Shown here: positions 1-64,000 of the stretch, piece by piece
How the letters are laid out: the number at the start of each line of letters is the position of its first letter
How positions within the stretch are numbered: position 1 is the first letter of the stretch
NCBI GenBank assembly: GCA_937766455.1
Contig: CALLXD010000015.1
Coordinates: 700 to 64,699, forward strand
Origin: Vicinamibacterales bacterium
GTDB taxonomy: Bacteria > Acidobacteriota > Vicinamibacteria > Vicinamibacterales > UBA8438
DNA: 64,000 nucleotides
Direction of reading: 5' to 3'
Made by a program: the position numbers and the translations under genes
Notes under the pieces: model-generated
Told to the model about the DNA's origin: nothing
What the model saw: the letters and a program-made list of their open reading frames with translations, nothing else
Database searches by the model: none

Positions 1-1566
1 CAGTATGTCGTAGGGCGGCAGACTGTCGCTGTCGAGTTGATCTGGCCGAAGTTCCGCGGTCGGTGCCTTCTCGATGATCCGTACCGGGATGACCTCACGG
101 TCGCGGTTACGCCACCGGGCCAGACGATAGACCCAGGTCTTCAGTACATCCTTGAGTACCGCGAAGCCGCCGGCCATGTCGCCATAGAGCGTGGCGTAGC
201 CAACGCTCATCTCGCTCTTGTTGCCGGTGGTCAGCACCAGCCAGCCGAACTTGTTGGAGAGCGCCATCAGCAGATTGCCCCGAATACGGGCTTGCAGGTT
301 CTCTTCGGCCACCCCGGGGTCGGTGTCGGCGAACCGGCTCGCCAGGGCCTGGTCATAGGCGGTAGCCAGATCCGCAATCGGGAACTCCAGCAGTTCGACG
401 CCAAGCCGTTGGGCCAGGTCGCGGCCATCCTCCTGATTCACGTCGGATGTAAACCGTGACGGCATGGAGACGGCGGTCACCGCGTCTGGTCCGAGGGCGT
501 CCGCCGCCACGGTCAACGCCAGGGCCGAGTCGATACCGCCGGACAACCCGAGGACCGCATGGCGAAAGCCGTTCTTCCGAAAGTAGTCACCGGTACCGAG
601 CGTCAAGGCGCGATACACCTCGGCATCCTCATTGAGGATGGTCGGGACCGGGCTGGTGGCGGGGGAGTCCATCTCGCGAGTCGTGCCCACCGCGCTCGAG
701 ACACAGACCGAGCGAATCCGCTGACTGTCGGTGTGTCCCGGCTGGCGCCAGCGCGGGTCATGCAGTCGGCGCCGCGACGCACTGACCGCGTCGATGGAGA
801 CCACCATGAGGTCTTCCTCAAACTGGCGTCCACGGGCCAGCACCTCGCCGGTCGGGTCGAGTACCAGGCTGTGTCCATCGAAGACCAGTTCATCTTGGCC
901 CCCGACGGCGTTGCAGAAGGCGACAAAACACCCGTAGTCGGTGGCGCGTTGCGCCAGCATGCGTTCACGCTCCATCCCCTTGCCACGGTGATAGGGAGAC
1001 CCGGACAGGTTGACCAGCAGTTCGGCACCGCCGTCAATGGCGGCCCATTGTCCGGGTCCGCCTGGATACCAGAGGTCCTCGCAAATCGTGACTCCGACCC
1101 GGACGCCGTGGGCACCACCCACGCCACCCACGTCAATCACCAGTCCATTCGTGCCCCGGGCGAAGTAGCGGTGTTCGTCGAAGACCCCGTAGTTCGGGAG
1201 GAAGTGTTTCCGGTAGGTCGCGACGACTGACCCATCGGCCAGCACCGCCGCGGCGTTGTAGAGGTCGTCCGAGCGGTCCGGTAGACCAACCAGCACAACC
1301 GTGTCGGTGACCGAGCGGGCCAGGTCACGGACGCCGGCGGCGGCGGCGTCCGCAAAACGCGGATTGAGCAGCAGGTCTTCTGGGGGGTAGCCGGTGACGG
1401 AGAGCTCGGGAAAGACCGTGAGGTCGGCCCCGCGCGCACACGCTCGGTCGATCAAACCCGCAATGCGGTTCAGGTTGCCGTCGATATCGCCAACCGGGAG
1501 ATTGCACTGACACATGGCCACCCGCAAGGGGCGGCTCGCCATCATCTCGTCTCGATTGCTGGTCAT
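1..1566 (-). CDS. nadE: Glutamine-dependent NAD+ synthetase (CN-hydrolase glutaminase domain + NAD synthase domain); 3' end runs off the left window edge
   Basis: Absent from the ORF track because it is open at position 1. My minus-strand translation reads MTSNRDEMMASRPLRVAMCQCNLPVGDIDGNLNRIAGLIDRACARGADLTVFPELSVTGYPPEDLL (nitrilase-type domain). Further on it reads HAVLGLSGGIDSALALTVAADALG (SGGxDS PP-loop, about 525-560). The start is ATG 1566 or ATG 1515. Confidence 0.88.
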   Translation of the reverse strand, partial: MTSNRDEMMASRPLRVAMCQCNLPVGDIDGNLNRIAGLIDRACARGADLTVFPELSVTGYPPEDLLLNPRFADAAAAGVRDLARSVTDTVVLVGLPDRSDDLYNAAAVLADGSVVATYRKHFLPNYGVFDEHRYFARGTNGLVIDVGGVGGAHGVRVGVTICEDLWYPGGPGQWAAIDGGAELLVNLSGSPYHRGKGMERERMLAQRATDYGCFVAFCNAVGGQDELVFDGHSLVLDPTGEVLARGRQFEEDLMVVSIDAVSASRRRLHDPRWRQPGHTDSQRIRSVCVSSAVGTTREMDSPATSPVPTILNEDAEVYRALTLGTGDYFRKNGFRHAVLGLSGGIDSALALTVAADALGPDAVTAVSMPSRFTSDVNQEDGRDLAQRLGVELLEFPIADLATAYDQALASRFADTDPGVAEENLQARIRGNLLMALSNKFGWLVLTTGNKSEMSVGYATLYGDMAGGFAVLKDVLKTWVYRLARWRNRDREVIPVRIIEKAPTAELRPDQLDSDSLPPYDIL

Positions 1567-1651
1567 GTCGGATCCCGGGCTACGCCAGTTTTCACCTTAT
1601 CACTCGTGCTGGGCGGGGCCGTCGGGATATCCAAGTGGGCGTTGTCGTTCT

Positions 1652-1715
1652 GCGCAGCCGCGCGCAGCCGCGGTCAGGACCCGTGCTGCCGCGGTCAGGA
1701 CCCGTGCTGCCGCGG
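1652..1715. repeat. Short tandem repeats: 2 x 10-mer gcgcagccgc, then 2.3 x 21-mer gccgcggtcaggacccgtgct
   Basis: Read directly from the sequence. 21-mer copies lie at 1667-1687 and 1688-1708, with a partial copy at 1709-1715. 10-mer copies lie at 1652-1661 and 1662-1671. The repeats sit in the gap between the dut stop (1720) and the nadE start. Each 21-mer can form an imperfect GCGG(U)CAG/CUGCCGC hairpin. Confidence 0.9.
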
Positions 1716-1719
1716 GTTG

Positions 1720-2154
1720 CTATGAACCGGTCGAGCCGAAGCCGCCCTGGCCACGGCTGGTATCGGACAGTACCGCGCTATCGGTGACGTCGACCGCCAG
1801 CGTCGGCTGGACGACCAGCTGAGCGACCCGCATTCCGCGCTTGACCGTGAAGACCGCAGGGCCATGGTTGATGAGAATAACGGACACCTCTCCGCGGTAG
1901 CCCTCGTCGATGGTGCCGGGGGCGTTGAGCACGGTGACGCTGTGTTTGAGGGCCAGGCCGCTGCGGGGGCGCACCTGTGCTTCAGTGCCGGGTGGGAGTT
2001 CGAGCGACAGCCCGGTACCGACCAAGCGGGTCGCACCTGGGGGAATGTCGAGGTCGACCGCGGCGCACAGATCCAGGCCGGCGTCGCCAGGATGGGCGCG
2101 ACGGGGCAGGGTGGCCGACGGCGTCAGTCGTTTGACGCGCAGCTGTACTGTCAC
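1720..2154 (-). CDS. dut: dUTP diphosphatase (dUTPase)
   Basis: The 144-aa ORF carries dUTPase motifs: AGLDL, RPRSGLALKH, GTIDEGYRGEV and C-terminal RGQGGFGSTG. Its GTG start overlaps the stop of the upstream gene (GTGA). Confidence 0.95.
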   Translation of the reverse strand: MTVQLRVKRLTPSATLPRRAHPGDAGLDLCAAVDLDIPPGATRLVGTGLSLELPPGTEAQVRPRSGLALKHSVTVLNAPGTIDEGYRGEVSVILINHGPAVFTVKRGMRVAQLVVQPTLAVDVTDSAVLSDTSRGQGGFGSTGS

Positions 2155-2981
2155 CGGGGGTCTTCTCGGAGGACGGTGGGGATTGGGAGACTGGCTGGCG
2201 CCAACCCAAGTTCGCGCGCAATGTCTCGAACACTGGCCTGCACGGCCCGTACATTGCGCGGGCCCATCCCCATGAACTGTTTCTGGGCCGGCAGCAGGTC
2301 CTCCAGTTCCGAGTCAGTAAACTCGAAGAACGTCGCGCGCGGAAGCAGGGTCTCGGTGCGTTCAAGAATCGGTGTCTCAAGCAGGTGCTCGAGCGCGCGA
2401 CGCAGCGTGGCGTCGAACGTGCCCTCCGGATGCCCGAGTTCGGTGTATGCCTCGGTAATCAGTGGGTAGAGGCGGTGGTAGAGGGCGGCCGCGCCGACCG
2501 GGTCGATGGACGCGACGATTTCCGCGTGCGTGTTGTATCGGGCGTGGCTGGCTGGAGCGATGGCTGGTTGAGACGGGTCGCCAGACGTCTGGAACCGCTG
2601 GGTCGGTCGCAGTGGCGTGAGCCGCGCCGCCGGGTTGTGGCCGTCAGCCACGTTCTCCACCACCACGACGAACAGGCGGACCAGGTCGTCCGGGATCAGC
2701 CACGCGGCGAAGGCGGAATGCGGGGTGAGTGCGGAGACCAGGTCTCGCACCAGGTCGTCGCTGTCGCCGAGGGCCGGGAGTGCGACGGGCGGTGGCGTTT
2801 CAACTGGTGTCGGGGCCGTCGACACCGTTGGCGCATCGACGACCGGCTCAGCGGCGGGCGTCGCGTCTTGCCGGCCGACAACAACATATGACACCAGACC
2901 GGCGACGAGTGCGACGGCGACCACGCCCAGCAATGGTCCGAAATATTGACCACCCGGGCGGAACGACGAGGCTATTGCCAC
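2151..2981 (-). CDS. DUF3014-like membrane-anchored protein
   Basis: The 276-aa ORF has an N-terminal TM helix (LLGVVAVALVAGLVSYVVV), a Pro/Thr-rich linker and a conserved C-terminal domain (LGDSDDLVRDLV...FVVVVENVADG...YHRLYPLITEAY) typical of DUF3014. It is translationally coupled to dut. Confidence 0.7.
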   Translation of the reverse strand: MAIASSFRPGGQYFGPLLGVVAVALVAGLVSYVVVGRQDATPAAEPVVDAPTVSTAPTPVETPPPVALPALGDSDDLVRDLVSALTPHSAFAAWLIPDDLVRLFVVVVENVADGHNPAARLTPLRPTQRFQTSGDPSQPAIAPASHARYNTHAEIVASIDPVGAAALYHRLYPLITEAYTELGHPEGTFDATLRRALEHLLETPILERTETLLPRATFFEFTDSELEDLLPAQKQFMGMGPRNVRAVQASVRDIARELGLAPASLPIPTVLREDPR

Positions 2982-3099
2982 AGTGGATGACTCCTGCTTG
3001 CCGAGGCGGAAGACTCGGTCCCGGGCGACGGGTGGTTATCCACGCCGACTGCCCAGCCGTTCGTCTCAGAGATCGAACGACCTTACTACTCGCATCATA

Positions 3100-3119
3100 G
3101 GACAGACTGCGGTCTGTCC
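3100..3119 (-). terminator. Perfect 8-bp hairpin downstream of the SGNH hydrolase gene (weak terminator candidate)
   Basis: GGACAGAC-TGCG-GTCTGTCC lies about 45 nt after the stop at 3163. There is no clean U-tract on the minus strand, so function is uncertain. Confidence 0.3.
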
Positions 3120-3162
3120 ACCAGATGTGCCGGAATCGGGGTGTGGGTCGAACGACGGACGA

Positions 3163-4260
3163 CTACGGGGTCCTTCGGACGGCAGGAGCCCGTGGTGTGA
3201 CGTCGTACCGGGAGACCATCTCCGCGAAAAACAGCTCTGCCATACGGCGATATCCGGCCACCGTCGGGTGGAACCCATCGGCGCCGATGGTGCCCGGGAC
3301 GCCGTTCAACGCGGCGTATAGGTCCACGACATTGCCGAGGCCAAGTTGAGCCGCCATGAGGCGGATCTGGGCGTTCAATGCGAGGAGTGCGGCGCGGGTG
3401 CCAGGGTCGGACGCTTCTCGGGCGTCGCTGACCGGGGTGAGTGTGGCGAGTATTACGTCCACATCGAGCCCCTGAGCGGTGGTCGCCATCGACCGTAGCG
3501 CGCTTGCGATCGGGGTGATGCTGACGGGCGCGGTACTGCCCGGAGGTCGATTGAGCAGGGCGAGGTCGATGTCGTTGAATCCCTCGAACAGCATCATGAC
3601 CTCTGGCTGCGTGGCCAGCAGCGACGATCTGATCCGCAGGAGACCTCCCTGAGTCGCTCGTTCTCCGGCGCTGCCCTCGTTGGCCACGATGAACTGTTGC
3701 GTGGGGTAGCGCGGCACCATCATATTCTGGAGCTGGGCCGGATAGGAGTTGAGGGGCTCGATGGCGCGGGAGATACCCGGGATGGTTCGAGCTCCGGCCC
3801 GGAGCAACGCCGGAATGTCCCGAATCGAGACGCCGGACGGGAGGAAGCTCGCGCCGACGAATCCCTCCGTGATGCTGTCCCCGAACGCCATGTACCGTGT
3901 GAATCGAAGCTTCTCATCCGGCGGTGTGATGGTGATCGGAAATGAACAGGATTCCGCGAATTCGGGCATGTCCGCGGTGCAGGTGACCGTCGACGTGCCG
4001 ATGGGGAACGATGTCCCAGAGACTGGGGCGCAGGACCCTTTGTCGACCGCAATACCGGCCACCGTCGGCACACCCCAGGTGATGGCGACCGGCAAGGCGT
4101 CGAGCGACTGTCGCGCGACCGGAACGGGGCACGACATGAGCGCGGCCACCGGATTGCCAGGCGTCGGCACCGGCGTCGGCGCCGTGGGGGCGTCGCTGGC
4201 GCATCCAGCGGCGAGGAGGGTCACGACGAGCGCACAGGGGCGCAGCCGGTCGAGCATCAT
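3163..4260 (-). CDS. SGNH/GDSL-family hydrolase lipoprotein with an N-terminal beta-sandwich-like domain
   Basis: 365 aa. It has a lipobox signal (LLAAGC), GDSL block I (MAFGDSITEG), block III (FEGFNDI) and block V (GADGFHPTVAGY). Confidence 0.85.
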   Translation of the reverse strand: MMLDRLRPCALVVTLLAAGCASDAPTAPTPVPTPGNPVAALMSCPVPVARQSLDALPVAITWGVPTVAGIAVDKGSCAPVSGTSFPIGTSTVTCTADMPEFAESCSFPITITPPDEKLRFTRYMAFGDSITEGFVGASFLPSGVSIRDIPALLRAGARTIPGISRAIEPLNSYPAQLQNMMVPRYPTQQFIVANEGSAGERATQGGLLRIRSSLLATQPEVMMLFEGFNDIDLALLNRPPGSTAPVSITPIASALRSMATTAQGLDVDVILATLTPVSDAREASDPGTRAALLALNAQIRLMAAQLGLGNVVDLYAALNGVPGTIGADGFHPTVAGYRRMAELFFAEMVSRYDVTPRAPAVRRTP

Positions 4261-4451
4261 GAGCGTGTTTCGCTTCGAAATATGATGGACGCCCCGTGGG
4301 GCCGTCCTGAAAGTCGGCCGGGATCTGCACCCCGGGCTATTGTCGTGCGCGATACCGAGTGGACAAACGGTGCAATGTTAGTGGCGCACGCCGCGGAAAG
4401 CAACGACCGGTCTCTGCCGCCTGCCGGGGCAGCGGCGGCCTCAACTCCGCA

Positions 4452-4880
4452 TCAGAGTCCATCGGCCGGGCGGGCGACCATTCCGGGTGCGGCGGCATTC
4501 AATGGCGTGCGGCCGGAGGGCATCCCGTTTTTCTTCAGGATGTAAGCCACCACATTCATAAGGGTCTCGGCATCCGGTTTTCGCCCGGCCGGTGGCATCG
4601 CCGCGTTCACGTAGGCAAAGAGCTCGGCGGCGGGGCGCCCTCCCCACATCCCAAGGAACGTGTCTCCGGCCAGCTGAGGGGTGTCTGAGGCGCCGCCCAG
4701 GTCCTGTTTGTGGCAGGAAGCGCAGACGTCCTGGTATGTCTCCTCGCCTGCTTCGGCCTGGGCCCTGGTGTAGGAGGCGAGGGCCGGCTCAGCCGGCTGG
4801 CCGGTCAGGCTCGTTGCGCCTGTTGCGAGAAGGCTGGCCGCCAGGCCCAGAAGTCGAAGGCGGGGCATGATGGCACTCAT
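4452..4880 (-). CDS. Class I c-type cytochrome (exported)
   Basis: It has a signal peptide (MSAIMPRLRLLGLAASLLATGA), one CASCH heme-binding motif and a distal Met region (NAAMPP). I prefer the start at 4880, which lies 2 nt after the CHRD stop. The track ORF extends to 4901. Confidence 0.85.
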   Translation of the reverse strand: MSAIMPRLRLLGLAASLLATGATSLTGQPAEPALASYTRAQAEAGEETYQDVCASCHKQDLGGASDTPQLAGDTFLGMWGGRPAAELFAYVNAAMPPAGRKPDAETLMNVVAYILKKNGMPSGRTPLNAAAPGMVARPADGL

Positions 4881-4882
4881 GG

Positions 4883-5335
4883 TCAAGGCGGGAGCAGCCA
4901 CCCCCGCAGCTCACCGCCCCGGTTGTTCTCGGTGTGGATCTGCACGTAGTACTCGCCGCCGCGTAAGGCGTCTTGTGCCGCCGCGTCCAGGGTGAACGTG
5001 CCCGCGAGGGTGCCGCTGCGCCCTGACACCACATCAAGGGTCAAGGCTACCGGCCCGCGCCTGGCCGGGGGAGCCTGGTGGACGTGCGCGGCGGTGGCCG
5101 GCGAACTCAGGCCCTCGAAGTCTCCCGTGATGACGAGCGTGGCGCCGGTGAGCGTCGCATGCGCCTCGCCCATGCCGGACATCGAAGGCGCCGTCGTGAA
5201 ATCGATCGGTAGCACCGAGAGTCGTCCCTGGAATTCCTGGCTGGTCTGCGCGTGCGCAGCACCGACCAACAGAGCAAGCACCCCGGCGACAATCAGAAGC
5301 CGGCTCGCGCGACGTGCACCGTGCCCTCGGGTCAT
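4883..5335 (-). CDS. CHRD domain-containing exported protein
   Basis: 150 aa with a signal peptide and CHRD-like blocks: GEAHATLTG..LVITGDFEGLSSPATAAHVH and YYVQIHTENNRGGELRGWL. Confidence 0.75.
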   Translation of the reverse strand: MTRGHGARRASRLLIVAGVLALLVGAAHAQTSQEFQGRLSVLPIDFTTAPSMSGMGEAHATLTGATLVITGDFEGLSSPATAAHVHQAPPARRGPVALTLDVVSGRSGTLAGTFTLDAAAQDALRGGEYYVQIHTENNRGGELRGWLLPP

Positions 5336-5355
5336 CGGGTTGAACCTCGTCGCTG

Positions 5356-6537
5356 CTACTCAGTCTCTGGGGGGCCCGAGGCGCTGAGGGCTGGGCTGAT
5401 GGCCATGCCCAACGCCTCCAAGACCTCTGTCGTGTGCTGGCCGAGTGCGGGTGGTGGCCGGTCGAGCACCGCCGGGGTGCGCGACAGTTTGATCGGATTG
5501 CCGAGCGACCGGATGCTGCCCAGTTCGGGGTGCGGCAGCTCGACCACCATCTCACGCGCGGCGAGCTGAGGGTCCGACAGCGCCTCAGCCACGGTTCGCA
5601 CTTCGCCGCACGGCACCGCGTGCGCGCGCAGCCGACCAATGAGCAGGTCGCGTGTCAGGCTCCCGAGAAACCCGTTCAACACCGTCTTGAGCGTGTCCCG
5701 ATGCCGCATCCGCTCGGTATTGGTGACGAATCGAGGATCCGTGTCGAGCTGCGGTTGACCGATGGCCTGGCAGAATTGGTGCCAGAGCCGCTGGTTGCCC
5801 ACGGCGACCATGACCAGGCCGTCGCGTACCTCGACCGTCTCGTAGGGGGTCAGCGTGTGGTGGTCGTTGCCCTCCCGTCCCAGCTCATGTCCGGTGGCGA
5901 ACAACACGTTCGCCGGTAGTGCCAGGGCGGTGGTCATGGCGTCGAGCAGCGCAATGTCGACGTGCTGGCCTCGCCCGGTCTCGTCGCGGTTGCGGAGCGC
6001 CAGAAGGATACCGTTCAGGGCATACAGCCCGGCGAGATAGTCCGTGATGGCGACCCCGACGCGCGTCGGAGGGCCGTCCGGCTCGCCCGTGACATGCATG
6101 AGGCCTGACTCCGCCTGAATGACGGCGTCATACCCGGGCAGTGTGCGCTTTGGGCCCTGTTGGCCGTAGCCCGTGATGGAGCAAAACACCAAACGGGGAT
6201 TCGTCTCCCGTACCGTCTCGTAATCGAACCCGAGCTTCTGCAGACTGCCGGGGCGGAAATTTTCGATCAGCACGTCAGCGGTGCTGATGAGTCGTCGCAG
6301 CGCCTCGGCGCCGTCCGGAGTCTTGAGGTCCAGCGCGACACTCTTCTTGCTGCGGTTCATGCCGAGAAAGAACGTGCTCACCCCGTGGTGAAACGGAGCC
6401 CAGGCCCGGGTGTCATCGCCATGCGTGGGTTCCTCGATCTTGAGGACCTCGGCTCCCATGTCGCCCAGCATCATGGCGCAGTAGGGCCCAGCCAGAACGC
6501 GAGTGAGATCGATGACGGTGAGACCGTGCAGCGGCAT
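5356..6537 (-). CDS. CaiB/BaiF family III CoA-transferase
   Basis: 393 aa. The N-terminus LTVIDLTRVLAGPYCAMMLGDMGAEVLKIE and overall length are typical of family III CoA transferases. Confidence 0.9.
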   Translation of the reverse strand: MPLHGLTVIDLTRVLAGPYCAMMLGDMGAEVLKIEEPTHGDDTRAWAPFHHGVSTFFLGMNRSKKSVALDLKTPDGAEALRRLISTADVLIENFRPGSLQKLGFDYETVRETNPRLVFCSITGYGQQGPKRTLPGYDAVIQAESGLMHVTGEPDGPPTRVGVAITDYLAGLYALNGILLALRNRDETGRGQHVDIALLDAMTTALALPANVLFATGHELGREGNDHHTLTPYETVEVRDGLVMVAVGNQRLWHQFCQAIGQPQLDTDPRFVTNTERMRHRDTLKTVLNGFLGSLTRDLLIGRLRAHAVPCGEVRTVAEALSDPQLAAREMVVELPHPELGSIRSLGNPIKLSRTPAVLDRPPPALGQHTTEVLEALGMAISPALSASGPPETE

Positions 6538-6614
6538 GTCGGAGCCGGATTATACCGGCCAGGTCGTGTATCGTGCTCGGAACTGACGCGGGGTGGTTCC
6601 CCAAGGAGTGGCGG

Positions 6615-8189
6615 ATGACGCGGATGAGACCGGTGACGGCGATGGTCCGGCCTGCGATGCGGGCCTGCAGTGTAGCGACGGCCCTGGCGCTGGGTGCGTC
6701 GGCGGGCGGGTGGGCGTGCGCCGCAGATGGCGATCAGGCGCCGGTCGGTGGCGCGCGGTGTACCAAGCTTGCGGCGATGACGTTGATTGATTTCGAGATC
6801 GTCAGCGCTGGCCTTGTTTCTGACGTCGACGGCCCCCCCCATTGCCGGGTCCAGGGCCTGATCGACGAGGAGATCAATTTCGAGCTGCTGCTGCCAGACG
6901 AGTGGAACGGCCGTTTCATGATGGGGGGCGGCGGCGGATACGTCGGCAGCGTACAGAATGCCGCGCTGGCCTATGGTGCGGGTCCTGGTGCCCTCGAGCG
7001 TGGCTATGCCACCGTCGGCACCGACACCGGGCACCAGGGAGAGGGGGTCCAGGCGGCGTGGGCTCTTCACAATGAGACACGGCAGATCAATTTCGGCCAT
7101 CGTGCTGTGCATCTGACGGCGGAGGCGGCCCGCTCGATCATCCGGTACTACTACGAGCGGGAGGAAGCGTATGCCTACTTCGTGGGCTGTTCCCGAGGGG
7201 GCGGGCAGGGCATGATGGCGTCGCAGCGCTACCCCGAGGACTTTGACGGGATTGTCGCCGGGGCGCCTGCGTATCACTGGACCGCCTTCACGGCCGGGTT
7301 CGTGCAGAATCAGCAGGCAATCTTCCCTGACCCGTCGGACCTGTCGACGCCGGTGATCACGCGCGAGAATCGGGCGCTGCTCGACGCGTCGATTCGGCAG
7401 GCGTGTGACCGCCAGGACGGTGTGGAGGATGGCGTCTTGAACGATCCCCGGCGCTGCGCCTTCGCACCAGACTCGCTTCCGCGGTGTGTCGATGACAGCC
7501 CAGGGCCCGACTGCGTGACGGCTGACCAATTGGCCGCGATACAGGCGATCTACGCAGGGCCCACCAGCAATGGTGAGTCGATCTTCCATGGATTCCCATT
7601 CGGTGGCGAGAATGATCCGGGCGGATGGGACCAGTGGATTTCCGGGGCCAACACGACCGCGGAGCGTGGCGCGCCCAATTTGCACTACGGCTTCGGGACC
7701 GAGCTCTACAAGTACTTCGTGTTCGACGATCCAGACTGGGACTACACCACGTACGACTTCTCGACCTGGTCCGACGATATTGCGGACGCCTCGAAAATTC
7801 TGGACGCAACCGATCCCGACCTGGGGCCGTTCCGCGACGCCGGGGGGAAACTCCTCCTATGGACGGGGTGGTCGGATCCGGCGCTGACGGCGCTCGGCAC
7901 CATCGACTACTACGATAAGGTGCGTACGCTCGACCCCGTGGCGACCGACTATGCTCGACTGTTCATGCTGCCTGGCGTGCTTCACTGCGGCGGGGGACCG
8001 GGGCCCGACGAGGTCGACTGGCTGACGGCCATTGCGGCGTGGGTCGAGCAGGATGTCGCCCCCGTTCGGCTGGTGGCGACCAAGACGTCAGGTCTCACCA
8101 GGCCGGTCTGCGCGTATCCGCAGGTCGCCGCGTACGACGGGTCGGGAGCGACGGACGACGAGGCCAATTTTCGGTGTCAGGTCCCCTGA
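6615..8189 (+). CDS. Tannase/feruloyl-esterase family alpha/beta hydrolase (exported)
   Basis: It has the GCSRGGGQGM nucleophile elbow, YPEDFDGIVAGAPA and a C-terminal CAYPQVAAYDGSG block. An AAGGAG Shine-Dalgarno sequence lies 6 nt before ATG 6615. The track ORF starts at 6573. Confidence 0.85.
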   Translation: MTRMRPVTAMVRPAMRACSVATALALGASAGGWACAADGDQAPVGGARCTKLAAMTLIDFEIVSAGLVSDVDGPPHCRVQGLIDEEINFELLLPDEWNGRFMMGGGGGYVGSVQNAALAYGAGPGALERGYATVGTDTGHQGEGVQAAWALHNETRQINFGHRAVHLTAEAARSIIRYYYEREEAYAYFVGCSRGGGQGMMASQRYPEDFDGIVAGAPAYHWTAFTAGFVQNQQAIFPDPSDLSTPVITRENRALLDASIRQACDRQDGVEDGVLNDPRRCAFAPDSLPRCVDDSPGPDCVTADQLAAIQAIYAGPTSNGESIFHGFPFGGENDPGGWDQWISGANTTAERGAPNLHYGFGTELYKYFVFDDPDWDYTTYDFSTWSDDIADASKILDATDPDLGPFRDAGGKLLLWTGWSDPALTALGTIDYYDKVRTLDPVATDYARLFMLPGVLHCGGGPGPDEVDWLTAIAAWVEQDVAPVRLVATKTSGLTRPVCAYPQVAAYDGSGATDDEANFRCQVP

Positions 8190-8244
8190 TCCGCACCGGT
8201 ATACTGGGTGCCGTTCGCAACGGTCACACGCACGCCTACCCATC

Positions 8245-9450
8245 ATGATTGACGCATTTATCTACGACGGAATACGCAGCCCCTTTGGCCGGCATGCCGG
8301 CGATTTGTCTTCGATGCGCGCGGACGACCTCCTGGCCGGCACGATTCGCACGCTGCTCAAACGTGGCCCCTTCGAGGGGCGCCATGTCGAGGACGTCGTG
8401 GTGGGCTGTACGAACCAGGCCGGCGAAGACTGTCGTAACGTTGCCCGTCGGGCGGGATTGTTGGCCGGTCTCCCGGTCGAGGTTGCCGGCATGACCGTGA
8501 ACCGGCTCTGCGCTAGCGGGCTCGCCGCCGTGGTCGATGCGGCGCGGTCGATTGCCTGTGACCAGGGCGATCTGTTTGTTGCCGGCGGGGTCGAGAGTAT
8601 GAGCCGCGCACCGTTTGTGATGGCCAAGTCGGAGCGGGCGTACGGTCGACAACTGACGGTCTTCGACACGACCCTTGGTTCTCGCTTTCCGAACCCGCGT
8701 ACCACCGCCGAGTACGGCGACCATGCCATGCCCGAGACTGCGGACCATATCGCGGTCGAGTTGGGGATCAGCCGACACGAGAGCGATCGGTTCGCGTTGG
8801 GTTCGCAGCACCGCTTTGAGAGGGCGAAGACGGCCGGCTTCTACGCGGATGAGCTGGATTCGGTGACGGTACGAGGACCGAAGCGCGGTGAGACCAGGGT
8901 CGTCACCGACGATGAGCATCCCCGTCCGACAACGTCGGCTGACAAACTGGCGGCGCTTCGTCCGTTGTTCGAGGGCGGCGTCGTGACCGCGGGGAACGCG
9001 TCTGGTCTCAACGACGGCGCGGCCGCGCTCATGCTTGGGAGTCGCGCCGCCGGCGATCGGGCCGGCGCCGTGCCCGTGGCCCGCGTCGTGTCGGCCGCCG
9101 CGGCTGGGGTGGAGCCGCGCGTCATGGGGCTGGGACCGGTGCCCGCGTCGAAGAAAGCGCTGGAGCGCGCCGGGCTCTCCCTGGCCGATATGGACGTCAT
9201 CGAGATCAACGAAGCGTTCGCGACGCAGGTCCTCGGCTGCCTCAAGTTGATGGACATCGCCTATGACGATAGTCGGGTGAACCCCAATGGCGGGGCTATC
9301 GCGGTCGGACACCCCCTCGGCGCTTCTGGGGCCAGGTTGACCCTCACCGCGATGCGGCAGCTGCAGCGCACCCAGGGCCGCTACGCACTGGTCACGCTGT
9401 GTATCGGCGTCGGGCAGGGGCTGGCCGCGGTGCTGGAACGGGTTCAGTGA
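8245..9450 (+). CDS. Acetyl-CoA C-acyltransferase / 3-oxoadipyl-CoA thiolase-like
   Basis: Thiolase motifs are present: [24 protein letters not shown] (active Cys), [18 protein letters not shown] and CIGVGQGLA. The track ORF (8032) carries an Arg-rich spurious N-terminal extension. Confidence 0.92.
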
Positions 9451-9592
9451 CGAGACGGATCAGCCCGCCGAAACCGCTCAGACGCCGGGGTCCCCATGAC
9501 TCCGTTGTGCGCCAGGGACGCGCGCAGACGCGCGCGGCCTGGTCTCAGCCCGACCCAACGGCCCTGCCCGCACGGGCTTCGAAGCGGTTGAT

Positions 9593-11032
9593 ATGACGGA
9601 CCCGTCTGGCGACCAGGCGGGCGCGTCACTCAAGCTCCCTCGGCTCCTGGCGCTGGTCGCCATCTACCTCACCATCGCGCACGTGATCCCACCACCGGAA
9701 GGGGTGGACCCCCAGGATTGGCGTCGCGTCGGCGTGTTCTTCGCCACGATCGGCGGCTTGATGCTGCGACCAATGCCGGGCTCGCAGGTGGTGCTGCTCG
9801 GTCTTGTTGGCATGCTGCTCCTCGGCGGCCTCCCGATGGATCGGGCCCTGAGCGGGTACTCGGTGCCCACCGTCTGGATGGTGCTCATTGCCATGTTGAT
9901 GTCGCGGGCGCTGCGCGATTGCGGCCTGGCCCGGCGCATCGCCCTCTGGTTCGTCCGCGCCATCGGCGGTACCTCACTGGGGCTTGGCTATGCCCTCCAC
10001 CTGACCGACGTGACGCTCGCGGCCGGCGTGCCCTCGATCACGGCCCGGTCCGCGAGCATCGTGTTTCCGATTGCCCGCGGGATTAGCGGCTTGTACAAGT
10101 CGCACCCCGGTGCCTCGTCCGGTGTGCTCGGCGGGTTCCTGATGACCTGCCTGTATCAGGGCAGCGTGATCTCATCGGCGATGTTTTTCTATAGCAGCGC
10201 CGCCAACCTGTTGTTGGGCGACCTGGCGGCGCAGTACGCGGGGATCACGATTACCTGGACCAGTTGGTTCGTGGCGGGCCTCGCGCCCGGCGTCGTGTCC
10301 AGTATCGCGGTGCCGTATCTGGTCTACCGCGTCATGACGCCGGAGCTGACACGGACCCCGGCCGCGGCCGAGTTCGCTCGCCAGCAGTTGGGTGAGCTGG
10401 GCCCGGTGCGAGGGCGGGAGGCGACCGTCGCGACGGTGTTCGTCGGGGTCATTGCGCTTTGGGTCGCCTCGTCATGGGTGTCCTGGTTGTCACCGACCCT
10501 GGTGGCATTTCTCGGTATTTCCGTCCTGTTCCTTTCGCAGTGCCTGAGCTGGGACAGCGCGCTCAAGGAAACGTCGGCGTGGGACGTTTTTGTCTGGTAC
10601 GGCGGCCTGATCATGATGGGGGGTGTGCTGAACGACACCGGGGTGACGACGCTCTTCGCGGAGTGGGTCGGATCCTGGTTCTCCGGCACCCCCTGGGTCG
10701 TCGTGTTCATGGCGACGCTGGTGATCTACTTCTATGCGCACTACTTCTTCGCGAGCACGACCGCGCATGCGCTGGCGATGTATCCGCCCTTTCTCGTGCT
10801 GCTGGTCAGCCTCGGGGCCCCGATCCCGGTAGTGGTCTATAGCCTCGTGTTCATTAATAATCTGACAGCTGGGCTGACCCACTACGGGACCACCACGTCG
10901 CCGGTTATCTTTATCGAGGGTTACGTCAGCCTCAAAGACTGGTGGCGGGTTGGGTTCTACGCCTCGGTGCTCAACCTGGTCATCTGGCTGGGCGTGGGTA
11001 TGCTGTGGTGGAAAGTGCTTGGACTATGGTGA
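9593..11032 (+). CDS. DASS-family anion (di/tricarboxylate or sulfate) permease
   Basis: 479-aa polytopic membrane protein. Its N-terminal region (WRRVGVFFATIGGLMLRPMP...TVWMVLIAMLMSRAL) and repeated hairpin architecture are typical of DASS/2-oxoglutarate-malate translocator-like permeases. Confidence 0.75.
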   Translation: MTDPSGDQAGASLKLPRLLALVAIYLTIAHVIPPPEGVDPQDWRRVGVFFATIGGLMLRPMPGSQVVLLGLVGMLLLGGLPMDRALSGYSVPTVWMVLIAMLMSRALRDCGLARRIALWFVRAIGGTSLGLGYALHLTDVTLAAGVPSITARSASIVFPIARGISGLYKSHPGASSGVLGGFLMTCLYQGSVISSAMFFYSSAANLLLGDLAAQYAGITITWTSWFVAGLAPGVVSSIAVPYLVYRVMTPELTRTPAAAEFARQQLGELGPVRGREATVATVFVGVIALWVASSWVSWLSPTLVAFLGISVLFLSQCLSWDSALKETSAWDVFVWYGGLIMMGGVLNDTGVTTLFAEWVGSWFSGTPWVVVFMATLVIYFYAHYFFASTTAHALAMYPPFLVLLVSLGAPIPVVVYSLVFINNLTAGLTHYGTTTSPVIFIEGYVSLKDWWRVGFYASVLNLVIWLGVGMLWWKVLGLW

Positions 11033-12537
11033 ACACCGCAAGACCCGGCGCCGCTCCATGGAGCGTCATGGCGATATTCATCGCCGCGCTGACGGCTGCG
11101 TGCGGCGCGGCTCCCAGTATCGAGGTGGTCGATGTGCTGATCACCGGGGGGCGGGTGATGGACCCGGACAGCGGCCTGGACGCCGTCCGGGAGGTGGCGA
11201 TCCGCGGTGGCGAGATCGTCGCGGTGAGCGAGGTCGGCGCCAGACAGTTCGCGGCGACCGAGGTCCTGGATGCGACCGGCCTGGTCGTCGCTCCCGGCTT
11301 TATTGACTTGCACGCGCACGGACAAGATCAGGAGAGCAGCCGTTTTCAGGCGCGCGATGGCGTCACCACGGCCCTGGAACTCGAAATCGGTGTGTATCCG
11401 GTCGATCAGTGGTACGCCAGCCGGGAAGGACGCGCCCTGCTCAACTTCGGCGCGTCGGTCAGCCATCAAGGGGCTCGGCGAGACGCATTCGGCGCCGTGG
11501 TCGCGCAGCGTAACGGTGAAGGCACGTTCTCACTCGGCAGTGCCGCGCAGGCGGACGCGTATCTGTATGGCCCGGCCCCGGAGTACGAGCTGGGTCAGTT
11601 GACCCGTTTACTGACTGCTGGTCTTGACGAGGGCGCGCTCGGACTGGGGTTCGGCATCAGCTACACGCCAGGCGCCAGCCACGAGGAGCTCTGGAGCCTG
11701 TTCTCCATGGCCGCGGAGCGCGGGGCGCCGGTCTTCATCCATCTGCGTTCCTCGGCCGCCTTTGCCGCCGGTGGCGCCCTCGCGCCGTTCCAGGAAGCGG
11801 TCGCGAACGCGGCCGGGACCGGTGTCTCGCTGCATATCGTGCACATGAACAGCAGCGCGGGCCAGGCGGCGCCTGAGGCGTTGGCATTGATTCGAGGCGC
11901 TCAGGCCCGCGGTGTCGATGTCACCACCGAGGCCTATCCGTATACCGCCAGCGCGAGCCGCATCGAGTCGGCGCTGTTCGACAGTTGGGTTGGTCGTCCA
12001 GCCGCGGCGTATCAGCGTCTGCAATGGGTCGGCACCGGAGAGCGGCTCACCGAGGCGACGTTTCGGACCTATCGGGAGCAGGGCGGTTGGGTCATTACCC
12101 ACGGCCGTTCCGAAGAGATGAACGAGTGGATCGTGAGCCAGCCAGACGTCATCGCCGCCAGCGACGGGATTCCGTTCGCTGAGGGGCGCGCCCATCCGCG
12201 TGGTGCCGGGACGTTTGCCCGGATTCTCGGACACTACGTGCGGGACCGTGGGGTGCTGTCGTTGATGGACGGCGTGCGCAAGATGACGGCGTTGCCGGCC
12301 CAGCGGCTTGAAGCCATCGTGCCGCGTATGGCGTCAAAAGGCCGGGTCCAGGTGGGGGCGGACGCCGATCTCACCATGTTTGACCCAGAACTCGTGATCG
12401 ATCGTGCGACGTACGACGCGCCAGACCGCTACTCCGAGGGGATCATCCACGTATTGGTGTCCGGCACGTTCGTCGTCCGCGATGAACGGCTCGTCGACGG
12501 GGTGGCACCGGGGCAGGCGATCCGAGCGGGGTCCTGA
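11026..12537 (+). CDS. Amidohydrolase-family protein (D-aminoacylase-like), exported
   Basis: It has a signal peptide (MAIFIAALTAACGAAP), the metal-binding block APGFIDLHAHG and a C-terminal ADLTMFDP block. ATG 11026 overlaps the end of the permease gene. Confidence 0.8.
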   Translation: MVNTARPGAAPWSVMAIFIAALTAACGAAPSIEVVDVLITGGRVMDPDSGLDAVREVAIRGGEIVAVSEVGARQFAATEVLDATGLVVAPGFIDLHAHGQDQESSRFQARDGVTTALELEIGVYPVDQWYASREGRALLNFGASVSHQGARRDAFGAVVAQRNGEGTFSLGSAAQADAYLYGPAPEYELGQLTRLLTAGLDEGALGLGFGISYTPGASHEELWSLFSMAAERGAPVFIHLRSSAAFAAGGALAPFQEAVANAAGTGVSLHIVHMNSSAGQAAPEALALIRGAQARGVDVTTEAYPYTASASRIESALFDSWVGRPAAAYQRLQWVGTGERLTEATFRTYREQGGWVITHGRSEEMNEWIVSQPDVIAASDGIPFAEGRAHPRGAGTFARILGHYVRDRGVLSLMDGVRKMTALPAQRLEAIVPRMASKGRVQVGADADLTMFDPELVIDRATYDAPDRYSEGIIHVLVSGTFVVRDERLVDGVAPGQAIRAGS

Positions 12538-12595
12538 CTGCCCATCCCGGGCTGGGCGCAGCTCGTTTGAGCCAATAGCCGCTGTGAGCGAGTCC

Positions 12596-13681
12596 ATGAC
12601 AGAGCTGACCAGGTCCGTCGTCGCGGTCGAGCGTGTGACGGATGACGTGCGGGGTGCGCTGCGCCGTGCCCTCGACGCGGTGGACTGGCGGACGGTTATT
12701 CCTCGCGGCGCCGACATTTCTCTGAAGGTCAACCTCGGGTGGGATCTGTTCATGCCCGGATCGATCACGTCGCCCCTGGTGGCGGAATCGCTCATTCTCG
12801 AACTGCGGGACCACGTCGGCACGATCTATATGGTCGAGGCCGACCAGGTGCTTGAGGACGTCGAGTCGGCCTTCCATCGGAGCGGGATGGCGGGGGTCTG
12901 TCGCCGGACCGGTACCGAGTGGGTCAACATGGAGCGTGGGCCGACGGTCGTGGTGTCGATGCCGGACAACGTGGTCCTGCGGGAGGTCCGCGTTCCACAG
13001 ATTTTGCGCGATACGCTGCTCGTCACGGTGCCGGTCATGAAGACCCACGGAAAGACCGGCATCACCGGAGCGCTCAAGAATCAGTGGGGCTGTCTGAACA
13101 AGATGCGCCATGAGTATCACCTCGTGCTGACCGACGCGTTGGCGGATCTGAATCAGGTTGTGCGACCGGTGCTGTCGGTGATGGATGGCACCGTCGGCCT
13201 CGAAGGTAACGGGCCGAAGTCGGGCGTTCCACGGGTGGCCGACCGCATCTTGTGTTCGACCGACCCGGTGGCGCTCGACACCATCCAGGCAATTTGCATG
13301 GGCATCGACCCGGCGACGGTGCCGCATCTCCGGAGCTGCGCAGCACGGGGGATCGGCACCGACGACCGGACCCGAATCGACGTGCGGGGTCTGGTGCCCG
13401 AGGAGCACGTGGTCCCCTTTCGGCCAGCGCGTGACAACACCGTGTCGCTGGTCGAAAATGTGTTGCGCAAGTCGGCGCTTAAACGGCTCTTCTTTAATAC
13501 CCCGATCTTTCGAGTCTGCCTGACCGGTGCGAAGCTCTACTACCGTGCCTGGGTAGCGCTGCACGCCGAGCGCCACTGGCGCCGGATCCGCGCGCACACC
13601 GTCTACGGTCCTCAATGGCGGGGCACGTGGGCCGGGGTCGAGGCAGCCGGCACCCCTGGCCCTCGTTCGCGCGTCACGTGA
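12596..13681 (+). CDS. DUF362 domain-containing protein
   Basis: DUF362 signature blocks are present: ISLKVNLGW..., VPVMKTHGKTGITGALKNQWGC and SVMDGTVGLEGNGP. The stop overlaps the next start (GTGATG). Confidence 0.8.
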   Translation: MTELTRSVVAVERVTDDVRGALRRALDAVDWRTVIPRGADISLKVNLGWDLFMPGSITSPLVAESLILELRDHVGTIYMVEADQVLEDVESAFHRSGMAGVCRRTGTEWVNMERGPTVVVSMPDNVVLREVRVPQILRDTLLVTVPVMKTHGKTGITGALKNQWGCLNKMRHEYHLVLTDALADLNQVVRPVLSVMDGTVGLEGNGPKSGVPRVADRILCSTDPVALDTIQAICMGIDPATVPHLRSCAARGIGTDDRTRIDVRGLVPEEHVVPFRPARDNTVSLVENVLRKSALKRLFFNTPIFRVCLTGAKLYYRAWVALHAERHWRRIRAHTVYGPQWRGTWAGVEAAGTPGPRSRVT

Positions 13682-15027
13682 TGCCGACGCCACGGGTGGT
13701 TGTCCTCGGCGGCGGGCTCTCCGGAATGGCTGCGGCGTATACGCTGGCCCGGGCTGGATGGGACCGCGTGACCGTCGTAGAACGGGGCCCAGAACTGGGC
13801 GGTTTGGCCGGGACCTTTGAAACGGGCGGCCATTTCTATCCGCTGGCCTACCATCACATCCTGCATCGCGACCGCGGGCTGCTCTACTTTTTGGACGCGA
13901 TCGGGGCACTGCCCGACGTGCGCTGGCGGAAGATCTCGATGCTCTTCCAGCTAGACGGCCGCATGTACGACTTGGCGCACCCCGTCGACTTTCTACGCTT
14001 TCCGATGAGCCTCGTCGACAAGCTCCGTTTCGTCAGACTGATGCTGCGGTGTTTTCGCAAGTCAGACTGGTCCGACTGGAACCACCGGAGCGCCGCGGAC
14101 CTGATAGACGAATGGGGCGGTCCCGGGGTCCGTCGCGCCATCTTCGACCCCCTCACTCGGCTCAAGTTCAACAAACCGTGCCACGCAGTCAGCGGGGCGT
14201 GGCTCGGCGCACGTCTCCACTTCCGCGAAGGCTCTGCGCCCCTCGGATACATTCCAGGGACCAACTGGACGAAGGTGCTCTGTGAGGGGGTGGCCGGCCT
14301 GCTGGCCTCGGCCTCCGTGCAGGTGCGCCTGTCGACGTCGGTGAGCGGGCTTGTCGCCGAGGGCGACAGGGTGACGCGAGTGGAACTGGATACGGGCGAG
14401 CGTCTTGCGGCCGACGTGGTCGTCAGCACCGTGCCTACGGAGGTCTATCAGCAGCTCCTGGCCGATCCGCGACCAGACCTCGACCACGTGCGTTACACCG
14501 CGGTCGTGTCAGCCATCTTTGCTACCAAGCAGCGGGTGACGCCCAACTTCTACTGGATGAACCTGGCGTCGCGCGATTGCACCGCTTCGGGCATCTTCAT
14601 GCTGAACGCGCTCAATCCCACGATCGGCGCGCCGGGCGAGACATGCCTCAACCTTATGACGCACGTGCCCCATCGGGGTGATACGTTCTTCCAGCAGAGC
14701 GACGACGAGATTCTGGCGGGCTACCGGGCCGATTTTCAGCGGGTGTTCGGCTTCGAGTTGGAGCCGTTCTGGACACAGGTCAACCGGCTGGCGATGTACG
14801 CCCCGGTGTTTGATCGGGGGTATGAGAATCCTCCGCTGCGCGATGCGGTGTTTCGCAATGTGTACGGGGCCGGCAATTACCGCACCTTCCCGTCCATTGC
14901 CTCCACCGGGACGGCCCTGTCGTCCGGCGTCGAGACCGCGGCGGCCGTGCTGGCCGACCACGGCGGCACCACCGATCTTCCCGCCCAGATCGGCCGCTAT
15001 CGCCTGGCGTCGATGCCTCGCGGGTAG
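13681..15027 (+). CDS. NAD(P)/FAD-dependent oxidoreductase (amine-oxidase/phytoene-desaturase fold)
   Basis: It has an N-terminal Rossmann dinucleotide motif (VVVLGGGLSGMAAAYTLARAG...VVERGPELGGL) and a C-terminal GAGNYRTFPSIASTGTALSSG block. Confidence 0.85.
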   Translation: MPTPRVVVLGGGLSGMAAAYTLARAGWDRVTVVERGPELGGLAGTFETGGHFYPLAYHHILHRDRGLLYFLDAIGALPDVRWRKISMLFQLDGRMYDLAHPVDFLRFPMSLVDKLRFVRLMLRCFRKSDWSDWNHRSAADLIDEWGGPGVRRAIFDPLTRLKFNKPCHAVSGAWLGARLHFREGSAPLGYIPGTNWTKVLCEGVAGLLASASVQVRLSTSVSGLVAEGDRVTRVELDTGERLAADVVVSTVPTEVYQQLLADPRPDLDHVRYTAVVSAIFATKQRVTPNFYWMNLASRDCTASGIFMLNALNPTIGAPGETCLNLMTHVPHRGDTFFQQSDDEILAGYRADFQRVFGFELEPFWTQVNRLAMYAPVFDRGYENPPLRDAVFRNVYGAGNYRTFPSIASTGTALSSGVETAAAVLADHGGTTDLPAQIGRYRLASMPRG

Positions 15028-15177
15028 ATCAGACTGCCCTCGACGAGGTCTGGATGAATGAGCGGCGCGTGCTGCTCGGGCAGTTCGCTCCAGTGGGTCG
15101 CAACGACCGGTCAAGCAGTCTGTCTAGGCTTCCCAATCCGCCTGTGCGCCATTACCCTTGCCGGGTTGGGTGTTCCC

Positions 15178-15888
15178 TCAGAACGACTGGTCGGCGAAAC
15201 TCGGCTGTTGGCTGATGATCTTCGCGATGCCCTCCGCAAACTCGGCTGACTGTCGAGTGAACTCGACGCCGTATCCATCGCGCCCCGTCCACGCCACGAC
15301 GCCTGTCCCGTGCATCGCCGGACTTGGCCCCCCTGCATCCAATCTGAATGCGACCGTGGTTGCAACGGTGGGTCGGTTGGAGCACTCCACGAACATACCG
15401 CCACGAGCTAGCGTCGTGCAGCGGCTTGCGGCGGCGGTGCAATCGCCTAGGAGCTCGATGCCCAGATTCACCGCATGCCTGGCGAATCGGCGCCGCGCGC
15501 GCCCCTGAGGGGGGAGATAGGAGTGAATCGCCGACACCAGCGTGTCGGCTTCGACCGGTTTGAAGTAAACCGCCTCGGCGCCGAGGAGAAAGCCACGCTC
15601 GAGATCGACGCTGGTGTTCCCGGTATGGAGCAGGACCACTGGGCCCTCGGCGCGCCTGGTCTTGACTCGTGTGAGGAGCTCGAATCCGTCGCAGTCCGGC
15701 ATGTTGACGTCGGAGAGGACGAGTTCCACGTCTTCCCGGTCCAGCACGTCGAGTGCCTCGAGCCCGTTCGACGCAGAGTGCACCCTGAACCCTTCGCATG
15801 TGAAGAGCGCGGCCAATGCCGCCCCGAGCCCAGGGCAGTCGTCGACTACGAGAATGGCGTGTGTGGCCTGCTCGCTCATGGATCTCAT
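15178..15888 (-). CDS. Response-regulator receiver domain fused to a PilZ (c-di-GMP-binding) domain
   Basis: The REC domain shows ILVVDDCPG and LVLSDVNMPDCDG (phospho-Asp). The C-terminal part shows PilZ-like RARRRFAR and LARGGMFV motifs. I prefer the start at MRSMSEQ (15888). The track ORF extends to 16101. Confidence 0.8.
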   Translation of the reverse strand: MRSMSEQATHAILVVDDCPGLGAALAALFTCEGFRVHSASNGLEALDVLDREDVELVLSDVNMPDCDGFELLTRVKTRRAEGPVVLLHTGNTSVDLERGFLLGAEAVYFKPVEADTLVSAIHSYLPPQGRARRRFARHAVNLGIELLGDCTAAASRCTTLARGGMFVECSNRPTVATTVAFRLDAGGPSPAMHGTGVVAWTGRDGYGVEFTRQSAEFAEGIAKIISQQPSFADQSF

Positions 15889-16554
15889 GACGGACAGCGC
15901 CCGACTTGTCGGGTCACGCTGGGCGCCCGTTGCGGGCGCAGCCGTCGCACCAACCAGAACGCAACGCGCGTGCCAACTCGGCCGACCATCAATTAGGGTG
16001 TCTGCCCGCGGCGAGACAGTGTGGTGCAGTCGCTCGAACCGCGCACGGATCTGGCACCGTGCCCGGCGGATCTGTTGCCCGGAAGGTCCTCGATAAGCCA
16101 CAAACCGGTGGCAGAGCGGCTGTTTTTGTCATTGGCGTCCGGGGGATCCGTCGGTCACTCGCACATGGGGTGGCGCCTCAGGTGCACTGGAGCAGCGACC
16201 CGAGACTGCAGGTGCGATGAACACACCTGAGGGCCTCCGTGTGCGTGAGGACACGGCCAATGGTCGGCCGGGACCGGACGGCCGGGAGCGTCCGGCAGGG
16301 AACCAGTCGCACGCTACCCACTTGCGACCCTCAGATATGTTGTTGATTCGGGTGCCGGTGTTCGACAACCGGACACTCGCTCATGGTGCCGTCGCCTCGG
16401 CCATCCGCGACGAGACTGTCATTGCCGCTACTGGCGCGCAATATGTCGTCAAATCTCTTTTCGGCACGTTCCTTGCGCTTGCAGATGACGTTCCTCAGTG
16501 GCGGGATAGGGTCTCGCCTGCTGGAGGTATGTTCGGGCAGTACGTAGCTAAGAC

Positions 16555-18372
16555 ATGTTGACGACACAGAGGCGTGAGAAGTCCATACCTGGCACGGTGC
16601 TCGTGGTCGGCGCCGACCCGGCGTTTCGTGACCTGGCCCGTTCTGCGTTTCAGCGGGACGGACATGACGTAGTGCTGGCAGCGACTGGCGAAGACGGGTG
16701 CCGTGTGTTCGACCATCGTGTGCCGGACCTCGTGGTGATGGACCTTGGCTTGCCTGTGGTGGATGGATACGAAGCCTGCGAACGGTTTCGCACCCGTGGT
16801 ACCGGAGCGCGCATCCCAGTCTTGATGCTCACCGGCTCGGACGACGCGGATGCGATTTCCAGGGCCTATGAGGCAGGTGCCACCGATTTTCAAACGAAGC
16901 CAGTGAACTGGCAGGTGCTTCGAGAACGCGTGCGGTACATGTTGCGAGGCAAGCGCCACGCAGACGATCTGCAGAAGCTCGCTGACTATGACGGCCTGAC
17001 GGGTCTGCCCAACCGCGCCACTTTTGAGCAGCGGCTCACGAACGCACTTGTCCGGAGCACCCAGGACGGGACCACGGTGGCCGTCATCTTTCTTGACCTG
17101 GACTGTTTCAAGGAAATCAACGACACGTTGGGTCATCGGTTCGGTGACCAGATACTCAGGCTCACCGGTGAACGGCTCATTCAGGTCTTGCGCTCCGGCG
17201 ACAGGCCGTTGCTCGGGCGCCGGCGGACAGAGGAGCCGTGGGCCGGACGATTCGGTGGCGACGAGTTCTCCGTCACCGTTCCGGGACTCCCGACCCCCGA
17301 GGCCGCGACCGCCATCGCAGACCGCATTCGCGGCATCTTCGCTCAACCGTTTCATCTTGAGGGGCACGAGCTCTTCGTGACCGCGAGCATCGGCCTCAGC
17401 GTCTCTCCGGTCGACGGGGACGATGCCGACACGCTCCTCAAGCACGCTGACGCCGCCATGTACGCCGCCAAGGCGGTAGGCCGGAACAACCTCACGACGT
17501 ACCGGCCGTCGATGAGCGTCAGAGCGTCCGAGCGGTTGTCGCTGGCTGGTGAGCTCCGGCGTGCGGTTGGGCGCAGTGAAGACCTCGTGGTGCACTTTCA
17601 ACCCAAGGTCGACATTACGACCGAGGACGTCGTTGGCGCAGAGGCGCTCCTGCGATGGCAGCATCCGTCGCGGGGATTGTTGGGACCGCTCGAGTTTCTG
17701 GCACTCGCCGAGGAGATGGGGTTGGGCCCGGCGCTGGGTGATTGGGTCCTCTCCACCGCTCTTGCGGGATCCGCCGGCTGGCGCGGCCGGGACGACAAGC
17801 CGATCCCGGTTGCGGTGAACCTCGCCAATTCGCAGTTTCGCAGCCCAGACCTTCTCGACCGCCTCATGCAGACCATCGACACCGTCGGATTGTCGACGGC
17901 GCAGGTCGAAGTCGAGATCACTGAAACCGTGGCCCTCAAGAACCAATTGGCGGACACCGGGTTGCTGGCCGAATTCAAGGAGCGTGGGATCAGGACTGCG
18001 ATCGACGATTTCGGCACAGGCCAGTCGGCCCTCGGCGTGCTCCGGCACCTGCGGGTCGATTCACTCAAGATTGACCGAACCTTCGTCCGGGAGCTTGAAA
18101 CGGATTCGCGCGACCGCGCAATCGCCTCCTGCATTGTCGACATGAGTCACTGCCTCGGGATGACCGTGATTGCCGAGGGCGTCGAAACGCAAGGGCAACT
18201 CGATGTACTCCGGGCGATGGGCTGCGACCAGGCCCAAGGCTTTTTGTTCAGTCGGGCCGTGCCGGCGACGGCGTTCCCGCAGTTGCTCCTCGACATGGGG
18301 GCCGGCCAGCCGCGATCGCGGGCGGGCCGGTCGGCCGTTCCGGACGTCGACACGGTCTCGGCAACGGGCTAG
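16555..18372 (+). CDS. Response regulator with GGDEF (diguanylate cyclase) and EAL (phosphodiesterase) domains
   Basis: 605 aa. The REC domain keeps the phospho-acceptor (LVVMDLGLP) but reads VVGADP instead of the acidic DD pair. The GGDEF site is intact (RFGGDEFSV). EAL motifs are present (GAEALLRW, EVEITE, DDFGTG). Confidence 0.92.
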   Translation: MLTTQRREKSIPGTVLVVGADPAFRDLARSAFQRDGHDVVLAATGEDGCRVFDHRVPDLVVMDLGLPVVDGYEACERFRTRGTGARIPVLMLTGSDDADAISRAYEAGATDFQTKPVNWQVLRERVRYMLRGKRHADDLQKLADYDGLTGLPNRATFEQRLTNALVRSTQDGTTVAVIFLDLDCFKEINDTLGHRFGDQILRLTGERLIQVLRSGDRPLLGRRRTEEPWAGRFGGDEFSVTVPGLPTPEAATAIADRIRGIFAQPFHLEGHELFVTASIGLSVSPVDGDDADTLLKHADAAMYAAKAVGRNNLTTYRPSMSVRASERLSLAGELRRAVGRSEDLVVHFQPKVDITTEDVVGAEALLRWQHPSRGLLGPLEFLALAEEMGLGPALGDWVLSTALAGSAGWRGRDDKPIPVAVNLANSQFRSPDLLDRLMQTIDTVGLSTAQVEVEITETVALKNQLADTGLLAEFKERGIRTAIDDFGTGQSALGVLRHLRVDSLKIDRTFVRELETDSRDRAIASCIVDMSHCLGMTVIAEGVETQGQLDVLRAMGCDQAQGFLFSRAVPATAFPQLLLDMGAGQPRSRAGRSAVPDVDTVSATG

Positions 18373-18607
18373 CAGCCTGTGCTGACGGCCGCTCGAGGTG
18401 AGAGAGCGTGGGCACCGCCCGACCTCCACCGGTCTCCCTACATGGTATTGTCGCTGCAGTCTGAGCAGGCCCACGCGGTGCCGCGTTCGGCTCCGACCGG
18501 GCCGTACGCCGAGCGCTGCCGATCACCGACGAATCACGCATGGAGCGCCTAGCCTCGCCGATGCGCCGCATGTGGGCGAGCCGGTCTCAGCCCACCCCAG
18601 GGGTACG

Positions 18608-19336
18608 ATGACGTCCAAAGAGGGACACGTCAGCGCTGGCCGGTGGTTGCTGCTCCACTCGACCAACGTCCGTATCTGCCACTGGATCAACGTCATTGCT
18701 GGCGGTTACTTGCTGCTGAGCGGCATCCACATCTTTCTCGATTTTCCAGAGCTGTACTGGGGCCACACCGGCTATCAGGGGTATCCGGCCGTCTTCAAGC
18801 TGTCCGACTGGGGACTGTCCTGGGAGCAGGCCGGCGAATTGGGAAACCGGATGTGGGGACGGAACTACCACTTCACGTTCGCCTGGGTGTTCCTGATCAA
18901 CGGCCTGGTCTATACGGTTTGGAGCGTCGTCAGCGGACACCTCGGGGCACGGATGCTGCCGGCGCGCGCCGAGCTGAGACCGGCGAGCTTGCGCGCCGAC
19001 CTGGTCGAGCATCTGCGCGGATCGTCGGCGCAGCGGGCTGCGGCGACGACCTACGGGCCGTTGCAGAAGCTCTCGTATTCGCTGCTTATTTTCGTCTTCG
19101 TGCCGGTCATGCTGCTGACGGGATTGGCTCAAGCGCCGGCGTTCGCCGCGGCGTGGCCCTGGCTGCTGGACCTGTGGGGAGGGCGGCAGTCGGCGCGAAC
19201 CCTCCATTCCATTGGCACGGGCGTCTTCGTGTTGTTCGTGGTGGTGCACGTGGTCGAAGTGTTGATGGCAGGCGCAGTCAACCGGATCCGAGCCATGATC
19301 ACGGGGAAGTTCCGACTTCGTGAGGAGGGAACGTGA
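18608..19336 (+). CDS. Membrane b-type cytochrome (Ni/Fe-hydrogenase cytochrome-b-like family)
   Basis: Start at MTSKEG. It has four TM helices with conserved His (RICHWINVIAGGYLLLSG; HSIGTGVFVLFVVVHVVEV). Its end overlaps the next gene by 4 nt. Confidence 0.75.
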   Translation: MTSKEGHVSAGRWLLLHSTNVRICHWINVIAGGYLLLSGIHIFLDFPELYWGHTGYQGYPAVFKLSDWGLSWEQAGELGNRMWGRNYHFTFAWVFLINGLVYTVWSVVSGHLGARMLPARAELRPASLRADLVEHLRGSSAQRAAATTYGPLQKLSYSLLIFVFVPVMLLTGLAQAPAFAAAWPWLLDLWGGRQSARTLHSIGTGVFVLFVVVHVVEVLMAGAVNRIRAMITGKFRLREEGT

Positions 19337-20118
19337 GCAAGAGTACAGACCGCGGGCCGCGAGGCGTCTGGCCGCGACCGATGTCGCGTCGACATCTACT
19401 GACCAGCGTCCCGGCGCTGGGCGGACTCCTCGTCACCGGGTGTGCCGAGACGCACCTGCCCCCCACGGTTAGAGGTGGGCTCGTCGGTGCGGCCGACGTG
19501 CTCACTATGAGCACCACCCGGTGGCTGATGTCCGACCAACCGTTGGCCCGGGAGTACGAACGGAGCGATATTGCCCCCAACTTTCCAACCTGGGGGCAAA
19601 CCAACCCGGAGGACGAGGACTACCAGCGACATCTGAGCGAAGGCTTCGTGAACTGGCGGTTGCCGGTCACGGGGCTGGTCGGCCGGCCTGGGTCGTTCTC
19701 CCTCGACGAACTGAAGCGGTTTCCATCGCGGACCCAGATTACGGCCCACGTCTGCGAACAGGGCTGGTCGGCGATCGGGGAGTGGACCGGGGTGCCATTG
19801 GCGGCGGTGTTGGAGACCGCTGGCGGAGTGAGCCCGGAAGCGAAGTATGTCGTCTTCAACGCCATGGACGGTTGGTACGAGAGCATCGACATGTTCGATG
19901 TCGTACATCCCCAGACCATTTTGGCCTACGGTCTCAACGGGGATGAGCTGCCCCGTGGTAACGGCGCGCCATTGCGGCTGCGGGTCGAGCGACAATGCGG
20001 CTACAAGAACATCAAGTTTCTGAAGTCGATCGACGTCGTTGACTCGCTCGCAGGCGTCGGTCGCGGCACCGGTGGACTCAGCTCGGACTACGGGTTTCAC
20101 TGGTACGGTGGGGTCTAG
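19333..20118 (+). CDS. Molybdopterin-dependent oxidoreductase (sulfite-oxidase/YedY-like fold), exported lipoprotein
   Basis: GTG start after a GAGGAGGGA Shine-Dalgarno sequence. It has an RR-containing signal with a lipobox (RRHLLTSVPALGGLLVTGC) and the Mo-domain block ITAHVCEQGWSAIGEWTGVPL. Confidence 0.8.
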   Translation: MSKSTDRGPRGVWPRPMSRRHLLTSVPALGGLLVTGCAETHLPPTVRGGLVGAADVLTMSTTRWLMSDQPLAREYERSDIAPNFPTWGQTNPEDEDYQRHLSEGFVNWRLPVTGLVGRPGSFSLDELKRFPSRTQITAHVCEQGWSAIGEWTGVPLAAVLETAGGVSPEAKYVVFNAMDGWYESIDMFDVVHPQTILAYGLNGDELPRGNGAPLRLRVERQCGYKNIKFLKSIDVVDSLAGVGRGTGGLSSDYGFHWYGGV

Positions 20119-20310
20119 GCCCCGAGGGCCAACACACTGTCCGGGCGCCAACACCATTCGACCGGAAGCGCGTGGCCCGCTTCTTCGGATCCCGGTCTGA
20201 AGGTTGCGACAGCTCGCGCTTTGAGCGGGACGATGCCCCCGACGGCCGTGTGGGTCGCCGTGGCCGGTCGGGTCCCCGCAGCAGTCGACGACCATTGAAA
20301 GGACGGCACC

Positions 20311-21393
20311 ATGGCCCCATCGAGACGACGATTCCTCACGACGCTCAGTTCCGCTGCCGCTGGTAGTGCTGCCGTGATCAGCTCGCGTACCTCAGCGTCG
20401 CTCGGCTCGACGATGTCCCCGTCTCGCACGCCGGGGAGCGTCTCACCGGCGGCGTTGTTAGAGCGTCATCCCTCTGCGCCTCCGTCGGTCGGCACGGTCG
20501 CGGCTGCCCAGACCGATCCTCGGATGCCCTCGGCCGCCGAGGTGGAGTCCTGGTACACGGATCGGCGCAACTGGGGCCGTTGGGGTGATGACGACGAGAA
20601 GGGTGCCATCAACCTCATCACACCCCAGAAGAGTGCCGCCGCGGCGGCGCTGGTGCGGAGTGGCCGCAAGGTGTCAGCCAGTCGGGTCTTCGAGCCGGAG
20701 CAGCACTTCATGCGCAAGAGCCCGCGCGAGGGGGGTGCCGGTGCGGTGGTGGACTACTACGGGTTCATCTACCACGGTCAGACCATCACGCACGTCGACG
20801 CGTTGTGCCACATGTGGGATGCCGACGGGATGTGGCAGGGGCGTGACCCGGACGTTGAGATCACGACTCAGGGCGCCAGCTTCGGTACGATTGACGCCTG
20901 GTCGGAGGGCATCATCACGAAGGGTGTCCTGATTGACGTGCCCCGTCATCGGGGTGAGCCGTTCGTGACACCGGACCGCCCGGTGCATGGGTGGGAGATT
21001 GAGGAGATCGCGAGTGCGCAAGGCGTGACGGTCGAGCCTGGCGACGCGCTGCTCATCTACAGTGGGAAGGATGCGTTCGTGCGCGAAGGGGGCGACTACG
21101 CTGGCGGCGATCGTCCGGGGCTGAGCGTGACCTGTGCCAAGTTCATTCGCGACCATGACGTCTCATTGCTGGGCTGGGACATGATGGACGCCCGCCCGGA
21201 CCCGTATGGATTGGCGTTTCCGGTGCACGGGGTGCTCTTCAACTACGGCGTCGCGCTACTGGACAACGCGCTGCTCGAGCCGTTGGCCGAGGCATGCGCG
21301 GACGAAGGTCGGCACGAGTTCATGTTCATGGTGTTGCCGCTCAATGTCGCCAGAGGGACTGGAAGCCCGGCGAATCCGATCGCCATGTTTTGA
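20311..21393 (+). CDS. Cyclase-family protein (kynurenine-formamidase-like), Tat-signal
   Basis: It has a twin-arginine signal (SRRRFLTTLSSAAAGSAA), NWGRWGDDDEKGAINLITP, the metal motif HGQTITHVDALCH and the C-terminus GSPANPIAMF. Confidence 0.85.
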   Translation: MAPSRRRFLTTLSSAAAGSAAVISSRTSASLGSTMSPSRTPGSVSPAALLERHPSAPPSVGTVAAAQTDPRMPSAAEVESWYTDRRNWGRWGDDDEKGAINLITPQKSAAAAALVRSGRKVSASRVFEPEQHFMRKSPREGGAGAVVDYYGFIYHGQTITHVDALCHMWDADGMWQGRDPDVEITTQGASFGTIDAWSEGIITKGVLIDVPRHRGEPFVTPDRPVHGWEIEEIASAQGVTVEPGDALLIYSGKDAFVREGGDYAGGDRPGLSVTCAKFIRDHDVSLLGWDMMDARPDPYGLAFPVHGVLFNYGVALLDNALLEPLAEACADEGRHEFMFMVLPLNVARGTGSPANPIAMF

Positions 21394-21415
21394 TCGGCGA
21401 CACGAAGGTGTGCGG

Positions 21416-22051
21416 ATGACCACGCGACTCGTCTGCCTCGCGCTCGTGGCCGCGCTCGGCGGCGCCAACCTGGCCGGCGCGGCGGAATTGTCCATCGTGG
21501 TGCTGGTTCCCGCCATGGCCGACGATCGGCTCGATCCAGCAAGGCAGGCGATTGCGTTCTGGAATGACCGTCTGGCCGAGCTGGGTGTCGAGACCGGGTT
21601 GAGCGGTCCGGCGATTGTGGTCGACTCGCCGGTTGCCCGGTCACTCGAAAATTATGCCCGGCAGGTCGCCACGCGGGCCGTGGGGCTTCCAGGTGGAGCG
21701 TACGAACCGGCACCACCCGCGGCCCTGACCGACCTTGACGGCGACATCATCGTGCTGCTGTCGCGCCAGGACATCATGTCGTACGCCTGGCCGATGCCGC
21801 GTGTGTCACCCCCGCGGTACTTCGTGGTGATCCGGGCCGTGCGCGGACCCTACCGGAACGACCCGATGGTGTCCCGGCATGTCGTGGCGCACGAACTAGG
21901 TCATGCGCTCGGACTTGACCACAATGCCGAGCCGCACACCCTCATGTGCGGACCGTGCCAGCCGCTGACCGCGGAACCAGACGCCACCGGATTCCTGCCG
22001 CTCACCGATGGGGACCGTGAACGTCTCCGCGACCTCCACGCCCCTCGCTGA
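21416..22051 (+). CDS. Metzincin (matrixin-like) zinc metalloprotease, exported
   Basis: It has a signal peptide (LVCLALVAALGGANLAGA), HELGHALGLDHN (HExxHxxGxxH) and a following Met-turn candidate (HTLMCGP). Confidence 0.8.
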   Translation: MTTRLVCLALVAALGGANLAGAAELSIVVLVPAMADDRLDPARQAIAFWNDRLAELGVETGLSGPAIVVDSPVARSLENYARQVATRAVGLPGGAYEPAPPAALTDLDGDIIVLLSRQDIMSYAWPMPRVSPPRYFVVIRAVRGPYRNDPMVSRHVVAHELGHALGLDHNAEPHTLMCGPCQPLTAEPDATGFLPLTDGDRERLRDLHAPR

Positions 22052-22156
22052 GACGGCTGCCGGCAGCCGTCCAGCCGGGACAGTACGCGGCCCGCCGCCC
22101 GCGCCTGCGGTCATCCGTCCCCTCCGTGGCCACGGTTCGTCGGTACTCGCGCGTCG

Positions 22157-22957
22157 CTAGCGACGCGAGCGCTGAAAGGGGAGACGGAGCGTTTCTTCCA
22201 GGCCGAGGGCGCGTCCCTGCTGGCCAGGAAGACCCAGCGCGACCGTGGTGTCCGCGTTGCCGTCGATGAACGTCCGCCAGATCCGGTCCCACCCCGAAAA
22301 GATGGTCCCGAAATTCGCGCTGTGCAGCTCCGGCCGCTCCGAGTGATGCAGCCGGTGCAGCGACGGCGTGACCACCACCCACGCAATCCAGCGCTCGATT
22401 CTGGGGGCGATCCGAATGTCGCTGTGGACCAGCAAGTTGCAGAAGCCGTAGAGCACCTCGAAGGTGATCAGCCCAAGCACCGGCAGTCCGGTCACGGTCA
22501 CCACCGCCAGCCGAACCCCCATCGAAATCAGCAATTCCCCGGGATGGAATCGGAATGCGGTCGAGGCTTCGAAGTGGGTATCGGAGTGATGGACGGCATG
22601 GAACCGCCAGAGCAGGGCCCACCGGTGGTTGGCTCGATGCCAGAGATAGGCGACCAGGTCGAGCACGACGACCGTCGTCAGTACCTGGGTCCAGTAGGGG
22701 AGCGCGGCGGCCTCGAAGAGACCGATGCCTCTGGCTCGGATGGTGACGGCCCACGTGCAGACACAGGCGCCACAGAGCACCGTGAGCAGCACGGTGTCGA
22801 TCAGCGCGAGGGGTGCGTTGACCCGCCAGTTGCAAATGACCGCATGCAAGGACAGACGATTGGGCACCAGGAGCTGGGCGCCGGCGATGAGCAGTAGTGA
22901 CGCCAGAATGCCCGCGCCCTTGTAGAGGTGAAAGGCCTCGGCCAGCTCCGCGTCCAT
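22157..22957 (-). CDS. Fatty-acid hydroxylase / sterol-desaturase superfamily membrane di-iron enzyme
   Basis: 266 aa with TM helices and the His boxes HRANHR, HAVHHSD and HRLHHSE. Confidence 0.85.
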   Translation of the reverse strand: MDAELAEAFHLYKGAGILASLLLIAGAQLLVPNRLSLHAVICNWRVNAPLALIDTVLLTVLCGACVCTWAVTIRARGIGLFEAAALPYWTQVLTTVVVLDLVAYLWHRANHRWALLWRFHAVHHSDTHFEASTAFRFHPGELLISMGVRLAVVTVTGLPVLGLITFEVLYGFCNLLVHSDIRIAPRIERWIAWVVVTPSLHRLHHSERPELHSANFGTIFSGWDRIWRTFIDGNADTTVALGLPGQQGRALGLEETLRLPFQRSRR

Positions 22958-22979
22958 GCGTAGCGTTCCCCGCGGACTG

Positions 22980-23900
22980 CTATCGGACGGTCACGGTCAC
23001 GTCGATCGGCGTGGTGTTAATCGAGTCGTCGGCGTAGCCGCGGAGGATGTGTGTGCCGGCCTCAGTAAAGGACACCGTGGTGGTCACCTCACCCCCGCGA
23101 CCGCCGTCGACGGCCGTGCTCATCGGGTTGAACGTGACCGCACCGGGACCGCGGTAGTGGGTCCAGGTCAGGGCGAGGCCCGTATCCCTCGCCACGCGTG
23201 CGTCGACGACCGCCTGGTTGTTGGGGCTCTGCACGCGCGCGGCGCGCGCTCTGGCGGCGGCGCGTCTGGCCGTCGCCGCGTCGGAGTCGTCGTCCGTATT
23301 GGCGCGGTTGCGCGGTGGGGTCGGCCCCGGAATGCCGTCGTCGCCAACCACCGCCGTCAAGGTCAACGTGTCTGGGCGGGTCACCGTCAGGGTGGTGCCG
23401 CCAGGGACGGCGATGCTGGGCATTTGGTTGTCAGCCGGCGCCCCATTGATTCCCATCCCGCGGTTGGCCTTGATCACCCCGTCATCGATTTCCCATGAGG
23501 GCGTGAGCGAGCCCACCGCCTGGTCGGTGCGACCGTGGGCGGTGAGGGTCCACACAAGCTCTTGCTCACCCCAGTCCGCCGGGACGTCCACTCTGAAAAT
23601 GAACTGCTGGCGCCGCGGGTAGAAGCGCGTCGGCTGACCCCGGTCTGCCGACCCCGGCTCGAGCTTGTTGTTCGGGCCCACGGGCACCTCCGGCATCTCC
23701 TCGTAGTTCCGGTTCAGGTAGCCGAAGACCATGGTGAACGTGCCGTCGAGGTTCGTTTCCCAGCCCTCGAACACCGGCGCCACGTTCTGTCCCCGGTCGA
23801 ATCTGAGCTGCGCGTGGGCCCCGGCCGCGGCGAACACGGCCACGAGCGCCACCCCGGCGCCAGCGGTGATGAGACGTGTGACTCGCATTGTCATGAGCAT
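22980..23900 (-). CDS. Secreted hypothetical protein (beta-rich, acidic/Arg-Ala linker)
   Basis: 306 aa with a signal peptide (AGVALVAVFAAAGAHA). I recognise no motif. GC3-rich codon usage and 17/22-nt spacing to its neighbours indicate an operon member. Confidence 0.6.
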   Translation of the reverse strand: MLMTMRVTRLITAGAGVALVAVFAAAGAHAQLRFDRGQNVAPVFEGWETNLDGTFTMVFGYLNRNYEEMPEVPVGPNNKLEPGSADRGQPTRFYPRRQQFIFRVDVPADWGEQELVWTLTAHGRTDQAVGSLTPSWEIDDGVIKANRGMGINGAPADNQMPSIAVPGGTTLTVTRPDTLTLTAVVGDDGIPGPTPPRNRANTDDDSDAATARRAAARARAARVQSPNNQAVVDARVARDTGLALTWTHYRGPGAVTFNPMSTAVDGGRGGEVTTTVSFTEAGTHILRGYADDSINTTPIDVTVTVR

Positions 23901-23917
23901 GATTCGGGGTAGCGGCG

Positions 23918-25222
23918 TCAGTTGTCGTTCTCGTTGGTCATCGCGCGACGCTCCTCCTGGGCGGCGACAAACGCGTCGTCATCGAGCTCGTAGTAGCTGG
24001 TCCAGGTGAAGCTCATGTCATCGCTCGAGCGCTGCCCGAAACCGGCCCAATTGCGCGCATCCGGGTTCCATCGGTTCCCGGCCGAGTTGTCGTGCCACGT
24101 CATGGTGTGGAGGAAGGTGCCTTTCGGCAACAACGGTTGCGCGTCGTCTTCGTAGTTGTAGACGATGTGCCAGCCGAAGTCCCAGTTGGAACAGCTGAGC
24201 ATCTCGGTGGTGCCGTCCGGCAAAATTGCTTCGATGCACTGCCGCTTGCCACGGTTGTGCAGATGCGGCTGATAGCCGGTGAGGCGGACGTTCTCAGTGA
24301 AGGGATGATAGCTGTCGTGTCGGACGTCATCGTCGCCGGGGGGGATGTCGAGGTCGTAGTTCTGTGCCAGCGCGCGTGAGTACAGCTCGTGTTCCGGCTC
24401 CTCGCCCTTCGGGTAGAAGGTGAGTCCGACGCTGGTCCGGTCGGTGGTCTCCGTCCCGTTCGACGCGTAGTGCATGTTGAACCGGATCACGGACCCAGCC
24501 TTGACCAACCGGCCGGTACCCGCGGGGAACGCATCGCCGTTCTTGCCTTGGGCATACTCATTCAGAAATTCGCCTTGGTCCGAGTCCACGCTCTCCTGCA
24601 GGCGGGTGACCGCGTGGTGCACTACCGGGAAGCCTGTCGCGGATGGCTTGGTCTCGACCGCCTTGATCCACCGGTCTTCAGTCAGGCCGGAGTCGGAGAA
24701 CAGGTCACCCCACCAGTTGGCCCCGTCGGCCGGCACCACGAACGGCTCCGGAATCGGGACAATCCAGTCAGGCTCACCGATATGCCACATGTCACGTTCG
24801 GCGAACTGGCGCGCGGTGGGCATGTCCGTAGGATTCCCGCGGGGCGCACCTGCGTCCACCCAGGCCACGATGGTTGCGATCTCCTCGTCGTTCAACGACC
24901 GGTCATACTTGAAATCTTGAACCCCGATGTTCTTGTCGATGTACCACGGCGGCATCGATCGGGTGGAGACCTTGTCTTTGATTGCGCGCGCCCACGGGCG
25001 TGACTCTTCGTAGGTCATCAGCGACATCGGGGCGATGGCGCCCTCTCGATGACAGGTCTGGCACGACGCTTGGAAGATCGGCGCGATATCTTTCGTGAAT
25101 GTCACGTCGTCGGCCTGTCCGAACGACGCGGTCGGGATCGCCATGGCGGCAACGGTGACGCCCACAAAGGCGCATAGCGTGGTGCCGTACGAGCCGAGTG
25201 AGACTCTGGACCTGTCCTGCAT
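23918..25222 (-). CDS. Heme-c domain fused to a PHM/DBH-like (copper type II ascorbate-dependent monooxygenase-like) domain, exported
   Basis: 434 aa with a signal peptide and a CQTCH heme-c motif in a DIAPIF..C..CHR..G.APMSL block. The spacing pattern is HH(202-203), then H251, then HLH(320-322), then M374. This matches the CuH/CuM ligand pattern of peptidylglycine monooxygenase. Confidence 0.7.
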   Translation of the reverse strand: MQDRSRVSLGSYGTTLCAFVGVTVAAMAIPTASFGQADDVTFTKDIAPIFQASCQTCHREGAIAPMSLMTYEESRPWARAIKDKVSTRSMPPWYIDKNIGVQDFKYDRSLNDEEIATIVAWVDAGAPRGNPTDMPTARQFAERDMWHIGEPDWIVPIPEPFVVPADGANWWGDLFSDSGLTEDRWIKAVETKPSATGFPVVHHAVTRLQESVDSDQGEFLNEYAQGKNGDAFPAGTGRLVKAGSVIRFNMHYASNGTETTDRTSVGLTFYPKGEEPEHELYSRALAQNYDLDIPPGDDDVRHDSYHPFTENVRLTGYQPHLHNRGKRQCIEAILPDGTTEMLSCSNWDFGWHIVYNYEDDAQPLLPKGTFLHTMTWHDNSAGNRWNPDARNWAGFGQRSSDDMSFTWTSYYELDDDAFVAAQEERRAMTNENDN

Positions 25223-25291
25223 AGCGATTTCTCCTCTTCTGTAGGCGTAATGTGCTCCCTTGCGCCCCGGTTGTCAATGTGCGAGCACAGC

Positions 25292-25319
25292 CTGACGCGG
25301 GGGACAGCCGCTCTATAAT
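25292..25319 (+). promoter_or_regulatory. Sigma70-like promoter candidate for the aldolase-family gene
   Basis: CTGACG (25292-25297), 16-nt spacer, TATAAT (25314-25319). It lies in a GC-poor divergent intergenic region, 60 nt upstream of ATG 25379. Confidence 0.4.
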
Positions 25320-25378
25320 CGGTTCGTTCACAGAGAAATCGAAAAACTGCGGTCCGAGTTGAACGTCTGGAGGAGACC

Positions 25379-26326
25379 ATGCGGAATGGAATCGTCGTGC
25401 TGGCGCTGGCGGTGTCGGTGGGTGTTGTCGCGTTGGCCGGCCAACAGGGTGGGGACCAGAGCTATAGGCCGACACGGATCAACAGGGCGATCGAACTGCT
25501 CGCCCAGGACCAGCCGATCTACTACACGCAGGTCAACGGTGGGGGCTACGAGGAGGGTAAGGCGCTGGCCCAGACCTGGGCCGACTACATTACCTACAAT
25601 CTGGAGCATAGCCCGTTCGATATGACGGCCCTGCGTGGATTCATGCAAGGGCTGGTGGACGGTGGGCCGACACGCAGCGGCCACCGGACGCCGACCGTTG
25701 TGGCCGTGCTGCCGTTTGGCGGCATCAACGAGGCGGTCATGTGGGCGAACTACTGGATGGTGGAACAGCTGCTCGGGTCCGGCGTGCATGGGGTGCTGTT
25801 GGCGCATGCGCAGTCTCCCGCTGCGGTGCGGGTCATGGTGCAGGCGGCCCGTTATCCCCACGCGCCACAGGCCGACGGTCTTGACGAGGGTTTGCGCGGC
25901 AACGGAGGCCAGGGCTTCGCGGCCGGCATCTGGGGCGTTTCGAACGCCGAGTATCAGCGAATGGCAGATCCCTGGCCACTCAATCCCGACGGAGAACTGC
26001 TCGTGGGCCTCAAGATCGAGGACCGCTACGCGCTCGAGAACGCCGAAGCGAGCGTCGGCATCTCTGGCGTGGGGTTCGCTGAGTGGGGTCCGGGCGACAT
26101 GGGCCTCTCGTTCAATGTGAATCGGGCCGATGACCCCGTCGTGCTCCGGAATGCCCGCAACCGGGTGCTTGCCGCCACCAGGCAGGTGGGGATCGCGTTT
26201 CTGGACGGGATGAACGCCCAGAACATCGAGGCGATGATTGACGAAGGCGTCCGGATCGGTTCGAACCCCGGGGCCGACGTGGCTGACCAGGGCAGGCGCT
26301 ATACCGAACGGACGATGCCCTGGTAG
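25379..26326 (+). CDS. HpcH/HpaI aldolase/citrate-lyase-family protein with an N-terminal signal-like segment
   Basis: 315 aa preceded by a GGAGGAG Shine-Dalgarno sequence. The fold-typical blocks are LKIEDRYALENAEASVGISGVGFAEWGPGDMGLS and GVLLAHAQS. The N-terminus VVLALAVSVGVVALAG looks like a signal or anchor. Confidence 0.65.
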   Translation: MRNGIVVLALAVSVGVVALAGQQGGDQSYRPTRINRAIELLAQDQPIYYTQVNGGGYEEGKALAQTWADYITYNLEHSPFDMTALRGFMQGLVDGGPTRSGHRTPTVVAVLPFGGINEAVMWANYWMVEQLLGSGVHGVLLAHAQSPAAVRVMVQAARYPHAPQADGLDEGLRGNGGQGFAAGIWGVSNAEYQRMADPWPLNPDGELLVGLKIEDRYALENAEASVGISGVGFAEWGPGDMGLSFNVNRADDPVVLRNARNRVLAATRQVGIAFLDGMNAQNIEAMIDEGVRIGSNPGADVADQGRRYTERTMPW

Positions 26327-26367
26327 GAAGGGGACGACCCGGTGCCCTGCTGGGTCTGGTCCTGCTG

Positions 26368-27858
26368 TTGGCCGCCTGTGGGAGCGCCGAGTTCGCCTCG
26401 CATGATTCCGGCCCGCTGGACCAGGCCGAGGAGTCGAGTGACCCGGGGCGGGTGGATCAATCCGAAGGGTCGAACTGGACCCGCTTTCGCGGGCCGAACG
26501 GGTCCGGCGTCGCCGACGATGTGGGACCGTTGCCCACCCGGTTCGGTCCTGAGACCAATGTCGTCTGGACCGTCCCGCTGCCTCCCGGGTACTCGTCGCC
26601 GATCGTCAGTGGCGCCGACCTGGTGATCACCGGTGTCGAGGAGGAGCGATTGATGACCATCGCCCTCGACCGTGCGACCGGCCGCGAGCGATGGCGCGCG
26701 ACCATTCACGCCCCACGCCAAGAGGAACTGGACACTCGGAACCACCCCGCCTCAGCCAGTCCGGCGGTTGATGACGCGGGTCACGTCTACGTGTTCTTTG
26801 GCGACTTCGGCCTGGTGTCGTATGACGCCGCCGGTGCCGAGCGCTGGAGGGTTCCGCTCGGACCATTTACCAACGTCTACGGCATGGGGGCGTCACCCCT
26901 CGTCGCGGAGGGACTCGTCATCCTGGTCTGCGATCAGCAACAGGGGTCGTTTCTCTTGGCGGTGGACAGCGCGACGGGAGCAGTCCGGTGGCGCACGCCC
27001 CGGCCTGAGGCCAAGAGCGGACACTCCTCCCCCGTGCTCTGGACGGCAGAGGACGGGACCCGCCACGTGCTGGTGGCCGGGTCGTTCATGGTGACGGGGT
27101 ACGACCTGCTGAGCGGCAACCGGCAGTGGTGGGTCGGCGGCTTGCCGTTCGAAATGAAGGCCACACCAGTGCTGTCTGGCGACACGTTGTTCGTGCAGGG
27201 GTACGCAAGCCCGTTCAACGAAGCGGACGAACAGATGGTCGTCGAGGCCTGGGCCGACACGGTGGAGCAACATGACCACGACGGCGATGGGCTGATCTCG
27301 AGAGACGAGTTCCCGCACCTCCGCACGCGGGGCTACATCCTGTATCTCGATCTCGACGGCGATGGCGCCATGAATGAGGAAGACTGGGCGTACTACCGAG
27401 CGGCCATGGCCAGTCGTAACGGGATGGTGGCCATGCGGTTGGGGGGCGCCGGCGACATGACCGCCCAGAGCCTGCTATGGCGCTATGACAGGGCTGTCCC
27501 GCAGCTCACGTCGCCCCTGCTCTATCAGGACGTTCTGTACATGATCAACGATGGCGGCATCGTGACAGCGTTTCGTCCCAGTACCGGCGAACTCATCGAC
27601 CGGCAGCGCCTGCGCGGTGCGGTAGACGACTACTATGCGTCGCCGGTCGCCGCCGATGGCAAGGTGTATTTCGTTGGGGTGTCCGGGAAGGTGGCCGTCG
27701 CGGAGGTGGTCGCGGGGGGCGAGTTGCAGCTCACGGTGGTCAACGACCTCGGGTCACCGTCTGCAGCCACACCCGCTCTGGCGAAGGGACGGCTCTATGT
27801 GCGGACGGCCAATGCGCTGTGGGCATTTGGCGAGTCCATGCCGTCCGGGTCGAACTAG
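26368..27858 (+). CDS. PQQ-like (BamB-type) beta-propeller protein with two inserted EF-hand calcium loops; probable lipoprotein
   Basis: It has the NWTRFRGPNGSG propeller entry motif, repeated propeller blades, and the loops DHDGDGLISRDE and DLDGDGAMNEED. In-frame codons just upstream (26347-26376) encode LLGLVLLLAAC (lipobox) with no canonical start, so the true start is uncertain. Confidence 0.75.
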   Translation: MAACGSAEFASHDSGPLDQAEESSDPGRVDQSEGSNWTRFRGPNGSGVADDVGPLPTRFGPETNVVWTVPLPPGYSSPIVSGADLVITGVEEERLMTIALDRATGRERWRATIHAPRQEELDTRNHPASASPAVDDAGHVYVFFGDFGLVSYDAAGAERWRVPLGPFTNVYGMGASPLVAEGLVILVCDQQQGSFLLAVDSATGAVRWRTPRPEAKSGHSSPVLWTAEDGTRHVLVAGSFMVTGYDLLSGNRQWWVGGLPFEMKATPVLSGDTLFVQGYASPFNEADEQMVVEAWADTVEQHDHDGDGLISRDEFPHLRTRGYILYLDLDGDGAMNEEDWAYYRAAMASRNGMVAMRLGGAGDMTAQSLLWRYDRAVPQLTSPLLYQDVLYMINDGGIVTAFRPSTGELIDRQRLRGAVDDYYASPVAADGKVYFVGVSGKVAVAEVVAGGELQLTVVNDLGSPSAATPALAKGRLYVRTANALWAFGESMPSGSN

Positions 27859-27932
27859 CGCGCGACATCGTGGCGCGCTGGGATCGTCGTGCGGCGATGC
27901 GCGGGCTGCTCGACACGTGGCCGCACGGACTG

Positions 27933-28797
27933 CTAGAAGGTATCGCGGCTGTCGGGGTCTCCGCTCTCGAGGCCGCGCCGTAGCCACTCGACACGTTGCG
28001 CTGACGACCCGTGCGTGAACGACTCGGGGTGGACGCCGCGGCCCCCCATCCGTTGAATCCGGTCGTCGCCGATAGCCGCGGCAGCTCGCAGACCTTCCTC
28101 GACGTCGTCCGGGTCCAGGTTGCCACGCTGCGCCGTCGAGTAACCCCAGACTCCAGCAAAACAGTCGGCTTGGAGTTCCTGTCGGACCGAGAGGTCGTTG
28201 CGTGACGCGGGGTCCGCTTCTTGACGTTGGCGCACGTTGTCCGAAATGCCGGTGAGGGTCTGCACGTGGTGGCCGATCTCGTGGGCGAGAACGTAGGCTT
28301 GAGCGAAGTCCCCCGGAGCGCCGAACTGCGACCGCAATTCCGCGTAGAACGACAGATCGATATAGACCTGCTCATCTGCGCCGCAGTAGAAGGGGCCCAT
28401 CTCGCTTTGGCCCACGCCGCACCCAGACCGCGTCGCGTCACGGAACAGCACCAGCGTGGCATCGCGATACCCGGGCAGCAATTCACGCCAGGTTGCTTGG
28501 AGATCGTCGAGCACGAACGAGATGAAATCGACGAGTTCTTCCTCCTCGGGGGTCGTCCGCAACTCGTCGGACGCCAGGTCGCCTCCGCCGAGGCCGCCCC
28601 CGCCGAGTCCGACGCTCCCGCTCCCGACGTTGCCCCCCAAGGAAGGTCATGGGGTTGATTCCCAGGAACCAGCTGATGGCGAGGATGGCCAGCACCCCCC
28701 CGAGGCTCAGGCCACCGCCGACCCTCCGTCGTCCGGGTGACCGCCGCGCCCGTCGGTCGTCGATGTTGCGACTTCGTGTGCCCCGCTGGCACCGCAT
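27933..28797 (-). pseudogene. ypfJ: YpfJ-family neutral zinc metallopeptidase, interrupted by a +1 frameshift in a C6/G6 homopolymer
   Basis: The N-terminal part (28797 down; MRCQRGTRSRNIDDRR...GGVLAILAISWFLGINPMTFLGG) and the C-terminal part (28640 down; GGNVGSGS...AHEIGHHVQ...ELQADCFAGVW) lie in frames offset by 1. Removing one C from the run 28633-28638 joins them. Confidence 0.85.
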
Positions 28798-28913
28798 GAA
28801 CCGTTACCTCCTGTGGAAATGGGGAGAGTGACACGTGAGGGGCTTACCCTCGCCTCGTGAACCGATCGCACCGCAGTCTAATCCCAACAGCTCACGTAGG
28901 TCGAGATCGTCCC

Positions 28914-28941
28914 TTGACATCCTTCTGCCTGGAGCGATAAT
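28914..28941 (+). promoter_or_regulatory. Sigma70-like promoter candidate for the PQQ dehydrogenase gene
   Basis: TTGACA (28914-28919), 16-nt spacer, GATAAT (28936-28941), 107 nt upstream of ATG 29049. Confidence 0.5.
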
Positions 28942-29048
28942 CAGCGATACGTGCGGTTTTTAACACGATCCCGGGGCGGTGTCCCTGGTCGATCGTATTG
29001 CGATGGCGAGTGCGGCCGCGGGCCTGTGCGCGTCGCTCGGAGGAGCAG

Positions 29049-31121
29049 ATGACAGCAGACGCGGAATGTCGTGGGCGACGCGGACACCGGGTGTGGACGA
29101 CCTTGGGCCTGGCACTGGTGCTGGCCGCGAGTGGAGCGTCCGCGCAACAGCCGGGCACCGAAGAGGGTGAATGGCGCTATCAGAGCGGCGACGCGGGCGG
29201 CACCCGTTTCTCGCCTGCGGACCAGATAGACGCCAGCAACTTCGACGATCTCGAGACGGCGTGGGTGTTTCGCGGAGACAACTTCAGTCCACACGCCAAC
29301 TACACGTTCAAGTCCACGCCGAGCTACATCGACGGCATGCTCTACACGGTGGCGGGCTATCGCCGCACGATCGTCGCGATGGATGCCGGTACCGGTGAGC
29401 AGCTGTGGACATACCGCGAGCCGAACACCGTGCGCTGGGAGCAGTCCATGCGCGCGGCGTACGGCAAAGGCGTCGCGCACGGCTATATCGACGACCGACT
29501 GGTCATCTATGTCATTACGCCGGCCTTCTTCCTGCACGCGCTGGATGGGAAGACGGGCGAGCACATCGAAGGCTTCGGCAACCCGGTGCCGCTCCCCGGC
29601 TTCCCGAACACCGGTGTAGTCGATCTGCTTGCCGACCTGGGGTATGACTACGACCCGAACACCGGCCTCGATCCGAAGACTGGCTACATCACCAGTTCCT
29701 CTCCCCCCATCGTGGTCAACGACACCATCGTCGTGGGCAACTCGCACGAGCAGGGCTACAGCCAGTCTCGATTGGAGAACGTTCCCGGCGACATGCTCGG
29801 GTATGACACCCGGACCGGTCAGCACAAGTGGAAGTTCAACGTCATTCCACAGTCGGAGAGCGAGTTCGGTTTCGACACGTGGGAGAATGACGCGTGGCAG
29901 TGGACGGGGGACGTGTCCTCCTGGGCTCCGCTGGCGGCCGACCTGGAGCGGGGCATCGTCTACATCCCGACCAATGCGCCGACGATCGACTACTACGGCG
30001 GGTTCCGGCCCGGGAACAATCTCTTTGGCACGAGTCTCATCGCGCTCGATGTCGAAACCGGGAATCGACTCTGGCACTTCCAGACAGTGCACCATCCCAT
30101 CTGGAACTATGACCTCCCCAACGTCCCGATTCTGTACGATGCGACAGTGGACGGGGAGGCGGTGCCGATGGTCATCCAGACCACCAAGCAGGGGATGACC
30201 TTCGCGTTCAACCGCGTGACGGGCGAGCCGGTCTGGCCCATCGAAGAGCGGGCCGTTCCCGCATCGGTGGTGCCAGGTGAGCAGCTCTCTCCAACCCAGC
30301 CCTTTCCGACGAGACCTGCCCCGCTCGAAGAGCTCGGGCTGTCGGAAGAAAATGTGATCGACTTCACCCCCGAACTGCGGGCCGAGGCGCTCGAGATCAT
30401 GAAGAACTTCCGGGTCGGTGGGCCGTACATGCCGCCATTGCCGGAAGGCCATTCTGAATCGGTGCAGGGTTGGATTTCCTGCTCCGGCGGGCTGAACATC
30501 ACCAATCCGGCGTCTTTCGATCCGACAACCGGCATCCTCTATCAGCCGTCGGCTCCCGGTTGCTCCGGGCGGATGGTGCAGCCGGGGATCAACACCGACG
30601 GCGACACCCACGGGTGCACGTCGTCCGAGGGCGATTGCTGGACCACCGGTACGACGATCTCAGACTGGGTGCAGGGCGGAGGCGTTGGGTGGGCTGGTCC
30701 CCAGGGCCTGCCGATGAACAAGCCGCCGTACAACCGCATGACTGCGATCGACATGGACACCGGCGAACACCTCTGGTGGGTGCCGATTGGTGAGGCATCT
30801 GAACGGATGAAGCGCCACCCGGCGCTGCAAGGGGTTGACCTCTCCAACGTGGGTGGGGGAGCGCGCGCCATCTCGATGGTGACGGGCAGCTTGCTCTTGA
30901 CTACGCAGGGCTCAAATGGTCCGGCGGTATTGGATGCCCGTAACAAGCTGACCGGAGAACTGGTTGGGAGCGTCGAGCTACCGGCGCCGGGCCAGTACGG
31001 CATGATGAGCTACATGCACGAGGGGCATCAGTACATCGTTGTCCAGGTGGCCCAGGGCGGTTCGTTCCAAGGTGCGCTGGCGGCGCTGCGCCTGCCTGAC
31101 GTGGACGGGGGCGGGCACTAA
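29049..31121 (+). CDS. PQQ-dependent dehydrogenase (quinoprotein, 8-bladed propeller), periplasmic
   Basis: About 690 aa. A GGAGGAG Shine-Dalgarno sequence precedes ATG 29049. It has a signal peptide (LGLALVLAASGASA), the entry motif GEWRYQSGDAGGTRFSP and W-docking repeats throughout. There is no adjacent Cys-Cys pair, so it is more glucose-dehydrogenase-like than methanol-dehydrogenase-like. Confidence 0.88.
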   Translation: MTADAECRGRRGHRVWTTLGLALVLAASGASAQQPGTEEGEWRYQSGDAGGTRFSPADQIDASNFDDLETAWVFRGDNFSPHANYTFKSTPSYIDGMLYTVAGYRRTIVAMDAGTGEQLWTYREPNTVRWEQSMRAAYGKGVAHGYIDDRLVIYVITPAFFLHALDGKTGEHIEGFGNPVPLPGFPNTGVVDLLADLGYDYDPNTGLDPKTGYITSSSPPIVVNDTIVVGNSHEQGYSQSRLENVPGDMLGYDTRTGQHKWKFNVIPQSESEFGFDTWENDAWQWTGDVSSWAPLAADLERGIVYIPTNAPTIDYYGGFRPGNNLFGTSLIALDVETGNRLWHFQTVHHPIWNYDLPNVPILYDATVDGEAVPMVIQTTKQGMTFAFNRVTGEPVWPIEERAVPASVVPGEQLSPTQPFPTRPAPLEELGLSEENVIDFTPELRAEALEIMKNFRVGGPYMPPLPEGHSESVQGWISCSGGLNITNPASFDPTTGILYQPSAPGCSGRMVQPGINTDGDTHGCTSSEGDCWTTGTTISDWVQGGGVGWAGPQGLPMNKPPYNRMTAIDMDTGEHLWWVPIGEASERMKRHPALQGVDLSNVGGGARAISMVTGSLLLTTQGSNGPAVLDARNKLTGELVGSVELPAPGQYGMMSYMHEGHQYIVVQVAQGGSFQGALAALRLPDVDGGGH

Positions 31122-31163
31122 CGCCCCGTCGTCGCGTCGCAACCTGGCACACGGGTAGGATTG

Positions 31164-31197
31164 AGCCCGGGCGCGTCCAGCGCTCGGGCTTTTTTTT
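31164..31197 (+). terminator. Rho-independent terminator after the PQQ dehydrogenase gene
   Basis: AGCCCGGGCGC-GTCCA-GCGCTCGGGCT (11-bp stem including one G.U pair) followed by a T7 run. Confidence 0.85.
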
Positions 31198-31257
31198 GTC
31201 CGGGGCGGGCGAAACGATTTGGTTGTGTATAGGACAGAAACGTCGCCAGGGGACCCT

Positions 31258-31273
31258 TGGCCAGGAGCTAGCT
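31258..31273 (+). promoter_or_regulatory. Sigma54 (-24/-12) promoter candidate upstream of the pilin-like gene
   Basis: TGGCCAGGAGCTAGCT compared with the consensus TGGCACG-N4-TTGCW. The GG and GC are correctly spaced, 65 nt before ATG 31338. Two GCTAGC palindromes lie at 31267 and 31294. Confidence 0.3.
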
Positions 31274-31337
31274 TTCTGTAATTGCACGGGAATGCTAGCC
31301 TTATACGCACGGCGCGATTATTGCAAATCTGTTGCGG

Positions 31338-31901
31338 ATGGCGTCTCATGAAACGCGTGAGAATTCGACTGGTGCGTACGCCAAACCCCGCTCGGAGTCC
31401 GGTTTTACCCTGATCGAACTGATGGCGGTGGTGGGAATCATCGGCATAATTGGGGCGATCGCCGTGCCGGGGCTGATGCGAGCCAGGATGTCAGGGAGCG
31501 AGGCCTCGGCCATCGGTTCGCTCAGGACCATCAGCAGCTCGCAATCGGCCTTTGCGGCCAGTTGCGGCAGCGGGTTCTACGCGCCGTCGCTCGCACTGCT
31601 AGGGACGCCTCCAGCCGGAGGGCTAACGGCCTTCATCGGGACTGACCTCAACGCGGACCTGTCGTTCAAGAGCTCTTACGAGATGTCCGTGACTGGCGGC
31701 GCCCTGGCCACCGGGGCACCTGCTTCCTGCAACGGCGCCGCGGCTGGTGCCGTGGTCGCCACCTACTTCGCGGCCGCGCTGCCGGCCGCCACTGGATTTC
31801 GCTTCTTCGGGACCAATCAGGCGGGCGTTATCTATCAGGCTCGCGTCGTGGTGGCCGTTACCCAGTCCGGCGCGCCGGCCGGGGCGTTGCCCATTCAGTA
31901 G
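31338..31901 (+). CDS. Prepilin-type N-terminal cleavage/methylation domain protein (type IV pilin / pseudopilin-like)
   Basis: The leader ends in G, followed by FTLIELMAVVGIIGIIGAIAVPGL (class III signal with Glu5). Length is about 187 aa. Confidence 0.85.
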   Translation: MASHETRENSTGAYAKPRSESGFTLIELMAVVGIIGIIGAIAVPGLMRARMSGSEASAIGSLRTISSSQSAFAASCGSGFYAPSLALLGTPPAGGLTAFIGTDLNADLSFKSSYEMSVTGGALATGAPASCNGAAAGAVVATYFAAALPAATGFRFFGTNQAGVIYQARVVVAVTQSGAPAGALPIQ

Positions 31902-31964
31902 CGCACCGCCGACCCCGCTTCTGATATCCTTCGACTCTTCGCCGCGCCCGCGGCGACTCTAGCT

Positions 31965-33005
31965 ATGGCTGCGATCGCAATTACAGAACTTCTGGGGGAC
32001 GGGATCGGGCCCGAATTGCGCGCGTCCGTGCATGCCGTGGCCGATAGGCTCCCGATAGATATCCGGTTCGAACCGATCGATCTCTCCCTGGAAAACCGCC
32101 GTGAGGCCGGGCCCGAACTCTACGACAGGGCCATCTCTGCGCTGCGGTCCACGAAGTTGGGCCTGAAGTACCCGACGGTGACCGAGGTGGAGTCGCCCAA
32201 CGCGGTGCTCCGTCGTGGTCTCGACTTCAGTGTGATTCACCGCCCCGTGGTGTCAATCGACGGCGTCCAGTCCAATTTCAGCGAAGACGTGTTCTTGCAC
32301 GTGGTGCGGGTGGCGACCGGTGGAACCTATGAGGACCCGGGCCGTCGGGTTGGGCGCGATGCCGCCGTGTCACTGCGGATCGTCGAGCGCGGGCCATGCA
32401 CCGAGGCCGCCCGATTCGCCTTCAAGCTGGCCCGCCGCAAGACGCTGACGGTCACCTCGGCGTCGAAGTACACCATTCAGCGGGTCACCGACGGATTCTT
32501 CGAGGAAGTCGTGCGGGGTGTCGCGTCGGGGTACGACGACGTGGACCACCGGGTCGTCCTCTTTGATGCGCTCCTGGCCAAGATCATCCTCAAGCCGTCT
32601 GACTTCGGCATCGTCTTGTGTCTCAACGAATACGGCGATTTCTTGTCCGACATGGCGTGTGGGTTGGTTGGCAGCTTGGGCATCGGGGCCAGTGGCTCGT
32701 ACAGCTTTCTTGAGAACGGCGACACGGACGTCGCCATGTTTGATCCCGCCGGTGGCACCGCGCCCGACATCGCGGGTCAGAACAAGTGCAACCCGTCGGC
32801 CGCCTTGCTGGCCTTCGGCATGCTGCTGGACCACCTGGACCGGTATGACCTGGGCCACGCCCTGCGGATGTCCCTGCTGGCCTGTATCGCCGAGCGCGTC
32901 AGCACCCCGGACATCGGCGGCAGCCTGAGTACGACCGCCTTCACCGACGCGGTGCTGACCGAGTTGACTACACGCCTTCCCGTCACCGCGCCGGCCGGAG
33001 TCTGA
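31965..33005 (+). CDS. Isocitrate/isopropylmalate dehydrogenase-family protein
   Basis: 346 aa. The blocks are LLGDGIGPEL, LKYPTVT, NEYGDFLSDMACGLVGSLGIGASGS and DPAGGTAPDIAGQNKCNPSAALL. Confidence 0.88.
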   Translation: MAAIAITELLGDGIGPELRASVHAVADRLPIDIRFEPIDLSLENRREAGPELYDRAISALRSTKLGLKYPTVTEVESPNAVLRRGLDFSVIHRPVVSIDGVQSNFSEDVFLHVVRVATGGTYEDPGRRVGRDAAVSLRIVERGPCTEAARFAFKLARRKTLTVTSASKYTIQRVTDGFFEEVVRGVASGYDDVDHRVVLFDALLAKIILKPSDFGIVLCLNEYGDFLSDMACGLVGSLGIGASGSYSFLENGDTDVAMFDPAGGTAPDIAGQNKCNPSAALLAFGMLLDHLDRYDLGHALRMSLLACIAERVSTPDIGGSLSTTAFTDAVLTELTTRLPVTAPAGV

Positions 33006-33110
33006 GCCGCGCACACCGAGAGCGTGCGCCGGCCGCCGGACGCTGGCGTTCTGGCGTGTCACGGGCGAGGCGGGTTCGCGTGCGTATAATCGGCGCGAGG
33101 GAGAGTGACC

Positions 33111-34016
33111 ATGGGGACCAGACTACGGAGCGTCGGCGGAATCGTCGGCATGTTCACGCTCATGGCGACGTCTGTCGTGGCGCAGCCGCCGGACACACCC
33201 CTCACCCAGGAAGAGATGTTTCGGCGCAACGTCGGAAGCCGGGAAGAGCAGGTCACCCCGTTTCCGCCCCACAAAATCGTGGGGAACCTCTATTACGTCG
33301 GTTCCTACAGCCTGTCCGCGTTTCTGGTGGCGACCCCGGAAGGGCATATGCTGATCAACACCAACTGGGAGCGGGCGGTCGATGGGCTGAAAACCTCGGT
33401 CGAAGCGCTCGGCTTCGCGTTCGATGACATCGAGGTCATCCTGGGCAGCCACGCCCACGGCGACCATATGGAGGGCGACGCCCTGGTCGCGCAGATGACC
33501 GGCGCGCGGGTGATGGCGATGGCCGCCGATGTACCGGCGCTTGAGCGGATGCGCCCGGGTGACAAACCGCATCCGATCGATCGTGTCCTGCACGACGGAG
33601 CGACCGTCACCCTGGGTGGGACCACCCTGACCGCGCGGTTGACGCCCGGGCATACGAAGGGGTGCACGACCTGGACCATGCGCATCGAGGAGGACGGGGA
33701 AGTCCACGATGTTGCGATCATCGGCAGCATGGGAAGCAATCCGAATTTTCAATTTGTGAACAATCCGGACAATCCGACGATTGCCGACGAGTTCAAACAG
33801 GGGTTCCGCGTACTCCGGTCGCTGTCGCCGGATGTGCCCCTGGGGTCGCACCCGGCCATGTACGGAATGGCCGACAAGTACGAACGCATCGGCCGTGGTC
33901 CGAACCCCTTCATTGACCCCGACGGATACCGCCAAGAGGTGGACGCGGTCGAGACGCTGTTCCGCGCGGTGCTCGAGCGTCAGGAAGCGGAATCGGCCGC
34001 GGCGGGGCGCCCATGA
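33111..34016 (+). CDS. Subclass B3-like metallo-beta-lactamase-fold hydrolase, exported
   Basis: It has a signal peptide, FPPHKIVGNLYYVG, GSHAHGDH (HxHxDH), TPGHTKGCTTW and LGSHP. A GAGGGAGAG Shine-Dalgarno sequence favours ATG 33111 over GTG 33105. Confidence 0.8.
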   Translation: MGTRLRSVGGIVGMFTLMATSVVAQPPDTPLTQEEMFRRNVGSREEQVTPFPPHKIVGNLYYVGSYSLSAFLVATPEGHMLINTNWERAVDGLKTSVEALGFAFDDIEVILGSHAHGDHMEGDALVAQMTGARVMAMAADVPALERMRPGDKPHPIDRVLHDGATVTLGGTTLTARLTPGHTKGCTTWTMRIEEDGEVHDVAIIGSMGSNPNFQFVNNPDNPTIADEFKQGFRVLRSLSPDVPLGSHPAMYGMADKYERIGRGPNPFIDPDGYRQEVDAVETLFRAVLERQEAESAAAGRP

Positions 34017-34062
34017 GCCGCAATGGTTCGGCTGCCCGCTTCGGATCGGCGCACACCGGTTG

Positions 34063-34971
34063 ATGCATGTCATCACCCGAGAGAGGACTCATTTCGTGAC
34101 CGATGACGGTAACCTGGCGGTGTTTTGCGACTTCGAGAACATCGCGCTGGGCGTCCGAGACGCCAAGCTGACCAAATTTGATATTCGTCTCGTTCTTGAG
34201 CGGTTGTTGCTGAAGGGCAGCATCGTGGCCAAGAAGGCGTACTGCGACTGGGATCGCTACAAAGAATTCAAACCGACGATGCACGAGGCGGCATTCGAGT
34301 TGATCGAAATCCCGCACACCCGACAGTCCGGGAAGAATTCGGCCGACATTCGGATGGTCGTGGACGCGCTCGACCTGTGCTACACGAAGGAGCACATCGA
34401 TACGTTCGTCATCGTGTCCGGGGATTCCGACTTCTCACCGCTTGTGAGCAAGTTGCGGGAGAACGCCAAGTCGGTCATCGGGATTGGCGTCAAGAACTCC
34501 ACCTCAGACCTCTTGATGAACAACTGCGACGAGTTCATCTTCTACGACGACCTGGTGCCGGAACGTCAGCCGGCTCGACGCCGATCTCGCAGAGGCCGAA
34601 GCAAGCCGGCGTCCGCTCCGCAGGAGAAGGCGGCCGCACCGCTACCCGAAGCCGAGGTCGAGGTCGAATCAGCGTCAGGGGGCGAGCCGCCGTCGGATGA
34701 CCCGCCGACGGATGACCCCGCTCAGGAGGCGATCGATCTGGTGGTCAAGACGGCCGAGGCGATCTATGCCGAACGGGGTGACCGAGCCAAATTGTGGGGG
34801 TCGATGATCAAGCAGACCCTCAAGCGGCGTCGGCCCGGGTTCAATGAGTCAGCCTACGGATTTGGCACATTCAACGATCTGTTGGAAGAAGCGCAGTCTC
34901 GTGGCTTGCTCGAACTCGCCCTCGACGAGCGCTCTGGTGGCTACATCATCGCCCGCATCCAGGGCGACTAG
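34063..34971 (+). CDS. NYN (LabA-like) nuclease-domain protein with C-terminal OST-HTH/LOTUS domain
   Basis: NYN blocks are LAVFCDFENI, GKNSADIRMVVDALD and FVIVSGDSDFSPLVSKLRE. They are followed by a low-complexity linker and a C-terminal LWGSMIKQTLKRRRPGFNESAYGFGTFNDLLEEAQ block. The start is 34063 or GTG 34096. Confidence 0.8.
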   Translation: MHVITRERTHFVTDDGNLAVFCDFENIALGVRDAKLTKFDIRLVLERLLLKGSIVAKKAYCDWDRYKEFKPTMHEAAFELIEIPHTRQSGKNSADIRMVVDALDLCYTKEHIDTFVIVSGDSDFSPLVSKLRENAKSVIGIGVKNSTSDLLMNNCDEFIFYDDLVPERQPARRRSRRGRSKPASAPQEKAAAPLPEAEVEVESASGGEPPSDDPPTDDPAQEAIDLVVKTAEAIYAERGDRAKLWGSMIKQTLKRRRPGFNESAYGFGTFNDLLEEAQSRGLLELALDERSGGYIIARIQGD

Positions 34972-35055
34972 TGTGACGCGTGGTCACGAGCAGCCTGCGG
35001 TGACCGACGCGATGCCCGGCTGGCCAGGTCTGCAATGAATGACGGTTGCAGGGGA

Positions 35056-36549
35056 CTAGATGAACAGACCGGCCACCACATAGAGCCCGAAGGCCGCGGC
35101 GCCCGCGGCGAGCGCATACGGGAGTTGCGTGCGCACGTGGTCGATGTGGTCGCTCCAGGCGGCCATGGACGAGATCAGGGTCGTGTCACTGATCGGTGAA
35201 CAGTGGTCGCCGAAGACACCGCCGCCCAGGACCGCGCTGACGACGAGCGGAATGGACACCCCGGCGCCGTCCCCGAGCATGGCGGTGGCGACCGGAAGCG
35301 CCAAAGGAATCATGATGGCGAACGTGCCCCAGCTCGTGCCGGTGGCGAACGCCATCAGGCCGGCCGTGAGGAATACCAGCGGCGCCAGGAGCAAGGGCGT
35401 CAGGTAGGGCGTTACCAGGTCTGCGATGTACGGGCCGGTCCCAAGCGTGTTGCAGACGGCACCGATGCCAAACGCCAGCACGAGCAACGTGGCGATCGGC
35501 AGCATGCTGCCGGTGCCGGCGAGCAGCACATCCGCGAGGGTCTCGAACGTCAGCACGCGCCTCCTGGTGACCAGGAGGGCGGCGGCACTGAGGGCCGCCA
35601 ACACGCCCCAGAGCACCGACGTGGAACCGGAGGCGTTGTCGAGGACCTCCAGGAACGTCGGTGCCGCGAGGCCGGCGGCCCGGGCGCCGCCGACACCCGT
35701 GACCCCGATGCTGACCACCACGGTCACGACCAGGATGACCAACGGGATGATGAGGTTCCGCGCCCGTGGCGGCGCCTCCTCGTCGCGCAGCGGCGTCAGC
35801 AGCGCGTGCGATACCACTGGACGCGCACCGGGTGCGACCAGATCCCCGTCCTCCGTCGCGCGGCGTTCGGCTTCGCGCATCGGTCCGATGTTCCACCCCG
35901 TCGCGGCGACGACGAAGGCAAGTCCCACCGACAGCACGGCATGAAAATTCAACGGCACCGCGGCGAGGAAGACCGTGAGCGGGCTGTGGCCGCCCAAGTT
36001 GCCGAGAGCGGCCTGTGTGGTCAGCAGACTGAGTACCACGTCGCCCCAGCTGTTGATCGGGATCAGCATGCAGACCGGCGCTGAAGTCGCGTCGCATAGA
36101 TAGGCCAGCTTTTCCCGCGCGATGCGCAGGCGGTCAAAGACCGGCCTGGCCACCGCCCCCACGACGAGACAGGTAATCGTCGACTCGACAAACACCCCGA
36201 GCCCCAGGGTCGTCGCCAGCAATTGGACGCCGCGTCGCGTCTGGAGCCGAGGGGACCGGCCTATCCATTCCAGCAACCCGGCCACGCCTCCACCCCGTTG
36301 CAGCAGGAGCAGGAGCGGGCCCATGAGGAGGGTAAACAGCAACACGCGCATCTGTCCCGGATCCCCGAACACCGCGACGAGACTGTCGATCGTCGCCGCC
36401 GTGCCGCGAAGCGGGTCGCCGGTCACAATGACCCAGCCGATCCAGATCCCTGCCAGGAGAGCGGGGGCCGCCCGCCGACTGGCCATCGCCAGCCCGATCG
36501 CGAGCAGGGGCGGGGCGAGCGCGAGCCATCCGAATGTCTCGAGGTTCAT
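35056..36549 (-). CDS. nhaC: Na+/H+ antiporter NhaC-family membrane protein
   Basis: 497-aa polytopic protein. The N-terminus FGWLALAPPLLAIGLAMASRR and the C-terminal GDHCSPISDTT block are typical of the NhaC family. Confidence 0.8.
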   Translation of the reverse strand: MNLETFGWLALAPPLLAIGLAMASRRAAPALLAGIWIGWVIVTGDPLRGTAATIDSLVAVFGDPGQMRVLLFTLLMGPLLLLLQRGGGVAGLLEWIGRSPRLQTRRGVQLLATTLGLGVFVESTITCLVVGAVARPVFDRLRIAREKLAYLCDATSAPVCMLIPINSWGDVVLSLLTTQAALGNLGGHSPLTVFLAAVPLNFHAVLSVGLAFVVAATGWNIGPMREAERRATEDGDLVAPGARPVVSHALLTPLRDEEAPPRARNLIIPLVILVVTVVVSIGVTGVGGARAAGLAAPTFLEVLDNASGSTSVLWGVLAALSAAALLVTRRRVLTFETLADVLLAGTGSMLPIATLLVLAFGIGAVCNTLGTGPYIADLVTPYLTPLLLAPLVFLTAGLMAFATGTSWGTFAIMIPLALPVATAMLGDGAGVSIPLVVSAVLGGGVFGDHCSPISDTTLISSMAAWSDHIDHVRTQLPYALAAGAAAFGLYVVAGLFI

Positions 36550-36558
36550 CGGGGCTTG

Positions 36559-37713
36559 ATGATAGCGGGGTTGTTCCTACAACGGGTCACCAGCGAGGTC
36601 GCGGCGGCACCGGGTGACCGGCTCTCGACGGGCCGTGCCAGGCCGATCACGGGGGCCGCGTGCGGTCCAGCGTACAATCCTCTGGTGCATTTGGGCTCAT
36701 ATGCCGCCTCGACAGCGGTGTGGCGCGGGGCGGAACTGTTCGACCGGCCTGACTGGTCCACGACCCTGACCGACGGGGAGCTACGGGACCTGGAGGCATT
36801 CGCACGGGTCAGCGCCGGTCCCGACGAAGCAGGCGCGGCGGTATCAGACCGCACGGCGCCTCCGCCGAGTGTCTTGGCACGGGCACGAGCCGCACGCACA
36901 GCACTCGAGACCGGGTCTGGCGCCGTACTGCTCCGCGGTCTGCCATTCGCACGCTGGGGCGAGTCTCTGACGACGCGCGCGTTCTGGGCGCTTGCCGGGT
37001 CTATCGGAACCCCGGTCTCACAAAGCGCGGAGGGAGAGCGGGTCTTTCACGTCCGCGACCAGGGCTACGCGGACCAGGACCCGCGGTTTCGGGGCCCCGC
37101 GTCACGCAAGCGGCTCAGCTTCCACACGGACCGTTGCGACGTCATCGCCTTCGCCTGTCTCCAGCCGGCGCAGACGGGCGGCGACAACTTCATTGTGAGT
37201 TCGGTCGCGCTGTATGAAGAGCTACGTACGCATCAGCCGCAGGTACTGAGGGTGCTGTGCGAGCCGTTCCCCTACTTGCGACATACGGTCGACAGGGGGA
37301 ACTCGCTGCCGTTTTGTCTCCTGCCGGTCTTCTCCGAACAGGACGGCCACTTCGCGGCCCATTTTCTGCGGGTGCTGATAGACCGCGCCGACCGTGAACC
37401 GAGCGCGCCGACATTGACCGCGGCCCAACGGGACGCGCTGGATGCCCTCGAGGCCCTGGCTGAGGATCCGGCACTGCATGTCCGCGTTCGGCTGCAGCCC
37501 GGCGATGTGCTGTTGCTCAACAACTGGACCACTTTGCATCGCCGGAGCGCGTTCACCGACGCCGCGTCGCCCCAAGAACGTCGGCACTTGCTGCGTATCT
37601 GGCTCTCCATGCCAGACAGTCGTCCGATTGCGCCCTGTTTCTCGGAGCACTTCGGTGCCACCGCGGCAGGGGCGCTCCGTGGAGGCATGCGGCCGGCCCG
37701 CCGGCCGGCCTGA
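36559..37713 (+). CDS. TauD/TfdA-family Fe(II)/2-oxoglutarate-dependent dioxygenase
   Basis: It has the HTD facial-triad block (LSFHTDRCD), LLLNNWTTLHRRSAF and RHLLRIW. The start is uncertain. ATG 36559 lies only 9 nt from the divergent nhaC start. GTG 36685 (VHLGSYAAS), preceded by TACAAT, is an alternative. Confidence 0.8.
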   Translation: MIAGLFLQRVTSEVAAAPGDRLSTGRARPITGAACGPAYNPLVHLGSYAASTAVWRGAELFDRPDWSTTLTDGELRDLEAFARVSAGPDEAGAAVSDRTAPPPSVLARARAARTALETGSGAVLLRGLPFARWGESLTTRAFWALAGSIGTPVSQSAEGERVFHVRDQGYADQDPRFRGPASRKRLSFHTDRCDVIAFACLQPAQTGGDNFIVSSVALYEELRTHQPQVLRVLCEPFPYLRHTVDRGNSLPFCLLPVFSEQDGHFAAHFLRVLIDRADREPSAPTLTAAQRDALDALEALAEDPALHVRVRLQPGDVLLLNNWTTLHRRSAFTDAASPQERRHLLRIWLSMPDSRPIAPCFSEHFGATAAGALRGGMRPARRPA

Positions 37714-37739
37714 CGGGTTGGTCTGCGATCAGGCAATCG

Positions 37740-38669
37740 ATGGGACACACTCACGACCACGGGCACAGCCACTCGGCGGGCCACCAAGGTGAGAGCGATG
37801 GGCATCTCATTGCGGCGGTATGCGTCAATGGGGCACTGACGGTCGTGCAGGTGATTGGCGGGCTCGCGTCGGGGAGTCTCTCGCTGCTTGCGGACGCCTT
37901 GCACAACTTGAGCGACGCCGGAGCACTGCTGATCGCGCTGTTCGCACGGCGCATTGGACGGCGGCCGGCCGACCACGCGCAGACCTTCGGGTATCGGCGC
38001 GCGGAACTGGTAGGTGCGGTGATCAATGCGACCACATTGAACGTGGTTGGACTCTATTTGCTCTACGAGGCGGCGTATCGCTTGGTGAACCCGACGCCGG
38101 TGATTGGCTGGACCGTCATCGTCGTCGCCGGGGTCGCCTTGGTGGTAGATCTCGTGACGGCCGCGCTGACCTATCGTTTGTCGAAGGGGAGTCTGAACGT
38201 GAGGGCCGCGTTCGTCCACAACGTCACAGATGCGCTCGGGTCCGTGGCGGTCATGGTGGCTGGCGTGCTGGTCGTGCGCTATGACCTCTATGTCGCGGAC
38301 GCCGTCGCCACCCTGCTGATTGCGGTGTACGCCCTGTATCACGGGGTGGTGATCACTCGCGACGCGAGCCGCATTCTGACGCTCGGCGCGCCGCTCGACA
38401 TCCACGTACCGGCACTGGCGGAGGCGCTCTGCAACGTGGAGGGCGTGGCCGACGTGCATCACGTGCACGTGTGGGAATTGGACGAGTCACAGCGGTCGTT
38501 TGAAGGACACATCGTCGTCGAACGGCAGGACGTGCAGCTCGCCGAGCGGGTGAAGAGGCTGGTGCGGGAGGTGCTGGAGACCTACGGCATTGCGCACGCC
38601 ACGCTGGAGTGTGAGTTTGGAGCGGTCACCGACGGTTGCTGCGAGGGCGAGGTCGTCGCCAAGCATTGA
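37740..38669 (+). CDS. Cation diffusion facilitator (CDF) family divalent-metal exporter
   Basis: It has a His-rich N-terminus (MGHTHDHGHSHSAGH), SLSLLADALHNLSD, FGYRRAELVGA and a C-terminal HVHVWEL cytoplasmic domain. Confidence 0.9.
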   Translation: MGHTHDHGHSHSAGHQGESDGHLIAAVCVNGALTVVQVIGGLASGSLSLLADALHNLSDAGALLIALFARRIGRRPADHAQTFGYRRAELVGAVINATTLNVVGLYLLYEAAYRLVNPTPVIGWTVIVVAGVALVVDLVTAALTYRLSKGSLNVRAAFVHNVTDALGSVAVMVAGVLVVRYDLYVADAVATLLIAVYALYHGVVITRDASRILTLGAPLDIHVPALAEALCNVEGVADVHHVHVWELDESQRSFEGHIVVERQDVQLAERVKRLVREVLETYGIAHATLECEFGAVTDGCCEGEVVAKH

Positions 38670-38694
38670 ATGCGTGATCAGGGGGGTGACCGGA

Positions 38695-40416
38695 ATGAAT
38701 GAAGGGAAGCTGGCGGTGAATCGGCGACGTTTTCTCGCCGGTCTCTCCGCCGCCGGTCTTGGGTCAACCCTCCTGCCGGGAGCACTCCTGGCCGTGGCCC
38801 AGGACGCTGACGAGATCACCGTCGAGATGCTCGATGCGGCCCAGCGGGTGGTAGGGCTCCGCTTCGGCCGCGACGAATTGCAGCGGATTGTCGGGCGACT
38901 CAACCGTCCGGGGGGCCGTGGTCCCGACGTCGAGGCGCTCCGCGGGGCGGCCCTGGGCAACGCCACCCAGTCGGCGCTGATATTCAACCCGGTGCCGCCG
39001 GGGCTGACGTTGCCCACCGCGCGGTACCCGATGCGACGTGCGCACCTCACCGTCTCACGACCGAGCAGCGACGAGGCGCTCGCGTTCTTGCCGGTCACGC
39101 ATCTCGCAAAATTGATCGAGACCAGGCAGCTCACCGCGTCTGAGCTCACCGAGCTGTACCTGGGCCGGTTGAAGCGCTACGACCCGGTCCTGCACTGTGT
39201 GGTGAGCTATACCGAAGAGCTGGCGCGGTCGCAGGCGCAACGGGCAGACGACGAGATCGCCGCTGGCACCTATCGGGGACCCCTGCACGGAATTCCGTGG
39301 GGGGCGAAGGATCTACTGTCCGTGCGGGGCACCCGCACCACGTGGGGGGCGTCGCCATACCGGAATCAGTCGATCGACGTCGACGCCACGGTGTATAGCC
39401 GGCTCACCGCTGCCGGCGCCGTGCTGGTCGCCAAATTATCGATGGGCGCTCTGGCCTCAGGTGACCGGTGGTTCGGCGGCCGCACACGAAACCCCTGGAA
39501 CACCGGCGAGGGATCGAGCGGGTCGTCGGCTGGGCCTGGCGCGGCTACGGCCGCCGGATTGGTCGGGTTCGCGGTCGGTACAGAGACCCGCGGGTCCATC
39601 GTCTCGCCCTCCTCACGGAGCGGGGTGACCGGGTTACGGCCCACGTTCGGTCGTGTGAGTCGGTACGGGGCGATGACCTTGGCCTGGAGCATGGACAAGG
39701 TCGGCCCGATGTGTCGCGCCGCCGAAGACTGTGCGCTTGTGCTTGACGCGATCCAGGGGCCCGATGGTCGAGACAATACCGTGCTCGACGTACCGTTCAA
39801 CTGGGATGCCACTTCGGATCTGCGGCGCCTGAAAGTTGGCTACCCGAGGGCTGCCTTCGAGGACGAGATCGAAGACAACCTGCGGACACCCGACCGCGTG
39901 ACCAGGCTGCGGCGGATTCAGGCCAACAACCGGGAGGCGCTGGATGTCCTCCGTGGACTCGGCGTGCAAACGGTGCCCTTCGACCTGCCGGTGCTCCAGA
40001 CATCAACCATCGGATTCATCCTGGATACGGAGGCCGCGGCGGCGTTCGATGCGCCCACCCTGAGTGCGGAGCTTGACGGGATGCGGGAGCTACCCGAACA
40101 GAGCCGCTGGCCAGATAGTTTTCTGGCCGCGCGGTTTGTCTCCGCCATCGACTATCTGCAGGCCAACCGTCTGCGCATGCGGTTCATTGAGGCCGTACAC
40201 GAAGCTCTGGGTGATCTCGACCTGTTCATCGGGAGCCACGTGGCGTTGACCAACCTGACCGGTCATCCGGAACTCAGCCTGCCCAATGGATTTCACCGGG
40301 GCGCGCCGACCAGCTTGCGGTTGACGGGCAAATTGTTTGGGGAGGAGGCGCTGCTCCGTCTCGCTCATGCCTATCAAGCGGCGACCACGCATCATCTTCA
40401 GCACCCGACCGTGTAG
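38695..40416 (+). CDS. Amidase-signature family enzyme with Tat signal
   Basis: It has a twin-arginine signal (NRRRFLAGLSAAGLGS), GIPWGAKDLL and the Gly/Ser-rich signature GSSGSSAGPGAATAAGLVGFAVGTETRGSIVSPS. Confidence 0.88.
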   Translation: MNEGKLAVNRRRFLAGLSAAGLGSTLLPGALLAVAQDADEITVEMLDAAQRVVGLRFGRDELQRIVGRLNRPGGRGPDVEALRGAALGNATQSALIFNPVPPGLTLPTARYPMRRAHLTVSRPSSDEALAFLPVTHLAKLIETRQLTASELTELYLGRLKRYDPVLHCVVSYTEELARSQAQRADDEIAAGTYRGPLHGIPWGAKDLLSVRGTRTTWGASPYRNQSIDVDATVYSRLTAAGAVLVAKLSMGALASGDRWFGGRTRNPWNTGEGSSGSSAGPGAATAAGLVGFAVGTETRGSIVSPSSRSGVTGLRPTFGRVSRYGAMTLAWSMDKVGPMCRAAEDCALVLDAIQGPDGRDNTVLDVPFNWDATSDLRRLKVGYPRAAFEDEIEDNLRTPDRVTRLRRIQANNREALDVLRGLGVQTVPFDLPVLQTSTIGFILDTEAAAAFDAPTLSAELDGMRELPEQSRWPDSFLAARFVSAIDYLQANRLRMRFIEAVHEALGDLDLFIGSHVALTNLTGHPELSLPNGFHRGAPTSLRLTGKLFGEEALLRLAHAYQAATTHHLQHPTV

Positions 40417-40568
40417 TGCCCTTGACTGAAGTCGTTCTGTTAGAACGCGTTACGGGTCGTGTCCGGCTGAATTACACAACAATTACATGGCTCGGGCGGT
40501 GTTGCCTGATAGTCTGAGCATCGTTCCGCTGCGGCGTGTTGCCGTCGGCGTGTCTTGAGGGAGTTGCC

Positions 40569-41435
40569 GTGGCCACGACCGAGCCCGATTTCAACGACCG
40601 GAGCAAGATCAGCCCCACCACGACCACGGCGTTCGTCATCTTTCATATTCTCTCGGTGGTGGCGTTGTTCTACACCACCTGGCAGGCCGTCGTCGTCGCC
40701 GTGGTGTTGCACTGGGTGTGCATCAGCTGGGGCATCGGGATGGGCTATCACCGGCTCCACACGCACCGGTCCTACACGGTGCCCAAGGCTATCGACTATC
40801 TTTTTGCGGTGTGCGGATCGATGACGCTCCAGGGCGGCCCGATCTTCTGGACCGCGACTCATCGGATTCATCACCAGCGTTCCGACAAGCCGGGCGACCC
40901 GCACACGCCGCGAGACGGCAAGTGGTGGTCGCACATTCTCTGGACCATCTTCGGTGAGGAGATGCATTCGAACACCGAGGTCATGGGGAAGTATGCGCCA
41001 GACCTGATGAAGGATCGCTTCTACCGGGTGCTGAACAGTTGGCACTGGGTGCCGCTGGTGGTTCTGGGGCTGGTGCTGCTCGCCGTGGGCGGGTTGCCGT
41101 GGCTGCTCTGGGGGGTCTTTCTGCGCGTCACCGTCGGGCTGCACTGCACCTGGCTGGTCAACTCGGCGACGCATCTCTGGGGCCGGCGTCGGTTCCAGAC
41201 CACGGACGATTCGCGGAACAACTGGTGGGTCGCCATCCTGACGTTTGGCGAGGGCTGGCACAACAACCATCACGCCTATCCACGGTCTGCGAGGCACGGC
41301 CTCGTCTGGCGGGAGTTGGATATCAGTTGGCTGCAAATCCGGTTGCTCGCAGCGCTCGGCATTGCGAAAGATCTGCAGATACCGACCGCCAGCCAGATTG
41401 CCAACAAGGCCCTGCCGCTCGAAGAGGCCGCCTAG
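40569..41435 (+). CDS. Acyl-CoA (Delta9-type) membrane fatty-acid desaturase
   Basis: The His boxes are HRLHTHRSY, HRIHHQRSD and GEGWHNNHHAYP. A GAGGGAG Shine-Dalgarno sequence lies 6 nt before GTG 40569. The track ORF starts at 40536. Confidence 0.9.
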   Translation: MATTEPDFNDRSKISPTTTTAFVIFHILSVVALFYTTWQAVVVAVVLHWVCISWGIGMGYHRLHTHRSYTVPKAIDYLFAVCGSMTLQGGPIFWTATHRIHHQRSDKPGDPHTPRDGKWWSHILWTIFGEEMHSNTEVMGKYAPDLMKDRFYRVLNSWHWVPLVVLGLVLLAVGGLPWLLWGVFLRVTVGLHCTWLVNSATHLWGRRRFQTTDDSRNNWWVAILTFGEGWHNNHHAYPRSARHGLVWRELDISWLQIRLLAALGIAKDLQIPTASQIANKALPLEEAA

Positions 41436-41498
41436 CACGGCCTATCCGTTCCGTCAGCCCTTGCCACCCGGTGGCCCCTGACAGGCTATCCTTAGCGT

Positions 41499-42410
41499 AT
41501 GGATCGCTCTGGCGGTACGCGCAAGCGCGCCGTCGTCTTGGTGTGGCTACTCGGCGCGGGACTGATCGCGGTCGCGATCGGGCTCAATATCAGCTTCATC
41601 GTCGTCAACTGGCGCACCGGGCTGCTCCTGCTTGTCGGGGTGATCAGCTTTGCCGTGTTGATTGGCGGGCTCGCGCTGAACACGGTGTTCCTCATTCGCG
41701 AGATTCGCAAGAGCGAGCAGCACGACGCCTTCATTCATGCGGTCACGCATGAACTCAAGACCCCCCTCGCGTCGATCAAGTTGTATCTCCAGACCCTCCG
41801 GCAGCGCGAATTCGAGCCGGAGAAGCGGCGGGATCTGATCGACACGATGCTGGAGGATTCGGATCGCTTGCAGCAGACCATCGATCAAATCTTGCTAGCT
41901 GGGAAGACCGGTGCGGCGCGGCGGGTCGATAATCCGACCGACGTCGACGTGTCCGATATCGTGGGGGAGTGTGTTGCCCTCGCGGGCCGCCGTCATCATC
42001 TCGTAGACGGCGAGGTGCGGCTGGTTGATCAGATACCGCACGGAATCTTCGTGGTCAAGGGGGACCGCGAGGAACTGGCCGCCGCGGTCACGAATCTGGT
42101 CGACAATGCCATCAAGTATTCCGGCGCCCGGGTCCGGGTCGGGGTGGATGTGGCGCGCACCGGGGCCAGGCGGGTCGCCATCAGCGTGCGTGACCAGGGC
42201 ATTGGCATCACCGGGCAGGAGCTGAAACGCGTGTTTCGTCGCTTCTACCGGCTCCCGGCCGCGCTGCAGTCGAGAGTGCGGGGGACCGGGATCGGGCTGT
42301 CTATTGTGCGGGCCGTGGCGCGGCGGCACGGCGGACGTGCGTACGCGGAAAGCAGCGGCGCCGGGAAGGGCAGTACCTTCACGCTGGAACTGCCGTTGAA
42401 ATCGTCATGA
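41499..42410 (+). CDS. Sensor histidine kinase, intramembrane-sensing type (2 TM, minimal loop, no HAMP)
   Basis: Two TM helices are separated by about 5 residues (..VVNWRTGLL..). They are followed directly by the H-box FIHAVTHELKTPL, then the N/G boxes (NLVDNAIKY, DQGIGI, GTGIGLSIV). Confidence 0.9.
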   Translation: MDRSGGTRKRAVVLVWLLGAGLIAVAIGLNISFIVVNWRTGLLLLVGVISFAVLIGGLALNTVFLIREIRKSEQHDAFIHAVTHELKTPLASIKLYLQTLRQREFEPEKRRDLIDTMLEDSDRLQQTIDQILLAGKTGAARRVDNPTDVDVSDIVGECVALAGRRHHLVDGEVRLVDQIPHGIFVVKGDREELAAAVTNLVDNAIKYSGARVRVGVDVARTGARRVAISVRDQGIGITGQELKRVFRRFYRLPAALQSRVRGTGIGLSIVRAVARRHGGRAYAESSGAGKGSTFTLELPLKSS

Positions 42411-43147
42411 GCAGGGTGCTCATTGTTGAGGACGAGGAACACCTCGCAGAGGGGTTGCGGTTGAACCTCGAAGCGGAGGGATTTGCCGCCGAGATTGAGG
42501 ACAACGGTCAGGTGGCGTTGGACCGGCTGACGGCCGATTCGAATGCCTTCGACGTCGTGCTCCTGGACGTCATGTTGCCTGGACTCGACGGGTTTGAGGT
42601 GGTCCGACGCCTCCGTGACGCCGGTCGTTTTGTGCCTGTGATGTTGCTGACCGCTCGTTCCGATACCGATGATGTGCTGGCGGGCTTTGAGGCCGGTGCC
42701 GACGACTATTTGTCGAAGCCGTTCGACTTGTCGATTCTGCTGGCTCGGTTGCACGGGCTCCTGCGTCGGAAGACCTGGGTCAGCGGCCGCGCGGCGGACG
42801 GCTCCGTCGAGGAGTTGCGGGAATTTGCATTCGCCGGCAAGCGTATCGACTTCCCCGAACAGACCTTGCACTGGGATGGCACCACGCAGCCGCTGACGTT
42901 GATGGAGGCGACGCTGATGCGCTACTTCGTGCAGCACGCCGGCCACACCGTGTCCCGCAAGGCGCTGCTCGAAGAGGTCTGGGGTGTGCGGGAAGACACC
43001 GACACGCGCACCATAGACAATTTCATCGCGCGCTTGCGGCGGTATCTCGAGGCCGAGCCATCGCATCCCAAGCATCTCCAAACCATCCGGGGCGTCGGGT
43101 ATCGCTTCGTCGCCGAGCCGGACGACCCGGAGACGAGCGGACCATGA
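42407..43147 (+). CDS. OmpR/PhoB-family response regulator
   Basis: The REC domain shows VLIVEDEE and VLLDVMLPGLDG. The winged-helix output shows TLMEATLMRYF and IRGVGYRF. It overlaps the kinase gene by 4 nt. Confidence 0.93.
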   Translation: MSRVLIVEDEEHLAEGLRLNLEAEGFAAEIEDNGQVALDRLTADSNAFDVVLLDVMLPGLDGFEVVRRLRDAGRFVPVMLLTARSDTDDVLAGFEAGADDYLSKPFDLSILLARLHGLLRRKTWVSGRAADGSVEELREFAFAGKRIDFPEQTLHWDGTTQPLTLMEATLMRYFVQHAGHTVSRKALLEEVWGVREDTDTRTIDNFIARLRRYLEAEPSHPKHLQTIRGVGYRFVAEPDDPETSGP

Positions 43148-43782
43148 TTCGAACATTCGCGAAAGTCGCTGTCGGCGTCGCCGCGCTGGGTGTCCTGGTG
43201 TGGCTGTTTCTGTCGACGCTCCAGGACACGATTGCCGAGTCCTACGACGTCGATGGCGCCGCCTTCTCTGGCTGGACGCTGGTGTCGCGGGTGCCGCGGC
43301 CCGGCGAACTGGCGGCGCTGGGCCTTCGCCCACCGCAGCCGTTGGCGCCCGCGTTGTTCGACGAATTGTTTGCCCGGACCATGGCCTCGCTGACGACCCC
43401 CGGCGCCCCCCTGTTGCCCATTGTTCTCGCGCGCGAGGTACAGGGAGAACTGGGGATTGTGCTGACGCCGGACGAGATGCTGACGGTGGCGCGTGAGGCC
43501 GGACTCGAGCGGCTCCAGCTGCGACCGGTCTGCATGGCCGTCAAGCGCGAGCCCTTTATGGGGCGCACACGCGAGTTCTTTTTCATCGTGTTCGACGCGC
43601 CGGAGTTGGCGGCCGTGCGGGAGCAGCTCGGTGCGCTCGCGGCAGAGCGTGGCGTCGCGGGAGCGCTGAACGACCCGACGTTCGAGTTCGTACTTCCGGT
43701 GGCCGCGTCCGATGCGGAATTCGGTTCCTGGTGGCCGCTCGTCGTGGATCGCGAGACAGACTGTCAGGCACCGGTGACATAG
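43144..43782 (+). CDS. Hypothetical membrane-anchored protein
   Basis: 212 aa with an N-terminal TM helix (VAVGVAALGVLVWLFL), no recognised motif and good GC3 bias. An ATGA overlap couples it to the regulator gene. Confidence 0.6.
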   Translation: MIRTFAKVAVGVAALGVLVWLFLSTLQDTIAESYDVDGAAFSGWTLVSRVPRPGELAALGLRPPQPLAPALFDELFARTMASLTTPGAPLLPIVLAREVQGELGIVLTPDEMLTVAREAGLERLQLRPVCMAVKREPFMGRTREFFFIVFDAPELAAVREQLGALAAERGVAGALNDPTFEFVLPVAASDAEFGSWWPLVVDRETDCQAPVT

Positions 43783-43796
43783 GAGAGATAGGAGAG
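43779..43796 (+). repeat. Perfect tandem duplication of a 9-mer carrying a Shine-Dalgarno core (ataggagag x2)
   Basis: 43779-43787 and 43788-43796 are identical. The first copy contains the TAG stop of the upstream gene. The second ends 2 nt before ATG 43799. Confidence 0.9.
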
Positions 43797-43798
43797 AG

Positions 43799-44452
43799 AT
43801 GATGTCGCAAACGACCGTCCTGCAGGTCTTTACCGACTTCGTGTGACCCTGGTGTTATCTCAGTACCGTGCGTATTGAGCGATTGCGGCAGGACTACGAC
43901 ATCAGCGTGCAGTGGGTGTTTTTTCCGTTGCACCCGGAGACCCCCTCGTCGGGGCGTGCGCTTGAGGAACTCTTCGCTGGGCGGGGGTACGACCTGGAGG
44001 CGATGTTCCAACGGATGCAGGGCCTGATGACGCAGGAGGGGCTGGCCTATGGTCGCCGTACTCACACCTACAACAGCCGTCTCGCGCAGGAACTAGCCAC
44101 GTGGGCCGCGGCGCGTCCGGAGCGGGATCAGCTGCACGATCTCATCTACCGCGCGTATTTCGTCGACGGACGCGATATCGGGGATGTGGCGGTCCTCGTT
44201 GACCTGGCCGAGACGGCGGGGCTGCCCGCCGACGAGACCCGCGATGGGCTCGAGCACCGCACGTGGAGCGATGCCGTGGACGCCGACTGGGCGCTCGCGT
44301 CCCGGTCCGGGATTACCGGTGTGCCCACGTTTGCCGCCGGTGCACGACAGGTGGTCGGGGCTCAACCGGAGCCGGTGCTGCGCCAGCTCCTGGAGGCGGC
44401 CGGCGCCCAGCCCCGCGAGACCCAGCCGCGTCCGACCACGACGAGCGGCTGA
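43799..44452 (+). CDS. DsbA/FrnE-family thiol:disulfide oxidoreductase, predicted selenoprotein (UPWC redox motif; in-frame TGA at 43844-43846)
   Basis: ATG 43799 follows the GGAGAG Shine-Dalgarno sequence. Translation gives MMSQTTVLQVFTDFV-TGA-PWCYLSTVRIERLRQDYD, in frame with track ORF 43868..44452. The family consensus at this position is DFVCPWCY. The C-terminal part carries DsbA/FrnE blocks (GITGVPTFAAGARQVVGAQP). Confidence 0.7.
43859..43879 (+). promoter_or_regulatory. Candidate bacterial SECIS hairpin
   Basis: CUCAGUAC-CGUGC-GUAUUGAG forms an 8-bp stem (one G.U pair) with a 5-nt apical loop containing GU. The stem starts 12 nt after the UGA, and the loop starts 20 nt after it. Confidence 0.55.
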
Positions 44453-44464
44453 CAGCGGTAGCGG

Positions 44465-45712
44465 TCAATCTTCGATCGCGTTGTACACCAGGGCCTTGAA
44501 CTCCTCGCGGAATCCGTTGCCGCGCGACGGTGAGACGGCAGCCATGATGACGACGACAAGATCGTGCTCGGGATCGATCGAGAACCGCGTGCCCGATGAA
44601 CCGTCCCACCAGTATTCGCCATCGCCGACCGGAAAGTCATAGGCGCTGTCGTCCAGGACGACATTGAAGCCGAGGCCCCAGCCGGAACCGGCCATGTAGC
44701 CGCCTCCGATTGGCATGACCGTGTCGGGGAGGTGATTGCGAGTCATCAAGGCGACGGTATCGGCCCTCAGCACCCGCATCCCATCGAGCACGCCTCCGTT
44801 GAGAAACATCTGCGAAAACCGCACGTAATCCATCACGGAGGACAGCAGGCCAACGCCCCCTTCAATGAGGGTTGGCCGCTCCGTGAACGGTACGCGTTCG
44901 ATGGCGTATGGGCGTAGCGCGCCGGTCTCACGGTCCGGCCGATACACGCTCGTTAATCGCGCGGCCCGGTCGCCGTCGGCCCAGAAGACCGTGTCGGTCA
45001 TGCGGAGTGGGTCGAGGACCCGCTGCTGCAGAAATTCGTCGAACGGTTGGCCGGACCAGACTTCGACGAGCCGTCCGAGCACGGTCGTGGAGATCCCGTA
45101 GCGAAACCGTGTGCCTGGATCCTCAAAGAGCGGTACGCGCGCCGCGTTGTCGACCATCTGCGCCAGGGAGAGCGACCGAAGCCGAACACCTTCAGACCGA
45201 TAGATGGCTGAGCTGCGGCTCCCGATGCCGGACGAGTGGGTGAGCAAGTGGCGCACCGTGATGTCCCCGTCGCGCGCGCGGGTCCGGGCCATGTCAGGGT
45301 CGGCACTGTCCTCGAACACGCGTTGGTCCGCAAACTGCGGGAGGTAGAGCGAGATCGGATCGTCGAGCTGGAATTTGCCTTCCTCCCACAGCACCATGAC
45401 CGCCGTACTGGTGATGGGGCGGGTCATCGAATAGAGGCGGAAGATCGCGTCCTCTGGCATGGCGTCGCCCGTGTCCAGGTCTCGCTGGCCGAGGGCCTCG
45501 AGGTATGCCAGGTGGCCGTGTCGGACCACGGCCGCGACGACGCCCGCGATGCTCCCTGCATCCACATGGGCCTGCAGCGCCTCGGTCGCCTGGGTAAGCC
45601 CGTTCGAGGAGAGCCCCACCGATTCGGGTGTTGCCGGCTGGAGATCCTGGGCCGCTGTCTGCGGCACGGCCGCGAGCCATGCCAGTGCGAACGCGGTAGA
45701 TGTGAGCTTCAT
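44465..45712 (-). CDS. Beta-lactamase-family (class C/PBP-like) serine hydrolase homologue with atypical S-x-x-R motif, exported
   Basis: It has a signal peptide (MKLTSTAFALAWLAAVPQTAAQ) and family blocks AGVVAAVVRHG, FRLYSMTRPITSTAVM and WWDGSSGT. The position normally occupied by Lys in SxxK is Arg (codon CGC). The track ORF is extended upstream to 46078. Confidence 0.8.
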   Translation of the reverse strand: MKLTSTAFALAWLAAVPQTAAQDLQPATPESVGLSSNGLTQATEALQAHVDAGSIAGVVAAVVRHGHLAYLEALGQRDLDTGDAMPEDAIFRLYSMTRPITSTAVMVLWEEGKFQLDDPISLYLPQFADQRVFEDSADPDMARTRARDGDITVRHLLTHSSGIGSRSSAIYRSEGVRLRSLSLAQMVDNAARVPLFEDPGTRFRYGISTTVLGRLVEVWSGQPFDEFLQQRVLDPLRMTDTVFWADGDRAARLTSVYRPDRETGALRPYAIERVPFTERPTLIEGGVGLLSSVMDYVRFSQMFLNGGVLDGMRVLRADTVALMTRNHLPDTVMPIGGGYMAGSGWGLGFNVVLDDSAYDFPVGDGEYWWDGSSGTRFSIDPEHDLVVVIMAAVSPSRGNGFREEFKALVYNAIED

Positions 45713-45806
45713 GGGAACCTCCGTGACTCCGCGCATCGTAGCAGTTTCGGCGGCGGGAGCTGATGATGACCAGCGGTATAATCCGACGTTTGTGGGAGTC
45801 ACTGGA

Positions 45807-48098
45807 ATGACACACGGGCGCCGGGCGGCGTGCGGGATGGCACTGTGCGCGCTTCTTGGCGTCGGAGTGAGCGGCGTACACGCCCAGCCGGGGAAGCAGG
45901 CCGCCAGCGACGTGTCGCTCGGGTTGAGTCCCGGGCGGCCACGCGTACGGCCCGTACGGGTGGACACGCCTCCCGTCATCGACGGCAGGCTGGATGACGA
46001 GGCGTGGCAGAGTGCCGCGGTCCTGACCACGTTTGTGCAGCAGTCGCCGTTGGAAGGGGCGCCGGCCACCGAGCCCACCGAGGTCTACATCGCCTACGAT
46101 AGCGACCATCTCTACTTCGGGTTTGCGGTGCACTATTCGGATCCGTCCATCATGCGAGCCAATCGGGTCGACCGCGACCGCGCGCCGCAGGATGACCTGA
46201 TGACCGTGTATCTGGATACGTTCCTCGACCAGCAACGGTCCTACGACTTCGACGTCAACGGATACGGCGTGCAGGGGGACGGGATCATCGACTCGGTTGG
46301 TGGCCGATCGCAGGCCATTCCGTTTGCGGATCGGTCATGGGACGCGCTCTTCGACACCGCGGGCCAGGTCGTTGATGACGGGTTCCGGGCCGAGATGGCG
46401 ATTCCGTTCAAGAGCCTGCGGTATCCGCGCCGCGCCTCCGGCGAGGCGCACCAATGGGGCTTCCAGATCGTCCGTGAGATCAAGGGAAAGAATCTCGAGA
46501 ACGACGTGTGGGCACCGATGTCGCGCGACGAGCCGAGTTTCATGACGCAGATGGGGCTGATCGAAGGGATGACCGGGCTCTCTACCAGCCGCAACCTCGA
46601 GCTGCTACCGACGTTTACGGCGATCAAATTTGGGGCGCTGGATGAGACGACGAGCGTCTTCGAGACCGGCGACACGCAGCCGGACGCGGGGATGAACGTG
46701 AAATATGGTGTGACGTCGAATCTGATCGCAGACTTCACGGTCAATCCCGATTTCTCGCAGGTCGAACTGGACCGACCCCAGATCGAGGTCAACCGGCGGT
46801 TCCCGCTGTTCTTTCCGGAGTTGCGCCCCTTCTTTCTCGAAGGCGCAGAGACGTTCAGTGTGCGGGGACCGGTGACCTTCGTGCATACCAGAACCATCGT
46901 CGACCCGCGGGTGGGCGCAAAGTTGAGCGGCAAAGCCGGGAATACCGCGCTTGGGGTGCTGTTCGCTGACGACGAGGCGCCGGGCAACTTCGACGACCCC
47001 GAGGGGGGCGGTTTCGGGAAAACGGCGAAGACGTTTATCGGTCGCGTGAAACATGACCTGTACACGGAGTCGCATATCGGCGGGATGTTCACGAACCGTG
47101 AGTTTGCCGGGAATTACAGCCGGCTGGGGATGTTCGACGGTGACTTTCGACTTGGCAGCACGCATACGCTGGGCTACCGGGTCGCGGGGACACAGCGTCG
47201 GGATGACGGCGACGCGGACGGGCAGGAGACCACGGGGTATTTGTGGGACGTCGACTTTCGAAAACAGGGACGGAACCTGAGTTACTTCATCGCCAGCTTT
47301 GCCCTCTCGCCAGATTTCGAGACGGATTCCGGATTTGTGCGTCGACAGGATCAGAAACGGACGTTCGGGAATCTGAGCTACCAGTGGTGGCCGGAGTCGT
47401 GGCTCATCAACTGGGGCCCCCAGGTTGGATATGGGCGCTTGTTTGACTTCGAGGGTGTACTCCAGGACGAGAATACGTCCGCTGGGGTGGACTTTCAGTT
47501 TGCGAAAAGTATCAGCGCCGGCGTCAATGCCAGCCGGGATCTCGAGCGGTTCGAAGGGATCGACTTCATACAGAACCGCGTCAAAGTCAACGGGCGTATC
47601 AACACGAGCCGGTCGTTCCAACTCGGGGCTGGATTCAACGCCGGTGACCAACTGTTCTTCGACGTCGACAACCCGTTCCTGGGGCGCGGGATCGGAGGAA
47701 ACCTCAATGCCACGCTCCGACCTGTGTCGCGGTTCCAGTCACGACTCAGTTTCGATGTGAGCCGTCTGACAGACCCGCGGAATGGTGACGTCGAGGTCTT
47801 CAACGTGAAGATCCTACGGGCCCAAAGCACGTACCAGTTTACCGATCGGCTGCTGCTGCGGAACATCACGCAATTCAACACGTTTGACGACACCATCGAC
47901 TTGAATGTGCTCTTTACGTATCGCGTCAATGCCGGTACCGTGTTCTATGGCGGCTATGATGACCACTATCAACAAGCGGATCGTCTCGGGAACGATCTCG
48001 ACGGCGATGGGATAGACGACCCGTTTCTACTGACACAGGATTTTCGGCGCACCAACCGCGCCATCTTCATGAAGGTGCAGTATCTGTTTCGGTTCTAG
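45807..48098 (+). CDS. DUF5916 / carbohydrate-binding-family-9-like outer-membrane protein
   Basis: It has a signal peptide, the N-terminal block PPVIDGRLDDEAWQSAAVLTTFVQQSPLEGAPATEPTEVYIAYDSDHLYFGF, a long beta-rich C-terminal part and a terminal aromatic residue (YLFRF). Confidence 0.75.
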   Translation: MTHGRRAACGMALCALLGVGVSGVHAQPGKQAASDVSLGLSPGRPRVRPVRVDTPPVIDGRLDDEAWQSAAVLTTFVQQSPLEGAPATEPTEVYIAYDSDHLYFGFAVHYSDPSIMRANRVDRDRAPQDDLMTVYLDTFLDQQRSYDFDVNGYGVQGDGIIDSVGGRSQAIPFADRSWDALFDTAGQVVDDGFRAEMAIPFKSLRYPRRASGEAHQWGFQIVREIKGKNLENDVWAPMSRDEPSFMTQMGLIEGMTGLSTSRNLELLPTFTAIKFGALDETTSVFETGDTQPDAGMNVKYGVTSNLIADFTVNPDFSQVELDRPQIEVNRRFPLFFPELRPFFLEGAETFSVRGPVTFVHTRTIVDPRVGAKLSGKAGNTALGVLFADDEAPGNFDDPEGGGFGKTAKTFIGRVKHDLYTESHIGGMFTNREFAGNYSRLGMFDGDFRLGSTHTLGYRVAGTQRRDDGDADGQETTGYLWDVDFRKQGRNLSYFIASFALSPDFETDSGFVRRQDQKRTFGNLSYQWWPESWLINWGPQVGYGRLFDFEGVLQDENTSAGVDFQFAKSISAGVNASRDLERFEGIDFIQNRVKVNGRINTSRSFQLGAGFNAGDQLFFDVDNPFLGRGIGGNLNATLRPVSRFQSRLSFDVSRLTDPRNGDVEVFNVKILRAQSTYQFTDRLLLRNITQFNTFDDTIDLNVLFTYRVNAGTVFYGGYDDHYQQADRLGNDLDGDGIDDPFLLTQDFRRTNRAIFMKVQYLFRF

Positions 48099-48169
48099 TG
48101 GTCCGTCGTGACAGCGCCGGTCGCATGCAGCGCTCCCGCGGTCCGGACAACGCTGGGTGGAGAATCCAG

Positions 48170-49405
48170 ATGAGCATGAGTAAACGCATCGGTGTTGGTT
48201 TGTCTACGCTGGCGGCGCTCGCCACCATCGTGCCGCAGGCCTGGGCGCAGGACTGGCCACAGTGGCGTGGACCGAGCCGAGACGGGTCGGTCACGGCGTT
48301 CGACGTCCCGTCTGTCTGGCCGCCCGGACTCGACGAGCAGTGGTCGGTCGAGGTCGGTTTCGGCTACGCGTCACCGATTCTGATCGGTGACGTGGTCTAC
48401 ATGTTCACCCGTCAAGGCGACGACGAGGTCATGATGGCGCTGGCCGCAGGGTCAGGGGAGACTCGCTGGGTCACACGCTATCCCGCGCCGTTCACCATGA
48501 TGGCGGCGACCCGCAACCATGGGCCGGGACCGAAATCGACCCCGTCGTACGCCGACGGACGCCTCTTCACCCTGGGCATCAGCGGTATCGTGACCGCCTT
48601 TGACGCCGCTACCGGCGACCAGCTGTGGCAGCGGCCACCCGATGCAGTGGAGCCGCTGTACCACACCGGGCAGTCTCCCTATGTCGATGGTGACCAGGTC
48701 ATTCTGCACGTCGGCGGTCAGGACGCTGGCGCGCTGACCGCCTTTGACGTCGCCACCGGAGCGGTGCGGTGGCAGTGGGACGGCGACGGGCCGGCCTATG
48801 GGTCGCCGATCGTCGTCGAGGTCGAGGGCGTTCGCCAGGTCATCACCTTTACGCAGGAGAATTTTGTGGGCGTCAACGCCGACACCGGTCGATTGTTGTG
48901 GCGCCGGCCCTACACGACCCAGTCGACCACGACGTCCCAGACACCGCGCTTGTATCAGGGGGATGTCATCGAGTCCGGTCGCGGGAATGGCATTACCCGG
49001 TTTCGGGTTGTTCGAGAAGGCAACGCGTGGACGACGGAGGACGTTTGGCACGCGGATGAGGTGTCACTGCACATGACCAACGGGGTTGTGGTCGACGGCG
49101 TCTTGTTCGGCTTGTCACACCTCAACAGCGGCCAGTATTTCGGCCTCGATCTCGATAACGGCGACGTGCTGTGGACCAGCGAGCCGCGCCAGGCCGACAA
49201 CGCTGCCATCCTCAACGTCGGGACGACGATTCTGTCGCTGGAGGAGGATGCGGAGCTGGTGATCGTGGAGCACAGTCGAACCGGCTTCGAGCCCGTCCGG
49301 CGCTACGAGGTGGCCGATAGCTCCACGTGGACGCTTCCGACGCTGTCCGGGAACCGAATGTTTGTCAAAGACGAGGAGTCGCTGACACTCTGGGTCGTCA
49401 AGTAG
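48170..49405 (+). CDS. PQQ-like (BamB-type) beta-propeller protein, exported
   Basis: It has a signal peptide (LSTLAALATIVPQAWA), the DWPQWRGPSRDGS entry motif and repeated propeller blades (..TGDQLWQ.., ..TGAVRWQW.., ..TGRLLWRR..). Confidence 0.8.
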   Translation: MSMSKRIGVGLSTLAALATIVPQAWAQDWPQWRGPSRDGSVTAFDVPSVWPPGLDEQWSVEVGFGYASPILIGDVVYMFTRQGDDEVMMALAAGSGETRWVTRYPAPFTMMAATRNHGPGPKSTPSYADGRLFTLGISGIVTAFDAATGDQLWQRPPDAVEPLYHTGQSPYVDGDQVILHVGGQDAGALTAFDVATGAVRWQWDGDGPAYGSPIVVEVEGVRQVITFTQENFVGVNADTGRLLWRRPYTTQSTTTSQTPRLYQGDVIESGRGNGITRFRVVREGNAWTTEDVWHADEVSLHMTNGVVVDGVLFGLSHLNSGQYFGLDLDNGDVLWTSEPRQADNAAILNVGTTILSLEEDAELVIVEHSRTGFEPVRRYEVADSSTWTLPTLSGNRMFVKDEESLTLWVVK

Positions 49406-49479
49406 ACGGGGTCGACCCGCTGACGCCCTGCCCCGCTGACCCCCTGAAGACGAAGCGAACAACCGTAGAGGAGAACATC

Positions 49480-50139
49480 ATGTCATTGAGCATCAACAGT
49501 ACTGCGCCGGATTTCACGGCGAAAACGACGCAGGGCACCATCAATTTTCACGAGTGGATCGGCGACGGGTGGGTGGTCTTGTGCTCCCATCCGAAGGACT
49601 TTACGCCGGTCTGCACCACGGAGCTGGGTACCCTGGCGGGCCTGCAGGGCGAATTCGAGAAGCGGAACTGCAAGATTCTCGGGATCAGCGTCGACGGCGT
49701 GAGCAAACACGAGGCGTGGTCGAAAGACATCGAAGCGTCACAGGGGCACGCGGTCGGGTATCCGCTCATCGGTGACCCCACCTTGGCCATCGTCAAGGCC
49801 TACGACATGCTGCCAGCCGACGCCGGCGACACCAGCGAGGGACGCACGCCGGCCGACAACGCCACAGCCCGTTCGGTCTTCGTGATTGGTCCAGACAAGA
49901 AGATCAAGGCCACGATTACCTATCCGATGAGCACCGGTCGCAACTTTAACGAGATCGTGCGTTTGCTCGACTCGTGCCAGCTCACGGCGCAGAAGAAGGT
50001 GGCCACGCCGGCCAACTGGAATCAGGGAGATAAGGTCATCATCCTCCCGTCGGTCTCCGATGAGGAGGCGAAGGCCACCTATCCAGACGGATGGGAGCAG
50101 CCGCTGCCCTACATCCGCGTTGTGCCGCAGCCGAAGTAA
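49480..50139 (+). CDS. 1-Cys peroxiredoxin (Prx6-type)
   Basis: It has the PDFTAKTTQG...WVVLCSHPKDFTPVCTTELG peroxidatic-Cys block and the VATPANW block. A GAGGAG Shine-Dalgarno sequence lies upstream. Confidence 0.93.
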   Translation: MSLSINSTAPDFTAKTTQGTINFHEWIGDGWVVLCSHPKDFTPVCTTELGTLAGLQGEFEKRNCKILGISVDGVSKHEAWSKDIEASQGHAVGYPLIGDPTLAIVKAYDMLPADAGDTSEGRTPADNATARSVFVIGPDKKIKATITYPMSTGRNFNEIVRLLDSCQLTAQKKVATPANWNQGDKVIILPSVSDEEAKATYPDGWEQPLPYIRVVPQPK

Positions 50140-50177
50140 GTGGGCCCGTGCCCTCACGGGCGACAGGCCGCTGTTCA

Positions 50178-50222
50178 CCGTCCGGGGGGACTGCCATGAT
50201 GGGCCCTCCGGACGGTTTTTTT
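50178..50222 (+). terminator. Rho-independent terminator candidate after the peroxiredoxin gene
   Basis: CCGTCCGG (50178-50185) pairs with CCGGACGG (50208-50215). A T7 run follows at 50216-50222. The loop is long (22 nt). Confidence 0.55.
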
Positions 50223-50272
50223 GTGGCGCTAGGGGATATGATCGACGCCTCTCGCGCTTGCCAAGGTCAGAT

Positions 50273-50755
50273 ATGCCATCTTTCGACGTCGTCTCAGAAG
50301 TCAATATGCAGGAAGTCCTGAATGCGGTGAATCAGGCTACCCGAGAGGTCGGAACACGGTTCGACTTCAAAGGGAAGAATGTGAAGTTCGAGCTGGACGG
50401 CTCGGCGATCACGATGACAGCGCCGGACAAGTTCCAGCTGAGTCAGATGTACGACATTCTCACCGCGAAAATGGTGTCCCGTAAGGTCAACGTCAAGTGT
50501 CTCGAGCGCGAGGACGCGCAGGAGAGCGTGGCGGACGCCCGGCAGGTGGTGAAGGTGCGCCAAGGCATCGAGAGCGACCTCGCGCGCCGTCTGATGAAAT
50601 CCATCAAGGATGCCAAGGTCAAAGTGCAGGTGGCGGTTCAGGGCGATCAGCTCCGCGTGACTGGCAAGAAGCGCGACATGCTGCAAGAGGTCATCAGCCT
50701 TCTCAAAGCTGAGAAGGTCGATATGCCGCTTCAGTTCACCAATTTTCGGGATTGA
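50273..50755 (+). CDS. yajQ: YajQ-family nucleotide (c-di-GMP)-binding protein
   Basis: 160 aa. MPSFDVVSEVNMQEVLNAVNQATREVGTRFDFKG and the C-terminal PLQFTNFRD are hallmark YajQ sequences. Confidence 0.93.
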   Translation: MPSFDVVSEVNMQEVLNAVNQATREVGTRFDFKGKNVKFELDGSAITMTAPDKFQLSQMYDILTAKMVSRKVNVKCLEREDAQESVADARQVVKVRQGIESDLARRLMKSIKDAKVKVQVAVQGDQLRVTGKKRDMLQEVISLLKAEKVDMPLQFTNFRD

Positions 50756-51131
50756 TGCCGTCCTGGCAGACCGCGTCGTTGCGGCACGCAGCGTGGCGCC
50801 GGTAGCCGATGGTCCTCATGACATGACACCACGCACCGATTTGCAGGCCGCGGGCGACCGCGACCTTCGTGCCGACTTGCTGGCCGACCGGGCCGACGGA
50901 CACGTCTCGGCCACGGAAATCGAGGTCGTCAGAGACATTGCCATGCGGGTTGAGGTTGACCTCGAGCTGGTGAGCTGTGTGCTCGACCCGACCTCGGACG
51001 GGTGTGCGTCGAGCGCCCTCCCGTGACGGGGGCGCGTCTGGCGGACTTGCATCTGCCTGACGCATGCCAGAGGATCGTTGTTTCAACACGGCTGCCGACG
51101 GGTCACGGCTCGATGGCGGAGAAGGAGAAGG

Positions 51132-52370
51132 ATGCACACACTTAAAGGACGTCGAGGGGTTGCGCTTGCGGTGGCCTGTCTGACCGCGGTTGCGGCCATT
51201 GGGTTGGGTCAGGCGTTGCTCAATTCTACGGAGGCGGCGCAGGGCGACATGGTGTACGGTCCGATGTTTGAGGTGGACCCGCTGTGGCCGAAGCCGATGC
51301 CGAACCACTGGCTACTCGGGACCACGATCGGCGTGTCCGTCGACAACCGTGACCATATCTGGATCATTCACCGCGGCGATTCGCTGGCCGCCGGCGAAGT
51401 GCCCGCGGCGCAGGACCCGCCGGTTGCGGCCGAGTGTTGTCAGCCCGCGCCGCCGGTGCTCGAGTTTGATCAGGACGGTACGCTCGTCGGTTCCTGGGGC
51501 GGACCTGGAGAGGGCTACGAATGGCCCGTGTCCAATCACGGCATTTTTGTCGACCACATGGACAACGTGTGGATTGGTGGCAACGGCGGTTCAGACTCTC
51601 ATCTTCTGAAGTTCACCCGCTTCGGCAAATTCTTGATGCAGGTCGGGGCGGCCGGAGCCCGCATGACCGGTCCGGTCAGCGAAACGACAGGGCAGCCGTC
51701 GGCAGTGCCAGATAGCAACTCGACCGATAGCTTCGGCCGCGTCGCGAAGATCTACGTCGACCCCAAAGACAATGAGGCGTATATCGCCGACGGCTACTTC
51801 AACAAGCGCGTCGTCGTGCTTGATGCCGACACCGGCGCCTTTAAGCGCTTCTGGGGTGCCTACGGCAATACCCCGGACGACTCCGATCTCGGTCGCTATG
51901 ACCCGAACGCGGAGCCGCCCCAGCAGTTCCGGACTCCGGTGCATTGCGCTGAGCTGTCGAATGATGGGTTGGTGTATGTCTGCGACCGCGTGGGCGACCG
52001 GATTCAGGTGTTCCAGAAGGACGGCACCTACGTTGAGGAGCTGTTCGTGGCCAAGGACACGCTGGGCGCCGGCTCCGTGTGGGATATCGCGTTTTCGCGC
52101 GACACAGACCAGAAGTACATCTACCTGGCGGATGGCGTGAACGAGAAGGTCTACATCATCGATCGCCGGGAGATGGAAATCATCTCCAGTTTCGGTGACG
52201 GCGGGCGCCAGCCAGGGCAGTTCTACGGCGCTCACAGCATCATGACCGACTCACACGGCAACATCTACGTCACCGAGACGTTTGAAGGCAAGCGACTGCA
52301 GAAGTTCGTATACAAGGGCGAAGGCGCGATTCGCGCCCCGAATCAGGGCGTGGTCTGGCCGAGTAACTAA
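51132..52370 (+). CDS. NHL-repeat six-bladed propeller, peptidyl-alpha-hydroxyglycine alpha-amidating lyase (PAL)-like, exported
   Basis: A GAAGGAGAAGG Shine-Dalgarno sequence precedes ATG 51132, and a signal peptide follows. The blocks HGIFVDHMDNVWIGG, IADGYFNKRVVVLDADTGAFKRFWG and VCDRVGDRIQVFQKDG parallel the PAL blocks SDGYCNSRIVQFSPSGKF..WG and ADRENGRIQCF as I recall them. Confidence 0.7.
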   Translation: MHTLKGRRGVALAVACLTAVAAIGLGQALLNSTEAAQGDMVYGPMFEVDPLWPKPMPNHWLLGTTIGVSVDNRDHIWIIHRGDSLAAGEVPAAQDPPVAAECCQPAPPVLEFDQDGTLVGSWGGPGEGYEWPVSNHGIFVDHMDNVWIGGNGGSDSHLLKFTRFGKFLMQVGAAGARMTGPVSETTGQPSAVPDSNSTDSFGRVAKIYVDPKDNEAYIADGYFNKRVVVLDADTGAFKRFWGAYGNTPDDSDLGRYDPNAEPPQQFRTPVHCAELSNDGLVYVCDRVGDRIQVFQKDGTYVEELFVAKDTLGAGSVWDIAFSRDTDQKYIYLADGVNEKVYIIDRREMEIISSFGDGGRQPGQFYGAHSIMTDSHGNIYVTETFEGKRLQKFVYKGEGAIRAPNQGVVWPSN

Positions 52371-52399
52371 CGACTGGACAGGGCCGCAGGGTGTACAGA

Positions 52400-52433
52400 G
52401 GGGGGACCGCACGGGCGGTCCCCCCCTTTTTTT
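52400..52433 (+). terminator. Rho-independent terminator after the NHL-propeller gene
   Basis: GGGGGGACCG-CACGGG-CGGTCCCCCC (10-bp stem) followed by a T7 run. Confidence 0.85.
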
Positions 52434-52453
52434 GTGGCCGCCTGACGCGCACC

Positions 52454-53458
52454 TCAGAACATCGCGATTGGGTTCACGGGCGATCCGGTGCCGTTCGGGA
52501 TCGGGAGCGGGGCGATGGTGACCATGAACTCCCATTGTTCGCGTTCGGCCGCGGCCGTGGCGAGGGCCTGGAAGTCGGCGCGGTCCAGCACCTGAATGCC
52601 GAGAATCGTCAACGCGAAGTTGTGCAACGCCAGTCGTGAGATGTCTCCGTCGGGCTGGGGCATATAGCCCGGGGTTTCCCAGCCGGCGACCGCGACGTTC
52701 CGCTGTTTGAGCCACGGGATGACGTTGTTGTCCAGTCCGGCCGCTTCCGCGCCGGTGTCGAATGGGCCCAGTGCGTCTTGGCGGGCCCAGCGGCCCCATC
52801 GAATCAAGAACGCGTCTCCCGAACCAACCTTGACGCCTGTGCGCGCCTCCCACGCTTCCAGGTCGGCCACCGTGATGCGGGTGCCCGGTTCAAGATAGGG
52901 CACACCTTTCAACCGCGGAATGTCGTACAGCACGCCTCGTGTCACAAGACCGTTCTTGACCGCCATGATGGAGTTCTTCGCGGCGCCGCCCTCCATCGTG
53001 ACGAGTCCGTCGACGTCATAGCCATTCCACATCTTGCCGTCGAAAAAGATGTGGGCGAACGCATCGAGGTGAGTGGTGCCTGGCCCATGGATGCAGGGGT
53101 AGGCCACGGTGTCGCTGGCCGAGGCGCGCGACGCACGGACCATCGACCACGCGATGGGGCACGGATTATCGAGACTCTCATATGTTTGCGCCGTTGACGA
53201 CAGCGACACCGTGAAGCCCTCGCTCACGAGGTTTGCCGCCTCGGCCCGCTTCGCCGGGGTGATGAGGTTTGCGGCCCCGAGCTCGTCTTTCGGTCCCCAA
53301 CGGCCCCAGTTGGAGAGTTCGGTCTGCCACCGCTCATACTGCTCGGCGCTCACGAGCGGAGCACTGGAGGCCGGTTGCTGGGCGCTCGTGGCCGGGACGA
53401 GGGCTGACACCAAGATGGCGACGGCCGCGCTCCACCCGATTCGGGTCGATATAGACAT
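52454..53458 (-). CDS. Cyclase-family protein (kynurenine-formamidase-like), Sec signal; paralogue of 20311..21393
   Basis: It has a signal peptide (AAVAILVSALVPATSA), NWGRWGPKDELGAANLITP, IHGPGTTHLDAFAH and the C-terminus GSPVNPIAMF. Confidence 0.85.
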   Translation of the reverse strand: MSISTRIGWSAAVAILVSALVPATSAQQPASSAPLVSAEQYERWQTELSNWGRWGPKDELGAANLITPAKRAEAANLVSEGFTVSLSSTAQTYESLDNPCPIAWSMVRASRASASDTVAYPCIHGPGTTHLDAFAHIFFDGKMWNGYDVDGLVTMEGGAAKNSIMAVKNGLVTRGVLYDIPRLKGVPYLEPGTRITVADLEAWEARTGVKVGSGDAFLIRWGRWARQDALGPFDTGAEAAGLDNNVIPWLKQRNVAVAGWETPGYMPQPDGDISRLALHNFALTILGIQVLDRADFQALATAAAEREQWEFMVTIAPLPIPNGTGSPVNPIAMF

Positions 53459-53616
53459 GCCGCATCTTATCCCGCAGCGAAGGTTCCGTCCTGCCTTCTG
53501 GGATGATGCGCACGGAGGAGGGCGCTATAATCCCGAGACTGCGCACAAGGACGGGTGCCGGGCGGATGCCTGGCGCGAGCGGCGTGGACACGACGGCTGG
53601 GCGAGAGGGAGACAAG

Positions 53617-54102
53617 ATGCGAACGAGGATGGGGTTGCTTGTGGCGGCCGCGCTGATGGCGGGATCCTGCGCTGAGGAGGCGCCGGCGGGACCGCCGTTT
53701 CGTACCGACACCAGCGTGCGGATGTTGATGGCAAATATGGTGGATCCGGCCGCCGACCTGTTGTGGGACGCCGTGGGGACCGTCATCGACGAGACCGGTG
53801 AAACCCGCTGGGAGCCGGAGACCGAGGAAGATTGGCTGCAGGTGCGTCTGGGTGCGATGGCCATTGCCGAGACCGCGAATCTGCTGATGATGGACGGCCG
53901 CGCTCGCGATCAGGAGCAATGGATCGAGATGTCGCAGGGGATGGCCGATGCGGCGATGCTCGCCTTCGCCGCTGCCGAGGCTGAGGATGCCGAGGAAATC
54001 TTCGATCTGGGCGAGACCGTGTACAACAGTTGCAACGCGTGTCACGGGGTGTATTGGATCGACGATGCGGACCGAGGCCGCGCCGTCACACCTGAACCCT
54101 GA
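53617..54102 (+). CDS. Class II (c'-type, four-helix-bundle-like) cytochrome c lipoprotein
   Basis: It has a lipobox signal (LLVAAALMAGSC), helical content and a single CNACH heme motif near the C-terminus. Confidence 0.7.
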   Translation: MRTRMGLLVAAALMAGSCAEEAPAGPPFRTDTSVRMLMANMVDPAADLLWDAVGTVIDETGETRWEPETEEDWLQVRLGAMAIAETANLLMMDGRARDQEQWIEMSQGMADAAMLAFAAAEAEDAEEIFDLGETVYNSCNACHGVYWIDDADRGRAVTPEP

Positions 54103-54137
54103 ACCCTGAGCCCGCGTGGCCCCGCTGACTCCGTCGC

Positions 54138-55730
54138 TTGCTGCTCAGACCGGTCCTTCGGTGGCCCGGTACGTCTACGTTCTGGCGTCGCCTCGTCATC
54201 TACCTCCACCGCTGGTTGGGCATTGCCGGGAGCCTGCTGTTTCTCAGCTGGTTCCTGTCCGGCATGGTGCTGATGTATGCCGGCATGCCGGCAGCTGACC
54301 CCGCAGGAGCGTCTCCTCGGCGCCCCGCCGCTGGACCTCGCGCGGGCGACCGTCGGTGTCAATGAGGCGGCCGTCCAGGCCGGATTCACTCCCTCCAGCG
54401 TCCTGGTCGGCATGCACGGCGACCGGCCGGTGTATCGGTTCTCCGGTGCCAACGGCTGGTCCATGGTCTACGCCGACACCGGCGCGCTCACCGGCGGGCT
54501 GTCGGACGCGGCGGCGGTGGCCGTCGTACGCCAGTTCACCCCGGCCCATGCCGAGACGGCGACCTACGATACGCGCCTGACGGCACCGGACCAGTGGACC
54601 CTGCAGAGTCGGGCATTTTTCCCGCTGCATCGCGTGCGAGCCAACGACCGGGCCGACACGGTGCTGTATGTGTCGGACCGCACGGCTGAACCGGTCATGC
54701 GGACCACCCGGCGGACCCGCCGCTGGGCGTATGCCGGCGCGGTCCTGCATTGGCTGTATTTCACCCCGCTGCGCTCGCAGACCGCGCTCTGGTCGGACCT
54801 GGTGATCTGGCTCTCAATACTGGGATGCGTTGTGGCCGCCTCCGGGCTGGTCTGGGGCCTGTGGCGGGTATCCCCGGCTGGACGGTATCGGCTCCGTGGC
54901 AGCGCGTCGCACACGCCCTATGCCGGCCTCATGCGCTGGCATCACTACGGGGGCCTTGTGTTCGGGGTGTTCACCTTTACGTGGGTCTTGAGCGGCGGCT
55001 TGTCAATGGAGCCGTGGGGGTGGCCCCCCAGCACGTCACCGACCCGTCTGCAGCGGCAGACCGTAGCCGGCGGCGCTCCGCGCCTTGGCCCGCTCACCGT
55101 GTCGGGTGTGCGAGGATGGCGCCGCCGCCATCGCCGCGGTGTTCGAACCGAAGAGAGCTCGAAGTGGTCCACTTTCGCGGCGAGCCCTATTTGCTGGCGC
55201 GCGACCCACGGCCTCGACCCGAGGCGGCGACACTGCCCACGACATTGGCCACGCTCGCAACGGCACGCACCTCAGATCAGCGACTGGTGTCGGTGCTGCG
55301 TCCGGAGCAGGGCGCGTTTCCTCGATTCGAGAACGACGTGTTTGAGGGGCTCGCCGAGGCCGCCATGCCCGGGGTCCCCATCGTTGACGCGACCTGGCTG
55401 CGCAGCTACGACGACTACTACTACGATCGGGATGATCGACGTGTGCTGCCGGTGCTGCGCGTGCGCTACGGCGACGCGGTGGCCACGTGGCTTTACTTCG
55501 ATCCGTTCCGCGGTGCCATCGCGCGAAAAGAAGAACGTCTCACGCGACTGAATCGCTGGCTGTATCACGGTTTGCACAGTCTCGACTTCCGGTTCTTGTA
55601 CGCCAAGCGACCGTTGTGGGACGTCGTGGTCATTCTGCTGAGTCTTGGAGGCATTCTGGTAAGTGTGACCTCACTTCGGCAGGGATGGCGTCGTTTACGC
55701 CGACATGCGCGCCGCGTCCTGTCGTCTTGA
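54138..55730 (+). pseudogene. PepSY-associated TM-helix protein (FoxB/PiuB-like membrane reductase family), disrupted by at least two and probably three frameshifts
   Basis: The N-terminal TM part (FWRRLVIYLHRWLGIAGSLLFLSWFLSGMVLMYAGMP) is in frame 0. The middle part (LTPQERLLGAPPLDL...HWLYFTPLRS...HHYGGLVFGVFTFTWVLSGGLSMEPWGW) is in frame +1. A short stretch (EDGAAAIAAVFEPK) is in frame +2. The C-terminal part (ELEVVHFRGEPYLL...LNRWLYHGLHSLDFRFLY) returns to frame 0. Confidence 0.8.
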
Positions 55731-55920
55731 CGTCGGGCGGGTCGCGAGGTACACTCCGCGCCACCGCGCTGTGATGGGCCGTGCGTCCGGTCGGGAGGGG
55801 GCCAGAGCCCCTTGGCGGTCGGGTTCGTTTTTGTTCGCCGGGCGTCGGCTGTGAAGCCGGTCGCAGCCGCGGTCGCGAGGGGACATTGAGTTGTCTCGCG
55901 TTCCATCTGAGGTTTTCGAC

Positions 55921-56439
55921 ATGCGATTTCTAAGTTTGATGCTGGTGATGGTGGTCACGCTCTCCTGCGCGACGACGATGCAGGCGCAAGCCCCTGCCCG
56001 CGAGCCGGTCGGGGATCTCGCGCAGGTCATGCGCGCCATTCTGTTTCCCAACTCGAATATCTTGTTCGACGTCCAGTCGCGCGATCCGGACGCGCCCCCC
56101 GAGCCCAACGCTGACGGCACGGTCACAGCGACGTTCGCTGGCATTTATACCGGATGGGCGCAGGTGGAGACTGCCGCCATCGCTCTCGCCGAGTCAGCCC
56201 AGTTGATTGCGATGGAGGGGCGCCTGTGCCAGAACGGCAAGCCGGTGCCGCTGGGCGACGAGGCCTTCATGCAGTACACGAGGGACCTGGTTGACGTCGG
56301 CCGCCGTGCCTACGAGGTGGCCCAGACCAAGGACCTCGAGGCGATGTCCGAGATGACCAATGAGGTCGCCGGTGCGTGCGAGAACTGCCACACCGCCTAT
56401 CGCCGTTACCCCGAAGAAAATCGTTGCACCGCTCCATAG
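55921..56439 (+). CDS. Class II (c'-type) cytochrome c, exported; paralogue of 53617..54102
   Basis: It has a signal peptide (MRFLSLMLVMVVTLSCATTMQA) and a single CENCH motif near the C-terminus, with helical segments between. Confidence 0.7.
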   Translation: MRFLSLMLVMVVTLSCATTMQAQAPAREPVGDLAQVMRAILFPNSNILFDVQSRDPDAPPEPNADGTVTATFAGIYTGWAQVETAAIALAESAQLIAMEGRLCQNGKPVPLGDEAFMQYTRDLVDVGRRAYEVAQTKDLEAMSEMTNEVAGACENCHTAYRRYPEENRCTAP

Positions 56440-56486
56440 CCGCGGATCGACGTGAGCGACGCACGATGCACACTGGCTGAGGGGAC

Positions 56487-57017
56487 TTGCTGATGCTACG
56501 AAGCCTGTTTGAGTTTGTAGACGCGCTGCCGAGCAGCGTGGCGTGGCGTGAATCGTTGAATGCCTACGTCTACCTGCTGACGGCCCACGTTGTGAGCATG
56601 GGGGTGGTCGCCGGGATCATCAGCTATTGGGATATGCGTCTGGCCGGGATGGCGCTCAAGTGGATTCCCGTGTCGAAGGTCCAGTCCGGCTTGTTCCCGT
56701 GGCTGTATGGCGGGACGGCGGTCAACGCGGGGACCGGGCTGCTGATGGTGTACAGCCAGCCGATGCGGTACTATCCCAACTTCTGGTTCTGGCTGAAGAT
56801 GGGTATGCTGCTCGTGCTGGTCGCGAATGCGGCCTATTTTCACCTGAGCATCGAGAAGACGGTGGAAAAGTGGGACAACGATCCGGTGGCACCGCTGAAG
56901 GCGAGAGTGGCCGGATACGTGTCGTTGGCGTTCTGGGCCGGGGTCATTGCCACCGGGCGGATGACGGCCTACAGCGGATTGGTCCCCCAGTGGTGGATCG
57001 ATCTGGGTCTGGGGTAA
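56487..57017 (+). CDS. Four-TM membrane protein of unknown function (DUF6644-like), copy A
   Basis: 176 aa. It shares the motifs H-in-TM1 ... D-x-R-L-x-G, F-W-x-W-x-K-M and T-G-R with the next gene. Confidence 0.7.
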   Translation: MLMLRSLFEFVDALPSSVAWRESLNAYVYLLTAHVVSMGVVAGIISYWDMRLAGMALKWIPVSKVQSGLFPWLYGGTAVNAGTGLLMVYSQPMRYYPNFWFWLKMGMLLVLVANAAYFHLSIEKTVEKWDNDPVAPLKARVAGYVSLAFWAGVIATGRMTAYSGLVPQWWIDLGLG

Positions 57018-57026
57018 ACACGCACT

Positions 57027-57506
57027 ATGTCGCTCCAACCTTTTTTCCAGTGGATGCAGACGCAGCCGTTCGCTGCCTTTTTTCTGGAGTCGATCTGGCC
57101 GACGCCGATCGTGCAGTGCATACATCTGATCTCAGTCGCGGTGTTCGCCGGGGCGCTGCTGATCGTAGACTTGCGGCTGCTGGGGCGTGGGCTCACCTCA
57201 TCGTCGATTCCGAAACTGGCGAGTGCGGCCCAGCCCTGGCTGGTCTGGAGCTTCGTTGCGCTCATCGTGTCCGGTATTCCGCAGATGATGTCGACGGCGC
57301 TGAAGGAGTACTACAGCCCGTTCTTTTGGTGGAAAATGGAGATGGTGTTCCTCGGCGCCATCGTCACGTTCGTCGTGCGAAAAAGAATTGCGTCCAAGGA
57401 AGAAGGACACTTTGGCCCTGTGTGGCCCAAAGTGGTGGGCATGACCTCGATCGCGCTCTGGACGAGCGTCACAATTGGGGCTCGTTTGATCGGATTGCTC
57501 TCGTAG
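57027..57506 (+). CDS. Four-TM membrane protein of unknown function (DUF6644-like), copy B
   Basis: 159 aa, starting 9 nt after copy A. Its motifs are FLESIWPTPIVQCIHLISVAVFAGALLIVDLRLLGRG, FFWWKMEM and IGARLIG. Confidence 0.7.
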   Translation: MSLQPFFQWMQTQPFAAFFLESIWPTPIVQCIHLISVAVFAGALLIVDLRLLGRGLTSSSIPKLASAAQPWLVWSFVALIVSGIPQMMSTALKEYYSPFFWWKMEMVFLGAIVTFVVRKRIASKEEGHFGPVWPKVVGMTSIALWTSVTIGARLIGLLS

Positions 57507-57581
57507 GGACAGCGACGCTGCAATGGCCCGAGGGGTCATGCCAGTCAGACACGCGCAGGGCGTGCAAGGAGACATAGCAAG

Positions 57582-58472
57582 ATGCGAAATCGGTTGAGAA
57601 CGACAATTATTGCCAGCGCGGCGGCTGCCGTCGTGGCGGTTGGCATGTCCTTCACGGTGCAGTCCGTCGAAGGGCAGCAGGGTTATCAGGCGCCACAGAC
57701 GGCAGACGGCAAGCCTGATTTGAACGGCATTTGGCAGGCTGTCAGCAGTGCGCATTTCGACGTCGAACCGCATGCGGCGCGGTTCGGGCCGGTCGTTGAG
57801 ATGGCGGCTCACGGCGCCATTCCGGGCGGACTGGGTATCGTCCAAGGTGGTGAAATTCCGTATCGACCCGAAGCCCGAGCGAAGCAGCAGGAGAACCTCC
57901 AGTATTGGTTGGAGCGCGATCCCGCCACAAAGTGCTACATGCCGGGTGTGCCGCGCGCCACCTACATGCCGTTTCCGTTCCAGTTGGTCCAGACCCCTGA
58001 GTACGTGCTGCTGGCATACGAGTTCGCGAGTGCGAGCCGCATCGTCTACATGGACCGGCCAGATTTCGAAGCGCCCGTCGACTCGTGGATGGGCCACAAC
58101 ATCGGTAGCTGGGACGGCGATACCCTGGTCATTGATGTGACGGCGCAAATGCCTGACACCTGGTTGGACCAGTCTGGCAACCACCACAGCAACTCGATTC
58201 ACGTGGTGGAGCGCTACACGGCGCTGAGCGAAAACCACCTCATGTATGAGGCCACCATCACCGACCCCGAGACCTACACGCGACCCTGGACCATTCAGTT
58301 GCCGCTGTATCGCCGAATCGACGAGAACATGCAGTTGCTCGAGTTCAAGTGTGTCGAGTTTGCTGAGGAGCTGATGTATGGGCACCTTCGTAAAGACCCG
58401 GATCTGACGCCAACCTACCGTGCCAGTGGCCACGGGTCTGACCGCCAGATCGCTCTTGAACCGCCGCAGTAG
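57582..58472 (+). CDS. Secreted hypothetical protein (~30 kDa)
   Basis: An AAGGAG Shine-Dalgarno sequence and a signal peptide (IIASAAAAVVAVGMSF) are present. Conserved-looking blocks are DGKPDLNGIWQA, GSWDGDTLVIDV, VVERYTALSENHLMYEATITDPETYTRPWT. I recall no named domain. Confidence 0.7.
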   Translation: MRNRLRTTIIASAAAAVVAVGMSFTVQSVEGQQGYQAPQTADGKPDLNGIWQAVSSAHFDVEPHAARFGPVVEMAAHGAIPGGLGIVQGGEIPYRPEARAKQQENLQYWLERDPATKCYMPGVPRATYMPFPFQLVQTPEYVLLAYEFASASRIVYMDRPDFEAPVDSWMGHNIGSWDGDTLVIDVTAQMPDTWLDQSGNHHSNSIHVVERYTALSENHLMYEATITDPETYTRPWTIQLPLYRRIDENMQLLEFKCVEFAEELMYGHLRKDPDLTPTYRASGHGSDRQIALEPPQ

Positions 58473-58513
58473 GTAGAGTGAGTTTCACGTTGTCGCATCG
58501 CCTCGTATCGGTG

Positions 58514-58542
58514 TTGACGCCAGCGTGTGAAATGTTGATAAT
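58514..58542 (+). promoter_or_regulatory. Near-consensus sigma70 promoter in an AT-rich spacer upstream of the DUF6152-like gene
   Basis: TTGACG (58514-58519), 17-nt spacer, GATAAT (58537-58542). A GGAGG Shine-Dalgarno sequence starts at about 58568, and the ATG is at 58583. Confidence 0.6.
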
Positions 58543-58582
58543 CAACGAAGGTTTTATTTTCTAGATTTTGGAGGCGAATTAG

Positions 58583-58999
58583 ATGCGAAGAAACATTGCC
58601 ATCGTCTTGGCTGGGGTTGTCATGGCGTTGGCCACCGTGCCGGTGGTCGCGCATCATGCGTTCTCGGCTGAATTTGACGCCAACCGTCCAATCCATCTCG
58701 AGGGCAAAGTGGTGAAGATGGAGTGGATCAACCCGCACGCATGGGTTCATCTTGAAATTGAGGATGGGACTGTGTGGATGGTTGAGGGCGGAACGCCCAA
58801 CACGCTACTCCGCCGTGGTTTCACGAAGAACTCGCTGCTTCCAGGCACCGAGATCATCGTTGACGGGTATCAGGCGAAGGACGGTTCCGACAAGGGGAAC
58901 GGCCGAGACCTGACATTCAAGGACGGGCGCAAACTGTTCATGGGTTCGTCAGGAACCGGTGCGCCGACCGATGGTCGCGACGCCACGGAACCTGAATAG
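58583..58999 (+). CDS. DUF6152-like small periplasmic protein; predicted mature N-terminus His-His
   Basis: 138 aa. The signal peptide ends ..TVPVVA, followed by HHAFSAEFD..., then LEGKVVKMEWINPHAWVHL and GGTPNTLLRRGF..LLPG..I.VDGYQAKDGS. This matches my recollection of DUF6152 (AHHSF..FD...G.V..W.NPH). Confidence 0.75.
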   Translation: MRRNIAIVLAGVVMALATVPVVAHHAFSAEFDANRPIHLEGKVVKMEWINPHAWVHLEIEDGTVWMVEGGTPNTLLRRGFTKNSLLPGTEIIVDGYQAKDGSDKGNGRDLTFKDGRKLFMGSSGTGAPTDGRDATEPE

Positions 59000-59038
59000 A
59001 GGGTAGACCGTCGAGCAGTTCGACGGACGAATTGAAGA

Positions 59039-59075
59039 GAGCCTGGACGCGCGAGCGTCCGGGCTCTTTTTTTTT
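59039..59075 (+). terminator. Strong rho-independent terminator after the DUF6152-like gene
   Basis: GAGCCTGGACGC-GCGA-GCGTCCGGGCTC (12-bp stem with a GNRA tetraloop) followed by a T9 run. A second 7-bp hairpin lies at 59010-59028. Confidence 0.9.
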
Positions 59076-59220
59076 GAGCGCGACACGGCGGGCGTCACCG
59101 CAAGAGGTTTTGCTTGAATCGGGGAGCCCAACAGGTGTACAACCCTGTGTTCACGGATTCTCTCTTGTTGGCTTGAACGGCGGCGCCGGCACACCGGACG
59201 CTGGTAAAGGGTGGTTGGCG

Positions 59221-59832
59221 ATGGTGACGCGTACGTTCATCGTAGTAGCGGTCCTGGCCGTCCCGCTGTCCGGGGCCGCGCAATCGAACGGCCCGGAGTC
59301 GGCTGAACAGTCGTCCCTTTCCAGCCGGGCCTCAGATCTGTCGATGGGGCCTCAGGTGGGGGACTGGTCACTGCAATTGGGCGGCTCGTTCTTCCGTGAG
59401 TCCTGGGATCTCAACGTGTTCCGAGAGCGGCTCGCGGGCGCGTCCGCCAGCGCGTTTCGGCAGCTCACGCCACGGTGGGCGATAGGGATAGAGACCAACC
59501 TGCTGCATGTTCGACAGGATCCGCTGAAGGACGTGCTACTGCCTGCGGTCAATGTCCTGGCTCGGTGGAGCGCCCTACAGCTGGGCAAGACGGTGCTCTT
59601 CATCGAGGGGGGCGGTGGGCTCTCATACGCCTCAGGTCTGGTACCATACGAGGGGACGCGATTTAATTTTGTCTCGCAGACCGGTGTCGGTCTCTTGCGT
59701 CCCGTCTCCCCCCGTGTCGATCTGTTGGGAGGGGCTCGGTGGCTCCACGTGTCTAACAATGGACTCGACGGCAGTCGACGGAACCCGGACATTCAAGCGC
59801 TCGGATTCTACGTTGGCTGGGGTCTGCACTGA
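59221..59832 (+). CDS. Acyloxyacyl hydrolase / lipid A 3-O-deacylase (PagL)-like outer-membrane beta-barrel
   Basis: It has a signal peptide, alternating beta-strand pattern, the catalytic-site-like WLHVSNNG (H-x-S-N) block and a C-terminal aromatic-rich strand (GFYVGWGLH). Confidence 0.7.
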   Translation: MVTRTFIVVAVLAVPLSGAAQSNGPESAEQSSLSSRASDLSMGPQVGDWSLQLGGSFFRESWDLNVFRERLAGASASAFRQLTPRWAIGIETNLLHVRQDPLKDVLLPAVNVLARWSALQLGKTVLFIEGGGGLSYASGLVPYEGTRFNFVSQTGVGLLRPVSPRVDLLGGARWLHVSNNGLDGSRRNPDIQALGFYVGWGLH

Positions 59833-59942
59833 GTCGCTGTTCCGATGTACCGCCTGGTGTCCCAGCGTGTGCGGCTGACGGATGCGGCCGTCTCGCGCCG
59901 GAACAGTGGAGACGGTCACGCGCGCGCGGACGCTCGCGTAGA

Positions 59943-60914
59943 ATGGAGACGGCGAGTTCCATGGCCAAGACTCCCTTCCACGTCCATTCGGCGCTCACAC
60001 TCGCATCACTCGCGCTAGCCGCCGTGGCGCTGGCCGCGGCCCCGGGGGCCCAGCGGCGCAACGACGGCACCGACATCTTCCGGTCCGGTGTGGACGTGGT
60101 GCAGGTGACGGCGACCGTCACTGATGCGGACGGTCGACTCGTCGTAGACCTTGAGCGGGATGACTTCGAGATCTTCGAGGACGGACACCTCCAAACGCTG
60201 ACCCACTTCACGCGCGATCGGGTGCCGCTCAGTCTCGGCGTCGTGCTCGACATCAGTCAGAGCATGTCTGGCCAGCGCATCGATGACTCGCGGCTCGCCC
60301 TTGACCAGTTTCTCGCCGATCGTCTCGACCCCGCCGACGAAGTATTCGTGATCGTGTTCAACCACAGCCCGGTGGTGGAGGTGTCATGGATGCGCGGTCC
60401 GCGTCGTGTCCGTCACCGTCTCGACTCCATTCGTCCCTGGGGCGGCACGAGTATCTACGATGCCATGGTGGAGGCACTGCCGCTGTTCGAGTCGCGGGCG
60501 AACCAGCGAGCCGCCGTGGTGCTGATTTCAGACGGGGCCGACACCGGGAGCCGCGCGGATGTGCGCGACGTCCGGCGTCAATTGCGCCGGAGCGACGCGT
60601 TCGTGTACGCCATCGCGATTGATGCACCCGAGACTCGCGCGATCAATGATCGGGTGAACCCGTCCGCCTTACGTGAAATGACGACGGAGAGTGGCGGCTA
60701 CACGGAGGTGGTGCACGACAGTCCTGAGCTGGCGCCGGCGACGGCTCGCATTGCGGACGAACTCAACCATCAGTACACGCTCAGCTACACGCCGACCCGG
60801 TCGGCGGATGGCACGTATCGGTCGATCCGAGTGCGCGTCGCAGGCGACTACCGCGTCCGCAACCGTCGAGGGTATGTCGCCGACCCTCATCTGGGCGGCG
60901 ACGCCGGTCGTTAG
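59943..60914 (+). CDS. VWA-domain protein of the acidobacterial VWFA-related type
   Basis: The N-terminal block is FRSGVDVVQVTATVTDADGRLVVDLERDDFEIFEDG. The MIDAS motif is VLDISQSMSG. Other blocks are GGTSIYDA, LISDGADT and the C-terminal YTLSYTPT...YRSIRVRV. Confidence 0.85.
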   Translation: METASSMAKTPFHVHSALTLASLALAAVALAAAPGAQRRNDGTDIFRSGVDVVQVTATVTDADGRLVVDLERDDFEIFEDGHLQTLTHFTRDRVPLSLGVVLDISQSMSGQRIDDSRLALDQFLADRLDPADEVFVIVFNHSPVVEVSWMRGPRRVRHRLDSIRPWGGTSIYDAMVEALPLFESRANQRAAVVLISDGADTGSRADVRDVRRQLRRSDAFVYAIAIDAPETRAINDRVNPSALREMTTESGGYTEVVHDSPELAPATARIADELNHQYTLSYTPTRSADGTYRSIRVRVAGDYRVRNRRGYVADPHLGGDAGR

Positions 60915-60946
60915 AAGAACCCACACCACACCCGTCCAGGTGATAC

Positions 60947-61363
60947 ATGTCGCACGTGTACGATAACTTGACGCACCGTGAAAACAAACGACGTCAGACG
61001 GACCACCTGCGTCCGCACGATCTCGATCCCGATGATGTCGCGACGGCGACCGGACCCAGAACGCAGGTGAAAGACTTCGATCGCCACCTCGACGGCTGGC
61101 TCGACGACCTGGAGGGCCGGTTGGCTCCTGCAGGTCGCCAGACGCCACAACGTGGACCGGACGACCACACGGTACCGGAGACGGCCCTGGGGGGCCGCGC
61201 GCTGGCTGAGGCCGAGGCCGATGCCGAGGCGGGACAGCGCGACCGCGCACGGTTCGAGACCTTGGTCACGGTCGTCAGGGAGATGGCCTCCGAGATGCGG
61301 TCGCTCAGGAACGACGTGGAGCAGATCAAGGCCACGATGGATGAGAGGGCGTGTGGTCAGTGA
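60947..61363 (+). CDS. Hypothetical protein (charged, C-terminal coiled-coil-like)
   Basis: The 138-aa ORF has GC3-rich codon usage consistent with coding. I recognise no motif. Confidence 0.45.
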   Translation: MSHVYDNLTHRENKRRQTDHLRPHDLDPDDVATATGPRTQVKDFDRHLDGWLDDLEGRLAPAGRQTPQRGPDDHTVPETALGGRALAEAEADAEAGQRDRARFETLVTVVREMASEMRSLRNDVEQIKATMDERACGQ

Positions 61364-61502
61364 CACTCGTGCGCTCGTGGCCGGACGGCCCGCCCCTGAC
61401 GACCGGCCGTCGGAGTGATTCGAACCCGCCAGCGCGGCCCGCGGCGGCGGCCCCCTCGTTCGGAATCACGCCGGTGGCGGCAGGCCGGGGTATCGTGAAC
61501 TG

Positions 61503-62210
61503 ATGCCGGCTCTCCAGGCGCACGATCTACGCAAGGTGTATGGGCACGGCGAGAGTGGCGTGGCTGCAGTCCGTGGCGTCAGTGTCGAGCTCATGGCCGG
61601 CGACTGTGTGGCGGTTGTCGGACCGTCCGGGTGCGGGAAGTCGACGCTGTTGCACCTGTGCGGAGGCATGGACCGTCCGACCGCCGGCTCCGTGGTGGTC
61701 GACGGTGTCACGCTGGCCGGTCTCGGCGACGATGGACTCACGCAGCTGCGACGGGAGCGCGTGGGGTTCGTGTTTCAGTTCTTCAATCTCCTCCCGACAC
61801 TGACACTGAGCGAGAACATCGCCTTACCGCTGCTGCTGGCTGGCGTCTCCGCCGGGGAAGGCGCGGATCGGGCCCGCTCCTGCGCCGACGCCGTTGGCCT
61901 CTCACATCGTCTGCATCACTACCCCTCGCAGGTATCCGGCGGTGAGTTGCAACGGTCGGCGGTGGCTCGAGCCGTGATCCACCGGCCGGCGCTGCTCATT
62001 GCGGACGAGCCGACCGGCAATCTGGATACTGATAACGGTCGCCGCGTCCTCGACATCCTGCGCACCTTGAACGAGGACACCGGAGTTGCGGTGTTGCTCG
62101 CTACGCACGACCAGGCGGTTGCCGCGCGCGCTGATCGGATTCTACGCATGCGCGATGGCCTCGTGGTCGTCCCTGCCGACGCGACTCGCGCGGCGTTGCC
62201 TCACGCGTGA
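61503..62210 (+). CDS. ABC transporter ATP-binding protein (MacB/LolD-type)
   Basis: It has Walker A (GPSGCGKST), the Q-loop, the signature SGGELQR, Walker B ([12 protein letters not shown]) and the [13 protein letters not shown] block. Confidence 0.95.
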
Positions 62211-62214
62211 TCCT

Positions 62215-64000
62215 GTGACGCTATTCCGCCAGTTCATCGTGCGCGCGTTGGTCCGAGACCCGAGGCGCAGCCTGGCGACGGTGGCCGGTCTGACGCTTGG
62301 AGTCGCGGTGGTCATTGCCATCCGGCTGGCGAACGCCGGTTCGATCCGTGGGTTCGAAGCGGCCCTGGATGTGGTGGCCGGGCAGACCTCGTTGGAAATT
62401 GTCGGGGCGGGCGTCGGCGTGCCGGACGGCCAGCTCGAACATCTCGGGTGGTTGCGCGACTACGGGCTCGTGAGCCCGCTCATCGCGCGCACGGCCCGGT
62501 TGCGTGCGCCAGACGGGACCGAGCAACCGCTCCAGGTTCTCGGGATTGACGTGCTGCGAGACCGGCCGTTCCGCGAGTACCAGTTGGTGGAGTTCGCGCG
62601 TGGGGGGCGCGACCCCAGCGCGCAGGAGCTGCTGGCTCTCCTGTTGGATTCACGCTCAGTGGTGCTCACTGAGCGGTTCGCGACGCGTCACGGGATTGAG
62701 CTCGGCAGCGCGGTGGAGCTGGTCATCGGCGACCGCGTGCACGACGCGCTGGTGCGCGGGTTGTTGCTCGACGAGGGCCCGGCGCGGGTCGTCGACGGGC
62801 AGCTCGCCCTGCTGGACGTCGCGGTCGCGCAGTTGCTCTTCGACCGAATCGGCTGGTTGGATCGAGTGGAGATTCAGCTGCACGACGCCACCGCCATCGA
62901 CGAGGCGGAGCAGGCCATCGCGGCCAGACTGCCCGACGGTCTCCGCGTGCAGCGTCCCGCGCAACGTGGCCGTCAGGTCGAGAAGATGCTCGCGGCGTTT
63001 CATTTCAACCTGACCGCGCTGTCCTACATCGCGTTGGTCGTCGGATTGTTTCTTGTCTACAACACGGTCGCGGTGTCGGTCATCTCGCGGAGACGCGAGA
63101 TTGGGACGCTGCGCGCGCTGGGCGCAACGCGGCGCAGGTTGCTCGGTCTGTTTCTCGGCGAGGCCGCGCTGCTCGCCGGATTGGGTACCGCCGTCGGGGT
63201 TCCCGCCGGGTGGCTCCTGGCCCAGGGTGCGATCGCGCTGACGTCCACCACGGTCAACGCGCTCTACATCACCTCCGCCGCGACGGTGCCACCGCTGGCC
63301 TGGTTTGACCTGCTGCTGGCGGGTGGCGTGGCGATCCCACTGGCGCTGGCCGCCGCGGCGATCCCGGCGCTGGAAGGGGCCCGCGTGACCCCAATTGCGG
63401 CTGTGCGTGGAGCCGACCGTTTCGCCTCAGACCAGCGCCAGCGCATGGGGCGGGTGGCGCTGGTGGCCGCGGTGTTGTTCGGGCTGGCGGGGTGGCTCTC
63501 CACCTTGGACCCGGTCGGTGGGTTGCCGCTCTACGGCCTGGGTGCCGCACTCGCCGTGATTGGGGGGGGCGCGGCCCTGGTGCCCCTCCTGTTGACGTGG
63601 CTACGGCGTGTGGGACGCCGGGCCTTCGTGCGCTGGTTCAAGGTCGAGGGGATGCTGGCACACGCGAACCTGTCTGCATCGGTCGGGCGGCTGACCGTCT
63701 CGGTGGCGGCCCTGGTCGTGAGCCTGGCGATGCTGGCGGCCATTGCGATCATGGTCGGCAGCTTTCGCGACACGGTGACCTACTGGGTAGGACAGACTCT
63801 GCGTGCGGACCTCTTCGTGTCCGCCGCCGGTCGCGGACCCGCTGGACCGTCCCCCACGATCTCCAGCGATGCCGAGCGGCGGGTCGCGGCGCATCCATCG
63901 GTCGTGGCGATCGACCAGTTTCAGAGCGTCGACCTGCCGTACGGTGCCGACGGCGATCTCATCATCCTGGGCGCCGGCAATTTCGAGGTGCTGCTGGAGC
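62215..64000 (+). CDS. FtsX/MacB-type ABC transporter permease (large, two-FtsX-domain type); 3' end beyond the window
   Basis: Not in the ORF track because it is open at the right edge. My translation from GTG 62215 reads MTLFRQFIVRALVRDPRRSLATVAGLTLGVAVVIAIRLAN. It continues ...LSYIALVVGLFLVYNTVAVSVISRRREIGTLRALGATRRRLLGLFLGEAALLAG... and into a second TM block. Confidence 0.88.
   Translation, partial: MTLFRQFIVRALVRDPRRSLATVAGLTLGVAVVIAIRLANAGSIRGFEAALDVVAGQTSLEIVGAGVGVPDGQLEHLGWLRDYGLVSPLIARTARLRAPDGTEQPLQVLGIDVLRDRPFREYQLVEFARGGRDPSAQELLALLLDSRSVVLTERFATRHGIELGSAVELVIGDRVHDALVRGLLLDEGPARVVDGQLALLDVAVAQLLFDRIGWLDRVEIQLHDATAIDEAEQAIAARLPDGLRVQRPAQRGRQVEKMLAAFHFNLTALSYIALVVGLFLVYNTVAVSVISRRREIGTLRALGATRRRLLGLFLGEAALLAGLGTAVGVPAGWLLAQGAIALTSTTVNALYITSAATVPPLAWFDLLLAGGVAIPLALAAAAIPALEGARVTPIAAVRGADRFASDQRQRMGRVALVAAVLFGLAGWLSTLDPVGGLPLYGLGAALAVIGGGAALVPLLLTWLRRVGRRAFVRWFKVEGMLAHANLSASVGRLTVSVAALVVSLAMLAAIAIMVGSFRDTVTYWVGQTLRADLFVSAAGRGPAGPSPTISSDAERRVAAHPSVVAIDQFQSVDLPYGADGDLIILGAGNFEVLLE

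Follow-up and report, generated by a model that had tools for sequence, protein, structure and literature searches.

The open reading frame called at 43868..44452 on the forward strand of the 64-kb stretch of DNA analysed here (the window) encodes 194 amino acids of a DsbA/FrnE-like protein, both in our list of open reading frames and as the called gene of public assemblies. The question that it raises is whether the gene really begins at GTG 43868 or is the visible part of a longer one, hidden by an in-frame TGA. Judging from the sequence comparisons reported below, the second answer is strongly preferred. The segment that begins at ATG 43799 or 43802 and ends at 44452 is, with high probability, a selenocysteine (Sec)-encoding gene with a functional SECIS element, and TGA 43844 very probably specifies an active-site Sec of a cytoplasmic thiol oxidoreductase of the FrnE/DsbA type. 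A preliminary description of the locus had proposed such a reading, and every refutation test that was run came out in its favour.

Read directly, the frame runs from two adjacent ATG codons, 43799 and 43802, through MMSQTTVLQVFTDFV to the TGA at 43844-43846, continues with PWCYLSTVRIERL and stays open up to a stop TGA at 44450-44452. The full coding sequence (43799..44452, forward strand) comprises 217 codons from ATG 43799 and 216 from ATG 43802, the position that aligns with the start codon of relatives. The hidden longer gene, with PWCY following the TGA, is as it had been described, save that its translation starts with MMSQ and not with MSQ. Two copies of the Shine-Dalgarno sequence AGGAGA (43781-43786 and 43790-43795, forward strand) lie ahead of it, the first overlapping the TAG stop of the upstream gene and the second leaving 4 nt to ATG 43799 and 7 nt to ATG 43802. 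Inspection of the sequence before GTG 43868 revealed nothing resembling a Shine-Dalgarno sequence, and this difference between the two starts, noted earlier, is plain in the sequence. GTG 43868 itself, the start chosen by the caller, falls inside the apical loop of the hairpin discussed below. The ORF 43868..44452 is an annotation artefact, and the anticipated truncation is indeed what databases hold, where the gene is carried as 171-194 aa.

Three genes on the same strand (41499..43782) precede the Sec gene and are apparently co-transcribed with it: a histidine kinase (41499-42410), an OmpR-type response regulator (42407-43147), both recognized by Pfam, and a 212-aa protein with an N-terminal hydrophobic helix (43144-43782), for which no Pfam or NCBIfam family was found. 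Their junctions are 4-nt overlaps, followed by a 16-nt gap ahead of the Sec gene, which appears to be the last member of a four-gene operon. The 212-aa protein, which is membrane-anchored, stands in translational coupling between the response regulator and the Sec gene and has conserved counterparts in L001 (77%), L002 (57%) and L067 (40%). The gene order is kept in the two closest acidobacterial MAGs (L001 and L002) and not in other phyla. L001 is the Vicinamibacterales MAG JAPYUM01, in which the order is the same and neighbouring genes are 75-91% identical. The window as a whole is also matched, at 97-99.9% identity, by metagenome contigs of marine and other environmental origin, among them a TARA scaffold; together with the gene order of JAPYUM01, this makes a Vicinamibacterales-like acidobacterium its likely source. 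Elsewhere in the window, 5 kb downstream of the Sec gene, a 1-Cys peroxiredoxin (49327-50139; AhpC-TSA and 1-cysPrx_C domains) is an ordinary Cys protein without in-frame TGA, and an ORF-poor stretch at 58472-59943 contains ordinary ORFs.

Written with Cys in place of TGA 43844, the 217-aa product matches the Pfam family DSBA (PF01323) with E = 3e-32 and 112 bits against a cut-off of 25.6, and its closest solved structure is FrnE of Deinococcus radiodurans (drFrnE; 5CNW/5CP1, E = 1e-22, residues 8-212), which bears out the DsbA/FrnE assignment made earlier. The Pfam match spans residues 8-198, corresponding to profile positions 2-190 of 191, and the 15 codons upstream of the TGA therefore belong to the domain. 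TGA 43844..43846 (forward strand) stands in place of the first Cys of the CPWC motif: residue 16, the N-terminal redox residue of UPWC, aligns with Cys22 in the CPWC of drFrnE, and Cys homologues have their cysteine at the same codon, exactly where the preliminary description had placed it. UPWC occupies residues 16-19, with 15 residues ahead of the active site, and since the active site is already reached at residue 16, a signal peptide is absent. Cys19 (TGT, 43853..43855, forward strand), the resolving Cys of UxxC, is invariant in all relatives and is the only cysteine in the translation; beyond residue 19 the sequence is Cys-free, and the C-terminal tail is rich in Pro, Thr and Gly and lacks a CxxxxC motif. 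In thioredoxin folds, the usual cis-proline faces the active site. By analogy, Pro176 (codon 44324..44326, forward strand), which belongs to a TGVP loop aligning with ITGVP of FrnE, probably adopts the cis conformation; T173, G174, V175 and P176 show no variation across relatives.

A protein search gave 7481 matches at E <= 1e-10, among which the nearest (67-95% identity) are without exception 171-190 aa long and start at differing, arbitrary points past the TGA (VRIERL, MQWVFF, MFFPLH and others), full-length Cys-containing proteins being encountered only at about 55-65% identity. When genomes were scanned, one per GTDB species, 471 loci encoding a relative were obtained, of which the best 80 were kept. 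Among these best 80 of 471, the codon aligned with 43844 is TGA in 77 and TGT or TGC in 3 (L042, L069 and L078), with FTD[YF]V before the aligned TGA and PWCYLST after it. The refuting case, relatives devoid of the upstream segment, did not materialize, the segment and the TGA being kept together in those 77. Sec/Cys pairs are likewise present among relatives: apart from the three loci just named, Cys is found at the residue-16 codon in proteins P0008, P0009, P0017 and P0021 and in 23 metagenome loci. Carriers among the best 80 loci belong to Acidobacteriota, Alpha-, Beta- and Gammaproteobacteria, Myxococcota, Rokubacteria and Vulcanimicrobiota, that is, to at least five phyla; the closest are Vicinamibacterales and other Acidobacteriota (73%, gene order kept), and many are Alphaproteobacteria, including the cultured Desertibaculum subflavum. 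In the five codons before the TGA, relatives vary mainly at third positions, which argues that the upstream segment is translated in the same frame and that the peptide it would encode is under purifying selection.

Some of these carriers show peculiarities of their own. Locus L032 (3673-6077) contains three copies in direct orientation (3673, 4918 and 6004) of the initial ~74 nt of the Sec-DsbA gene, from the ATG through the TGA to the first half of the SECIS, the copies being spaced by inserts of 1.1-1.2 kb with unrelated small ORFs beside a tRNA-Leu(cag); the full gene follows the third copy only. This looks like the insertion of small elements into the invariant 5' end, each bringing a replacement copy. 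In the alphaproteobacterial loci L008, L012, L032, L037, L046 and L071, the opposite strand carries a tRNA-Leu(cag) gene upstream of Sec-DsbA, at distances from under 200 nt to about 5.4 kb.

Downstream of the TGA lies the candidate bacterial SECIS hairpin at 43859..43879 (forward strand), composed of a 5' arm (43859-43866), an apical loop CGUGC (43867-43871) and a 3' arm (43872-43879). The sequence CUCAGUAC-CGUGC-GUAUUGAG folds into 8 bp, including one G-U pair, with a predicted energy of -7.5 kcal/mol. Taken alone, the hairpin is only marginally stable and is not statistically unusual (z = -1.5 in a 57-nt context, 14 of 200 shuffles folding equally well). Because the fold is so unremarkable against shuffles, its significance comes only from comparative data. 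These were obtained from an alignment of 78 TGA forms, taken from the TGA onward. The 8-bp hairpin that had been described does fold, but its conserved helix is a core of only 7 bp (43860-43866 with 43872-43878, alignment columns 17-23 with 29-35), the outermost pair 43859/43879 being formed in just 15 of 68 distinct relatives.

In this alignment, CTCAGTACCG[T/G]GCGTATTGA is almost invariant in the 78 TGA forms even at synonymous sites, and 98.5% of the cells of the 7-bp helix are paired. Pair 21-31 is U-A in 55 sequences, C-G in 13 and unpaired in none, pair 19-33 has changed once from A-U to U-A, and pair 20-32 four times from G-U to G-C. Since many carriers are related Alphaproteobacteria, these compensatory changes may stem from few independent events. 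A contrast is provided by 23 distinct Cys-form genes that share the peptide context YL[SC]T.R[IV]E and served as a control set. All seven pairs are formed in 61 of 68 Sec forms and in none of the 23 Cys forms; the Arg codon is CGT in every one of the 68 Sec forms, against 1/23; and the loop reads CG[U/G]GC (CGKGC) in 65/68, against 0/23. The residue encoded by the loop is Val or Gly (GUG or GGG) in Sec forms, whereas Cys forms have Pro or Ala. The tie between hairpin and TGA suspected earlier is hence borne out, the structure being conserved with compensatory changes in TGA forms only.

A covariance model of the hairpin, based on 40 relatives with the window left out, finds a single match in the window, at 43854-43883 (45.3 bits, E = 8e-9), while scores at the corresponding positions of Cys forms are 12-27 bits. 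Two Cys-form genes (L096:218-247 and L102:2150-2179) retain most of the hairpin as CUCAGCAC-UCCAC-GUGUCGAG and score 26.6 bits with this model, the other Cys forms reaching 12-22 bits; the remnant may have been left by a recent conversion from Sec to Cys. A further helix proposed by RNAalifold below the hairpin (columns 11-13 with 38-40, TGY with AAR, 28 apparent compensatory changes) was rejected as evidence, because it pairs equally well in Cys forms (21/23) and because its pattern of T/A versus C/G is expected from genome GC3 bias alone.

The geometry of the hairpin agrees with the published bSECIS model, which specifies a loop of 3-9 nt, an upper stem of 4-16 bp, a G in the first two loop positions, a UGA-to-loop spacing of 16-37 nt and a minimum free energy of -7.5 kcal/mol or lower (PMC13188914). 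The window element has a loop of 5 nt, an upper stem of 7-8 bp, a G at loop position 2 followed by U, and 20 nt between UGA 43844 and the loop; its energy of -7.5 kcal/mol lies exactly on the threshold. In spacing and form it agrees, as had been suggested, with a hairpin of the SelB-dependent type. Rfam contains no family that reaches its gathering threshold anywhere in the window, and at E <= 10 the segment 43780-43960 gives a single snoRNA match, which is meaningless.

The machinery for Sec decoding was sought in the window and, in part, beyond it. ARAGORN found no tRNA of any kind, including tRNA-Sec, in the 64 kb, a Pfam scan of about 55 window ORFs gave no SelA, SelB or SelD, and the 10 kb beyond the right end of the window contain neither sel genes nor tRNA-Sec. 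Among the relatives, the betaproteobacterial MAG at L048 has, 2.4 kb ahead of its TGA-form gene, selB (TIGR00475, 354.5 bits against a cut-off of 242) with tRNA-SeC(tca) immediately after it, and in L076 a partial selB is located at the locus edge. In L048 (1687-3681), selB ends at 3597 and tRNA-SeC starts at 3587, giving an overlap of about 10 nt, an arrangement reminiscent of the selC-selB nesting or overlap reported by Mukai 2021 (cited in PMC13188914). Between this pair and the Sec-DsbA gene of the MAG is an ArsR-rhodanese fusion gene. Acidobacteria have been named among the phyla that contain selenoproteins (PMC1794560).

Several other explanations of the in-frame TGA deserve to be weighed against Sec. 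In-frame stops in metagenome contigs are often errors, and all database entries for this gene begin downstream of the TGA, so that a nonsense mutation in a pseudogene, or an assembly error concealing a true TGC or TGT, is a natural suspicion. It is nevertheless effectively refuted, and we give it next to no credence: five independent assemblies, which come from different samples and are overall 96.95-99.89% identical to the window, show no difference over 141 nt around and including the TGA, and the reproducibility of the codon was thereby confirmed. Related genomes of different phyla share the TGA, the peptide before it bears the marks of purifying selection, and the hairpin is conserved in linkage with it. 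A pseudogene is incompatible with such conservation of the TGA, the flanking peptide and the hairpin. No more credible is the supposition that the annotation is correct and that a truncated DSBA protein is made from GTG 43868, the 15 upstream codons serving as a leader peptide or being left untranslated. Gene callers did choose this model, but the start lacks the ribosome-binding signal that is duplicated before ATG 43799/43802, the product would be deprived of the entire CxxC motif and of strand beta-1 of the domain, and the called starts vary among relatives, as arbitrary truncation would give. The GTG moreover forms part of the SECIS loop, and many relatives have GGG in its place.

It is also conceivable that UGA 43844 is translated without Sec, being read through as Trp or Cys by a near-cognate tRNA or decoded by a suppressor tRNA, with the hairpin as a generic stimulator of read-through. 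Stem-loops 3' of stop codons can stimulate read-through in general, and this, together with the lack of sel genes and tRNA-Sec in the window and the 10 kb to its right, speaks for the idea. Read-through of this kind is still very unlikely, given that the site is the catalytic Cys of CxxC, a classical Sec/Cys position, that the loop displays at the required spacing the G[U/G] feature of SelB-binding bSECIS elements, that selB and tRNA-Sec adjoin the gene in L048, and that TGA otherwise functions as an ordinary stop codon in the window. Reassignment of the codon is ruled out by the same usage, TGA terminating 27 of 54 well-supported window ORFs. A scan for further genes with in-frame TGA in the window returned only antisense shadows of known genes.

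With Sec as the favoured reading, the following sequence of events can be envisaged. Translation would start at the ATG behind the strong Shine-Dalgarno sequence; on reaching UGA 43844, the ribosome would encounter the hairpin, 12 nt downstream, bound by SelB·GTP·Sec-tRNA(Sec), and Sec would be inserted in place of termination. In the product, a selenenylsulfide between U16 and C19 would replace the disulfide of Cys-type FrnE, and the protein may reduce or isomerise disulfides of cytoplasmic substrates.

The immediate consequence concerns annotation: the correct product would be a 217-aa selenoprotein, which is reported everywhere as 171-194 aa without its active site. By implication, a marine Vicinamibacterales-like acidobacterium would decode Sec and need selenium, and a cytoplasmic selenenylsulfide oxidoreductase would be added to its redox toolkit. 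The contrast between Sec and Cys forms at synonymous codons supplies a clean and reusable signature for this FrnE-like SECIS. Knowledge of selenoproteins in general is unchanged by the finding. What may be under-appreciated is that the clade is overwhelmingly of the Sec type, with a near-invariant SECIS, and is systematically truncated in databases. It is tempting to go further and to count this FrnE-like clade among the unannotated selenoproteins with the widest distribution in aerobic soil and marine bacteria. On this view, the near invariance across phyla of a SECIS of roughly 20 nt would point to gene and SECIS having been passed on horizontally more than once, and in at least one genome (L032) the invariant 5' end and SECIS would offer an insertion site to small elements that bring a replacement copy; we regard this wider picture as speculative and rather doubtful.

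Comparison with known oxidoreductases places the window protein close to drFrnE (DR_0659; 5CNW, 5CP1), with which it shares an active site of the CP(W/F)C type near the N-terminus (C-P-W-C in drFrnE), the absence of a signal peptide and the GVP cis-Pro loop, while differing in having Sec where drFrnE has Cys at the first active-site position. FrnE proteins are cytoplasmic disulfide reductases or isomerases of the DsbA family, and sensitivity to cadmium and diamide has been reported for the drFrnE mutant (PMC8945050). The active site of drFrnE is regenerated by a C-terminal CxxxxC tail (PMC8945050), which the window protein, with no Cys besides C19, does not possess; it must therefore be re-reduced differently. 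Tail-independent re-reduction has been proposed also for FrnE of S. roseofulvus and D. maricopensis, and since some FrnE proteins are without the tail as well (PMC8945050), its absence does not exclude membership in the FrnE group. The periplasmic DsbA of E. coli is more distant in design, having a signal peptide, a CPHC site and DsbB as partner, whereas the window protein has UPWC and no room for a signal peptide; no DsbB-like gene was found near the Sec gene in the Pfam scan of window ORFs.

The hairpin, for its part, shares with E. coli fdhF-type SECIS elements and the bSECIS consensus (Zhang and Gladyshev, as summarised in PMC13188914) a stem-loop located in the coding region 3' of the UGA and a small apical loop in which G precedes U or G, at a spacing of 20 nt within the 16-37 nt of the consensus. 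Its sequence is unrelated to that of E. coli SECIS elements, and no bulged U was identified in it. Among bSECIS elements it stands out as unusually invariant across phyla, reading CUCAGUACCG[U/G]GCGUAUUGA, and is a member of no Rfam family.

Both the selenoprotein family and the mechanism are already established, and the present gene is a further member. A "DsbA-like protein" of COG2761 with UxxC was defined in 2005 as a family of selenoproteins, on the strength of nine sequences in Sargasso Sea data that carry predicted SECIS elements (PMC1088965). In 2006 it was reported from deltaproteobacteria and clostridia (PMC1794560) and in 2016 from 41 organisms (PMC5029168), and it appears in a 2026 review as "DsbA-like protein form 1" with PF01323 and UxxC (PMC13188914). 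NCBIfam offers no dedicated seleno-model that captures the window protein. The sub-clade studied here probably corresponds to published DsbA-like examples (AACY01178397, NIP15863.1), a match based on family, COG and motif only. With the known family the window gene shares PF01323, Sec at the first position of CxxC, Cys homologues at that position, and a SECIS stem-loop just 3' of the UGA with a G in its small apical loop; it differs in its origin, the present copy coming from a marine Vicinamibacterales-like acidobacterium and from a clade whose members have so far been stored as truncated proteins.
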